Shown one piece after another: positions 1-56,880 of a stretch of 56,880 nucleotides of DNA. Below the pieces are notes generated by a model, which was not told where the DNA came from, ran no database searches, and was given only the letters and a program-made list of their open reading frames with translations. Location: contig JAADVB010000110.1 of assembly GCA_023334545.1 (NCBI GenBank), positions 1-56,880 on the forward strand. The letters run 5' to 3'. Position 1 is the stretch's first letter, and every line of letters begins with the position of its first letter. This DNA comes from Salisapilia sapeloensis CBS 127946. Its lineage: Eukaryota; Protista; Oomycota. Both the position numbers and the translations under genes were made by a program.

Positions 1-234
1 CACTGGCGACATTCGTGAAGCGACGTTACATCGTATAGCATTGGTAGATCGTAGCACTTAGTCATGTCAGAAATCTTTTCTTGGTGCGGCATGGAAAATC
101 GGTTGAAGCTGTTGGCTCTCCGTGCTCACCATTGTGACCTTCAGTGTGTGAGACTTCGGTCACTCTGAAATAAAACGACCGGAATCATTCAGCCATATAA
201 GTGATGTGGCGTCAAGTGACCCCGAGCCATCTAT

Positions 235-917
235 CTAGGTGGTTGAACGGAATGGAGGCGGCCTCCAAAGGTGGGCGTCGTTTAAACCGTTAAGTTCAAT
301 ACGCGTTCTACTTTTGTCGCGACAACGACTGAAGATTGTATGTGCGTAAACCTCAGCACGTAGGAAGCCGGAGTTTGGCCAGTTGTAGTGTTTTTGATCT
401 CCTGTAGTTGCTCTAAAAAGCTTTCTTTTAACCATCTGCCCACCTTAATGCAGCCTCTGACTGAAGTTAAAAGCAACACGAAATGGTTTAATAGCTTTAT
501 ATCCCGATCTCAAATATGGCACTTAAAGATCTCCTTTACAATGATCAAAATTCCTGGCCACATCAACAAGAAGATAAGACTTTGGACACGCAGCTTCTCC
601 AGCGTCTCTAGATCTATCTTTCCCACCTCCAATTCCAGCATTATCATCTGACTTCTAATATACGCCGCTCACAAATTCATTTGCTGCAAGAACTCTGGAC
701 TCTCCAACTGAAAGAAGGTAGCCTTCTTAGAGAGCTACCTTGATACAACTTATCTTTGCTTGCAGTGTCATAAGGTGTACCTCCTTCCATTTGCTGGATA
801 TTAGTGATCGTTAGGTTTCAGTACACGTTATGCAGTATACCATAAACTTACATAAATAACAATAGATCCCGAGGCGATCTCCCTCCAGTCACCAGACCCC
901 GAAGGAACCGAGCACAT
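235..917 (-). pseudogene. Possible spliced pseudogene or relic of unknown family
   Basis: Two canonical-looking introns on the minus strand: 851-794 (58 nt, GTAAGT...CTAAC/CTAAT...CAG) and 738-684 (55 nt). They join an ATG at 917 to a frame interrupted by three TAA/TAG stops. No family recognised. Confidence 0.3.
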
Positions 918-1373
918 ATAATATCATTTCTCGGAATGGTTGAGCCCACATCCAGTGGGCTCCAAGGGTAGACGCAGACTAAACGAAAGTTCATATACCT
1001 CTGCCTTTGTAACAAAAAATAAAAATAATTGATTCCGATTTTCAACTGTCCATCTTCTTAAATTTAATATAAAGAGTCTTCATTTAAGTTTCCATGCTGC
1101 ACGCATCCTTTTTTTGTCGTACACCATGCAATTGCTCGTCCAAAGATGGCCTGATCAGGGTCGATGGTAAAACTCCAGCGCGCTGGTCAAAAACAATTCT
1201 AAATACAAGTATTAACCATATATGCTAGAGGTCGAATACATATTAAGTACTATTCAATTATGGCCATTTCGCGTGGAAATGACCAGATAGACTGTGCAGC
1301 CATCTTTGCGATGCATCTACTGATATACAGCCCTCCTGCCTTATCGCCATTTAGTTCCTTTTCAACCCTTTAA

Positions 1374-1727
1374 ATGCAGCTCCAGATCACTCTGTTAGTA
1401 ATAGCGGTACGATACCTGGATGCAGCTAAGGCAGTCTACGTTGCGTCGAAATTACAATTGCCGCATTCGACATTTCCAATACAAACTTTCACTTTAAAAC
1501 TTGCGTCTTCATGGCAACTTAAGAGTGCTTTAAAGGAGTTGAGAAAGTGTTGTCTATTGTCAAAGACATCGGAAGCAGTTCAGTTAAAGAAAATTTTCAT
1601 ATATCTAACGAAGGCTGCGCATTTAAAAATGATCGAATTGTTTGCGCAGTTTCCAATTCATGATGGCAAAACGGACTATATCTTTGACCATCAAGACTCC
1701 TTCATGGCTCGTTCTAGGCCACTTTAA
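1374..1727 (+). CDS. Candidate small secreted protein (117 aa), unknown function
   Basis: ATG-started ORF with a hydrophobic N-terminus (MQLQITLLVIAVRYLDA). No recognisable domain and no RXLR motif; may be spurious. Confidence 0.3.
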   Translation: MQLQITLLVIAVRYLDAAKAVYVASKLQLPHSTFPIQTFTLKLASSWQLKSALKELRKCCLLSKTSEAVQLKKIFIYLTKAAHLKMIELFAQFPIHDGKTDYIFDHQDSFMARSRPL

Positions 1728-2176
1728 CGCACACAATCGAACGACGCAATACACAATCGCTTCGATACTAACTGAAACAATGCTTAACTAGCAGAAGCAC
1801 GCGAGTAAATGCAAAGAGCACACATGAGCACGAACATTTAAATATGCTATCACCAAATGTCTGGTCTCTATCTCAACTCAGACACCTGATATGCACCGAG
1901 AGCTACCGACGAAGGTATCTCCACACGGGCACATGCCTCACATTACCGAGTATTTGACTAAAGCGTACATATACATGCGCTCATTCGTTGTTATCGTTGC
2001 TTCCTTGACTGTCATACGCATCCCTTCCGGTACTATCTGAATCCGAGCGCACATCGGGTTGTTTGATTGGACAACATCAGTTCGTGACAAGCGATTAACA
2101 ACTCTCATCGAACACCAAGCGCGAACTTCGCCTGGTCTTGATCTATATTTATCACACTTATAAACGCTCTTGCAGG

Positions 2177-4018
2177 ATGCTCCAGCAACTCGTCGTCTGG
2201 TTCTACACGCTCTTACATTTATTAAAGCGCAACGGCTCTCGCCTGCGTTGGCTCGCCATCATCCTCGTCGCCGTGTTCATCTTCCTTCGATCTTCCCCTG
2301 TCAAGCAGCAAAAGCCGAAGAAGGTGCATATCAATAAAGTGGACACGACCGTTAAGAATAGGGGCGACCTTATATCGCCAACACCTATACAGCAAGCATG
2401 GGCTCACGACGAATTTGAGTGTGTCGGATGGCAGCGACTGCATACATGTAAAAAGCCAGAAGAGAAGGAAAATAAGGGAAGGGAAGATGAAAAGGCACGA
2501 GTGATTGCTTTGCAGGAGCTAGCGGATGGAAATGATGGAGAGATGGGTGTCAAGGCACCGAAACCAGCGCTAATAATCCGCGAGGATGCTGAACGCCAAT
2601 TCTTGAATTGTAGTGAGCACATTCAGCCGCAAATGGCTGGCCATTGTGTCGTACGCAATCGCACGTCTGGCGAGTACTTTAATCTCATGGTAACCGACTG
2701 CGATTCATTGCCCAGTGGCCATTTTACGTGTGACATGGCCGCTAATTTCTCCGAGTACGGTCTCCGGTCCGTCGAGTATGAGCATGAGCCGACCGCACTG
2801 TCGTTGGCAGTACCAGCACCGGACAAGACGCCGCCAGTGGATGGTATCCTCATGGTCGTGTACGAAAAGGTGCTTCCATCTGCCTACGCGACGATCCGAA
2901 TGCTGCGTGTCCAAGGCTGTGATCTGCCGGTGGAAATGTGGTATCGTCCAGACGAGATGCAAGTGGATAGTCCTATCATCCATGAGCTCCTGGCGCACTA
3001 CAATGTCCGACTACGCTCGATATTCGACGACAGGGCGAAGGGTTTTCATGTGAAGCCATTCGCAGTCTACTACAGCAACTTTGATCGTGTTCTACTGTTG
3101 GACGCAGACAATTTGCCTGCTCGAGACCCAACGTACTTGTTTGATGATCCAGAGTTTGTACGTACAGGAGCCTTGTTCTGGCCAGACTTTTGGCAACCTT
3201 CCAATTCGTTGTTTAAACTGACAAACACATCGCTTATGTGGGAACTGACGGGTGTCTCGCCTATCGAGATGTTTGAACAGGAGAGTGGACAGGTGCTCAT
3301 TGATCGACAGATGAGTCGGAAGGCTTTGAATAAACTCATGTTCTACTCTGCGTACCAACCGCGGATGATGGAAGAGCTGCATTTGATTTGGGGAGACAAA
3401 GACCTCTTCCGTCTCGCGTGGTTAAACACATCTACTCCGTTTCATATGGTGTCCTACCCGCCTGCCGTTGGTGGCTTTGACTTGCGAGCGACGAAAGGAA
3501 TCTTCTGTGGCGCAGCTATGATCCAGCACGATGTCCAGGGCAACCTCGTCTTCTTCCACCGGAACGGCGTGAAGCTGACTGGGGATAAAGGTCAGCCGCA
3601 GATCATCACACACATCCAAGAGTATGCGTTGGAAGGTGACCCGAAAGATTTTCGCATCTACCAGGCAGTTTACGCGTGGAAAGAATGCTGCTACTACATT
3701 GGTACCGAGAGACTGCCGGATGGACGTCCAGCAGCGCAGATCACGCCGACGGCGCAGACGGAGTATGCGTCGATCGAAGAGCTGGCAATTGATTTTTCCA
3801 TGGAGGCGAAGAGGTTACTCCAGAAGAGGAAACGATCGACTTATTTGACAATCGGGAAGAAGGAAATTGTCGAAGTCGGTGCTCAAATGGCATTGGCAAT
3901 AATCATCGGAGCCATGACTGTCGGTATGATTTTCCTCGTCTGGTGTCTCGGGAGTCCGATGCGTGAGCGACTTCCGAGTCGATGGAAAGGAGTCGAGACG
4001 TCATCGAAAGAACGGTAG
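2177..4018 (+). CDS. GT71 (MNN2/Mannosyl_trans3-like) alpha-mannosyltransferase, membrane-anchored
   Basis: First ATG is at 2177 (the ORF track starts at a TTG). N-terminal signal anchor; motifs LLLDADN, GALFWPDFW, EQESGQVLIDR and WGDKDLFRLAW; second hydrophobic helix near the C-terminus. Confidence 0.9.
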   Translation: MLQQLVVWFYTLLHLLKRNGSRLRWLAIILVAVFIFLRSSPVKQQKPKKVHINKVDTTVKNRGDLISPTPIQQAWAHDEFECVGWQRLHTCKKPEEKENKGREDEKARVIALQELADGNDGEMGVKAPKPALIIREDAERQFLNCSEHIQPQMAGHCVVRNRTSGEYFNLMVTDCDSLPSGHFTCDMAANFSEYGLRSVEYEHEPTALSLAVPAPDKTPPVDGILMVVYEKVLPSAYATIRMLRVQGCDLPVEMWYRPDEMQVDSPIIHELLAHYNVRLRSIFDDRAKGFHVKPFAVYYSNFDRVLLLDADNLPARDPTYLFDDPEFVRTGALFWPDFWQPSNSLFKLTNTSLMWELTGVSPIEMFEQESGQVLIDRQMSRKALNKLMFYSAYQPRMMEELHLIWGDKDLFRLAWLNTSTPFHMVSYPPAVGGFDLRATKGIFCGAAMIQHDVQGNLVFFHRNGVKLTGDKGQPQIITHIQEYALEGDPKDFRIYQAVYAWKECCYYIGTERLPDGRPAAQITPTAQTEYASIEELAIDFSMEAKRLLQKRKRSTYLTIGKKEIVEVGAQMALAIIIGAMTVGMIFLVWCLGSPMRERLPSRWKGVETSSKER

Positions 4019-4389
4019 GTGTGTAGTGTATATAGGTCAAAAGAACGAGGATAACAGTATAGACTATTTCCATGCAAGTTTATGATTTGTATTCATTAAA
4101 GGTATCATGGACGCAGTGTTATCCTCCAAGCACTGATTTTTTCTAGTTGACATTTGTGCCAGTACTGATTTATAGTAAATGCTTATAGAATCACCTGTAT
4201 GTACGTGAATGGTCAACGCATGAGGATTGAAAAAAGTAGCACCGGAGCATAGAGCACATGCATCTCGACGCATGTATTCTTGTATGAATGTCTCGAAGGC
4301 GAGGAGCTGCCAAAAATAATCCTTTCGTGTGATTTCTGATAATATCTTCAAGCTTCCACATCCGTCAGCAAGAAATTTGAGCTCTTGGT

Positions 4390-4403
4390 TCATTTTCCAA
4401 TTT
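4390..4403 (+). promoter_or_regulatory. Oomycete INR+FPR core promoter of the CAP gene
   Basis: TCATTTTCCAATTT fits TCAYTYBNNNWTTY and ends 14 nt before the ATG at 4418. Confidence 0.6.
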
Positions 4404-4417
4404 GAGCTCTTCTACCA

Positions 4418-5068
4418 ATGCTATACACCATCCTTCTACTCGTCTTGCTCCAGACATGTGTCTGTATCGACGCTCGAAAGCTCCAAGAAGTCGACGTTGA
4501 TACGTTCATGAACGAAATGCTGAGTATGGTGAACAACGAACGAGGTCAGCGTGATTTAAATCCGCTCTATGCGAACTATAAACTCCAAGCTGCTGCCCAA
4601 GCACACTCACTTGACATGGCCAAGAACGACTACATGGCTCATGAAGGTTCAGACGGAAGTACGATCGCTGACCGGATCGACGCCCAAGGTTTCGTGTGGT
4701 CTCACATCGGTGAAAACGTCGCTGCTGGTCAACCCAACGTCTCGGCTGTGATGGAAGCGTGGATGAATTCTCCAGGCCATCGAGCTAACATCCTACGCAA
4801 AGACTTCGAGTACTTTGGTGCCGGGTACGCGTACAACGACGATTCTCTCTATAAAACCTTTTGGAGCCAAGAGTTCGGGACACCAAAGAAGAGTAGCTCA
4901 GACGCTGCTAGCAGCAAGCAAGACTATGACGGTAATGACTTTAGCGGGTACGATGACTACAAGGTCGGGAATTCACCGGATGATCCAAACGCTAGTACAT
5001 CGATCGGAAGTGGTGTCTACGGCACACTCTTCCGCTTTCTCCGTGCTGCATATAATGTAATCAATTAG
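4418..5068 (+). CDS. Secreted CAP/SCP (PR-1/allergen V5, YkwD-like) protein
   Basis: Signal peptide; motifs AAQAHSLDMA, MAHEGSDG, GENVAAGQ, WMNSPGHRANIL and FWSQEFG. Confidence 0.92.
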   Translation: MLYTILLLVLLQTCVCIDARKLQEVDVDTFMNEMLSMVNNERGQRDLNPLYANYKLQAAAQAHSLDMAKNDYMAHEGSDGSTIADRIDAQGFVWSHIGENVAAGQPNVSAVMEAWMNSPGHRANILRKDFEYFGAGYAYNDDSLYKTFWSQEFGTPKKSSSDAASSKQDYDGNDFSGYDDYKVGNSPDDPNASTSIGSGVYGTLFRFLRAAYNVIN

Positions 5069-5103
5069 AATCGAGGCAAATGTCCAAAGCTTCTGTATTA
5101 TCC

Positions 5104-8100
5104 TTAAGCCTTCTCTTCCCTTTGGAACTGTCGCTCTTCCTGTTCCGCACGGTCCTCCCACGGCTTCTTTTCCTCCGGCGTCATCTGCTGCCACCGGTCT
5201 AACAAGGTCTTCATCACGTCCATCATCGTTGCATCGGACCCGAGCTCATCCTTGATCTCCTGACGCATGTGCACACTAAAGAGCACATAGGCACTTCGCG
5301 GTCGACTCTGCTTCTTCGCCTTCTTCTTCTCGGCCTTGGCATCCTGCTGCTTCATCGCAGACGGCGACCAGGGCGATCGAGGCAGTCGACTTCCGTCCTC
5401 TTGCTTGGAGGACGCTTGACAAGAGGATGCGTCCTCGCCACTATCCTTCTTGGCTACCTTAGACGCCTTCTCCTCCGAGTCGGACGGCACTGGAGTCGTA
5501 AACTCTTCCTCCTTAATCCGCCACACGATCCGTCCATCCCGCAAGTCTTCCATGGGTTCTGCCATGGCACGAATACGCTTCAGCACGTACGGAGGCTGAA
5601 GTTCTTCTCCATCCTGCTCCTGCGTAAGTGCACAAAAGTCCATCGCGAGCTTGGCTGCGTCCTCCGAGTCCGCTCGTTGGACAAAGTTCGCTAGTTCCTG
5701 CACATGCCGCTCCACCTTTTCATCTTCCGAATCATGATCTCGTTGTCGCTTATTCTGTCGCTTCAGCTCTCGTTGTCTCTGCATCTTCCTCGCTTCTTTC
5801 ATGATCATATCATCCACTTTCTTCTGACTCTTCTTCAGTTCATCCCGTGCTTTTCGTAACTTTTTATCTAGTTCCGACCGTTGCTTCGATAAAGCAACTT
5901 GTGTCTCCATATCCTTCTTCTCTCGAGCTTCCATATCCGCATTATCACGTTCACACATGCGCATGAGCGAATCACATCGACGTCCAATCTCGACTGTCGT
6001 ACGTGATCGTAAGTAGTAATCAAACGCAAACATCTCTAGACGTTCGATCTCACTCTTAATACGTTCCCACGCACCGTATCCATGTTGATGGACAAGACAA
6101 AGGAGAATCCGATCTTCATCTTCCGTAAATCCTTTTCCTCCTTTTCCTTGAAAGTGCACTGGCATGTCTTCCCATGGATTACTGTATCTATTGATTTTAT
6201 CTGCCGTGGCTTTCGTCAGACGAGCGATCTCGAGTAACTTGCTTTCTCCTTTTTCAATCGACTTGAGTAGACGGGGCCAGTCGGAGAGTTCCGTCGGGCC
6301 GCGATCGAAGAAGACTTTAGCATATCGCTGGATCTCGTCTAGAGGTTTCCCCATCTCTCTCGAAATACTCTCAAGATCCTGTCGACCGTATCGAGCTAAG
6401 AGCTTGACAAAGAGAAAGTAGGCTGGTTTGTTCCACTCAAACGCTTCTGATAGCAGACGTTGCTTTTCTTCCAATAGATCACGAGGTAGATAAGGTGCAT
6501 GTGGATCCGGTTTCTCACTTTCCTTCCTTGCCTCTTCATATGCCGCAGCTTCCATCTCATGCAATTCGACTAGACGCTTGCGATTATAAAACTGCCATTC
6601 ATCCATACGTGGCAGACGCAAGTTCTTCGGTAGCAAGTTACTCGCATTCTTCTTCTCGTCTTTCGGGAGCACAGGTGCACGTGCTGCCGTCCGACGCTCG
6701 CGCTTGCCTCCACCCTCGACCATCGCTTTCGCAAGCTCTGCGTCGGCTAGTCTCTTCAGCTCCTCTTCTCTCGCACGTTCATTCGAGTAGTCGACGCCGT
6801 CGTGATTCTGAACGCCACCACCTTCGAGCTTAAAGTCAAGAAGATTGCCTTTATCGTGCGCCTGTAGCTTCTTCTGCATCTCCTCCGTCCTCTGCTCTCC
6901 CTTGGCAAGGATCGCGTCGATATCTTCATCCGTCACATTCGAGTCCGTCGCTCGGAACACTTGATCTGCACCGAACTTGATCATGTCGAGCATATCGCTC
7001 TTGGAGAGTTTATTCTGCTTGTCCTGAAGCCTACCTTGCTGCACGACCATGGCATCGAGCTTAAGCTTTTGTTGCGCGCGTTCGACGATCTTCTCTTCTA
7101 CGCTATCAGATGTGATGAGACGGTAGACGTTCACCTCTTTCTTCTGTCCGATGCGATGCGCTCGGTCTTGTGCCTGAAGATCGGACTGTGGATTCCAATC
7201 GCTGTCGTACAAGATGACAACGTCTGCAGTGTACAAGTTGATACCGAGACCACCAGCACGTGTGGAGAGGAGGAAGAGAAATTTGGAGGAATCTGGCGCG
7301 TTGAACTCCTCAATGGAGTTTTCACGTACTTCGTACGTCGTCTGACCATCGATGCGACAATAGCCATACTGTCTCATGCGGCAAAAGTCTTCTAGGATAT
7401 CCAGGACGCGTGTCATTTGCGTGAAAATGAGTACACGACTACCTCTTTCACGTAGTTTCGTCAAGAGTTTATCAAGCAATACCATTTTGCCACAATTTTC
7501 AATCACGTGATCTCCGAGCGGGTCTAAGTTCCGATCTTCTTGACCTTCAAACAAGTATGGATGACCGCAACATTTACGTAGTTGCATGACAATGTTCTGA
7601 AGCGCAGATTTTGAGACACCTTGAGCGCCATTCGTGATTGTTGCCATGTCACGAAGGAGAAGCGACTTGTATAGCTTCTTTTGCATGGCAGACATACCGA
7701 CGAAGAGCAGTGTTTCTTTCTTCGGTGGAAGAGTGCGTTCGACGTCGGCTTTGAGACGACGCAGCATGAATGGACGCAGGATCTTGTGTAGCTGCGTGAT
7801 CATCTGCTTCTTAGCTTCTTCATCATCAACGTCGAGGTTGAACCACTCGTCAAACTCTTGAGAAGACGCGAAGACGTCGGGTAGGAGGAAGTTGAGGAGT
7901 GCCCAGAGCTCATGCAGATTGTTCTGGAGAGGTGTACCGGTGAGTAGGAGTCGATGTTGTGTCTCGAGCTGTCGAACGGCCGTGGAGAATAATGACGCTT
8001 CATTCTTAATCCGATGCGCTTCGTCGATAACCAAGTACCTCCAAGCGAATTTCCCTAGCAATGCCTTTTCTTTCAACAGCATCTCGAACGTCGTGACGCA

Positions 8101-9126
8101 TACGTCGAATTTGCGTTCCTCGGCACTGATACCAGGTAAAAGGATCTCATTCGCGACACGCGTGCGCTCGGCCTTGTCGCCATGGAACTTGATCGTGCGT
8201 AGGGAAGGACACCACTTGCGGAATTCATTCAACCAGTTGCTTAATGTCGTCTTGGGGACGAGGACAATATGTGGACCAGAGATGTTCTCGTACTCGTGAA
8301 AGTATCCGAGGACCGAGATGGTCTGCAGTGTTTTTCCGAGTCCCATTTCATCCGCCAAGATACCGTTGATACCTTGATGCGCGAGGTTGACCATCCACGA
8401 CAGCCCTTCTAGCTGATACGCACGCATTTGGCCGTGCTGAATGACACTTGGCTGGTGCGTGAGGCGGACGAGAGACGGCTGAGTGCTCAATTGCTCGTCC
8501 TCCTCTTCACTCGTCCGTTTCTTCGACTTGTCCGTCTTCGTGTTCACGCTACCACTAAAGTGAGCAAAGATATCACTCTGTGAGAGCAGGTACTGGAGTC
8601 GCGCAGAAGCGATCTCTGACTTTTTATTCGCCAGCTCTTCCTTCTGACGAGCCTCCTCTGCCTTGAGCTCTTGCTTCTCCTTCCGGTGCTTTTCCTCTCG
8701 CGCCGAGCGCTGTCGAGGAGCTCTCTTGGCTGTCGCCTCGCGTGGGATCTGATGACTTTTGCGCTCACGCTTGCCATGCGCAGTGGCGGCCGCTGCCTCT
8801 CGTTTCAAGCGCCGGCTCTCCTCGATGGCTTTGTCTCGCGCTTGCGATTCTGACTGAAACCGCTGCTTGTCTTCTTCCGCGAGTTTATTAAACTTGCTCT
8901 TTTCCTTTGCCGGCATGTTTTTCCATCGCTTACTCATCTCCTTCATGACGGAGCCGAGCTCTGTCCCGGCGTTGGCTGCTTGCAAGTCTGCTTTCACTTG
9001 CGGCATGGCGTGCTTCTGATAGAATTGGAACGGCGTTAGAGCTTTTGTAATTGGCGCGTGCTCCTGTCCGTTCGACTGGAACTCTGGGTCGACGGCGACC
9101 CAATCGGACCGGTCCTCTTTCACCAT
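5104..9126 (-). CDS. ISWI: ISWI-family SNF2 chromatin-remodelling ATPase with HAND-SANT-SLIDE and N- and C-terminal HMG boxes
   Basis: Motifs ILADEMGLGKT, LVIDEAHRIKN, QLRKCCGHPYLF and QAQDRAHRIGQ; SLIDE-type YYLRSRTTVEIGRRCDSL; HMG-like segments at aa ~28-95 and ~1272-1337. Confidence 0.97.
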   Translation of the reverse strand: MVKEDRSDWVAVDPEFQSNGQEHAPITKALTPFQFYQKHAMPQVKADLQAANAGTELGSVMKEMSKRWKNMPAKEKSKFNKLAEEDKQRFQSESQARDKAIEESRRLKREAAAATAHGKRERKSHQIPREATAKRAPRQRSAREEKHRKEKQELKAEEARQKEELANKKSEIASARLQYLLSQSDIFAHFSGSVNTKTDKSKKRTSEEEDEQLSTQPSLVRLTHQPSVIQHGQMRAYQLEGLSWMVNLAHQGINGILADEMGLGKTLQTISVLGYFHEYENISGPHIVLVPKTTLSNWLNEFRKWCPSLRTIKFHGDKAERTRVANEILLPGISAEERKFDVCVTTFEMLLKEKALLGKFAWRYLVIDEAHRIKNEASLFSTAVRQLETQHRLLLTGTPLQNNLHELWALLNFLLPDVFASSQEFDEWFNLDVDDEEAKKQMITQLHKILRPFMLRRLKADVERTLPPKKETLLFVGMSAMQKKLYKSLLLRDMATITNGAQGVSKSALQNIVMQLRKCCGHPYLFEGQEDRNLDPLGDHVIENCGKMVLLDKLLTKLRERGSRVLIFTQMTRVLDILEDFCRMRQYGYCRIDGQTTYEVRENSIEEFNAPDSSKFLFLLSTRAGGLGINLYTADVVILYDSDWNPQSDLQAQDRAHRIGQKKEVNVYRLITSDSVEEKIVERAQQKLKLDAMVVQQGRLQDKQNKLSKSDMLDMIKFGADQVFRATDSNVTDEDIDAILAKGEQRTEEMQKKLQAHDKGNLLDFKLEGGGVQNHDGVDYSNERAREEELKRLADAELAKAMVEGGGKRERRTAARAPVLPKDEKKNASNLLPKNLRLPRMDEWQFYNRKRLVELHEMEAAAYEEARKESEKPDPHAPYLPRDLLEEKQRLLSEAFEWNKPAYFLFVKLLARYGRQDLESISREMGKPLDEIQRYAKVFFDRGPTELSDWPRLLKSIEKGESKLLEIARLTKATADKINRYSNPWEDMPVHFQGKGGKGFTEDEDRILLCLVHQHGYGAWERIKSEIERLEMFAFDYYLRSRTTVEIGRRCDSLMRMCERDNADMEAREKKDMETQVALSKQRSELDKKLRKARDELKKSQKKVDDMIMKEARKMQRQRELKRQNKRQRDHDSEDEKVERHVQELANFVQRADSEDAAKLAMDFCALTQEQDGEELQPPYVLKRIRAMAEPMEDLRDGRIVWRIKEEEFTTPVPSDSEEKASKVAKKDSGEDASSCQASSKQEDGSRLPRSPWSPSAMKQQDAKAEKKKAKKQSRPRSAYVLFSVHMRQEIKDELGSDATMMDVMKTLLDRWQQMTPEEKKPWEDRAEQEERQFQREEKA

Positions 9127-9439
9127 CTCAATATCGACGTCTAGACGATGGCTCTAGTAGGATCTACTTCGTAGCGAGTATAAAAACAAGTCTGTATTAA
9201 CTCGCGTACTCGTTGTTTCTTGAAAACAAAGTACACGATGGTAGAAGAATTAAAGGCTGAGGCGCCACAAACACCTCTCTCGAGACTTGTAAGGCAGCTC
9301 GAGGGTCGAGTGATTTCGCGCGTTGGTATTTATTTTCACAGGTTTCAACCGCATGATATTGGATTGTACGGGTGTCTCGATATAGTTGATCTTAGATACA
9401 AAGGTTATGTGGGACATGGGAAGAAATCTTTTTCTTAGT

Positions 9440-10699
9440 ATGATGGAGATGGAAGAAGCGATGGCTTGTCGAGAGTATACGACGTGTGATGATTGTCTCA
9501 ATGCAAGTTATGCTTGCCACTTTTGTGCCTTTGACTTTCAATGTCATGCCATTGGATCACCCTTGGGATGTGTCACTGGTGTCTCGGCTTGCCATCATCT
9601 CCAAGGTAGAGTCTGATGCAGATATTCCCAGCGATCCTACGCTCATGGGAAACGTAGATTGTGAACGCAAGGAGCCAGAGCATGTCGGGTATGGGCCTCC
9701 CGTCGCAGTCGTCATGGCCGTGCTGTGCATGATGCTCGTGCTCGTCTGCTGCGTCTGTGGCATCTCGACGATGTGGTCCATCTTCTGTCGTCGTCGAGCT
9801 ACCCGTCCGCCTTCGGATGAGTACGTGCTCTCCTCAAAGCTCTAGTATCTATACGACACTAACGAAATCGACTCTAGCACGAGTGAAGAAGCGCAAGTGG
9901 AGCAATCACAACTTGAACCGCTGTTATCAGATGAAGAGAATGATGCCAAGGAAGAAGCTGCTTTGATCGGAGACAGTGAGTATGAAGAAGGTGTTGACAG
10001 GGCAGTCGCTGAGCGTCTTCGTTCGATCCAACAAAGGTATATTCATACAGTTACAATCCTTTTCTCTTTCTTATCTTTCGTCCTAGTGATCACCGTCGAA
10101 CATGGGGGGCCATCATCTCTCGGTCGCTATGGCTGGCTGGATTGGCCACTATGACTGTCCTGGCGCTCATGTTCTACCCTCGCATACCAGACTACAATGT
10201 ATGCAATCGAGAGTTTGAGTGGGAATCCGTCCTCCAGAGTCTATTGTCTCTCCATCCGAAAATCCATTATGAAGTGCTGCTTAGTGCCGTGAATGAAAAC
10301 CGGTTTGGATTCGTGGTACAGGAAGGTAGTGCTGACATCTATCATCGTGGGCGATTGGTTGGGTACTGGCGACTCGAGCGGGAGTGGGTGGCTGAAGCTG
10401 GTGCCATCAGTGACGTCATTGCACCTGTGCGGCTCCAACCGGATTATTCACAAGCACTGGCGCTGTGGCAAGACTTTAGTCGCAACGAACTCATGTTCAA
10501 TATTAATGCTTCGATCGTTGGATCCATTACGTGGGGATCACGACAGGTACTTCTTCTTGTATAGCTACTTTTGGTATCGTACTAAATGCTATGGTAGTTG
10601 TACGAGATATCGTCTGCTGTCTCGGACATTGAGTTCCTCGTGGGTGCCGAATATGACCGTGGACTATGCAAGTGTTCCGAGTACTTGACACCGGTTTAA
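9440..10699 (+). CDS. Two-TM membrane protein with an N-terminal Cys-rich PSI-like module and a C-terminal LEA_2/TMEM106-like domain (5 exons)
   Basis: Reconstructed across four short GT-AG introns (approx. 9607-9658, 9822-9877, 10036-10086, 10547-10597) with consistent phase. Contains CxxxxxCxxC...CxFC...C, a TM, acidic EPLL, a second TM and FYPRIPDYNVCN. Confidence 0.7.
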
Positions 10700-10814
10700 T
10701 CGTCTAATTTCTGTATTAAGAATGCAATTCTTTTTTCGTGATTTCATCCACTTGATATCTCCCTCGGATAATGTTGTGTTCTCGTACTCGTCCTCCATTC
10801 ATCCACGGATGCCT

Positions 10815-10828
10815 TCATTTTTCATTTT
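10815..10828 (+). promoter_or_regulatory. INR+FPR core promoter of the divergent CAP-like gene
   Basis: TCATTTTTCATTTT fits the consensus and ends 32 nt upstream of the ATG at 10861. Confidence 0.5.
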
Positions 10829-10860
10829 TCATCTTGGAAGCCCAAGTTACCACTGCTATC

Positions 10861-11340
10861 ATGACACGTACAATCCAGCTATCTATCTTGTTCATGGCAC
10901 TGTCGATCGTGCATGCCGACATCCTTACTGGATTCTTTACCAACACGGAGGAGCTAAAGGACTTCAATGAAGAAGTCGTGAAAGAGATGAACAAGTATCG
11001 AGAGAAAGATGCGGCGTTGTGTGTAAATGACGACTTGATGAACATAGCACAAAAGCAATCGCAGAAGCAGCGCGATAAGAATATCGTGGCACATCGAGGA
11101 AAAGGAATTGAAGATGAGATCAAGGAGAAGGATATCAAGTATAAGGAAATTGCAGTGTATGCTATTGCTGATGATTTTAATGTTACTGATTTCGTCAAGC
11201 ACGTGGACGAGACGGAGAAACCTTTTATCACTGGCGGATATAAGATCTTTGGAGTTGGTTTTGCCGATAGATTCTGGACTGCGATTGCCCTGAACGCGGA
11301 TGCTTCAGCCTACTGCGATAAGAAAAGTGAAAAGAGGTAG
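10861..11340 (+). CDS. Small secreted protein with a degenerate CAP-like fold
   Basis: Signal peptide MTRTIQLSILFMALSIVHA. Aligns by eye with the 4418 CAP protein (EMNKYR, LMNIAQKQS, VAHRG, FGVGF, FWT) but lacks GEN and SPGH. Confidence 0.65.
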   Translation: MTRTIQLSILFMALSIVHADILTGFFTNTEELKDFNEEVVKEMNKYREKDAALCVNDDLMNIAQKQSQKQRDKNIVAHRGKGIEDEIKEKDIKYKEIAVYAIADDFNVTDFVKHVDETEKPFITGGYKIFGVGFADRFWTAIALNADASAYCDKKSEKR

Positions 11341-11524
11341 AAGATAAGAATGAAACGCTATCATTTAGTGCACGACACGAGTTAATACTTTGGGTATTAA
11401 TAATCATACGAAAGCATTAAAACGCAAGGCTCGATAGTCGAGAAGCGATAGTTTTGAAACGGATAGAGTAGAGGTTAATAGCATTATTTTCAGATTATAT
11501 CCCAGTCTGTCCGGGGCGCCCAAC

Positions 11525-11538
11525 TCACTTGTAATTTC
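11525..11538 (+). promoter_or_regulatory. INR+FPR core promoter of the multi-TM gene
   Basis: TCACTTGTAATTTC, ending 11 nt before the ATG at 11550. Confidence 0.55.
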
Positions 11539-11549
11539 CTGAGTTGATT

Positions 11550-12407
11550 ATGACACTCGTGGACACGAAAGCTCTGGATGTGCAGTCCTCTGGCTTTGCT
11601 ACACATGTGAAAGCTTCAGAAGGGATGCATACCTTTAACATGTATATCGGGGCACCAGTGACGTTACTGATCAACTACTCTCTCTTCCAATATCTAACGA
11701 CAATGTACTTTGCCCGAAGAAGGCAATGGAGAGTGGCGAGCCTCATCTTTGCTGCCTTCCTTGGCTTTGTGGTTCTTGTTCCTCAGGCGAGTCCAGATGA
11801 GGACTTTGTCGACAGCATGAACGATGTGTCCGAGCTATGCTCTGCGCTTACGTTTCTAACCCAAGTGACTATCATCGGGCACGATGTCCTCCGTCGAGTC
11901 AAGGTGCCAGCACTGAGATACCTCACGTACTCTGCTGAGGTTCTTGCCTTCCTCAGCTGGGTTCTTATCCTTGTCAACTTTATCGAGCTGGCATTTACCA
12001 ACGGCCACGCCTTGGGCTTCATGATCGAGCTCGACAACATTGTGGAAATCGTAAGTCTGAGTTTTGTCTTCTTCTTCCGGTTTTACTATCTGTCCTTGGC
12101 GAAGAATGGATGGAAGGCAATGGCAAAGACCCGCAAGATGGACATTTTCCTCTACATGCTGTTCATGACCCACGAGTATCCGTTCATGATACTCACTGAA
12201 GTTACAGGTGATAGCTGGGAATTCGTCCAGGCGCTTTATATGCGTGTGACGATGGCCATGTGCCTTATCACAACCATAAGGGACAAGATCAGAAGCAGAG
12301 CTACGAATTGCGCAACATCAGGAACGAGTCGAGGACCTCAAGTAGCAAGATCCTTCGAAGGTGGCGCGACTTCCGTTGTACCAGGAAAAAGTATGCGAGA
12401 GCATTAA
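11550..12407 (+). CDS. Multi-pass (about 6-7 TM) membrane protein of unknown function
   Basis: Intronless ORF with alternating hydrophobic helices and a short polar C-tail, preceded by an INR+FPR element. Confidence 0.75.
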   Translation: MTLVDTKALDVQSSGFATHVKASEGMHTFNMYIGAPVTLLINYSLFQYLTTMYFARRRQWRVASLIFAAFLGFVVLVPQASPDEDFVDSMNDVSELCSALTFLTQVTIIGHDVLRRVKVPALRYLTYSAEVLAFLSWVLILVNFIELAFTNGHALGFMIELDNIVEIVSLSFVFFFRFYYLSLAKNGWKAMAKTRKMDIFLYMLFMTHEYPFMILTEVTGDSWEFVQALYMRVTMAMCLITTIRDKIRSRATNCATSGTSRGPQVARSFEGGATSVVPGKSMREH

Positions 12408-12713
12408 ATGCAGACTAAAATACTACTTTACATGTACCTCCTATGGATACACGTTCACTAGCGGCTTACGTACGTCAGTGACTTGATGCTACTAACCAAC
12501 CTAATCGATCTGGTCTGGCCGCCAAAGCTCATGGCATTCGTTGACTAAAGCTCTCGCTGCTCGTACGCAAGACCTAAGCACGTGCCGATAAGAACCTACA
12601 TTCGGGCGCACGGACGAATGTAACTACCGACGCTATAGATATCATTTCGCAGATAACAAACTACATGTTGGCATCCATGGGCTTGCGTGATGACTTTAAA
12701 TAAGCAACGTGTA

Positions 12714-13037
12714 TTACGTGTAGTGTGCAAGAACCCGATGCTTTAAAATTTTGCGTGGAGAATAGGAGATGCGCTTGGAGAAAACGCATCTCGAGGAGGT
12801 AAGCTTCCTGTCGTCTGGACACTTGAACAGTTTGTAGCCATCGCTCGATTTCCATACAAATCCGCCCATGCGCATGTTGCCTAATTTCAACTTGTACCCA
12901 GAAAGAATGCTAGATGTGCACTTTAGCCCGGATACATTCCCTGGACTGCCACGTAGTAATCGTCGGGGAGAACATGCGCCATCGTGCGACAACACACATA
13001 ACCCAGAAATATCCAACTTGACTTTAGTGGTGGGCAT
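12714..13037 (-). mobile_element. Degenerate Ty1/Copia integrase C-terminal (SH3-like) relic
   Basis: SPRRLLRGSPGNVSGLK resembles the Copia TPYELxxGxKPxVSHLR motif, and SDGYKLF...DRKLTSSRCVF resembles SKGYRxY...RKxxxSRDVxF, in the expected order. Confidence 0.55.
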
Positions 13038-13064
13038 CCCCCGCAGATATGGTTCATTCTATCT

Positions 13065-13078
13065 TCATTTGTAAATTC
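13065..13078 (+). promoter_or_regulatory. INR+FPR core promoter of NADAR
   Basis: TCATTTGTAAATTC fits the consensus. It places the start codon at ATG 13100 rather than 13049. Confidence 0.6.
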
Positions 13079-13099
13079 GACCACTTGAGATCACTTGGC

Positions 13100-13654
13100 A
13101 TGGTACCTGAACGCAAGAACTCGATCTACTTTGCATTTGCTCACGACAGTCCCATGGGATTTCTAAGTAACTCGTACGAATGCGCATTTGAATTGAATGG
13201 CATGACGTTTCAGTCGGTGGAGCAGTACCTAGCAAAGAAGAAGCAAGAGACTTTTGAACCTACCAACGAGTCCTTAGCAAGTGATATACTCGAAGCGACA
13301 TCACCAGAGCAAGCTATTAAATTGGCACAACAAGTGTCACCTTGTGATGCGGAAACATGGAATCATACTCGACTCGTGGCACTAGTCGATGCATTGGCCC
13401 AAAAGTTTTCGTCTCCAGAGCTCAAGGACAAGTTACTAGCGACGGGTCGCAAGCGCATTTATTACGTCATGCCGGACGACTCGGAATGGGGCATCGGCTT
13501 AACGACAGATGAAGTTGAACGTATTTTTATTCGAAACCCAGATTTCCGGGAGCAAGGCGACGTGGATGATGCGACTCGGACAAACAAATTCGGGACGAAT
13601 CTACTAGGCAACGCTCTTGTGGAAACACGAAGGCGATTGCAAGCCAACAACTAA
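13100..13654 (+). CDS. NADAR (YbiA-like) family N-glycosidase / ADP-ribosyl hydrolase
   Basis: Motifs FLSN, FQSVEQY, ALAQKF, LLATG, DSEWGIG and GTNLLGNALVETR. Confidence 0.9.
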   Translation: MVPERKNSIYFAFAHDSPMGFLSNSYECAFELNGMTFQSVEQYLAKKKQETFEPTNESLASDILEATSPEQAIKLAQQVSPCDAETWNHTRLVALVDALAQKFSSPELKDKLLATGRKRIYYVMPDDSEWGIGLTTDEVERIFIRNPDFREQGDVDDATRTNKFGTNLLGNALVETRRRLQANN

Positions 13655-13724
13655 GTCCGTCGGACGTATTTAATGTAATAAAGTATCCATTACAAGGAAG
13701 TACATGCGTCATTGTTCCTATTGT

Positions 13725-15242
13725 TCAAAACCAGCTCGTGAGCTGTTCCTTGTCTTTAGATGCTTGGAGAGCTCCGAGCGCTCCAGTGCAAGCGTATGGT
13801 TGGAACGGCGCCTTCTTCTTCTTCACACGTGATTTCTTCACTTTCTTCCGAGACGATCTTGTTCTTTTCTCAGTCTCCTGATCATTGTCGCCAGCGTACC
13901 CATCTTCATCCACATCTTTCGATCCTTCTTGACTGTCCTTCGTTTCTTTACAAGCGATCTGTTCCCAATCATCTGGTGCCACTGGATCGACTTGTGGCAT
14001 AGGCAGAGACGGTTCTGGATCCAAAGGAAGCACTTGCTCCTCTGCCTCATCTTCTTGACTAACAGGAGCTACGGATCGTTGAGGCAGTCGCCCAAAGTCC
14101 TTCTTCCATAACTGGAGAATGTGTATATGATAGTCCACAAGAGACTGGAAGTGTTCTTCTTCCGTAAAATTTGGATCTAGCACTGGTGGGAGACGACTAA
14201 AGACCATGGCGAGGACCATGTCGAGTAGATTCATACTGTCATGCTGAAAGATACCCTTGCACTCGTCTTCCTCTAGTGTCGGTTCATTCAAGAAAGTATC
14301 CAGGAGCTGTGTCAATCTATTTTCAATGTCTTCGAGCTTACGCTCTAGCAATGGCATGTTCTTGCCTTTCGAGGTGGAGGAAAGTTTTTCTTGAAAAGAG
14401 TCTCGAAGACGTGTGAGGTCGTCGATTTCACTCGATAGACGCTCCTGCTCGGTTATATATCGATCATGCTCACTCTGTGCTAAAGTTTCTACTTCGGATA
14501 TGACGTCGTACTTCCATTTAAGGTCACGTGAACACTTGCGAATACAGTCCTTGACGGCATTTACGCTTTTCCATATCGTTGGTTCGGATAATGTGTAGTA
14601 GTACTCGTGGAGTTGCATGTCAGAAATTTCCGTCGGATAGTCGACGACAGCAAAGACGTCTTCTGGGTATGCTAAATGAAGACTATCTAAGAGAGATCGG
14701 CAGGAGCCATTGGAGCAGTGGAAGCATAGCTTCTCTTCGAAGAGACCGTCGATGATGTGTAGATAATGCTGTCGTATCGTACGTTTAACCGTTTCGTACA
14801 TGTCCATGAGCTCATCAGGGTCTTCTGGCAGTCCGTCTCGATCATTTCCACCACTTCCTTCAGCTAAATGAGCTCCGTGCAGCCTTGTCAAGTTGACAAT
14901 GAGGATGGGGAAGTCGTCTGGTAAGTCTGGCAGGTCATCTTCGACCCATGTATCCGTCACTTCTTTCTTTTCTACCTGGTGACCTGCATGTTTGTCTGTA
15001 CTAATCCGTCTCGTCACTTCATTCCAATCATCCCGATCTTCCCATGAACCTGCCTCCTGCGTCGGGCTGTCTACGATCTCACTCGCTTTCGTCGTCTCCT
15101 GACGCGTAGATTGCTCATTAGGAGCTGCTCTTTTGCGTCGATAGGAATCAGGTATTTTTAAACTCATGGTCATGCCCATATCGCTCGTATGTGTCGGTAG
15201 TACGACGCGAGGGGCGCCATCCCGTCGCCCAAGCACCTCCAT
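13725..15242 (-). CDS. Hypothetical protein with a central helical/coiled-coil region and acidic and basic low-complexity ends
   Basis: 505-aa intronless ORF, head-to-head with the E(z) gene; no domain recognised. Confidence 0.8.
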   Translation of the reverse strand: MEVLGRRDGAPRVVLPTHTSDMGMTMSLKIPDSYRRKRAAPNEQSTRQETTKASEIVDSPTQEAGSWEDRDDWNEVTRRISTDKHAGHQVEKKEVTDTWVEDDLPDLPDDFPILIVNLTRLHGAHLAEGSGGNDRDGLPEDPDELMDMYETVKRTIRQHYLHIIDGLFEEKLCFHCSNGSCRSLLDSLHLAYPEDVFAVVDYPTEISDMQLHEYYYTLSEPTIWKSVNAVKDCIRKCSRDLKWKYDVISEVETLAQSEHDRYITEQERLSSEIDDLTRLRDSFQEKLSSTSKGKNMPLLERKLEDIENRLTQLLDTFLNEPTLEEDECKGIFQHDSMNLLDMVLAMVFSRLPPVLDPNFTEEEHFQSLVDYHIHILQLWKKDFGRLPQRSVAPVSQEDEAEEQVLPLDPEPSLPMPQVDPVAPDDWEQIACKETKDSQEGSKDVDEDGYAGDNDQETEKRTRSSRKKVKKSRVKKKKAPFQPYACTGALGALQASKDKEQLTSWF

Positions 15243-15646
15243 TCTTTGCCGATTGGTGTCTGATTCGTCGGATTATACAAATTCCAAGTGTACATATAAG
15301 ATATGAGGTAAGGTACTTGTATCTCTGACACGATTCTTTCATTTGGCATTTTGACACTTGGATACTAGGAATACTGCTCTATATCTGCATTTTGAGACGC
15401 ATTGGGTGGATGCGATTAGGATGACTAAACTCAGGCGTGCGTATTCTATAGCCTGATATCATTGGATGCACAATATGCATTAATAGAACTTAAATAGGTG
15501 GTGATTGGCACAGGGATCGGAGTCGTGTTTCGGATCGCGACACTTCATCTACTCAGAAAGGAAACAGGAAACGATACAAGCATCAGAAAGCACGTGTATC
15601 GACTTCAAGGGACTCTAGCAGTAGGCAGAATGAATATGAGAGCAGC

Positions 15647-18600
15647 ATGTCGAGTGAAACGAGCGAAAGTGATGAACGTCCGGCACCAAAGTTATTGACA
15701 GCAGCACGTGCGGCACAAATTGTTCAAGGCAAGAGACGTCGGCCGCGACTTGCTTCTCCAGACATGAGTGGTAGTGAGGATGAGTCAAAGGAGACGATTG
15801 GGTTGTCACCTCTACGAAAGAAATCAAAAGTAGGCACTAGCCAAAAGGAAGGTGCTTCAACCTCTGCAGACACAAAGAAGTCGAGTGCGAAAAAGGATAA
15901 GCAACCGCAGGCAATTAATTTATTATCATCTTCTTCATCAGGTTCAGAGGACTCAGATGCGTCCACAAGGAGCCAACAGAGATCTTTCCGAGGCCATAAG
16001 AAGCCTTCAGCGAAAAAGCCATCGACGCGTGGACAGAACAGAGAAAACGAAGCCATAAAGAATCAATTAGATCAACAATGGAGTGAAAAAGTCTCATACT
16101 CTGACATTATGGCACAAGAAGAAGAGTTGAGACGCATCGAAAGAGCGAAGAGGCAACAAAAAGGAAATCCAGCACCTTCTAAGCCTTCAGCAGCACCGAG
16201 CAAGCCGTCAGTACCGCCATTGAAGTCGTCCGCGCCAAAGAAAGAAAAGAAGAAGGCGAAGAAACCTACAAAGCTGGCACGCAAGTCACTCGCTCGCAAG
16301 TCGGTGGCCAAGAAGCATCCGGTCGAAGATGAGAAAGAAGATTATGAGGAAACACCCATGGCGGTAGAAGAGCGCACTCATCCAAAGACAGGAAAGAAAT
16401 CCATGAAGCGCGATAGCATGTCTGTGAGTGTTGAACAATCCCTTACATCTGATAAGCAGAAGCATCCGATCCTTCATCCGACTGCTTGGCGATGTCTCAA
16501 GTCGAATGTAGTGCCTCGGAACATACTACCGGATGGAGACGACATCGATCCTCCGTTTTCAAAGAAAAATAATTATGCATTAACGGACTTTGATGACTCT
16601 GGTGACGTCGCGGACATTTGTCGCTTCGTCTCAAGAGCAGAGATGGATCCGTCGATGAAGGAAGACGACATGGATGATCGCATTCGCAATGTAATCGACG
16701 TCCAATTACCCATGTTGGAGGAGTTAAAGACAAAGAGGACAAAAGCTTTAATCCAAATCGCTCGGAAGCAAATAAGACACTATAAGGGACTTGGCTGTGG
16801 GTTAAAAGTAGACGATGGTCGTAGTGAGATGTCTGTGAACGACGTTTCGGCTGGCATCCAGGCTCTAGACATCCATCCCTCGGAACGGATTATCGCACAT
16901 CGACTGCAGCACACTCCGCCACCAGCACAAGCAGTGGAACAATTGGAAAATACTCGATTCACACACGGCGAAGCAGTAGATGGGAACCCATATAAAATAA
17001 AGAAGACGGTTCCAACGCTAATGGAGGGAGACATGCATGTCTTAAGGACGCCTATTGAACGTATGCGGAAAGGATCAGCCTATGCAGGTATCCGAACGTC
17101 TCTATATGTGGAAGATTACAAGCCAGGGAAGCCAAGAGTGGATCCAGAGTTGGTTTCGAATGATGCGTATGGGTTTGCAGACATGGAGGAAGAGTTTTTA
17201 GAATACTTGCTACGAGCCGTCGTGTCTTGCTGTGGTCGTAACGATATGACCTTTGCTGGTATTCAAAGAGTCATGTGTCTTCGGAAACCAGGGAAATGGT
17301 ACGAAGAGCTGGAGGAATGGCATTATTTAACCAAGAAGAGTAGAAAGAGAATTTACGAAGTAAAGGAGAGATGGACGTCACTTCCGACGTCGATACAAAA
17401 ACTAGCGAGTCAGCTATGGTACATTAACTCAGATTCCTCTCGTTACTCATTAGAGCATCGACTATCCCCTCCACCACCATTTCGATCCAGCTATCTCGCC
17501 AATTCCAAGAACTTTGGGCTACGACAAGCAGTTGACTATGATGGTCTTGTAGGGTATACTCGTTCCTTCCTATGTCGTCGATGCTACGTGTACAACTGCC
17601 AGAACCATGGAATTGACTTTGCACTCCCGAAGAAACGTAGTACGCCAGCTTACCCTGTCTTGCACAAGTTTAATCTTCGCTTAAACAAGCCCGTGGTGGA
17701 AGATGATCACTACAGTTTCTTATCGAAAGGCACGGATGCTGTGGAAGTAAGAGATAGTGACTCTGATGAGCAGCAAGATACAGCTCCAATAGCTAGACGT
17801 CAGTCCAGTCGGTCATTAACGCAAGTGTCGTCTAGAGCGACAGCTAGTGTCGTTGCACAGGAAGTGCAGGAGAAGACGTATCGCTATCAGCAAGAGATTG
17901 CAAAGAAACAAAAGCGATTAAAGTTAGTTCGTAGTACTAATGCAGACGAGTATTTGGACGGAAGCTACGGTCCGATGGTTAAACGACATTTGGAGCATGT
18001 CCAGGTAGATGCGCCTTTTTGTAGTACCTACTGCTACAAGAAAGACATGTCCGTTGGATTGAGTGTAGCAGCTTTAAATGACGTTGAGAAGGTTTTGATT
18101 CAAAAATTGGCGCAAGTGATGATGGGAAATGCGTGTGCTATATCGATGTTGCTGACTAGTAATCGATGCGACTGTGCTACCGTCCATCGCTTCATCCAAG
18201 AGAACGCGAATACGATCCAAGCTTCGATTCTATCGACTCTGACTAGTACTAAGCAACGTACAGGACATGCCAAGACAGGATCGATCAAGAGTGTGGACGC
18301 CAAGGTAGCACACAGGTACGTTCCGTGCAATCATAACGGTCCATGTGGCAAGTGCAGTTGCAATGAGCGTGGTCACTACTGTGAGAGGGCGTGTGCTTGT
18401 CCGCGTGACTGCTCCAATCGATTCCGTGGGTGCGTCTGTGAGCTCGGACAATGTGGTGGCGAGATGTGTCCTTGCTTCCGTGCCGGGCGTGAATGCGATC
18501 CGGACTATTGTTGGAGCTGTGGTGCGACAGATGCAGCGGTGATGCATCTAGTGGACGGCATGAAGGAACTCACGATGAAAGAGGCGCGAGTGTGTCAGAA

Positions 18601-19060
18601 CGTGAATATGCTGAGGCACCAACATAAGCTAGTGCGTGTGGCGTTCTCGGATACGCATGGCTTGGGCGCGTTTGCAGCGGAAGGTATACCGAAAGGCGAT
18701 TTTGTGTGGGAGTACGTTGGTGAGCTCGTGTCCGACGCAGAAGCTGATCGTCGAGGAGAAGTGTATAAGAAGGACGATGCCCAACGAAGTTACTTGTACG
18801 ATGTGAGTTTGGAGGAAGTCGTGGATGCCATGCGCAAGGGGAATAAAGCTAAGTTTGCGAATCATATGAAAGATCCGGAAGCAAACTTGACACCACGACT
18901 CATGCGTGTGCGTGGCGAGAATCGGATCGCGATGTTTGCCAATCGTGCTATCGCGTGCGGTGATGAGCTTTTCTTTAATTACAATTATTCTCAATCGTCT
19001 GCGCCGACGTGGGGCAAGGAAGATGGTCAGAGAGAGGAATCTTTGGAAACAATGGAGTAA
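15647..19060 (+). CDS. EZH2: E(z)/EZH2-like histone H3K27 methyltransferase (PRC2 catalytic subunit)
   Basis: FLCRRCYVYNCQNHG; CXC domain (PCNHNGPC...CERACAC...NRFRGC...CPCFRAGRECDPD); SET domain with EYVGELVS, DAMRKGNKAKFANH and ELFFNY. Confidence 0.93.
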   Translation: MSSETSESDERPAPKLLTAARAAQIVQGKRRRPRLASPDMSGSEDESKETIGLSPLRKKSKVGTSQKEGASTSADTKKSSAKKDKQPQAINLLSSSSSGSEDSDASTRSQQRSFRGHKKPSAKKPSTRGQNRENEAIKNQLDQQWSEKVSYSDIMAQEEELRRIERAKRQQKGNPAPSKPSAAPSKPSVPPLKSSAPKKEKKKAKKPTKLARKSLARKSVAKKHPVEDEKEDYEETPMAVEERTHPKTGKKSMKRDSMSVSVEQSLTSDKQKHPILHPTAWRCLKSNVVPRNILPDGDDIDPPFSKKNNYALTDFDDSGDVADICRFVSRAEMDPSMKEDDMDDRIRNVIDVQLPMLEELKTKRTKALIQIARKQIRHYKGLGCGLKVDDGRSEMSVNDVSAGIQALDIHPSERIIAHRLQHTPPPAQAVEQLENTRFTHGEAVDGNPYKIKKTVPTLMEGDMHVLRTPIERMRKGSAYAGIRTSLYVEDYKPGKPRVDPELVSNDAYGFADMEEEFLEYLLRAVVSCCGRNDMTFAGIQRVMCLRKPGKWYEELEEWHYLTKKSRKRIYEVKERWTSLPTSIQKLASQLWYINSDSSRYSLEHRLSPPPPFRSSYLANSKNFGLRQAVDYDGLVGYTRSFLCRRCYVYNCQNHGIDFALPKKRSTPAYPVLHKFNLRLNKPVVEDDHYSFLSKGTDAVEVRDSDSDEQQDTAPIARRQSSRSLTQVSSRATASVVAQEVQEKTYRYQQEIAKKQKRLKLVRSTNADEYLDGSYGPMVKRHLEHVQVDAPFCSTYCYKKDMSVGLSVAALNDVEKVLIQKLAQVMMGNACAISMLLTSNRCDCATVHRFIQENANTIQASILSTLTSTKQRTGHAKTGSIKSVDAKVAHRYVPCNHNGPCGKCSCNERGHYCERACACPRDCSNRFRGCVCELGQCGGEMCPCFRAGRECDPDYCWSCGATDAAVMHLVDGMKELTMKEARVCQNVNMLRHQHKLVRVAFSDTHGLGAFAAEGIPKGDFVWEYVGELVSDAEADRRGEVYKKDDAQRSYLYDVSLEEVVDAMRKGNKAKFANHMKDPEANLTPRLMRVRGENRIAMFANRAIACGDELFFNYNYSQSSAPTWGKEDGQREESLETME

Positions 19061-19693
19061 TTTTTACGTCAAGCAAATGCCTTTTAGTATGGTCTTCGAG
19101 ATCCGCGTGTTCGCGAGTCACTCGTGACGATCCAAGCACTGGTCTTACTTGACACCCTATCTCAGTCATCTGGATTATATCGGATACTATTCAAACTTCT
19201 TCATTCAATCTTATTCTCGCTCTGATCTACATCTACATACTGACGGATAGATGGACTATAAAGCAGATCGTCGTACTGAGCTGAGCGTCAGCTATCTTTC
19301 TGCTCAAGATTTTTCCATCTGGAAACTTCGTAGAATGTTTTCGAACTGGACGTGTGCTCCATTCGTTTCAGTCATTTTGCAACGAGATCTAGTGCCTCCG
19401 ATCTTTTCGTACGAAGCGACTTATCTCGGTTCTACTTTGTCTTTCGCTTGTCGAAAACAGCCATTCGTAGCTCTTTTCGTACTAGCGTTTTTCGTTCTTC
19501 CAAGCAAATCTATTGTCGGGAGCCGTCACTCGGTTTCCGTCCAGTCACCACGCGTAAGTCCACTCAGAGTCGCTGCCGCCGCCAACGTTTGCTGAGGACT
19601 GACGGGAAAACCACAACGCCCAGCAGACGAGCGAGATAGCATTCCCTACGCCCAACTGCTTACCACAAAACTTTAAACTAGCGAGACGTCGTC

Positions 19694-21109
19694 ATGAGCT
19701 TTTTATTCCGGAAGTTGCGACCTGGGACAGTGGCTCGAGTCACCGCCCATGCACGTCATGGTATCCAACGATCGACTCGACTTTCAAGCAATAGACTCCA
19801 GACGTCTCCCATTACGTCTCCCACCGTCCGAAGCTTTTCGGATATGGGCCACTCCAAGGACTGTATCGTGCTTTCGGCCGATGCGCCTGAGTCCTTGACC
19901 TCGAAGCTGCAGCTGAGTCCAGCAACAGTGTGGCACTTGCACCAGCACGTCGCAACGGGTGAACAGAACGCCTTTTACGTCGTCGACACGAGCGCCGTGG
20001 AAACTCGACTTAACCTATGGAAGGAGTACTTGCCACAAGTACGCCCATTCTACGCTGTCAAGTGTAACCCAGACACGGAAATTGTTCGAGCACTCAAGGA
20101 GCTCGATTGCGGCTTCGACTGTGCCAGTCTCGGTGAGATTGAAGCTGCGTTGAAGCACGGTGCTCGTCCAGAAGACATTATCTACGCGAATCCGCTCAAG
20201 CAGCCTTCCCACATCGCTCATGCAGCGTCGAAAGGTGTGGATATGATGACTTTTGACTCTGTCGAGGAGCTAGAGAAGATCAAGGCTATTCATCCGAGTT
20301 CGAAATTGGTGCTACGTCTGTATGTCGATGACTCGCATTCTGTCTGTCAGCTCGGCACCAAGTTCGGAGCGATGCTGCACGATGTCCCGGAATTGTTGCG
20401 TAAAGCACAGGAACTGGAGCTGAATGTCATTGGCGCGAGTTTCCACGTCGGCAGTGGATGCTACAGCGCGAAAGCCTTCTCCGATGCCGTTGTCTCCGCC
20501 CGTCAAGCATTCGACATTGGCGCGTCCATGGGCATGGACTGGAAGCTTTTGGACATTGGCGGTGGGTTCCCAGGATCGAATAATGGTGCAATTACGTTTG
20601 AGGACTGTGCGACAGAACTACAGCAGTCGCTGGCTACTCATTTCCCATCGACGACTGGCATTAAGATCATCTCGGAACCTGGACGCTTCTTTGCCGAAAG
20701 CACGCACACGTTGGCAGTAAATGTAATTGGTAAGAAGAAGGAGCCGAACGTGGATGCAAGTCACGATGGTAACGCAAAGTACATGTACTTTGTCAATGAT
20801 GGTCTGTACGGGTCCTTCAATTGCCTCGTGTATGATCATGCAGAAGTGCAACCGGTTGTACTCAGCGATGAAGACGTGACTGAAATGCAGCCGTCTAGCT
20901 TGTGGGGACCAACGTGTGACGGATTGGATTGCATCGCCCAAGACGTTCGTATGCCATTGATGGAAATTGGTCAGTGGATCTGTTTCCCAAACCTTGGCGC
21001 CTACACAAGCGCAGCAGCATCCAACTTTAACGGTTTCGTACCACCGAAGAAGATTTACTTTGACGGGAGTGACCCAGGCGATAAGCAAGAACCAGAGTTC
21101 GTGCATTAA
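19694..21109 (+). CDS. ODC1: Ornithine decarboxylase (PLP fold III) with a putative mitochondrial presequence
   Basis: Motifs FYAVKCN (PLP lysine), FDCAS, FHVGSG, LDIGGGFPG, EPGRFF and WGPTCDGLD. The N-terminal 49 aa are R/S/T-rich and lack D/E. Confidence 0.96.
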   Translation: MSFLFRKLRPGTVARVTAHARHGIQRSTRLSSNRLQTSPITSPTVRSFSDMGHSKDCIVLSADAPESLTSKLQLSPATVWHLHQHVATGEQNAFYVVDTSAVETRLNLWKEYLPQVRPFYAVKCNPDTEIVRALKELDCGFDCASLGEIEAALKHGARPEDIIYANPLKQPSHIAHAASKGVDMMTFDSVEELEKIKAIHPSSKLVLRLYVDDSHSVCQLGTKFGAMLHDVPELLRKAQELELNVIGASFHVGSGCYSAKAFSDAVVSARQAFDIGASMGMDWKLLDIGGGFPGSNNGAITFEDCATELQQSLATHFPSTTGIKIISEPGRFFAESTHTLAVNVIGKKKEPNVDASHDGNAKYMYFVNDGLYGSFNCLVYDHAEVQPVVLSDEDVTEMQPSSLWGPTCDGLDCIAQDVRMPLMEIGQWICFPNLGAYTSAAASNFNGFVPPKKIYFDGSDPGDKQEPEFVH

Positions 21110-21568
21110 TGTTTGGAAAGGAACATGAGATGGAGAAATAATCATCAATACGCAGCATCAATTTTGAGGTCTTATTCGATAGTACTTGGGATAGAAAGGA
21201 TAGTCCTAAGCATAGGAGTATGTCTACTATCATCCTATAAATCCATTTCAACATGCCATACTAAAAGCAATATGTCATCTTTGATTCCTTTGTTATTACT
21301 GTCGTTTCGAGTGTTGCATGGCTTTATCTATGTCGTCTACTTTCACTATCCTGTCGTAGTAGAATATTCTTTGCCAGTAGTAGACAGATCTCTGGAAGTC
21401 TAATACAATTCCCAATGTACACTTGGACTTCCTATTGCTACGACATGAAAGTCGCACAACTTCCCGATTATGTCGTTCCACTTTATACCCTTCAAATTTT
21501 ATATAAAAATTGACATGCTATTTCGAGTCAGTTGAATTGTACTGCCATATCACGAATAACAAGCGGTC

Positions 21569-23290
21569 ATGGTGACCTCAACGGGTAAGCGGAAGAGAAG
21601 GAAGTGTTCGCATATCAATTGTGATAAAATTGATGCTGGAAGAGGTTTCTGCGTGCGTCATGGAGGTGGTCGCAAATGCAACTTCCAGGACTGTACGAAA
21701 GGAGCTCAAGCAGGTGGATTCTGTCGAACCCATGGCGGTGGTGCTCGATGCCGAGCTCCGAATTGCAACAAAGTAGATGCTGGAAGAGGCTTCTGTCGAC
21801 GTCATGGTGGAGGAAAGCGATGTATGTTTGAGAATTGTACGAAATCAGATATCGGAGGTGGCTTCTGCTCTGCCCATGGTGGTGGTCGAAAATGCAGTGA
21901 AGACGGATGTGAAAAGGTTAGTCAAGGCGGTGGCAAGTGCTGGTCACATGGCATTCGTCGGCGTTGCAAGGCACCAAAGTGTCGGCGTCATGTGGAGAAA
22001 GACATGGAATGGTGTCTAGTCCACGCTCTGGAGGTTGATACGGGTGTCAGGACGATCGATTCGCCACCACAGAAGCAACACGTCCAGGGGCCTGTGCACT
22101 CGACAAGTCCTGGGAGTGACCAGTCTACATCCATTGTATCTTCAGATGATGTGAGTGGCTCGAACGCAGAGCAAGCGGGATGCTGCAGCAAGTCCTTAGG
22201 CAGTCGTATTGACAGTGGCTGCGCCACGTCGTTCGGTGGCGAATGTAACTGTCCTCCGAACTGCACTTGCTGCAGCCACAATAAGCAATCCAGTCCAACA
22301 AAAAGTATACACCCAGCTACAAGTTATCAAAGTCCAAAGTTGGAACTCCGTCGACTCGTTATTAGTTTTTCCATGCCAGAAGAGTACCAGACGATCCCAG
22401 AAGACATATTCATCTCCATGGTGCGAGGGATAGAAGGCGTACGTAGTGTCCACAAGGCTGGTAACACATTCGATCCGCTCCCCATGTTTGTCCTGTACAC
22501 CGATCCAACATTGAAAGCGTCTGCGGTTATCAATGCGTTCAAGTGGACGAAAGCAACTTGTGAAATCGAAGAAGCAACGACTGTCGCGTGGACGTATCGT
22601 CAGGTAGTACTGAGTGTCCGAGCCATGATGTGTGCTGGCAACTGTGGCTCGACGGTCGTGAACGCAGCGTCGAATGTTCCGAACGTTGAATCCGCTACAC
22701 TAGACTTTCCATCTCGCCGCATTATCACAAGAGGTCGTATGTTGATATCTGAACTGCAGTCTGCCGTTGGGAGTGCTGGGTTTGAATCCCAAGTCGCTCA
22801 AGAGCGAGCGATTCCTATGACGTACAAGTACATAAGAAATGGCTCTATCTCAGCAGAGCCGGATCGATTCCGACAATGTCTACTGGATATCCATCGAGTG
22901 GAGAGCGTAATGGTCGTGAATAACGAAGTTATCGTGTCAGCGTTCTTGGACGATGATCACGCGATCGTGCAAGAAGCTGCTGTCCAAGGCTTTGAACTTA
23001 TTATCCAAGGCATGAATACGAATGCTGGTGATACGATGGATGGACGAGAGATAGTGGGTAAGGCGGATGAGTCTTCTGTGAACTCACTTTTGGAGTTTGC
23101 AGATGGACATACGTGTGATCGAGAAGTGTGTGAACGAAACCAATGTGCTCAGTATATGGCTCGACTGGCACATGAAGCAGCTTACGCTATCGGATGGAGT
23201 GTGCCTGGATGTGCGATGCAGAACGGCGGACAATGTAATTGTGGAGACGACTGCGCTTGCCCAGGATGTGAGACACACGACAATGATTGA
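21569..23290 (+). CDS. Zinc-finger repeat (WRKY19-like HGGG) + HMA + Cuf1/Mac1-type Cys-rich protein; candidate metal-responsive regulator
   Basis: Six 24-aa C-x4-C-x9-C-x2-H repeats; internal Cys cluster CNCPPNCTCCSH; HMA domain with MMCAGNC plus two degenerate HMA-like units; C-terminal CNCGDDCACPGCETH. Confidence 0.88.
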   Translation: MVTSTGKRKRRKCSHINCDKIDAGRGFCVRHGGGRKCNFQDCTKGAQAGGFCRTHGGGARCRAPNCNKVDAGRGFCRRHGGGKRCMFENCTKSDIGGGFCSAHGGGRKCSEDGCEKVSQGGGKCWSHGIRRRCKAPKCRRHVEKDMEWCLVHALEVDTGVRTIDSPPQKQHVQGPVHSTSPGSDQSTSIVSSDDVSGSNAEQAGCCSKSLGSRIDSGCATSFGGECNCPPNCTCCSHNKQSSPTKSIHPATSYQSPKLELRRLVISFSMPEEYQTIPEDIFISMVRGIEGVRSVHKAGNTFDPLPMFVLYTDPTLKASAVINAFKWTKATCEIEEATTVAWTYRQVVLSVRAMMCAGNCGSTVVNAASNVPNVESATLDFPSRRIITRGRMLISELQSAVGSAGFESQVAQERAIPMTYKYIRNGSISAEPDRFRQCLLDIHRVESVMVVNNEVIVSAFLDDDHAIVQEAAVQGFELIIQGMNTNAGDTMDGREIVGKADESSVNSLLEFADGHTCDREVCERNQCAQYMARLAHEAAYAIGWSVPGCAMQNGGQCNCGDDCACPGCETHDND

Positions 23291-23367
23291 GTGTGTAGTA
23301 GGTCAATGGTACGACATTTTTATATGGGTGGTAATGAGTTGTAAGTGTATGTGTTGCGTCTTTATCT

Positions 23368-25193
23368 CTACGTTCCCATTGCACATTTCATGCAGAGACA
23401 ATTGTCATCAGCTAGCATGCTATCGACGTGAGGAGTCGACTTGAGAATGCCTTGAGGTGTCTTGTTCGGTACTTGATCTAGCTCTTTCTTGTCCTCTTTG
23501 CTAAGTAATATGAGTGAGATCGATATCATACTCTGTAGGATGCAGCTTGATACACTTACATGGGATGATGCTACTGGTTTCGACGCTCGCTCACTAACTT
23601 TCATATCATGCTCTTGCTGTTCCTTCTTTAGCTTATACAACTGAAGCTTCTGCTTGTTATCGAACTGTTCCTTCCTCCTCTACATCCAGAGCGTTATTAT
23701 AAGACGGAGGAAAGAGACACTAAGATATGCACCTTGGTTTCATTCGCTTTCTTACGAGCACTTTCGGCGCGTTCTTGCTTTTCACGCTCTTGATGAGCCT
23801 CCTCTTCCTTTTGTTGATGGTAGTGATCTAACTTAACTTTTATTCGAGTTCGATGCTTTGCATCTTTCGCCTTATCTTGTCGATTTGGGCCGGATTCTAG
23901 TAGCTTTCTTTCCTGCTCTGCCTCTAATAGTTTCAGCCGTTCTTCGAGTCTCTTGTCCTTCCACCGCTGGACTACTTCCCGTTTCGTACGGAGGATGTCC
24001 AAGTAGTCCAAATACCATTGAAAATGCTTTCGTATAGTAGAAGCGTTTTGCGTAATGATCGTCTTGACGCACTTTCGTAGACAGCGAGCAACACGCTGAT
24101 CAACTGCTGCTTCATCTTCAGACTGGTTCGAGCAAGTGTCGAGATTGTCGCTAAGTTTATAGTGCCGAAGAAGAAGATCATCTGGTAGTTTGGAAGTTGA
24201 TAAGATATGAACAAACTGATTATGCTCCTGGGGATCCCATCCACCCGTGTGACCACCATTATCGATAATCTGCTCATCTAATACTCGTACTTGATCTACC
24301 ATTTCCTCTTCTAACGTCTTTATATCCCGCTGCGTACCACTGGATGACTTTATTTCTCGTGCACTTGTAGCTCGTCTATTACGTGGATATCTCTTTCCTG
24401 GCTTTGACAAGACATTCGAGTCATACTCCCCAGCATCAATCTTTGCTTCTATGCTTGCCAAATCACGTTCGAGATACTTTTCCTCACTAATGTAAGTGTT
24501 ATATTTTCGTCGATTGGACGCATGGACATTTGCGATTTGATCCTCCATTGCTTGAATGAGATCCTGGAGCTCAGCTGGATGACATAATCCTTTTTGAAAG
24601 GCTTCTAGTTTTACTCTGATCCTACTATGGTGTGTTTTAAGTCTTTGCAGTTCATGTCGTAGATGAGTGCCTTCCTCCTGACGGGCACGGTAGCTCTCCT
24701 CCGCTAGCTGACGTATATCTGTCCAGTAGGCACTATTAGCTGCAGTGTGCGTAGTTCCACGTTTATTTACACTATATAAAGCGTTGCAATCTTTTTCTAC
24801 GGCTGCAAGACGTTGGTCTAATATAAGCTGCTTTTCGATCCACTCTAATCCATCCTTTATCCTCTTCTTCTCTTGCTGCATAGTCTGACACTCATCAATG
24901 TCCGGTAATACACTTCCTGTAGCCTCCTCTTTCTTCCTTTGCTTTAAAACATTTGCATCCGATGACATAGACTGACGAGTAGGACCTGGTCGTCGAATGC
25001 GCTCTGTGTGCATCCCATTGCGAGAGCGAGCGATTCTGTCTTCAGACGGACGATGTGACCGGTCATCGATAATTGCTTCAACTGTCCGCGTACCTTGCTG
25101 GATCTTCTTTGAAGTAGCATACCGTCTTGTAGAAGATACTGTGTACTTGTTCGGACTAGTACATATAGGCTCCTTTGCTGGGCTACTCGACAT
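23368..25193 (-). CDS. CCDC112-like coiled-coil protein (centriolar satellite/flagellar)
   Basis: Long coiled coil containing GGHTGGWDPQEHNQFVHIL. Intron 23732-23680 (53 nt). A second intron (23559-23501) would move the stop to 23420, so the 3' end is uncertain. Confidence 0.7.
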
Positions 25194-25344
25194 GCTTGTA
25201 ACTCAGGTCGTCCAAGACACCTTGGTTGCGTCGTTTCAAGATATAAACATTTCAACCAATCTGATCTCTAGTATTTGCTTTTAAACCAATGAACAGAAAG
25301 GCACATGAACAAGAAGACTGACAAGCAAATTTATTCTCCAGAAG

Positions 25345-28300
25345 ATGCAGCTTATCGTCGTCTTTAATCAGCAAGAGTAAGCTCTACCACCCTCCTTATA
25401 CAGCTACAACTACGTTCTAACTTTTTTTTCATTATCTTTGAACTTGTATGGATAGGCACTATGTGCAAACGGATGTCGAAGATACTCTATCCGGTGGCAA
25501 ATCCTCTTTATCCGCGGAACTACTGCAAGCTCAGTTGCTTTCCCTGACGGGTATCGCCCCTGAAGATCAACTGCTAGTCTCAGATACTGGAAATGTGCTC
25601 GCATCTCCTCAGACCGAGCCATCCGACCCACTATTTGACTCGTCCGAGTCGTCTATGCGCTTATATCTCCAATCTTCCTCTTCCTTAGAAGCGATTAAAA
25701 GTGATTGGCATGATACATGTACAAGGACCATATTTGGTAACATTCCAGTTGTTCAACCAGCCTTTTGTTTAATGGAACAACGAGATACAGTCATTTGTCG
25801 TGCATGTGCTAGTACTTGTACAACCAGTAAGGCGTCTACACAACACCCTAAATCCAGTTTCCATAGTAACACAATTGTTCTAGGCGCAGGGCAGCTCGAT
25901 TCGCAAGCTTTTGAAGATTGGAATAGCAAATCAAAGAGGTTCATTTCAGAGTTAGAGATCGTCTCTGGAAGTTTGAATGTTCCTCCGCCAAGAGGATTCG
26001 AAAAGCTACCGTATGACCTCAACTTTGGTGCTTCTGGCGACCACGTCTTTCTATGCGTAAAGAGAGGTAGGCCACCTTGTTTTTTATTAATTCAACCGTT
26101 AGTTGACGATCGTATAATGTTCCGAGTAGGTGGAAATCGAGCGGTTACTCGAATCGTCGTGTCCTACGAGACAAAGCAAGAAGCTGTAACTAAGTTGCCA
26201 ACGTCATTCATAGCTCAAGAATGGTTAGCATCAGATTGCAATGTTGGAAATACAGGAGCCGAGTGTGCCGTCCGAATTGGCTACGACTGGGTCCCCAACC
26301 ATGCTTCAGAGCATGCCACCACCATGGCCATGACTGATGTGCGTCTCCACACCGCCCCACTGACTGCCACTAAAGACAGCGTAGCCACAGACGCTACTGG
26401 CTACATTTTGATCCCTCAGAATTTAAATTATGGTGCAATGGATGCGTCTCATGCACTCTATCTTCAGTACTCTCTATCTCCTATCAACGGCTTTGTCTGT
26501 GATGGCAACGACCAAGGGCATAGTCCATTTGGAGACTGTCTCTTTAGCCCTCGCCGTCCATCCAACTTGTCTTCTATCACGGAACTGGATCTAAGTCGCC
26601 TCCATGCCGCTAAGACATTGTCCATGCAGCGGATCCAGTCAGACGAAACATTTCGTCAAAGTAGATTTAAACAGCATGAACCAAAGGTCCTGCGTCAATT
26701 ACAAGGTGGTCTCTCTCGCGTGCAATCGTATGAAGACATCGCACTCCAGCAAGAAGCTTTACGTCGTATTCCAGTCGAAAGATTAAAAGCGAATGCTCGA
26801 GAGAAAGCATCTGATCCATCGATGCATTTTCAAGATGAACTCATGCGACAGTTGCTTCATTGGTTCAAAAAAGACTTTTTCACTTGGACGAATAATCCAA
26901 ACTGTAGTGCTTGTGGACAGACAAATACATCCTGTACGCGTACGGTTGGTCCAAACGCAGAAGAACAGCAAGGTCAAGCGAGTCGCGTAGAAGTGTATGA
27001 ATGTCGAGATTGTCATCATCAAACTCGTTTCCCTCGATACAATAGTCCATTGAAATTGCTTGAGACGAGGACAGGTCGATGCGGTGAATGGGCTAATTGT
27101 TTTACATTATGCTGTCGAGCGATGGGAGTCGAAGCTCGATATGTACTCGACGTAACAGATCATGTCTGGACGGAAGTGTACTCCGAAGAGCAGAAGAAAT
27201 GGTTGCATTGTGATGCTTGTGAAGATAAGCTGGATGCACCATTGACATATGAAGTCGGATGGGGAAAGAAGTTGTCGTATATTTTTTCGTTTAGTAAAGA
27301 TGAAGTCGTGGATAGTGCCAAGAGGTATACGACTGATTGGCATGGTATGCGTCAACGTCGAAAGGATGTGAGTGAAGAATGGTTGGAACGGACGATTGCT
27401 GATATGAATCAAAAGCTACAAGCTAAAGTATCGGAAGAGAGGAGAAAGGTATTGAGAGAGCGATGGCAAGTGGAGAAGAAGGAACTGGATGAGAAGAAGC
27501 AGGTAAAGGCGACGGAAGTTCAAGGACGAGTATCTGGGTCAGCGGAATGGAAGAAACAGAGACAGGAGGATGGCGGGACGGTGGAGAGGAAGAAAGTGGA
27601 GGACAATAGACAGGAAGGAATGTCTATGACGGAGATAACTCAGACGTTGTCGAAGAATATGATTGTCGGATGTGGTGAGGAGGACTGTACGAATCCATAT
27701 TGTGCACACTACAGTCGTAGGAAGGAGGAGATAGATGAGACAGAACGAGCAGCGAAGAGTCTGCAGACGATTGCGACACTCGGTTCGTTGCAACTTTCGC
27801 TAAAAGGGTTTGCATCCTTGGTATGTTCTAGTCGACAGGATATAAAGTCAGTCGTGTCGAGCTATTCTCCTTGTATCTATCTTCCACTACAAGACGGAAA
27901 AATGAAGACGAATGGACAGGAAAACGCCTTGATGGCGGACGTATCTGGTAACAATCTACATGTACACGCACCCGCCGCTTGTGTCTTGCGAAAGCCTTTT
28001 GAAATACCGTCCACGAACGGAAGTGGATGCTCGTATGGTATGCAAGTACTACCAGAGCAAGTGTTTACGGTTGACAAGCTAGTGCCTGATCCAGTCGGAC
28101 ATAGCGGAACACTAATGTCTGCTTTAATTCGCTTCGACTCGTTTGTCCGTCAATTAGACGTGAAGAGTGATCCACAGTGGTCGATCCAAGCGAGCTTTAC
28201 TTGTGAACAAATATCAATATCGTTCTCCTTCAGTTGCGATGGCAAAAGATCTGGCAAGTGGATCATAAGCGATGGCACAGGTGAGCACGAGGGTAAAGAA

Positions 28301-29457
28301 ATGGAAGTAAGACCTGGTGGATATGCCCACTTGGGATTGTACATTGGACAGGATACTCTGGTAGTATATGTAGATGGTACGAACGTATCCTCCATGTCGA
28401 TGAAGTCGGACATGACGTTAAGTCCGAGCACCAAGCTACAAGTGAAAAACACTGGCGTTGGAAGTGGGTTTACATGGTCTCATCTGGCTCTACTCCCATT
28501 AGAGACAATGGACTCTGTAGAAAGGTTTTGTGATGTCATGTCAGAGCAATTCGTCCAGCCACTGCCTCTTTCAGGATATGGCAAGGACGGTACTCGAGAT
28601 GATAAGCAGTGTGACGATCTGTCTGCGTCCATGATATCATCCTTCCGTGTCTATAGGATCAAACGTACGACGCTTTTTATTCTTGTATCGAATGCTACTA
28701 ACAACTTTCTCATGTAGTATGGGGAGAGCGAACGTTGGAAGGTGTCCAATTTACATATCGACGACTGGCATCGGATGAATCAGTAGAGGTGGAAGGGAAG
28801 CTATATGGGAATAAGAGAGCGAAGGAAGCGTCTGCTTCACCTACCAAGGAGTTAGTGTTGTATGATGAAGAGTATGTGACGACAGTGCGTGGTCGTAGTG
28901 GAGCATGGATGGATGCGCTAAAGGTGGAGACGAATTTTCGACGGATTGTCGAGACTGGTGGATCTGGTGGAAGTGCGTTTGATCTGCCGCTTCCACAAGG
29001 ATGTCAAGTCCGTAGTTTAAGGTTTAATGACGGTGATCATCTGACGGATCCAATTGCCTTTGTATGTGACAGTAGCAGCGGTGTTATGAAGAAGAGCAAA
29101 CTGTCTAAGTCACTCAAGACGATACTAAGTACGTCGGAAAAAGAAGATTGCCGGAGTGCTGTGTCGTCGGTTTTGAGATACATGAGGAATGTGGAGAAAT
29201 TTCCTACTGATCAAAAGTTCCAACGCATCCGTGCGAGCAATCAATTCTTTGCATCGACAGTTGGAAATCTAACGCCGGACGTTCAAAGTAAATTGATGAA
29301 ATGGTGTGGTTTTCAACCGAAGGAAGAAGGAAACGAGACGTTTTACGTTCTTGATTGGGAGGTACTGCTGCAAAGTAAGCAACGCTCAGTTGAAAACGAG
29401 AAGATGGCTACGATGCGACGCATCGTCATACTAGAGCAAATTGCTATGGATGAATAA
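25345..29457 (+). CDS. PNG1: Peptide:N-glycanase with UBL, MABP, AZUL-like, LamG-like, jacalin and PUB domains (4 exons)
   Basis: Catalytic core GRCGEW / DHVWTE / HCDACE with CSAC and CRDC zinc sites. Introns 25377-25455, 26067-26129 and 28665-28717 join three ORF-track pieces plus an unlisted first exon (MQLIVVFNQQ). Confidence 0.95.
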
Positions 29458-29687
29458 ACGCGCGGTTCAGCATGCTCTGTTGGTTGACAGTTAATTATTA
29501 TCTTATTTAGTATTTTATTGCTTCGGAGCGGCAGACAGGCAGCCTACTTCAACTAAACTTCAACTTGGATGATGTAACGACCTTTTAAGGTCTGATATCG
29601 TCCTCGAGGGGTTGGATCAGGTCATGAAGATGTCACCTTATCAAGTACTGCTCCATTTCGGAGTCTTCATCGGAGCAAGGCCTGAAA

Positions 29688-31265
29688 ATGGAGGCCCATC
29701 TAATACGCCGTCGTAGCATCCTCGTTGCACTAAAGCAAGAAACCGAAGTCTCACCACAAAACGAACGAAAGAACTCTAATCTGACGTCTCGAGATGGTCT
29801 TTCGAATACACCTGGTAGAACAAATCAACGCAGTGATAGTTTAACGTCCCATCGCCGATCGACAGCGAAATCATCCCGAGTTTCTGTCTTGCCTGTGATT
29901 CTTACTGCACCCTTCAATGATGTCGATGAGGAGGAAAGCACTTGTCGTACGGACAGGAGTGACGAGGTTGCCAAGTCTTCTCGTCATGATGCCAAAGGGA
30001 CGACAGCAAGTATCATTGAGCAGACAGACATATTCCCGCCATGGCTACAAGATCGCAAGGATTTCCAAGTATTCTTTCCTCAATACGCTAAAATAGCTAT
30101 ACCTCATGATGAGTTATTGCGAAGTGCAGTACAGAAGAAGCCACACGAACGGAATATCGTGGAGCTCCAATCCCTCGCTCGTTGGATCATGAAAATTCCT
30201 TCGATGACAGCGTTTCTCGATCTAAACCAAGCTCTAGAAATTGCTAAATCTGCCCAGTACGAAGCTTTTGCTCCATCTAGCTATGTCTTTAGGACTGGTG
30301 ATCCAGGAGACGCGTGCTACCTCATTCTTCGAGGCGAAGTTAATGTGCTTATCGATGACGAAAAGATAGCTAGTGTTGGCAAGAATAACGCATTTGGTGA
30401 TATCGCTTTACAACTTGAGAATGCGACTCGAGGTGCAGACGTACAGGTGACCGAAGTACCTTTAAGTGTCTATGATGCAAGGCTCGGGTGTATGCCTGGA
30501 GTGGAATTGTTGAAAATTACAGCAGAGGATTACCACAAGACTTTGGCAAGGAGTCAAACGAAGCGAAAGAAAAGTCTGATCTCGTGGTTGCATAATGAAG
30601 TCGACATCTTTCGAGATTGTGTCGAAAGCAAACTACATTATTATGAGCTCGTGTCGATTGATGTCAATCTCAAGCAAAACGACATTATCTTTCGCCAAAA
30701 TGATAAAGTCGGAGCGCTCTACGTTATCCGTAAAGGTTCCGTTCGATTTGAAGTGGATGTGAAGTATGAGCGACGCCATCGGTGGCCTAGTGGAAAGCGT
30801 GAATGGAGAGGACAGGTGCATGTATCAACGATACAGACACCATTTCATATAGAGCATGCAGGAAGTTTTTTTGGATATGAAATGTTTATCGGGGATGACT
30901 TGAATCGGCAGTTTACAGCCATTGCAGCTTCACCGACTGTCGAGCTAGTGGCATTGAATCGAGTAGACTGCTTTTCGCCGTATTTCTCATTCACCCCCCG
31001 GGCGATATCTAGAATAGCTCGTGCAAATGCTCGCTGCAATACTTTAGCGCGTCAGTGTATGGAGAAAAAGATGAAAGATCTTCATCAGGAAGACACGAAC
31101 ACGAAAACATTCAGGCTTGGAAGACCGGCACTGGAAGCTCTATCGGTAGAGCCTCGCTTCCCACGTACGAAGGAGCCTGTCCAGTTACAATTTCCACGCA
31201 TCAAAGCAACTGACTGGGAAGCCCCAAACGAAACTGTACGCGCTTTCCAACTAGCCTGTCCATAG
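29688..31265 (+). CDS. Tandem cyclic-nucleotide-binding domain protein (CNBD1/2-like)
   Basis: First domain VFRTGDPGDACYLILRGEV...FGDIAL...TRGADV; second domain IFRQNDKVGALYVIRKGSV...FFGYE...RQFTAIA. Confidence 0.85.
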   Translation: MEAHLIRRRSILVALKQETEVSPQNERKNSNLTSRDGLSNTPGRTNQRSDSLTSHRRSTAKSSRVSVLPVILTAPFNDVDEEESTCRTDRSDEVAKSSRHDAKGTTASIIEQTDIFPPWLQDRKDFQVFFPQYAKIAIPHDELLRSAVQKKPHERNIVELQSLARWIMKIPSMTAFLDLNQALEIAKSAQYEAFAPSSYVFRTGDPGDACYLILRGEVNVLIDDEKIASVGKNNAFGDIALQLENATRGADVQVTEVPLSVYDARLGCMPGVELLKITAEDYHKTLARSQTKRKKSLISWLHNEVDIFRDCVESKLHYYELVSIDVNLKQNDIIFRQNDKVGALYVIRKGSVRFEVDVKYERRHRWPSGKREWRGQVHVSTIQTPFHIEHAGSFFGYEMFIGDDLNRQFTAIAASPTVELVALNRVDCFSPYFSFTPRAISRIARANARCNTLARQCMEKKMKDLHQEDTNTKTFRLGRPALEALSVEPRFPRTKEPVQLQFPRIKATDWEAPNETVRAFQLACP

Positions 31266-31644
31266 CAGTAGTTTTTTCCTTGATACTCCTCGTCTTTTTG
31301 ACAATATGAAGTTTATTAGATTTTATAAAGTATCTATCTTTTTACATTCATGTCGTCATAGTAGAAGATATATTTCCATCGACATTTCTATTCCTTTTAC
31401 TCGTATCAACATTTGCTTGATTGTCTAGCCATCCATGTACACTTTATGGGTGCAAATACTCGTCTATGCCTATGAAAGAGTCAGGTATGGCTAGAAAACC
31501 TTCACTCTATCTTGTTATGAGTGTTGGTCTTTGACGACGACTCGCCAGGCATGAAATGGGTGCAAAAAGGGCGGCGAGCGTCACCGCAAGGAAGCTTTCC
31601 ATAACGCAATTTCCCGTCGACCGGATCCACTCCACTCGTTTCTA

Positions 31645-32274
31645 ATGACCTCTACCTCAACTTTTCTTGAATCTCAGACGCGATATTCGTCAGAAGCAAT
31701 GGCGCAAGCGGTGGAGCAATTGTTAGGTGGGAATCCTATCACGACGTCGAATAACGACGAGGTTGAGACGACCGGCAAAGGTAGTGTACCACGCCGCCGT
31801 CGAAAACGCACAGCGATCGAATTGCCAGCAGAGGCCGAAAGTCAAATGGACGAACGCGAGGTCAAACGTGTGAAAAACCGTATTGCTGCTGCGAGAGCGC
31901 GGGAACGTACTCAGCAGCGTGTGCAAGATCTGGAGAGCATGGTCCGCAAGTTGTGGGGAAGAGTGCAATATCTCGAGACCCAATTGGGTTATTCCGATAA
32001 TACTCGGGACGATCAAAGTAGCAAGGAGTGGGAGATGCCATCTATCAAGCACTTGGTAGCTAGTCTCGAAGGGCTAGTGGATCCACCGAGGTCTCCCGTG
32101 ACATCCAATGGTGGTGAATCTCCAGTTCCACATGAAAGCGGGAATCCACTCTGGACAACGGATGACGATGACTACTCGTCTCCTCAAGTCCTGGCAGCGT
32201 ATGAAAAGTTAGAAGCGCAAGAAACGTCTTTGGACATGAGTCAATTAGCCATGATGTTCCCAAGCGCAAGTTAA
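31645..32274 (+). CDS. bZIP transcription factor
   Basis: Basic region KRVKNRIAAARARER (canonical N-x7-R) followed by a zipper (VQDLESMVRKLWGRVQYLETQL). Confidence 0.85.
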   Translation: MTSTSTFLESQTRYSSEAMAQAVEQLLGGNPITTSNNDEVETTGKGSVPRRRRKRTAIELPAEAESQMDEREVKRVKNRIAAARARERTQQRVQDLESMVRKLWGRVQYLETQLGYSDNTRDDQSSKEWEMPSIKHLVASLEGLVDPPRSPVTSNGGESPVPHESGNPLWTTDDDDYSSPQVLAAYEKLEAQETSLDMSQLAMMFPSAS

Positions 32275-32573
32275 TAGAGCACACACCAGAGACTCCATTA
32301 TAATAAATACAAGAAAAAGTTGATATAATGACGTCTCCACCTTTTCATTCCTCTCTTTTTATCCGAAAAGTGTTCCATTTACATCCACTACCTGAAAAAA
32401 GAGAATTCTCCGACTGAAGAAAGAAAAGAACGAGATATCCTTCTTAGAAGTCAACTACATTTGACTTGGTATTAGTATGCTTCTGGATACCAATCTCCAC
32501 CCAAATCAAACGGAAGAAAAAGAAATTGGCAGAAGGTAATTTGCAAGCTAGAGCACAAGCGAGACGATACGAC

Positions 32574-35500
32574 ATGGTAAAGAAGAAAGCAGATAGTGAA
32601 GATATCGATGGGTATGTCGTCGTTAAGAAAGATGACGTTGTCATGGACGACACAGCTGCAAGTAAGAGCAATGCGGGGGAAGAGGCCAAGGCTACTGCTG
32701 CAACGGAAGAAAAGAACACAAGTGCGGGTGAAGTAGGAGAATCTACTAAGCCAAAGAAGTCTAGGCCACGACGCAAGTCCAAGAAGACTGGAGCATCAGG
32801 TGCTGTGGATGGAGAGGTGGAAGCAGCTCCGGAGGATCAAGCTGCATCTTTAAAGACAAGGAAAGATAATAAAGAAGCGGAAGTAAAGGAAGAAGAGAAA
32901 GCGCCTGCTACAAGTTCAAAGAAGTCGAAGCGGAAGAAGAAGCCAAGTGTGGCGCCCGAGTCTATTCCAGACGAAGACGCGCGGTTTATTGATGCTGGAA
33001 ACCCGAATCATGCGCCTCCACCAAGTGCAGAATCGAAAAAAGAGACGACGAGTGCCACCAAGCACGAGCCGAAACCAAAGGAGAGCAAAGCGGAAGGTAA
33101 AGGCAAGGAAAAGAAACAAGCGGTGAAGGATCAACAGAAGCAGAAGAAGGCAGAGAAGGATGCCAAGAGAAGGAAGGAACATCAGAAAAAACAAGAAGCG
33201 AAGAAGGATCAAGAGATGATGGAAGAAAAGAAAGCAAGGGAAAAAGGAAGCAAGTCACGTGGTCGATCCAAGGAAGAAAAGATCGAGTATGAAGAGTATC
33301 GGGAACGTGACCAAGTGTTACGATCGCTAGAGACTGGAGATTTAGTCCAGGGAAAGCTACGTATCAATGCGCAAGTCAGGTCGGAAGACGCGTATGTGAC
33401 TGTGAACGGTCTATCGATCGACGTCTACATCAAAGGTATGCGACTGCGGAATCGAGCGATGAACGGAGACCTCGTCGCGGTCGAACTTCTCGATCGAAAG
33501 GACTGGCCGATTGTCAGGAGCACTGCGCCTAAAGACAATAAGGAGTCTACATCAGCAGGTTCTAATGACTCCAGTGTTTCCAAGGCACTATGGAGACCGG
33601 ATGTGGATATTGCCAAACGTCTAGGGACGAGTGCCAAGTCGACGGACGATAGTTTCAAGAAGAAACTTCGAGAAATTGATGCCTTTGCGAGTAAGGAGGG
33701 GAAGAGGCCAGTGGGGAAAGTCGTGGCGATCGTGACGCCAGGTAATACGCTCGGGTATGTTGGTAACTTGGAACCAAAGAGCCCTCTTAAAAACGACAAG
33801 GAGTCTCTACCGACAGATGACGACTATGCGTTCTTCAACGCACATGACAATCGTCTACCTCGACGCATTCGTATCCCACGTCTTCAACTCCCGGATGCAT
33901 TCGTCAAGAGTCCTCAAAAGTATGCAAGGAATATGCTGTGCTTTTGTCGTATCAAGTCTTGGAGTGTGAACCACATGAGCCCCATGGGAGAGTTTGTCAA
34001 GACGATCGGAGAGTTCACTGGCATCGAGTCTGGTATCTCTGCTGCCTTGACGAGACAAGGGCTGATGGACCACACGCTAGAGTTTCGTCAAGAGATTCAG
34101 AACAGTCTCGCTGCACGCTTTGGTAACGACTGGGTAGTCGATGAAGAAGAGTGTAAGTCAAGGCGAGACTTTCGAACGTCTGTCAAGATCTTTAGTATCG
34201 ATCCTGCAAGTGCGCGTGACTTGGATGATGCACTGCACATTCGTCCATTGAACTCTGCCGAGACGCAGTTTGAAGTCGGAGTGCACATTGCTGACGTGAC
34301 GCACTTTGTCTCGCCTGGTTCATCGCTTGATGAAGAAGCAAAGAAGCGCGCGACGAGTGTATATCTACCGAATCGAGTACTTCCGATGCTGCCTCGACTA
34401 CTCTGTGAACGCCTTTGTTCACTCCAACCGGATGTCGATAGGTATGCTTTCTCTGTCGTGTGGCATATGAATAAGGATGGGACGCTCGTAGAGGGTACGG
34501 CGCCATGGTTTGGCAAGTCGGTCATTCGATCTTGCTGCAAATTGGACTATGACTCGGCGCAGATGATGCTCGATGGACGTGTGACGCCAGATAAAATGGA
34601 CTCGTGGGACGTTGAAAGGAGGACGTCGGACCCTGCGACGGATCTGGAAGTGATTAAAGGAGTACGTAGACTCGGTCGAGTGGCGCGAGGGAGGCGAGAC
34701 ATGAGGTTCAAGGCTGGTGCATTAAGTCTGAACGATGTGAAGCTGACATTCCGACTGGATGATAAAGGCAATCCCGTATCGTTCGGAACGTACGAGATCA
34801 AGGAGAGTAACAATTTGATTGAAGAGTTCATGCTGTGTGCCAACTACCTCGTGGCCCAGCGTCTGCTCAAGGCTGTGGGTTCTGCTGCTTTCTTACGCAA
34901 CCATCAGCCACCGCTGGAGAGGGGTATGGACCAAGTTATCACATTACTTGGCGAGAACGGGATTGACATTGATGAGTCGAGTACGAGGACACTGACGACT
35001 TCTTTGGAGAGAGTGAGGGAGAAGCAAGGGGAAGATACGTTTGCTATTGTCCAATCGATGCTGACGAGGCCGATGAAGCCAGCAGAGTACCTTGTCGCAG
35101 GAGACGTAAATTCCCCCGAGACACTACGTCACTACGCTTTAAACATTCCTTATTATACTCATTTTACATCTCCAATCCGTCGATATGCAGATGTCGTCGT
35201 CCATCGTCTCCTTCAGTCGAGTCTGATGGAAGAAGAAGTAGGAGATAGTCCAAGCGATCTTACCGACGTTGCCAAGAATTGTAACGACAAGAATCGTGCT
35301 TCGAAGGATGCCGAGACAGCGTGCGATGAAGTCTTCCTAAGTGCTTACATTCGTCAGCATGGGGATTTACAAGTGACTGGTGCTGTTGTCGGCGTTGGTC
35401 AACAGAGCTTTACGTTGTACATGATGGAAGTCGGATTAGAACGTCGTATTCAAGTCAAGGACTTAGGGATTTCGAAGAAAAAGTGGGATGAAGATGAAAA

Positions 35501-35687
35501 GAAATTGACTTTGACTTGGATGAAGAAGAAGGGAAAGAACCGCAAATCGAAAGAAGAGGATGAAGAGTCGAGGGAAGTGACGGTAGACGTTGCGTTCTTT
35601 GTCAAGTTACGCGTTCGGATGACTGTGACGAAGAAGATGCCGCTTGCACTGAGATTCGTCTTGGAAGACGAACAGGATTTGGTCTAA
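32574..35687 (+). CDS. DIS3L2: DIS3L2 3'-5' exoribonuclease (RNB family)
   Basis: First ATG at 32574. Cold-shock domain NRAMNGDLVAVEL; catalytic SIDPASARDLDDAL; YTHFTSPIRRYADVVVHR. No PIN domain; Lys/Glu-rich N-terminus. Confidence 0.92.
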   Translation: MVKKKADSEDIDGYVVVKKDDVVMDDTAASKSNAGEEAKATAATEEKNTSAGEVGESTKPKKSRPRRKSKKTGASGAVDGEVEAAPEDQAASLKTRKDNKEAEVKEEEKAPATSSKKSKRKKKPSVAPESIPDEDARFIDAGNPNHAPPPSAESKKETTSATKHEPKPKESKAEGKGKEKKQAVKDQQKQKKAEKDAKRRKEHQKKQEAKKDQEMMEEKKAREKGSKSRGRSKEEKIEYEEYRERDQVLRSLETGDLVQGKLRINAQVRSEDAYVTVNGLSIDVYIKGMRLRNRAMNGDLVAVELLDRKDWPIVRSTAPKDNKESTSAGSNDSSVSKALWRPDVDIAKRLGTSAKSTDDSFKKKLREIDAFASKEGKRPVGKVVAIVTPGNTLGYVGNLEPKSPLKNDKESLPTDDDYAFFNAHDNRLPRRIRIPRLQLPDAFVKSPQKYARNMLCFCRIKSWSVNHMSPMGEFVKTIGEFTGIESGISAALTRQGLMDHTLEFRQEIQNSLAARFGNDWVVDEEECKSRRDFRTSVKIFSIDPASARDLDDALHIRPLNSAETQFEVGVHIADVTHFVSPGSSLDEEAKKRATSVYLPNRVLPMLPRLLCERLCSLQPDVDRYAFSVVWHMNKDGTLVEGTAPWFGKSVIRSCCKLDYDSAQMMLDGRVTPDKMDSWDVERRTSDPATDLEVIKGVRRLGRVARGRRDMRFKAGALSLNDVKLTFRLDDKGNPVSFGTYEIKESNNLIEEFMLCANYLVAQRLLKAVGSAAFLRNHQPPLERGMDQVITLLGENGIDIDESSTRTLTTSLERVREKQGEDTFAIVQSMLTRPMKPAEYLVAGDVNSPETLRHYALNIPYYTHFTSPIRRYADVVVHRLLQSSLMEEEVGDSPSDLTDVAKNCNDKNRASKDAETACDEVFLSAYIRQHGDLQVTGAVVGVGQQSFTLYMMEVGLERRIQVKDLGISKKKWDEDEKKLTLTWMKKKGKNRKSKEEDEESREVTVDVAFFVKLRVRMTVTKKMPLALRFVLEDEQDLV

Positions 35688-35735
35688 AGAGCAAGCAACC
35701 GTTTTTCTTTCGCATTCTTTTCTTTACGTAGTGCA

Positions 35736-37148
35736 CTAACGGAATTGTGATTTGAGCACAAGCATACGTCCATCGATGGCATCTTCCTCGACGTCGCAGA
35801 TCGTACGCAAGATGTCTCGTAGCAGTTTCTTGTTCTCTTCTGTCGTCAATTGTTTCCTGAGTTTCTTGAGCAAATCTCTCGTCCGCATGCGACCACCAAA
35901 GCGCATCAACTCTTGCTGGACACCAGCTTCCGTCAGTCTCGGGCCGTTCGAACTGGCAGCAGCATTCGCAGCATTCTTCGCCTGCTTATCTTCCTTTGCC
36001 TTGCCATTCGCATCTCCCTCTGCCTTCCGTTTTACTCCGACGATCTTTTGCGTCTCAGGCTTAGCTTCCTTCGTCTCCACTTGCTTCCCATTCGCTTCTT
36101 CCGTCGGATTCGCATTCTCCGTAGTCGCTTCACTCGTCTTGCCGACTGCATTCCCAACTGAGATGATGTTGCCACCTAAATCGCGCTTGAGTGTCGCCAT
36201 GTCCTCGGCAGAGTACTCTTCATCCTCATCCTCATTCTCGTCCGCTTCCTTCCCGTTGCTCTCCGGCATGTTCGAGTTCCAATCCTTCTTGAGCAGATCC
36301 TTCATGGCTTGTCCAGCCTCTGTCAAGTTCCCCCCGGTCGTTCCGTCCCCATCTAACTCATCTTCGTCATCTTCCGAGTCGACATTCGCATCCGCTTGCT
36401 GCGTCTCGACACCCATCTCTTCATCATCGTCAAAGACTTCCTCAAAGTCTCCTCCATTCTCCCCCGTCGCATCGTCCCCACCTGCAGGTTTCGACCGACG
36501 AGCAGGACGACGCGCACGTCCTTCACTCACAGAGAAGACATCTTCATTCGTACCTGTCTTCTTCCCACCAGACGCACCCACAGCTCCTGTACGCAGTCGC
36601 GGACCGGCAGATACGGCTTCTCCCGATGGATCAGCCTTAGTATCATCACCAGCGAGCTTGTGCTTCATTAACCATCGCTCGACAGCTCGCTTCTTCTCGT
36701 TGTTTAACTCCTCTGCTTCTTCGTATGTTAGTGTACGGTAGTTGAGAGGCTTCTTAAACCGGAACCATTGCTCCACCGGGATCGCACTAAACTCTCGTGT
36801 CTGTGGATCACGCACGAGAAGCATGTAAGTGGATGCTTGACCACCTTCAAAGGTACCCTGGAACTTGGTGCATTCGTCCTTGTCCTCGATGATCCAGCCG
36901 GCTGTACGGTTCTTCTTGCGACGACGACGACGCTTCTTTTGGAAAGCACCGGTCTCTTCGCCTTCTTCTTCTTCGTCCGAAGAGTGTACACGCTCAGGCT
37001 CACGGTACATCATCACCGGCTGGTGGCTTTTGCGTAGGTTCGGGAGCTGCGGCGTGTCGAAACGAGCGACGTTGTAGCGCTTGATCGACGGCGTCGCACG
37101 CAAGACCATCGTCTCCTGATCATCGTCGCTTGCTGCCTTGGAGCTCAT
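35736..37148 (-). CDS. GTF2F1: TFIIF large (alpha/RAP74) subunit
   Basis: KFQGTFEGG...YMLL...FSAIPVEQWFRF...YRTLTYEEAE; acidic linker; C-terminal winged-helix-like region (LTEAGVQQELMRFGGRMRTRDLLK). Confidence 0.85.
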   Translation of the reverse strand: MSSKAASDDDQETMVLRATPSIKRYNVARFDTPQLPNLRKSHQPVMMYREPERVHSSDEEEEGEETGAFQKKRRRRRKKNRTAGWIIEDKDECTKFQGTFEGGQASTYMLLVRDPQTREFSAIPVEQWFRFKKPLNYRTLTYEEAEELNNEKKRAVERWLMKHKLAGDDTKADPSGEAVSAGPRLRTGAVGASGGKKTGTNEDVFSVSEGRARRPARRSKPAGGDDATGENGGDFEEVFDDDEEMGVETQQADANVDSEDDEDELDGDGTTGGNLTEAGQAMKDLLKKDWNSNMPESNGKEADENEDEDEEYSAEDMATLKRDLGGNIISVGNAVGKTSEATTENANPTEEANGKQVETKEAKPETQKIVGVKRKAEGDANGKAKEDKQAKNAANAAASSNGPRLTEAGVQQELMRFGGRMRTRDLLKKLRKQLTTEENKKLLRDILRTICDVEEDAIDGRMLVLKSQFR

Positions 37149-37756
37149 GATTCCTATCGAGTTTATTGTTCAGACTTAAATTTTGTATGTATGGGTTTCG
37201 TTCACATGTACCGGTACTGAGATGGTACATGTCCAGAAGTTACGGTACAGGTTCGAGATGACCAAACGATATTGGAAGTGGATGAGTACTATGCGTTGTT
37301 ATGAAAAGCCAGGAATCGCATGCACGGTAAAAAGTAGAGTGAGAAGTAAATGCCGTATAAATGGTGTTGTGCGCTTAATTTGGTGTAGAGAAGATCGAGT
37401 AAAGCTTTGTAGAGCGTTCTATAGACACTTGGATTCCAGCGGTTCATGTGATGACAATACTAGTCGTTCAAGTGGATTTAGCAAGCCTATCATGGAAGTT
37501 GAGACGAATGGTCATTCACGTGGATCAGATACTGCATAACGTAACTTTTTGGGAATGTAAAATAGCTACGATGATCGCCTAAAAGACCGACAGACACGCG
37601 AATGAAGCGTTACAGTGAACTTGACACAGTTCAAGATACTTCCACGAAAAGCAGAGCTGTGAAGTCTATCCGTGGCACGCTTAAATATACATAGGTTCTC
37701 ATCTATATAGCACGTTGTTCCAAACTAAGGCCTTTGCACGGACAATCCTGTCGTTA

Positions 37757-39271
37757 CTACTTAGTTTCCAAGTAACTCTTCTCTTCAGGCGTGCTAGTTG
37801 GAAGACTGCCTAATATCGTCAAAAGTTTAAAAGCTTGATGTAAAATTAATGAAAGTAGTAAAAGGGAGGACGTACTGACAGCAACTCGATTCGCTGCTTT
37901 GGGCTTAAGCACTCGGAACGACGAGCGGAAGGAAGAGCCTAGGCCAGGAAAATGTCCAAGCATTTTTTGCCGAGCTCCAGTTTTCGTCATAGGTTGTAGT
38001 TTTGCTGATGTGAGCCAGTGTTGCAATGCATCAGCCAGACGATCGAAAGCGCTGCAGGATGATAAATCCATCTTCAATGATGAGAGACTTGTATTGGCAT
38101 ACAGCTCTGGATATGATGTGAAGACGTTCAAAAGCTTTGCCTGGTTCGTTGGAGCCTCTTCTGATACAGAGCTTTTAGCAACACTTTGATCATATACATC
38201 AACTGGAAGCTTAGCATTGTATGCAGTCTCTGTATCAACTGCCCACATTTTAATTTCATCGAATCCTCGATCGCATTGTATCGCGAACACTTCGTTCATC
38301 TTTTCGTTCGTCGTAAGTACTTGATCAATTGCAACTTCTAAGCAGCAATGAAAAATTTGTGGAAACAAAGAGGTTGACGGGACCGATGGTGGTTCTGCAA
38401 GACAAGTGCTGATGGGTGTAAGCACCTGCGATAAGATCCTCCTAACCATTTCACCTGCATCTATTGCACTTGTCGTTCTCCATGCAGTAACAATGGAGCT
38501 TCGTTTAGCAGGCTGTAGAGACGTACAAATGCGCAGTATTTCTCTCCGGACAGATTTTAAAATGCTTCCTTCGATCTCCTCGTATAATCTTTGGTATGGT
38601 GCCAGATATTCGTCTATCACATTCAACGCTTCTATAGCCACTAACGCATTTGTTTCGCTACCGTGAGGCACGCTTTCTCGACCTCTTTCCGGTAGCTGGG
38701 AAGTTGGCTTGAGAAGAGTGGTGCATTCGGTCAAACCTGTGATAATCGTATAAAAAACGGCGTGAAGAGCGACTCGGCAGTTAACTGTGATATGCTCTTT
38801 GCTTCCATCATTTTCGCTAGCTTCTTGCATCTTTTTCGACTCGGCAGTCCACAGCGCTTTGCTTTTGAGTGCAAAGTTAAGAAATTTTCGCGCCAAAGGT
38901 TCAAACGAAGTGATAAGCATCGACAACAATAAGATGTTATTGGCGTCTTCTTTTGCTTGCTTTAAAAGTGAGTTAAGCAGACAACAAATCTTGGTATCGA
39001 TACCTTTTATCGACTCGCCCTCCTGTGCATTCAAGCCACTGCAGCGTGACAGTTCATGTACATCTGCATAGACGTTGGAAACTTGGCCATAGTAATACGC
39101 AACTTTTGTTGCAGTGTCCATGGAAAGCCCACTCTTATCGAAATCATCTGTAGGCTCGACGTTTTGACTAGTAAGTGTACTGACATGATTTGAAGACCCG
39201 GTTACCTTGAGAGGCAACCATGATTCATGACAGAATTTGCATCGGCAATCTGACTGATTATCATCAGCCAT
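37757..39271 (-). CDS. Helical hypothetical protein, weakly CCDC142/CATCHR-like
   Basis: Long ORF. The likely start is ATG 39271 (MADDNQ), head-to-head with kinesin. Possible 42-nt in-frame intron near the 3' end. Family resemblance is weak. Confidence 0.68.
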   Translation of the reverse strand: MADDNQSDCRCKFCHESWLPLKVTGSSNHVSTLTSQNVEPTDDFDKSGLSMDTATKVAYYYGQVSNVYADVHELSRCSGLNAQEGESIKGIDTKICCLLNSLLKQAKEDANNILLLSMLITSFEPLARKFLNFALKSKALWTAESKKMQEASENDGSKEHITVNCRVALHAVFYTIITGLTECTTLLKPTSQLPERGRESVPHGSETNALVAIEALNVIDEYLAPYQRLYEEIEGSILKSVRREILRICTSLQPAKRSSIVTAWRTTSAIDAGEMVRRILSQVLTPISTCLAEPPSVPSTSLFPQIFHCCLEVAIDQVLTTNEKMNEVFAIQCDRGFDEIKMWAVDTETAYNAKLPVDVYDQSVAKSSVSEEAPTNQAKLLNVFTSYPELYANTSLSSLKMDLSSCSAFDRLADALQHWLTSAKLQPMTKTGARQKMLGHFPGLGSSFRSSFRVLKPKAANRVAVSTSSLLLLSLILHQAFKLLTILGSLPTSTPEEKSYLETK

Positions 39272-39442
39272 TCCTTCAGGATGAGGAGTTTGATCAGTGC
39301 CATGAATAGTACAAGAGTCATTCGGTTTCATCGATGGATAAGTATGGACCTGGATCGTTCTACTCCAATTTGTCTGAAACGACCAAAAAGGCACTCTACA
39401 TTAAGAAACAGTACAAGCAGAAACGGTGGAAGCTCAAGAGCG

Positions 39443-42400
39443 ATGGCTAGGCGTAATCGAGTCCCTAGCGATGACCAAGATGAAGATTGTGCAGTAAAGG
39501 TGATCGTCCGCGCCAGGCCTCCAAGTATCCAAGAAGTACAATCTCGGTCTAAGATCGTTGTCCACGTTTCTTCTTCTGCGATCCAAATTGTGCATCCGAG
39601 TATCTTCCAAAATGCTACCTTTCTCGAAGCATTGCCAGCTACTCTGCGACTTGCGATACAATCTGATCCTACGACATTTGACTCCCTCGCACCTGAAGTA
39701 CTAGCCGCAGCAATCTCAGCAGGCCATTGTCACGTTTTTCACTACGATCGGTGTTTCGGTGCGACCTATTTGCACATGAATGGATCAGGGAATGAAGGAA
39801 GTATCGAATGGAAAGACGAGGATGCTATTGAGGCCAGGTCGAATCAAGAAATGCTGTTTGAACAAGTTGGCAAGAATATGATAGTGTCAGCCTTTGAAGG
39901 ATTCAATTGCACAATCCTCGCCTATGGGCAGACTGGAAGTGGAAAAACTCATAGTATGGTCGGGGACGGGTCGGAAACGGGCAGAGGTCTTGTTCCTCGA
40001 GTTTGTGAAACTCTGTTTGAAGAAATTGAGTACCGTCGGAAGAGTGAATTGCAAGAGTACGATACGATAGAAAATGATTTACTAGAGTCCGTCGAGACGG
40101 GCTCAAAGACAGTGTACAACGTTCAGGTATAATGTGTCATTGCATCTGCTCTCGAAACTTTGTGCTGAAACACAATGATATAGGTGAGCTACTGCGAAAT
40201 CTACAAGGAGAAGGTCAATGATCTATTAGACGAGAGCACACACGTTAGTGCGGATCCCATGGATGCATCAACCCACGCTGGATCGGATGCCGTGCAATTA
40301 AGAGGAGGCGATGAATTTCAAGCTGGGTCACCAGCACAAAGGTTAGTACCAGCGTTTGGTTCCTATCCTCGAAGTTACACGAGTTCAAGGCGACTCAAGG
40401 TGCGCGAGCATCCGGTTACTGGACCGTTCGTTGAGGGTCTATCGTCAAAGTCTGTCGTTTCGTACTCTGAGATCGCAGAGGAACTTCTCGCAGGAGACCG
40501 ACTTCGAACCGTTGCGTCTACGCGTATGAATGCTGTGTCCTCTCGATCACATGCCATCTTTACGATCACACTCACTCAAACGGTTATCGACAATGAGTCG
40601 CACAGTGCCCATAACAAGGTATTCGCTCTTATCGATTTCGTATTTAATACTCGCGACTAAGTGGCTGGTGTGGTGGTTGTAGACTGCAAAGATCTGTCTA
40701 GTAGACTTAGCTGGATCCGAGCGTGCTGATGCATCTGAAACGAGTGGTGACCGATTAAAAGAAGGCGCAATGATCAATCAAAGTTTAACAACACTTGGGC
40801 GAGTGATTTCATCATTAAGCAGGTATAACTATAGTTATGATAGAATGCACGGATGTGCTTAGACTTGTTTGCACGATAGAAATAGTGCCAATCGAGTGCC
40901 GTATCGAGATAGCACTCTCACGTGGCTATTGAAAGAGAGCTTAGGAGGAAACGCAAAGGTAAGCATGGCAGAGCCACATGCAAAAAAGCAGTGCTGATTC
41001 TCTTTGTTAGACGACGATGATTGCAATGATCAGTCCATCCGCAGACAATTATGAAGAGACGATGAGCACACTTCGGTATGCAGAGTCAGCGAAACGCGTT
41101 GTCAATAGAGCTGTGGTGAATGAAGATAAGAATGCAAAAGTGATTCGACAATTACGAGAAGAAATTCAGCAGCTCAAAGATGAATTAGCAAGAGTGAAAT
41201 CTCGTAGAGGGTCCAATCATGAGGAAGCCTTGAATCGAAGCATTTTGGAGCACGAGCGAGCGTATTCACATCTAAAGCTTGTACAAGATGAGGAAGATCA
41301 AATGAAGCACAATGTGGAAAGCAATTTACAGTCATCGTTACCAAAACTTATACAGCTTGCACCTATACGCGAAGAAGTGCGTACGTACGAGTTGGCTTTG
41401 GGTCACACAGTATTGGCTACTCAAAGCGCAATAACAAGATCTGCTAAGGCACCATCCAGTACTCAATGCATAAAGATCGATGAACCGGATGACGACTTCC
41501 TCGTCGAATTTCACATAAAGCAAGATGATCTCGATGGGGATAATAAAGAGATTGGAGTATACTATGAAGTGACGCTCGTTCGTCCTCGTCTCGTTCGAGC
41601 CTGTATCAACAACGAACAACTTCCAGAAGACCAAGAAATGTGTCAACTTACAAATGGAGACCAGCTCCAACTTTCAACAATAACCTTAATGCTTGAAGCA
41701 AAGACAAAGCAGAAACCTGTACCAGTCTCTCCACTCATTACCGCAGAGAATCCATTCATACATTTGATACATAAAGGAAGCCTAAGAGATTTAGTTGCTC
41801 AAGCGAATAATATTAGCACAGACTTGGGCTTGAGCATGGCATTTTACGACAACGATGACGATGAAAATACAATCTCTGTCGCAAAAACATTTGGAGATGG
41901 TCGCTCTACTGTATCAAATTGGACGAGAAAAGAGCTCGAGATGCAATTATGTGCACTATTGCAGCTTCAAGCGACTTTAAGCCGATCCAGCCAGCTTGTT
42001 CCTACTACGAAAGTTATTCTTCCAAAGTTAGATGCATCGACAATCTCTAGTTCTAATGAGCATGATGGACTCAATAAGACTCACAGCGTCCGACCGGATG
42101 ATACTCAACTCAAACTTCTAGAGAGGTCGGAGGCTCAACCTCGCCAATGTACACGCTTAGTCGGCTGTGGAAGGATTTACCTTTCTTCTATCGGCCATCA
42201 CCATGCGAATGGCTCTCGTTCATTCGAATCTCATGTTAAAGTCGCATTATTTGATAGTCAAGGATCTTCCGTCGGACAATTCGTCATTAAAGTGAGCGAG
42301 TCTACGTCGTCGAGTAAAGTAAAGGCATCCAGCAGATTGCTCAATACTTTGCAACGAGTCTATGGACAGCCATTGCATATTTCGACGCAAGAACCAATCC

Positions 42401-44598
42401 AGGTTTCTATAACAATTTTATCTGTGCATCTTTTAAAAGAAATGGCAGGAGATTTAGTAGACAATGGTATATCCATGACTTTGACTCAGTGGACGAAATC
42501 AAAGTCTAGCTCTACAAAACCAATGTCGACAGGTCATTTGCACGAATCACCTCGAGATGAAGAGAGTACTTTGACATTCGACGTCAACCAACCATTTAGC
42601 TTTATTCGTGGATCTAAGGATAGCAAAGCATCAGGAGCTAGTCAGGATGACTTTATTCGAGTAGAGCTCTGGGGATACAGTTTGCCGAATGTGTTAAATA
42701 AACATGTTAGTGAGAGTGGATCACATGATGCTACCGAAGAGACGGTGAGGAGCATACCACAACTAAAGTATCGACTCCCACTTGAATTTTTCATCTCTGT
42801 GGATATTGAGGAAAGAGACAGTGATGGAGTGTTCAATCCTGTCGATGTAAAGGCAGACGGATCGTTGAGATTGCGAGTGAAGCATGCGAGGAGATTGGCT
42901 ATTCGTGTGACACAAGCAGATCAAAAGACGCTCGTCCTAAAGAAAATTGTGGGTGTCTACTTGCTTCCTCCGTTTGCTATACAAAGCAAGTTTGGAAGCT
43001 ATAATGATACAACTTATAAAAGCGCTCAAAATCTTGTTGCCTCACCTCGAGCATCAAGTCAGCACTCGACCTTGTCGGCATCATCAGCTAGTGGAACGTT
43101 AAAAGAAGCTCAACCGAATCGATATGGTAACTGGGTTTCACTTGACCACCGTAGCGAGAATGACATAGACGAATCCAGTCGCTCTGTGTCTACCACAGCG
43201 AAGTGGGATAAGGACTTGACCGCTGAAGAAAGAGTGGATGGAAGAGGAAGACGTGGGGTTTTCCGCGTAGTCATTGCTTTTGTCACTAGCGTCTCATCAA
43301 CGCCTATCATTGTCTCAAAGAGCGTTACCACCAAATTAAAGCCATCATCGACATCAACAAGGCAGAAAATAGCGCACGAAGTTGAGCTAGGGCGATCCAA
43401 AAATGCAATTTATGGTCAAATTAGCAGAGATTACAGATTGGGGACTTGGTACGCTGTTGATGTGGTAATGTCAACGGAAAAGGAACTATCTAATGAAGGA
43501 GGCGCGACTTCGAATAATTTAGCTCAATTAGAACCGAAAGAAGCAGATACGATGTACTACGTAGAGTCGTATATTCAAGGACTGCAAAGACTTGAAAATG
43601 TGCTTGATCTCGAACGCATTCGCCAGTATCTGTCAGCATCGCAACTACGTCTATTAAAAGAAGGCAATGACGTCGAAGGGAAGAGAAGTGCGAATGTAAG
43701 CGCGGAAGATGCTCTTCGTTGTTTTAAGCACTTGGGTGCATTAGCGGATGGATACCAGATCGTTTCTGTTGATTCGGATAGTTCTGATGCTGCGTATATA
43801 GCCCAGGAGAATAACAAAAAGCTGAAACTTCGCGTAGACGATGCGTATGTCCAAGATCTGAGTGCACAAGAGACTGAACTAGAAAGTTTCAAGCAGAAGC
43901 CTTGTGAGCGACACATTGTTCACTTTGTAACTGAGCCTTGTTTGCTGTGGGAGGATGGAGGTGCAGAGATGAGTGGATTTCTCATGTTTACTCAGACGAG
44001 TCGTCCGAGCAATGACACCTTTGGCAAAGGTGGTGCATCAACATACGCAGATCTAAAATCTAGTAAAGCCATGCCACAATGGGGTAGAAAGCACCACGCC
44101 AGGTGCAAACGCCGATGGTTCGTTTTACGCAGGCCGTTCTTGTACGCTTACAAGAGCTACGACCGCCATGAGCAGATCGGAGTACTTGACATATCTCGCT
44201 GTCAATTGCTCACAGGTGTGGCAAAAGTGGGAAGCGATGCGTCTGGAATCTATCCTAGTGTACATCCAAACGCAGGAGAGCCTAAACTAGGTGTCAACGG
44301 ACGTCCATTTAGCTCCAGTTCATTGGGCTCGAAGAATGATACAGGAATATTGTCTCGAAGCCGTAGTTCCCACCTATTTTCAAAGGCTCACACAAATATT
44401 TCCTCGACTGTAAGCAATCCATTTGCCTTCCAACTAGTGGGATTGTCAGGTTCCAAGTACATTGTCTGGTCACTACAAGCTTCAACCACTGCAGAGATGC
44501 GAGCATGGCTTATGGCCATCGATCCATTGAGATTGAAAGCTAGAGAAGACATTGTCAACAGTCAGTGTTCAAAGGAGCGACCTGTCTTGGCAGCGTAG
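39443..44598 (+). CDS. Kinesin-3 (KIF1/KIF13/Unc-104-like) with degenerate FHA, DUF3694-like and PH domains (5 exons)
   Basis: Motifs [31 protein letters not shown] and TLRYA. Introns 40127-40183, 40619-40682, 40823-40879 and 40959-41010. C-terminal PH ([13 protein letters not shown]). Confidence 0.95.
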
Positions 44599-44680
44599 AA
44601 AGCAAAGTGTAATCCATAACATGAAATCATTTACAAGTCGAATATATATACAACTCCATCATTTATAACTCGTTTCTATT

Positions 44681-45284
44681 TTATAAGGCGAAGCCGTAGA
44701 CGCACAAGACAACTGATATTGTGGGGTTTTCCCACGAAATAGTGCATGATCCTGGTCATTAGCGTGAATAAGTTTGGATTGTGTAAGATAAAGAAATATA
44801 GCTTACCGTCGGCTTTTTGATCCCAGAAGGATGAGCTGAAGCATATAAATGAGCGTAAATCCACAAGACTTTTCTTCATTCATGAGCTCATTCGCATTAG
44901 ATTGCTTACCTTTGCATGTGAATGCCTGATCCCTTGCGTTCGCAGATGAAGCACGTAATAACATACTTGAAATTCTACGTTGAGTAGATAAAAAAATTAA
45001 CCTTTCGCACCATCGTATTTGAGCTATTGCCAGCAATTACCGGTGAAAGATTCTTGAGATCTTCCGTACAAGCCGATGTCATGTTGTTGTTCCACTGGTT
45101 TACCTGTTCATCACAAATGAGCCAGATAGAACGAGATGACTGCTGTAGTTCAAGGGATAGTGAAGTGTCCTACCTTTGCATGATCATATACTTGGCCTTC
45201 CAATGTGCTTAATACTGCGTCCTGAACGATAGCAGTAACCTCATCTTGTAAGAGTGGAAACTCAAACCGCGTTGACACAGCCAT
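44681..45284 (-). CDS. DYNLT1: Tctex-1 family dynein light chain (5 exons, about 113 aa; absent from the ORF track)
   Basis: Exons 45284-45174, 45103-45041, 44974-44910, 44835-44807 and 44751-44681 give ...DEVTAIVQDAVLSTLEGQVYDHAKVNQW...NFKYVITCFICERKGSGIHMQSSSFWDQKADGSCTISWENPTISVVLCVYGFAL*. Confidence 0.92.
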
Positions 45285-45403
45285 TCCTTGCTAGGCCGAA
45301 ATGAGTCGATTCGACTTGTTCAGTTTCTTGCCGTTTCGAGTTGAAAGATCGCTTCGCAGTACATGAACTCGTACAATTTTACAGCTATTCACTACCTTGC
45401 ATC

Positions 45404-46474
45404 ATGTCTGAAGAGCAGATGACCGGTGAAGAAGTAGACTCGGACGTGTCATCCATCAGCAGTTCAACTCCTTCTCAAGGACCATCACTTTCATCAAGTC
45501 ACTCTGTCAACGATACTCCTCCCCCTCCGAATGGATCTGAAAAAGTCTTGAGATCTCACGCTGAGATTGTTCAAATACTAAACAAGTACAAGAAGGAATT
45601 GCACACGGGATCTATAGATAAAAGGAGCCAAAATGGTCCAACGAGATTTGTCCAAGTTACCAAAAGCGGAGATATATACTCAGTGCACAACAGCAGAAAG
45701 TCGTGGCTTGCCTGCTTGCAACGAGTACTGCCTTATCATATATTTGCAGCTAATGACACTGATCCGCATATATCCTCTATGATCCCAAGCATATCCTGGT
45801 TTCAAAGTAACCAACTATCAACAAAGTTGTCACTACTGTGTCAAGGCATGATAGTTGGTATGTGCTGGATGGAAGACCTGGGGCCTATTGCAATGGACGC
45901 ATCATCACCCAATTCTGAGAAAGCGAGACTTTGCGAGTCGATCCCTGGTGCAAAAATCTCCCGTCAACTTCTTTACATTCTCTTGTACAGCTTAATTTGA
46001 CTTTTTCGTCTCGAGACTTTGTGCTCACCAAACATGTAGAAACGCTGAGCTCGTTGGTCTTGGAGTGCGATTTTTCCAAGAGCAAGTAGAAGTAGAAAGA
46101 AACTGCAGCAGTAGCAAAAGATCCGTAAAGGTACCTTGCATTTCGATTTTATCATTTCTGCTCTAGTATAAAGATACTGTGCCAGTAGATTGCAATGACC
46201 ATGCTACTAGTCCTAGTGTCACTTGTCATTCTCCTAACAGAGACGCCAAGCATTGATCGACTCCAAGCCAAGATAGACAGCAATACGGAAGTGTATGCAC
46301 TCTATGAAAGCAGATAGAGAAACAATGCTAAAACCAGTCTTATTATATCGTAGATGCCGATCGACAGACCAATGGGAAACTTCTCTACAAGATGACTTGG
46401 CGTATGTAAACGCATTCACGCTATGGCGTACGTGTCTCCTATCACTAGCATGGGTAGGTCAGGTCTGTCTATGA
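45404..46474 (+). CDS. Multi-TM protein, possibly TMEM237-like (ciliary transition zone) (4 exons)
   Basis: Phase-consistent introns 45985-46039, 46131-46188 and 46293-46353. Segments LCQGMIVG...RQLLYILL, IAMTMLLVLVSLVILL and LWRTCLLSLAW resemble TMEM237 helices. Confidence 0.5.
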
Positions 46475-46498
46475 CAGTCAACGTGCATACGTCTCCAT

Positions 46499-48426
46499 TT
46501 ACTCGTTATCCGTCATACTTTCATCTACTCGATGGTTATCTTGATTATTCTCAAATCCCTCCGCCATCATTCTTTCCAACAACTCCATTCCTTGCACAGC
46601 TTGTTCACATGCTGGATCGACCGCTAGTGCTCGATGGAAATAGTTCATCGCTTCTGGATGTCGCTGCTGTTGTCCATACAGTTCCGCTAGTTTTGTAAAA
46701 AGCGGAGCTTGTCCGATGAGTTCCACGACCTCAAGCAGTCGATCAATCGCTCCTTGCACATTCCCACTTTGTTCCATCAGTCCAACGACCCCCAGCATCG
46801 CATCCGAGTCACTTGGACACATATCCAAAGCCTGTTCAAACGCTTTCTTTCCACCCGACTGATTCCCTGTCATGGCATACACTTCGCCAAGCAGAGAGTA
46901 GCTTCGACTTTGCGTCGGAAACAGTCGCACGAGTGTCTTGGCTGCCATCGTCGCCTGCTTCTGTCGACTCTGACCAGCATACATCAGCTGACAATAAGTC
47001 TTTGTGAGACCAGATAACGCATCAAAGTCTCGATGGATCTGACAGACACTAGAGAATGCTGCTTCAGCGTTCGAGTATTGACCTAATTGCAGAAGAACTT
47101 GTGCTCGCTTCACTTTTGCACGAGTGTACCCTGGTGCAACTGCAATTGCTCGATCACAGAACTCTAACGCACGCTCTGTATCTTTCTTCGATTGAGCTAA
47201 ACTCGCTGCAGCTAGCCATGGCTCTGGTCTTTCGGTACTTATGCCAAAGAGCTTGGGAATGAACGTGGTTAATTTTTTGTTCTGCTTTTGATACAAAACG
47301 TCTGCGTAGACGTCCATGTCTTGAAGATTATATTCATCCAGGGCATGCATGGCTTCGAAATCCGATTGAGCAGCAGTGAGTTCATGACGCGAGTGACGTA
47401 TTTTACCGAGGAGGAGACCACAAGGTAGATTATCTGGAAAGCGATTACAATCCACTTGTTCCAGACCTGCGATCGTGCCTTGGAGATCCTGACGGGCGAG
47501 ACACATGTGTGCTTGAACGAGAGAATGCATCCACACAGCATCCTCTTCCGCTACGTTAGATGGAGTGGAGTAGAAAGTATCAATGGAAACGCTTTGACTG
47601 CGCTGACTGGATGCGTTTGGAGGAGTGTTACGTAGAGCGGCAGAGCGTGCGAGCGCAATGGCTGCTTCCATTGCATACGGATCTTGTCTAAAGAATATGT
47701 GAGGGGATTGCTGTTGTATACGATAGGTAGATGGTACTTGAGTGCTTCGGTATATGCCATTTCGCCATTGGTTTTATTTCCATTGTTCATGTACAATCGA
47801 CCGAGCATGAGGTTCACCGTCAACGTTCGCTCGCTTGAGGGTATAGATAAGAGCTAATAGAAGTTTAAGACTATAGCTATAAGTAGATAAGAGCTGATTA
47901 AAAAACTACTGACCTGATCAAGTGCTTTCTTCGGGCAATCGAGTTTTTCCCAGCATCGAGCCACTTTTACTGTCACGTTCACTTTATCACGAGATGAAAG
48001 AGTGGGTTCAACCTGTCGAATATCTTCGACATAGTCGGAAAAGTATTTCTACAGGCGAATGTAAATAAGGAGAATGGAGTGATAGTGTGGAAATAGACGT
48101 ACGATTGCTCTCCGGAACTCTAGGCGTTCGTATAGAACGCATCCAAGTAGGTAGTTGCTTTTGGCCGTAGTGGATCGACTTATATGATCCATCGGACGTA
48201 GTGAAATCAATAATTCGCTGAGCAATAAAGCCGAATCGAGTGCTCCGGCCTCCAGCAGTTTTTCGACCTTGTCTTGCAATCGCAATGCATGGTCTTCTGT
48301 GATACATTGCGCTTCAGTAAGTTTTGCATGTCCTACAAAACTCTCTTGCGCTTCAGGTGTTTGCTCAGATGCCTTCCGAGTACGTCGCGTACGACTCGAA
48401 GCTGTCTGTCGCTGCTTGGAGCTCAT
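46499..48426 (-). CDS. ANAPC7: APC7-like TPR protein (anaphase-promoting complex) (4 exons)
   Basis: Introns 48102-48049, 47913-47854 and 47737-47688. LLSIPSSERTLTVNLMLGRLY and DPYAMEA are followed by tandem TPRs. Confidence 0.78.
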
Positions 48427-49375
48427 GATTCCGTTGTGGCATTCGATGGAGGAAGAGGGGATTTTACAAGTTCAAGTACAACTGTAGGAAAGTAAATATA
48501 CGAAAAGTGGTGAATTTACAATTTGCAACTTCTATCTAACTTCAACAGGAAACGGATGCACCTCCCACAAGTCCTTCCTGTCTGTAGATCGAGACCGATG
48601 TGTTGTCATGACTATGAGAGGACATCCACAAAGTTCGTGTATAGACGATTTGGATGATGCTCACCAGTATAGGGATTTGATATCATAATCGAACGCAATC
48701 GTGGTAGAGGGGTACTTCTCAAGATGTATCTTTGATACACTGTGGCTCTATTCAAGATTGACGATGGAGGGTATAATTAAATGTCCTCTAGTATGACGAG
48801 CGATTGGAATAATATCCATCTATTTCTATCTTCTTCCAGCTTCCAACTGCATCCCATAGAGCGGTTTCCTATCTTCATACCGCGGAAATTGTGTTCTACG
48901 GGATGGTTCATCCACATTTCGCTGCTTCGCAGTAGAGAGTAGAACTGTCATGGGATACTGATCTACGGAAAATGGTAGCCGTTATAATAAACTGGAAAAA
49001 CTGTACTATCTCTTTACTTCTCAGCAATCTCCCAGTTCATACGAGCTTTTTTCCTTCTCTCTTTTCCTCGTCGCATGCCAACCGTTCGAGAGAGGTGGCT
49101 CGTCATGCAGTACTGTACAAGATTCTGAGCAACATGCTAGATGTGAGTAAAGTCGCTAGTTTACAGCTTTGGTCGATTACCTGTATGAATTCCATATAGC
49201 GAACAAATGTATCCTCCATTTAGCAACAAGACTTTTCATTCCACTTCTTCAATCGGAATGAAATCAACATGTAGAAGGCATAAAGATAAAAAATAATCCA
49301 CAGGATCGGTTTATTTAATGTCGTGGAACACACATGTACTTCTTTACTGACTTTCAATTCCGTATGCTGCGTTTT

Positions 49376-50059
49376 TTATTCCGGTTGACGTCTCTCTTCC
49401 AAAGGTGGCGAGTATCGACCGTCGTACATGCTAGGTGAGGACAGTAGCCGCCGCTTTCGAGGCCCATTGGGGCTGTTTAAGCGTAATTTGCGGTTGCGTA
49501 AATAGGTGAGAGCATTACGGAGTTGAATTTTCGTCGGCATGAGGTCCGCGCCAAAGTAGCCTTTGCCATGTAGCTGCTCCAGCTGCCGGTAGATAGTCAT
49601 AGGTTTCACCTCGCTATCTTGATACAGCATCCGAACGATGTATGCCTTCATTTCTTCCGTGACGCACGTCTGGAGAGGCTCTTGGGAGTCGTGTTCGTTA
49701 CTCAAGTGTTGGTATGTCTGGCAGATGATGCCTGCGTACGTGAGTTGGCACGTCGACATGCGCAACTGGACCGGACACGTCCTTACTTGCCGTGGCCCCT
49801 TTTGCGTAGATAGATCTCTCTCTCGTGGATGGCACAACGCCGAGGTGCATTTCGTCCACTGGACTTTCATTTTGTGCTCTTCCTGAGCTGCGACTGTGTT
49901 GTTATCGTGGTGCATCGTGCAGTTGACCAAGTGTGTGTTGATAATAGCATTGCGTTTCAAAGACCGTCGAAAGTCCTGCATCTCCGCTTCGCTCGATGTT
50001 TCGCCGATGACGATCCACCCGCCGTCGTCCGGATTCGAGAGAATGCGTTTGAGATCCAT
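49376..50059 (-). CDS. Transposase-derived (WRKY/GCM1/FAR1-like, MULE N-terminal type) DNA-binding protein without a DDE domain
   Basis: HKMK...CTSALC...CPVQLRMSTC...QH zinc-ligand pattern, then a helical EMKAYI...KPMTIYRQL...QLRNALTYLR module and an NLS (PRKRR). INR+FPR upstream. Confidence 0.7.
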   Translation of the reverse strand: MDLKRILSNPDDGGWIVIGETSSEAEMQDFRRSLKRNAIINTHLVNCTMHHDNNTVAAQEEHKMKVQWTKCTSALCHPRERDLSTQKGPRQVRTCPVQLRMSTCQLTYAGIICQTYQHLSNEHDSQEPLQTCVTEEMKAYIVRMLYQDSEVKPMTIYRQLEQLHGKGYFGADLMPTKIQLRNALTYLRNRKLRLNSPNGPRKRRLLSSPSMYDGRYSPPLEERRQPE

Positions 50060-50162
50060 CGGATGTATATGAGTGGTGCGTGCTACTCGATGACGACAAG
50101 TATCCTTTCGGTTGATTATTTACTAGCCGGATGAAAACTCCGGCGGTTGATGTCCAGGATGA

Positions 50163-50176
50163 AAATATGAAAATGA
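50163..50176 (-). promoter_or_regulatory. INR+FPR core promoter of the transposase-derived gene
   Basis: TCATTTTCATATTT on the minus strand; no ATG lies between it and ATG 50059. Confidence 0.55.
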
Positions 50177-50199
50177 CGATCAAAGGAGTGCAGGGTACG

Positions 50200-50950
50200 T
50201 CCAAAGGATTGAGGTAGGCTTCGCTACAACCGGTAGAAATTGCAGAATGATTATGGACTCCTGTTTTTGCAGTGGCTTATGGTCGCACGGAGTCTAATCG
50301 TTGCATCATTACAAATTCCAGCTCAGACTGTTCAGCTTCCACTGGCTAAAGTACCAGTACTCCATCCATCCCAGACCCGTTTCAATCGGAAAGCTCTATA
50401 TTCGTTATTTTCATCCCTTGGTGCGTTCGGTCGTGATGCAGCCGAGCATGGATTTGGCATAGAAACGCCTGCCAAGCGGCACAAGGTGATGGTTTCAAGG
50501 TCGGTTTCACGTTGCGACCCCCAAAGATGTCGAGTGCGCTTTCGACGCTTCGTGGTCCTTGCAATGGATGATCTTCTGTGTATGGATGCAACGTCCTACT
50601 TTTCTTCCAACGATAAGATGACAATACCACACTACACCGTCCGAGCAAACGGTACTCGGCGAAATGCGACAAGGAAACGTCGCCACTCGCCTGACCCCGA
50701 GCGTCCTGTGCCTAATGCCATGGAGCAGCGAGATGCGAAACGACAGAGCGCATACAGTCTCAAATACAATGCGCTCAGAAAGCTCGTATCTCCGTCCATT
50801 CGATCGCGAGTGCAACCACGCCTGCCATAGCAGCTCCCGTAGTTCCATCTATCACTACTAGATACAGCATCAAATATGTCGTGTGCGAAGTACTAGCCAG
50901 AGCACGCAAAGGCTTGGATGTGAACGCCAGCCGATGAAGACCCGCCGGTC
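50200..50950 (-). mobile_element. Heavily degraded Ty3/Gypsy pol relic (RNase H to integrase)
   Basis: Ordered fragments across frames: RWNY/RELL (~50850-50828), LSHFAEY (50672-50652), HDRTHQGMKITNIELS (~50435-50390; HxGxxxTxxxLS) and LQFLPVVAKP (~50245-50216). Confidence 0.45.
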
Positions 50951-51531
50951 TGTACCCGGCTTCACTCAAGCATGTGTTTTCGCCCGAAACCTGCGTAGAG
51001 CCCGCACATCGTTTGCTGATGCGGCGCAAGATGTGTTGTCCAGCTACCGTCGTGACTGGAAGCCCACTGTTTTTGTTCGCTCTATGCCTTGTATGACTGC
51101 TTCAAGCCAACTCAGATAAAACTGATCATCACGCAAGGTTTATTCCGTCGGTGACGAGGATACTGGAGGTGCAGAAACAGGATACGCGTTCACCATCCAC
51201 ATCGATCTCCTACTTGCTCGTCAGCACGAAGGTACGGCAGCCGACAAGGTAGCATGCAGCGTGTAAAAGTTCTTGCTCCACTTCGTTCAATAAAGTCACT
51301 TGGTACCGAAGATGGATGACTTGGCATCAGCCACTTGAAGGCATTGGATGACTGGCGTTTACGTCAAACAAAACAGTGCTAGCTGACTGATTGCTATCCA
51401 TCTGCTATGCACAACCCGTAAGACATGCGAACGAAATGATCACGATTTATAGTGCAGATGCGGTCGTATTCAAGAGCTGGGAGATGGGATTCATGCTGAC
51501 TTGTCTAGCTAGATGGGACACTTTGTCTTGC

Positions 51532-52644
51532 TCACTTCTCCACGGCCGTGTCGTCACGATTGAGGTACTCGATCATCGAGCCCTCATACACACGCACGTC
51601 TTGGAAACCGAGCAGTTCTTCCAAGACGAAAGCCGTGTGGGCTGCACGAATAGCACGTTGGCAGTACGTGACGACTGGTTTGTCTTTTTCTAGCCCTAGC
51701 TCCTCCACGAGCCTTGTCTGTAGTTCAGACGTGTCCTTGAAGACACCAAGATTGGCAACATCCAGAGCTTCCGTCCATTCATAGTGGATCGCACGTGGGA
51801 CGTGGCCAGCATGTTTATTATACGCTGCACTGCCATTGTATTCACCTTCCGATCGAGTGTCTACGATTTGCCAATTTTCGTCCTCGATTGCTTCCTTTAG
51901 ACCATCGAGATCCATGACAAGGTCCTTGCCTTCGTGAGGACTGGACGTGGGTGAGTGTGAGCGTTTAGATTAGAGCATGTGAGGGTCTGTACCTCCAGAT
52001 GGGGTCTGCAGATGCTGGGAAGGACTCGCTTTCCGACGACACGTCGTTTGTGTCGGCCATCCACTTGTTCCATCCACCATCCAAGATCTTTGATATGCAG
52101 ATTATGAGCGTAATGTCCATGTAGGAATGGAAGAGAAAGATACTTTGAGCTGCTCTTTCGGGAATCCAAAGTAGCGGAAGACCCACCATGCTCGTGCTGC
52201 TTTCTAATCGACCAGTCTAGTGTGAATGCATTTCATGTGCATTGGAAGGATGTGCGCATACCACTCCGAAAGCGTCGTCGTAGAAGACCAGCGTATGACG
52301 TGGATTCAGTCGGAGCTCGTCGACATACTCTTGGAAATGCTCCTTTTTCATGATCGATGTCCCTGGTGGATCCTGATCCTATGTATTCTAGGATTAAACC
52401 TTATTGCATACATCTGTGATGATACATGCGATCTACTTTAAGTCCAGTAGCACCAACATCGAGCGAAAGAGCTGTTGGAATATGGCCTTCCAAGAAACTA
52501 TCTTCTTGCTTACAGTCCACTGGGATGATATTGTCAGCATTCGAAGAGATCTTGTCCTGCAGCCACGTGCTATCCACGAGAGAGGAGAAGGCTCTTGCAG
52601 TGCTCTTAGCACCAAGTCCCGTAGAGCGATGAAGGCGTAGCATA
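51532..52644 (-). CDS. Tandem-rhodanese sulfurtransferase (MPST/SseA-like), probably mitochondrial (5 exons)
   Basis: Introns 52436-52379, 52261-52204, 52143-52088 and 51992-51941. Motifs GHIPTA, AARAWWVFRYFG, ILDGGW, GHVPRA, catalytic loop YCQRAIRA and VYEGS. Presequence MLRLHRSTGLGAKSTARAFSS. Confidence 0.92.
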
Positions 52645-52818
52645 CTGTTTAACATGTATCTCAAATCGATTCGATTGATGTATGCTTGGGCTGCTATCCA
52701 TCAATCATATCTATTGACACACTCTTTACAGTCGTACTCTGAACCTTTGTATCTTTTTAAGTAGAGTATTACTGTTGATAGACTGTACCAATAACAACAC
52801 GTAACTCTTTGACAGACA

Positions 52819-54972
52819 ATGCCACTTCGGAAGACGATGGAGACGTCTCACTTCATCCGTGCGCAGGAGCTTACTGAGCCGGATGCACCACCTTCATCGG
52901 ACTACATGAATGCTAGCCACAGCCTACGTCAATTAGCTAGTCGCCGTAAAGGTCTGTCGAATGGCTGGGGCAACAACAATTGCTTCCTAAACGTGATCTT
53001 ACAGTCGCTCTGGCATCTCCGTTCCTGTCGTACACTCATTACATCCGGCGACCATGCGCTCCATCATTTGAACGAAAGAAAGAAACATACTGACAAGCCT
53101 TGCTTGTTGTGTGAATTGGAGCAATTGTTCGTCCTGTACCAATTCGCGGAAGAACCGGTCTTGGACGTCGAAAGCGTCCGATTAGCTCTTAGCGACGTAT
53201 TCGATCTTGGAGATATGAACGATGCTACAGAAGCATTGGAAGCAATTCTTGATGCTTTACATGCCGATACATTTGACAGGATGCAGTATCTTCGAATGAA
53301 AGATCAGACACAGGATACGGATATGGCGAATGGACAGGCAGAAGATATCGTATGTGAACCTCAGTGTCTCGCACATCTGCTGTTTCAGATGAATCTGATG
53401 GAACTAAGTGTCTGTATCCACTGTGGAAATACGGGCGAGCCATTGATGAATACAGATTTTCTCTATCGAGTCTACGCACAAGAGATCCTCAGTATCGCTT
53501 CTGAGTTGCAAGAGAAGGATGGAGACGTGACGTGGGAACGTATTCTACAGACAGAAGCACAAGGTTTATCGACTATAAACGGAGCCATGACGACGACGTG
53601 TGAACGTTGTGAAGAGAAGAAGATGCAACGAGGCAAGTGGATCCTGACACTGCCCATGGTCTTTGCCGTAAGCGTCATCTGGTCGAGCGATATGGTGAAT
53701 AAGCGCGAGATTACGCACCTCATGGACCTCTTGACGACACAGACGAACGGTGTGAAGAAAGAGGACAAGCAGCAATTGGATTTACGCAAAGTGTTTCGTG
53801 TCCACGAGGACGAGCGGGAGACGCAGCAGAGTGTCTTCCCAGACTATACGTTCCGAGGTCTTGTCTGTTACTACGGTAGGCACTACGTCGGATTCTTTGC
53901 AAGTCACGATGAGAATGGTGGGGAAGAATGGTTTCTCTTTGACGACACGCGTGTAAAGAAGATTGGAGAGTGGTCTCAAGTCCGATTACGTGTGGAACGA
54001 GGAGGCTATCAGCCGACTCTTCTCTTCTACGAACGTAATGACATTCGTAAGAGTGAATTGGAACGAACGGCTCGTGACATTCATACGTGGTGGCAAGAGT
54101 CAAGTGAGACGAAAGAGATGGAGGATCTAGAAGATCCTGGTGTCTTGGTCGAACCTCCGAAAGTGCTGTCGAATGAAAAGAAAAAGGTACCAACAAGTCC
54201 TATCGCTACAGACACGAATGAATGGCAAGAACAAGAGAGTATCTATTCGATGATGCATGAAAAGGCACAGGATACCTTGTCGAAACTCAATGGCATTCTC
54301 TTCCGAACGGAAGATTCGAATGATACGTCGTCCTTTGATTATCTCCAAGCCAGTGTCGATATGCGTCGGACGATGAGTCAATCGATGCGGAAGAAGTCGA
54401 GTAAACGCGAGTACAGTTTCCATCGAAAACAAGTGGAAGAGTTGGATCCGATTGATACGGATGAGATCTTCCAAGACGTTGTCGATACGAATCTAAAGGA
54501 TGAAGAAGCGTATCATAAGCCCATAGGATCTACAGATACGAGTATGATGCAGTCGATGCGTGTGATAGCCAAGCAGCATGATCCGATCGAAACGTTTGAC
54601 GTCGAGTTGGACGTATCGGACGGAGGACTCGGTCTCGTCTTGGAAGATGAAAGTGTCCAAGTGAAAGGGAAGGACGTAAGGAAGATTGTTGTCCATGGGT
54701 TTGAACCGAATGGAGCGGGGAAAAAGCTCCCGGCGGAAGCGAGTGGACGTATACAAGTAGGCGACTGGGTTGCGAGTGTGAATGGGAAGATAGTAAATCA
54801 GTCGTCGACTGTGGATGTGATGGAGATGCTCGTGACGAGTGAGACGATGGTGCGACTGGGGATCGAAAGACGGTATCCTTGGGCATGTCCTGCCTGCACA
54901 CTAGTGAATGCTGCGGACAAGATGGTGTGTGAAGCATGTGAGCATGCACGAGCGTTGGAAGTATCCTTTTGA
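52819..54972 (+). CDS. USP53/54-like deubiquitinase with C-terminal PDZ and RanBP2/NZF zinc finger
   Basis: NNCFLNVILQSLWHL (Cys box), CYYGRHY (His), WFLFDD; PDZ (GGLGLVLE...GRIQVGDWVASVNG); NZF (WACPACTLVN...CEAC). Confidence 0.88.
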   Translation: MPLRKTMETSHFIRAQELTEPDAPPSSDYMNASHSLRQLASRRKGLSNGWGNNNCFLNVILQSLWHLRSCRTLITSGDHALHHLNERKKHTDKPCLLCELEQLFVLYQFAEEPVLDVESVRLALSDVFDLGDMNDATEALEAILDALHADTFDRMQYLRMKDQTQDTDMANGQAEDIVCEPQCLAHLLFQMNLMELSVCIHCGNTGEPLMNTDFLYRVYAQEILSIASELQEKDGDVTWERILQTEAQGLSTINGAMTTTCERCEEKKMQRGKWILTLPMVFAVSVIWSSDMVNKREITHLMDLLTTQTNGVKKEDKQQLDLRKVFRVHEDERETQQSVFPDYTFRGLVCYYGRHYVGFFASHDENGGEEWFLFDDTRVKKIGEWSQVRLRVERGGYQPTLLFYERNDIRKSELERTARDIHTWWQESSETKEMEDLEDPGVLVEPPKVLSNEKKKVPTSPIATDTNEWQEQESIYSMMHEKAQDTLSKLNGILFRTEDSNDTSSFDYLQASVDMRRTMSQSMRKKSSKREYSFHRKQVEELDPIDTDEIFQDVVDTNLKDEEAYHKPIGSTDTSMMQSMRVIAKQHDPIETFDVELDVSDGGLGLVLEDESVQVKGKDVRKIVVHGFEPNGAGKKLPAEASGRIQVGDWVASVNGKIVNQSSTVDVMEMLVTSETMVRLGIERRYPWACPACTLVNAADKMVCEACEHARALEVSF

Positions 54973-55059
54973 ACTTTGTAACGAATATATTTGAATGCTT
55001 TCGATTACTTTTACGTTTTATAAAAAAAGTTATTTATAAGTATCACATAAGAAGACGAG

Positions 55060-56397
55060 ATGGGGGATGAAGTGGATAAGCATGTCATGCGCAAGTATGA
55101 GCTCTTGCAAAAGCTTGGCAAGGGAGTATGTTGCTTAGAAGTATGTAGATGGAGAGAAGACTAAGTTTTGAATAGGCGTATGGGATTGTCTGGAAAGCGG
55201 TGGAGAAGAGTTCGAGACAAGTTGTTGCTTTGAAAAAGTGTTTTGATGCTTTCCGTAATTCGACGGATGCACAACGCACGTTTCGTGAAGTTATGTACTT
55301 GCAGGAACTTGGCAGTCATGCACATATTATTCGGCTTTTGAATGTTATTAAAGCAGATAATGATCGAGATATATACCTCGTCTTTGACTTTATGGGTAAA
55401 ATCGATGCGCATACTAGTAACAAATAGTGTCGTCATGCTTTGCGATGTTTAGAAACGGACTTGCATGCTGTCATACGTGCGAATATACTGGAAGAGATAC
55501 ACAAGAAGTATGTCACGTATCAGTTACTCAAGGCACTCAAGTACCTTCACTCGGCCGAACTACTGCATCGAGACATTAAGCCTAGCAATCTCTTACTTAA
55601 TGCAGACTGCCACACAAAGCTGTGTGACTTTGGACTATGTCGGTCCGTCGCGGATGCTGCAGAAGGTTCCTCGAATCTCCTAACTGACTATGTAGCAACA
55701 CGATGGTACCGAGCACCAGAGATCCTACTTGGTACATCAAATGAACTTTACAATCTCTATTTATTTTGTCACTCATATCATTTGCGATATACAGGAGCTA
55801 CGTCGTATACGAAGGCTGTGGATATGTGGGCTGTAGGATGTATAGTCGGAGAGATGACAATGGGAAGACCAGTCTTTCCAGGCACTTCGACAATGAACCA
55901 ACTAGAACGTATTTTGGAGGTTACTGGTATGCCGACTCGGGATGAAATAGACCAAACGAGCTCTCAATTCGCGGCAACCATGCTGGATTCGTTGACGAAT
56001 ATTGGTAGTAAGCCGAAGGACTTGAAGGATGTATTTCCAAAGGCACCACCGGAAGCCATTGATCTGATCAAGCAGTGCTTTTACGTAAGTCTTTTTCTCA
56101 TTAGCTACTTATAGAAGTTGTGTACTGATATCGTCAGGTCAGTTCAACCCATCGAAGCGTATCACGGTCGAAGATGCACTCCAGCATCCTTACGTCGCAG
56201 AGTTTCACAACATTAACGACGAACCGAAAGCTCCAGCTCCAATCCAGATCGTCGTTGATGACAATACAAAGTACTCTGCTGCGGACTATCGAGAACGATT
56301 GTACCGAGAGATCATCAAGAAGAAGAAAGAGGTTCGACGTCGGACTGTTGGTGCTTCAAAAGGAATGGAGGGAAATAGCGCTGCAGAAGAGAAATAA
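55060..56397 (+). CDS. MAPK15: MAPK15/ERK7-type atypical MAP kinase with TDY activation motif (5 exons)
   Basis: Introns 55126-55175, 55396-55452, 55732-55794 and 56085-56142. Motifs [36 protein letters not shown] and [13 protein letters not shown]. Confidence 0.94.
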
Positions 56398-56552
56398 ATA
56401 CCACCAATACTCGCTCCATCGAACAGTACGGATAGAAACATGACCATTGTCAAAAAGGAAATTCAATTTAAAAGCTAACTCTTTGCATAAATCTTGATCT
56501 CCGACACGAATGTGTACATGGTTTCCGGCGGAGATTGGCAAGTCAGCCCATC

Positions 56553-56880
56553 TTAAACAATAGGCACACATCCGGTGTTCAGGACACAGGCTTCGTTGAA
56601 GCCGCAGCACATCGCTTGCCCGACCGCGAACTCACACGGTCGATGTCCTCCTCGGACATGGGCGCAGACGGTGTCTCCTGCACTCAGCCGTCCTTCCTCC
56701 GTGTCGGAAAAGCGAATGACACGACGGTCCGGAAGCTTTGTCAACGGACGCTTCTCCGGCGTCGACGACTTGAATGACGTCGGAGTCGCCGAACCGCTCG
56801 ATGCGCGCGTCACCTCCGGCGTAGAAGCGTCGTCGCTGTCGTTCTCGTCCTCTGCGTTCGCCTCCACGAGCGGATCGATG
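56553..56880 (-). CDS. 3' fragment of a gene entering from beyond the window
   Basis: Frame is open to the window edge with GC-rich coding-like sequence, an S/T/acidic region and a Cys-rich tail; no identity. Confidence 0.45.
   Translation of the reverse strand, partial: IDPLVEANAEDENDSDDASTPEVTRASSGSATPTSFKSSTPEKRPLTKLPDRRVIRFSDTEEGRLSAGDTVCAHVRGGHRPCEFAVGQAMCCGFNEACVLNTGCVPIV

What the first reader, a model, noticed from the sequence alone, without database searches (positions are those of the whole stretch)
21569..23290. Candidate oomycete copper sensor: zinc-finger repeats + HMA + Cuf1/Mac1-type Cys motif in one protein
Seen: an NLS (KRKRRK), six tandem C-x4-C-x9-C-x2-H repeats, and an HMA domain with unusual MMCxxxC spacing flanked by two Cys-less HMA-like units. 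Two related clusters share GCAxxxGGxCNCxxxCxC (22217-22279 and the C-terminus). The last ends CNCGDDCACPGCETH (23234-23278), i.e. C-x-C-x3-C-x-C-x2-C-x2-H. Established: this spacing is the copper-sensing motif of S. pombe Cuf1 (CQCGDNCECLGCLTH, from memory), with an x4 variant in Mac1; those fungal factors use a copper-fist DNA-binding domain, which is absent here. HMA domains bind Cu(I). Inference: a fungal-type Cu sensor coupled to a different nucleic-acid-binding module and a built-in metallochaperone. I know of no described copper-responsive regulator of this form in oomycetes, which are classic targets of copper fungicides.
Basis: partly seen in the sequence, partly recalled or inferred. 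Interest (0 to 1): 0.85.

Follow-up and report, generated by a model that had tools for sequence, protein, structure and literature searches.

The report
Candidate stramenopile copper-sensing zinc-finger regulator
This expressed oomycete gene joins a string of zinc fingers to a copper-chaperone-type domain and a cysteine tail spaced exactly like the copper sensor of fungal Cuf1/Mac1; the same design is conserved in oomycetes and brown algae, so it is a good but untested candidate for the unknown copper-responsive regulator of this lineage.

Summary
Window 21569-23290 (+) is an intronless, transcribed 573-aa gene. It encodes:
- a basic patch (KRKRRK);
- five exact and one degenerate Zf_WRKY19 zinc fingers;
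- a Cys cluster in a disordered linker;
- three ferredoxin-like units, the middle one an HMA fold with invariant MMCxxNCG (Cys-x3-Cys);
- a C-terminal C-x-C-x3-C-x-C-x2-C-x2-H motif.

The literature confirms that this spacing is the S. pombe Cuf1 REP motif, and that ScMac1 has the x4 variant.

New here:
- The architecture is not private to oomycetes. Full-length orthologs occur in all oomycete orders sampled, and Ectocarpus and Laminaria have ZF + one CX3C-HMA + the same tail.
- The "unusual" CX3C loop is the typical outer metal-binding repeat of stramenopile Cu(I) P-type ATPases.
- The tail is a longer conserved module, GCxMxxGxxCxCGxxCxCxxCPxH.

Not shown: copper binding, DNA binding or nuclear localisation. 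The finger array has no solved or characterised relative. No paper on the family was found.

The scan already noted a second gene of this architecture elsewhere in this genome (s1-282315). I could not read it.

Verdict: a real, conserved, uncharacterised family. A copper-responsive nuclear regulator is the best reading (about 0.45). It is analogous to Cuf1/Mac1 but not a member of that family.

The parts
21553..23366 (+). Transcript (approximate ends), uninterrupted
   Evidence: RNA-run contigs of 1788-1798 nt in 4 runs lie at 21553/21561/21570 to 23348-23366. They show no joints, no other letters and no indels.
21569..23290 (+). Coding sequence, 573 aa plus stop, single exon
   Evidence: ORF list. 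Aligns end to end (98-100% coverage) with oomycete orthologs.
21587..21604 (+). Basic patch KRKRRK directly before finger 1 (NLS-like)
   Evidence: Sequence. A K/R-rich patch (KKRxRRQC) is conserved in Peronosporales and Pythiales and weaker in Saprolegniales. NLS function is inferred only.
21605..22024 (+). Array of six 24-residue zinc fingers (Zf_WRKY19): five exact C-x4-C-x9-C-x2-H-GGG-x-R, the sixth degenerate (x10)
   Evidence: Pfam PF24906, 108 bits, 5 stretches; regex. AF2 model of residues 1-160 has pLDDT 85. Residues 1-160 have pI 9.6, with 34 K+R against 14 D+E.
22181..22279 (+). Middle Cys cluster CC-x11-C-x7-C-x-C-x3-C-x-CC-x-H inside a disordered linker
   Evidence: Sequence. Related to the C-terminal cluster (hhalign 94%). 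Present in Peronosporales, Pythiales and Albugo; absent in Saprolegniales and brown algae.
22340..22561 (+). Ferredoxin-like unit 1 (beta-alpha-beta-beta-alpha-beta), no loop cysteines
   Evidence: AF2 secondary structure, pLDDT 80-90. Weak profile similarity to the HMA unit (41%).
22595..22804 (+). HMA domain with CX3C loop; MMCAGNCG at 22625-22648
   Evidence: Pfam HMA E 0.017 and NCBIfam CopZ 1.6e-6. Foldseek to MerP 1osd TM 0.87 at 30% identity, and to PacS, HMA7, ATP7B and CCS. M353, M354, C355, C359 and G360 are invariant in 19 sequences. 35-43% identical to the GMMCQKNCG repeats of Cu-ATPases.
22817..23005 (+). Ferredoxin-like unit 3, HMA-derived, without loop cysteines
   Evidence: AF2. 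hhalign against unit 2: 90%, E 1.7e-6.
23105..23287 (+). Acidic C-terminal domain: H-x-C-x4-C-x4-C, a helix (AHxAAxAxGW), then GCAMQNGGQCNCGDDCACPGCETH. REP-type motif at 23234-23278
   Evidence: Sequence. Conserved from Saprolegnia to Ectocarpus. Tail pI 4.3. Spacing equals SpCuf1 REP. Weak sub-threshold Pfam metallothionein similarity.

Best explanation
The gene encodes a member of a stramenopile-wide, uncharacterised protein family that most likely acts as a copper(I)-responsive nuclear regulator.

Proposed mechanism; every step below is inferred, none is shown:
1. The basic N-terminal array of Zf_WRKY19 zinc fingers, with its adjacent KRKRRK patch, targets the protein to the nucleus and to nucleic acid or chromatin.
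2. The CX3C-type HMA domain is the same subtype that forms the outer metal-binding repeats of the lineage's Cu(I) export pumps. It takes Cu(I) from the cytosolic pool or from an Atx1-like chaperone.
3. The acidic C-terminal module GCxMxxGxxCxCGxxCxCxxCPxH assembles a polynuclear Cu(I)-thiolate cluster when copper rises, as the REP motifs of Mac1 and Cuf1 do.
4. Cluster formation changes an intramolecular contact with the N-terminal part. This switches localisation, nucleic-acid binding or activation, as described for Cuf1, where the Cu-REP interaction masks the N-terminal NLS.

Shown here: the gene is real and expressed; the modules exist and their ligand residues are invariant; and the HMA subtype is tied to Cu(I) pumps.
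For: - Expression and intactness: four RNA runs carry one uninterrupted contig.
- Conservation: full-length orthologs at 29-37% identity and 98-100% coverage in Pythium, Phytophthora, Bremia, Plasmopara, Hyaloperonospora, Globisporangium, Nothophytophthora, Albugo, Aphanomyces and Saprolegnia. ZF + CX3C-HMA + the same tail also occur in Ectocarpus CBN79244 and Laminaria CAM9295617.
- Putative ligands under selection: MMC..C-G is invariant. The REP-type motif is in 14 of 19 aligned orthologs and in both brown algae.
- Link to copper rather than metal in general: the HMA matches GMMCQKNCG[ST]TV repeats at 35-43% identity, with whole-protein E down to 6.5e-35 for P0129 and 1e-19 to 1e-10 for most others. 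These repeats stand in front of canonical GMxCxxC domains in P-type ATPases carrying DKTGT, CPC and MxxSS, the established P1B-1 Cu(I) signature. Examples are Hondaea 'Copper-transporting ATPase RAN1' and an Ascophyllum protein. By contrast, ordinary HMA domains match only at E about 0.02-0.1.
- Sensor analogy: the spacing is identical to SpCuf1 REP, and the Cu-REP interaction there masks an N-terminal NLS (PMC4992176). AnMac1 REP-I has the same offsets. Such clusters bind four Cu(I) in Mac1, Ace1, Amt1 and dMTF-1 (PMC2396432).
- Charge layout: a basic finger array (pI 9.6) and an acidic tail (pI 4.3), as in a DNA-binding plus activation/sensor arrangement.
Against: - No experiment on any family member was found.
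- The Zf_WRKY19 finger has no demonstrated nucleic-acid binding. There is no PDB relative by profile or by fold: Foldseek E>1, and VIA Z<=3.2, to A20 ubiquitin-binding fingers on the last finger only.
- Cys-rich tails also occur in chaperones and detoxifiers such as S. pombe Pccs domain IV, and they weakly resemble metallothioneins.
- CX3C loops have not, to my knowledge, been shown biochemically to bind Cu(I).
- AF2 gives the tail low confidence, as expected for a metal-dependent fold, so there is no structural support.
- Two Saprolegniales gene models add a RING domain, which hints at a ubiquitin-related role.
Confidence: 0.45

Rival explanations
1. A copper-handling protein that is not a transcription factor: a nuclear or cytosolic Cu(I) buffer, chaperone or detoxifier. 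The HMA and the Cys clusters would store or deliver copper, as in CCS or Pccs (HMA plus a Cys-rich tail). The fingers would serve only as a scaffold or targeting device.
For: HMA plus a C-terminal Cys motif is the CCS/Pccs design. Pccs domain IV and the dMTF-1 cluster protect yeast from copper simply by binding it. CCS domain I is among the fold matches. The tail has sub-threshold metallothionein similarity. Two Cys clusters plus an HMA give a high copper capacity.
Against: A buffer does not need six conserved zinc fingers with nearly invariant ligands, nor a basic, NLS-like N-terminus. One protein per genome at ordinary transcript level is a poor store. Brown-algal members keep only one HMA and one cluster but keep the fingers.
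Confidence: 0.2
2. A zinc-structural chromatin or ubiquitin-pathway adaptor with no copper-sensing role. All Cys/His clusters would bind structural Zn(II). The ferredoxin-like units, two of three without ligands, would be protein-interaction modules, as integrated HMA domains are in plant NLRs and HIPPs.
For: Two of three units have lost the loop cysteines. The HMA fold is used for protein recognition in Pik-1 (hit 6r8k). Zf_WRKY19 co-occurs with RING, Med20 and KANSL2-type fingers in other proteins. Saprolegniales models carry RING and SUMO-like parts. The last finger weakly resembles A20 ubiquitin-binding fingers (Z 3.2).
Against: The loop pair C355/C359, with Met-Met and Gly, is invariant across oomycetes and brown algae. 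Its closest relatives are the metal-binding repeats of Cu(I) pumps. The tail spacing equals a proven Cu(I) sensor. The RING additions are confined to two genomes and may be merged gene models. The A20 match is within noise.
Confidence: 0.2
3. A copper-responsive post-transcriptional regulator: the C3H-type finger array binds RNA rather than DNA.
For: The fingers are C3H-type and tandem, a format common in RNA binders. The only weak fold hits include WT1-RNA and TFIIIA-RNA complexes (E>1, not significant).
Against: There is no specific similarity to CCCH RNA-binding fingers: no Pfam hit other than PF24906. Nothing distinguishes RNA from DNA binding.
Confidence: 0.1

Closest known systems
S. pombe Cuf1 and S. 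cerevisiae/Aspergillus Mac1 (fungal copper-fist metalloregulators with C-terminal REP motifs)
   Same: The C-terminal sensor motif has identical ligand spacing, C-x-C-x3-C-x-C-x2-C-x2-H (SpCuf1, AnMac1 REP-I). It sits in an acidic C-terminal region. An N-terminal basic, NLS-like patch lies next to a zinc-dependent N-terminal domain. The Atlas language-model search puts the tail and its diatom relatives next to a fungal copper-fist cluster (0.55 for the tail, 0.87 for P0216). These scores are leads only.
   Different: There is no copper-fist domain and no (R/K)GRP motif. The N-terminal module is a six-finger Zf_WRKY19 array. An HMA domain and two HMA-derived units are inserted. The tail carries an extra conserved upstream GCxM and a preceding helix. 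No homology beyond the short motif can be shown.
N-terminal metal-binding domains of stramenopile P1B-1 Cu(I)-ATPases (e.g. Hondaea GBG31808, Ascophyllum CAM9915746)
   Same: The same HMA subtype with a Cys-x3-Cys loop, (G)MMCxxNCG, at 35-43% identity.
   Different: Those are repeats in front of a membrane pump. Here a single liganded copy sits between two ligand-less copies in a soluble zinc-finger protein.
Drosophila MTF-1 (zinc-finger metalloregulator with a separate C-terminal Cu4 cluster)
   Same: The logic is the same: a multi-zinc-finger N-terminal part plus a short C-terminal Cys cluster that senses copper load (PMC2396432).
   Different: MTF-1 has C2H2 fingers, a different cluster sequence and no HMA domain. 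There is no sequence relationship.
CCS / S. pombe Pccs (HMA domain plus Cys-rich C-terminal domain)
   Same: An HMA fold is combined with a C-terminal Cys motif. CCS domain I is among the structural matches.
   Different: There is no SOD-like domain. Zinc fingers are present. The loop is CX3C, not CxxC.
Chlamydomonas CRR1 / Arabidopsis SPL7 (SBP-domain copper regulators; from my own knowledge, not tested)
   Same: A zinc-finger DNA-binding regulator of copper economy. CRR1 has a C-terminal Cys-rich, metallothionein-like region.
   Different: No SBP domain hit at E<=1. The finger type is different.

Membership tests
Fungal copper-fist regulators (Ace1/Mac1/Cuf1) | N-terminal copper-fist DNA-binding domain (Zn module C-x2-C-x8-C-x-H, Pfam PF00649) | tested here: not met
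   No PF00649 hit at E<=1. The N-terminus is Zf_WRKY19.
Fungal copper-fist regulators (Ace1/Mac1/Cuf1) | (R/K)GRP minor-groove motif | tested here: not met
   No GRP in the protein.
Fungal copper-fist regulators (Ace1/Mac1/Cuf1) | C-terminal REP motif CXCX3-4CXCX2CX2H | tested here: met
   Residues 556-570. The spacing is as given for SpCuf1 in PMC4992176.
Fungal copper-fist regulators (Ace1/Mac1/Cuf1) | Cu(I)-dependent switch of DNA binding or localisation | not testable with these tools
   Needs biochemistry and cell biology.
HMA domain (PF00403) | beta-alpha-beta-beta-alpha-beta ferredoxin-like fold | tested here: met
   AF2 pLDDT >90 for residues 338-412. Foldseek TM by target 0.83-0.90 to MerP, PacS, HMA7 and TTHA1718.
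HMA domain (PF00403) | Score above Pfam's gathering cut-off | tested here: not met
   15.9 bits against 24.8 for the window protein. Orthologs pass, e.g. P0183 at 40.8 and P0124 at 33.5 bits.
HMA domain (PF00403) | Canonical M-x-C-x-x-C loop | tested here: not met
   The loop is M-M-C-x-x-N-C-G, one residue longer. The same variant occurs in Cu-ATPase repeats.
Zf_WRKY19 (PF24906) | 24-residue C-x4-C-x9-C-x2-H-GGG unit above the cut-off | tested here: met
   108 bits against a cut-off of 27, 5 stretches.
Metallothionein (PF00131, PF01439) | Profile match above the cut-off | tested here: not met
   The tail scores 13.2 bits (E 0.1) against a cut-off of 23.
Unnamed stramenopile ZF-HMA(CX3C)-Cys-tail family (PITG_02325, PHYSODRAFT_310308, Albugo F0WI82, Ectocarpus CBN79244) | N-terminal Zf_WRKY19 array + MMCxx[NS]CG HMA + C-terminal GCxMxxGxxCxCGxxCxCxxCPxH | tested here: met
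   All three are present and aligned end to end with named members. The window copy is a long branch inside the Peronosporomycete part of the tree.

The most novel reading that the evidence does not exclude
This family is the missing copper metalloregulator of stramenopiles (oomycetes, brown algae, perhaps more). It would be a new class of eukaryotic copper sensor that couples a Mac1/Cuf1-type Cu(I) cluster module to a lineage-specific zinc-finger array. It would be wired into a lineage-wide 'CX3C' copper-trafficking network, because the same HMA subtype sits on the Cu export pumps and, according to scan note s1-303227, on a Ctr importer.
Probability: 0.35. Interest if true: 0.85.

Novelty: new variant of a known kind. 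Interest (0 to 1): 0.64.

Why it matters
In the library searched I found no description of a copper-responsive regulator in oomycetes, brown algae or diatoms. Yet copper salts have been a main control agent against oomycete crop diseases for well over a century, and copper limits or poisons marine stramenopiles.

This family gives a concrete, conserved, single-gene candidate with clearly testable parts: an HMA loop pair, a six-ligand tail and a finger array. It also exposes a lineage-specific CX3C variant of the copper-chaperone fold whose metal chemistry has apparently not been examined. If the family senses copper, it would show that a REP-type Cu(I) cluster module has been combined with unrelated DNA-binding domains in fungi and stramenopiles.

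Tried and rejected
- Sequence search of solved structures. The whole protein gave only weak HMA hits. A profile of the finger array gave nothing.
- Fold search of a dedicated finger-array model (pLDDT 85). Foldseek found nothing below E=1. VIA-align found only Z<=3.2, to A20 fingers on the last finger. This gives no functional lead.
- P0143, a Phytophthora aleatoria model with this HMA plus a bZIP domain, first looked like an independent sensor/DNA-binder fusion. It starts inside the ortholog, lacks the Cys tail and runs into unrelated sequence, so I treat it as a chimeric gene model.
- P0226 (303 aa, unknown taxon) has a Cys-rich basic N-terminus that I suspected to be Zn2Cys6-like. Pfam gives no such hit.
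- P0216 and P0242 (two REP-like motifs) looked fungal by the Atlas. A homolog search instead shows an unnamed, mostly metagenomic family whose only named member is a Bacillariaceae MAG protein. They therefore do not bridge to fungal Mac1.
- Literature searches for PF24906/Zf_WRKY19, for the locus tags and accessions of orthologs, for the loop sequence, and for oomycete copper regulators or transporters found nothing relevant.
- I could not read the second copy noted by the scan (s1-282315). Whether the long branch of the window copy reflects a divergent paralog or the organism's general divergence is therefore open. The neighbouring ODC is only 53-61% identical to all sequenced oomycetes.
- The conditions of the four RNA runs are unknown, so they say nothing about copper-dependent expression.
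Full report
**1. The gene**

Window 21569..23290 (+) is a 573-aa ORF. Four RNA runs of the same organism each hold one contig of about 1.79 kb lying at about 21553-23366. These contigs have no joints, mismatches or indels. The gene is therefore transcribed and intronless, with a 5' leader of about 16 nt.

The upstream neighbour is ornithine decarboxylase. Its best relatives are oomycetes of many genera, at only 53-61% identity. The organism is thus an oomycete that is not close to any sequenced genus in the database.

**2. Anatomy**

- **Fingers.** Pfam finds Zf_WRKY19 (PF24906) at 108 bits in five stretches. The regex gives five exact C-x4-C-x9-C-x2-H units. A sixth (133-152) has x10 spacing and no HGGG.
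- **Model of the whole protein.** An AlphaFold model built on 19 orthologs has pLDDT about 90 for residues 258-480. These form three consecutive beta-alpha-beta-beta-alpha-beta units. The fingers score 70-80. The linker (160-250) and the tail (542-573) have low confidence.
- **Middle unit.** Foldseek matches it to MerP (TM by target 0.87, 30% identity), PacS, HMA7, ATP7B and CopA domains, and CCS domain I.
- **Relations between the units.** Profile-profile comparison relates unit 3 to the HMA unit (90%, E 1.7e-6). Unit 1 relates only weakly (41%). The middle Cys cluster relates to the C-terminal one (94%, E 1.5e-7).
- **Charge.** The finger region is strongly basic (pI 9.6) and the tail acidic (pI 4.3).

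**3. Conservation**

Full-length orthologs (98-100% coverage, 29-37% identity) occur in Pythium, Phytophthora, Bremia, Plasmopara, Hyaloperonospora, Globisporangium, Nothophytophthora, Aphanomyces and Saprolegnia, and in Albugo laibachii (F0WI82). All are annotated only as hypothetical, 'HMA domain-containing' or 'WRKY19-like zinc finger' proteins.

In the alignment the finger ligands, M353-M354-C355, C359-G360 and G404-F405 are invariant. The tail GGxCxCGxxCxCxGCPxH is kept in nearly all sequences. The REP-type pattern arises in 6 of 50,000 shuffles of the tail.

A search of 1.8 billion representatives with the C-terminal half alone added three things.

- **(a) Brown algae have the architecture.** Ectocarpus siliculosus CBN79244 is auto-named 'putative copper transporter'. 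It has Zf_WRKY19 x5 (E 7e-33), HMA (3e-10) and the tail CSCGDDCRCINCPQH. Laminaria digitata CAM9295617 has the same parts. Both have one HMA unit and a long disordered linker.
- **(b) The CX3C loop is not peculiar to this protein.** GMMCQKNCG[ST]TV units occur in one to four copies followed by canonical GMxCxxC units. They form the N-termini of P-type ATPases that carry DKTGT, CPC and MxxSS. Examples are Hondaea 'Copper-transporting ATPase RAN1' and an Ascophyllum protein. By the established P1B classification, CPC plus MxxSS marks Cu(I) pumps. These units match the window's HMA at 35-43% identity, far better than ordinary HMA domains do.
- **(c) The tail is a longer module.** The conserved module is a helix followed by GCxMxxGxxCxCGxxCxCxxCPxH. 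Similar motifs also occur at the ends of small proteins of a mostly metagenomic family. That family's only named member comes from a Bacillariaceae MAG.

**4. Comparison with the fungal sensors**

PMC4992176 states that SpCuf1 has a single REP motif CXCX3CXCX2CX2H, and that ScMac1 has two CXCX4CXCX2CX2H motifs. It also states that in Cuf1 the Cu-REP interaction masks the N-terminal NLS. AnMac1 REP-I (C339, C341, C345, C347, C350, H353) has exactly the offsets of window residues 556-570. PMC2396432 describes Cu4-thiolate clusters in Mac1, Ace1, Amt1 and dMTF-1, and notes that these domains resemble each other without sequence homology.

The window protein has no copper fist and no (R/K)GRP. It is therefore an analogue of the fungal family, not a member. 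[quoted passage not shown] The motif alone therefore does not prove sensing.

**5. What is not shown**

The finger array has no relative of known function. A profile search of PDB sequences found none. Foldseek found nothing below E=1. VIA-align found only Z 3.2, to A20 fingers, over the last finger. Its association with RING, Med20 and KANSL2-type fingers in other proteins suggests a nuclear or chromatin context but no more than that.

Copper binding, localisation and regulation are all untested. I found no paper on the family, its Pfam domain, its accessions or the loop variant.

**6. Reading**

The best-supported explanation is a Cu(I)-responsive nuclear regulator, in three parts:
- the fingers and the basic patch provide targeting;
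- the CX3C HMA is the entry point for Cu(I), of the same kind as on the pumps;
- the acidic Cys tail is a cluster-forming switch.

I give it about 0.45. The rivals are:
- a non-transcriptional copper buffer or chaperone (0.2);
- a zinc-structural adaptor with no copper role, hinted at by the ligand-less units and the RING-bearing Saprolegniales models (0.2);
- an RNA-binding version of the regulator (0.1).

**7. Relation to earlier scan notes**

The scan had already flagged a second gene of the same architecture (1980 nt) on another piece of this genome (s1-282315). Its follow-up verdict was likewise 'unproven candidate'. I could not read that locus.

In my tree the window copy sits inside the Albugo/Pythium/Phytophthora part of the family with a very long end branch (2.08 against a median of 0.22). 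It may therefore be the more divergent of two paralogs. Part of the divergence is organismal.

Note s1-303227 reports the CX3C loop on a Ctr importer tail and on the pumps. My independent search confirms the pump part.

**8. Verdict**

The family is wider than oomycetes, and the function remains a hypothesis.

Novelty: a new variant of a known kind (a Cys-cluster copper regulator) with an unprecedented domain combination. Interest: 0.64.

Noticed in passing
proteins P0172, P0243, P0137, P0160 and others; window 22625-22648 for the same loop: A Cys-x3-Cys variant of the HMA loop, GMMCQKNCG[ST]TV, forms the outer one to four N-terminal repeats of stramenopile P1B-1 Cu-ATPases (Hondaea, Ascophyllum and many unnamed). 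Canonical GMxCxxC units follow it. No paper mentioning it was found.
   Followed up: partly
proteins P0216, P0242, P0399, P0415, P0468, P0374, P0462: A mostly metagenomic family of about 200-aa proteins. Its only named member is from a Bacillariaceae MAG. It has a conserved core FGRAMSGLSALSIDWENMEDFD and REP-like GCxxxxGxxCxCGxxCxCxxCxxH motifs at one or both ends. One member (P0462) adds a canonical HMA domain. This may be another candidate copper-sensing family in diatoms.
   Followed up: partly
proteins P0032 (Thraustotheca clavata) and P0047 (Achlya hypogyna): The Saprolegniales orthologs continue past the Cys tail into a RING finger; P0047 also has a SUMO-like Rad60-SLD. The Saprolegnia diclina ortholog does not. 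This is either a real fusion or merged neighbouring gene models.
   Followed up: partly
protein P0143 (Phytophthora aleatoria KAG6955481): This gene model joins the ferredoxin/HMA part of the ortholog, without fingers or tail, to unrelated sequence ending in a bZIP domain. It is probably a chimeric annotation.
   Followed up: partly
window 23500-23560 and 23679-23733 (minus strand): RNA contigs show two short joints with CT..AC ends, i.e. GT..AG introns on the minus strand. They lie at the 3' end of the minus-strand neighbour (ORF 23697..25193). The second removes the ORF's stop codon and last 11 codons (ORF coordinates 23697-23732) and changes its predicted C-terminus.
   Followed up: no
window 19694-21109 and the whole window: The neighbouring ornithine decarboxylase is about equally distant (53-61% identity) from Pythium, Lagenidium, Globisporangium, Albugo, Phytophthora and Aphanomyces. 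The source organism is thus an oomycete without a close sequenced relative in the protein collection.
   Followed up: partly
another piece of the same genome (scan note s1-282315): A second gene with the same zinc-finger + HMA + Cuf1-type tail architecture (1980 nt) exists in this genome. Two copies could divide high- and low-copper roles. It was not readable from this window.
   Followed up: no
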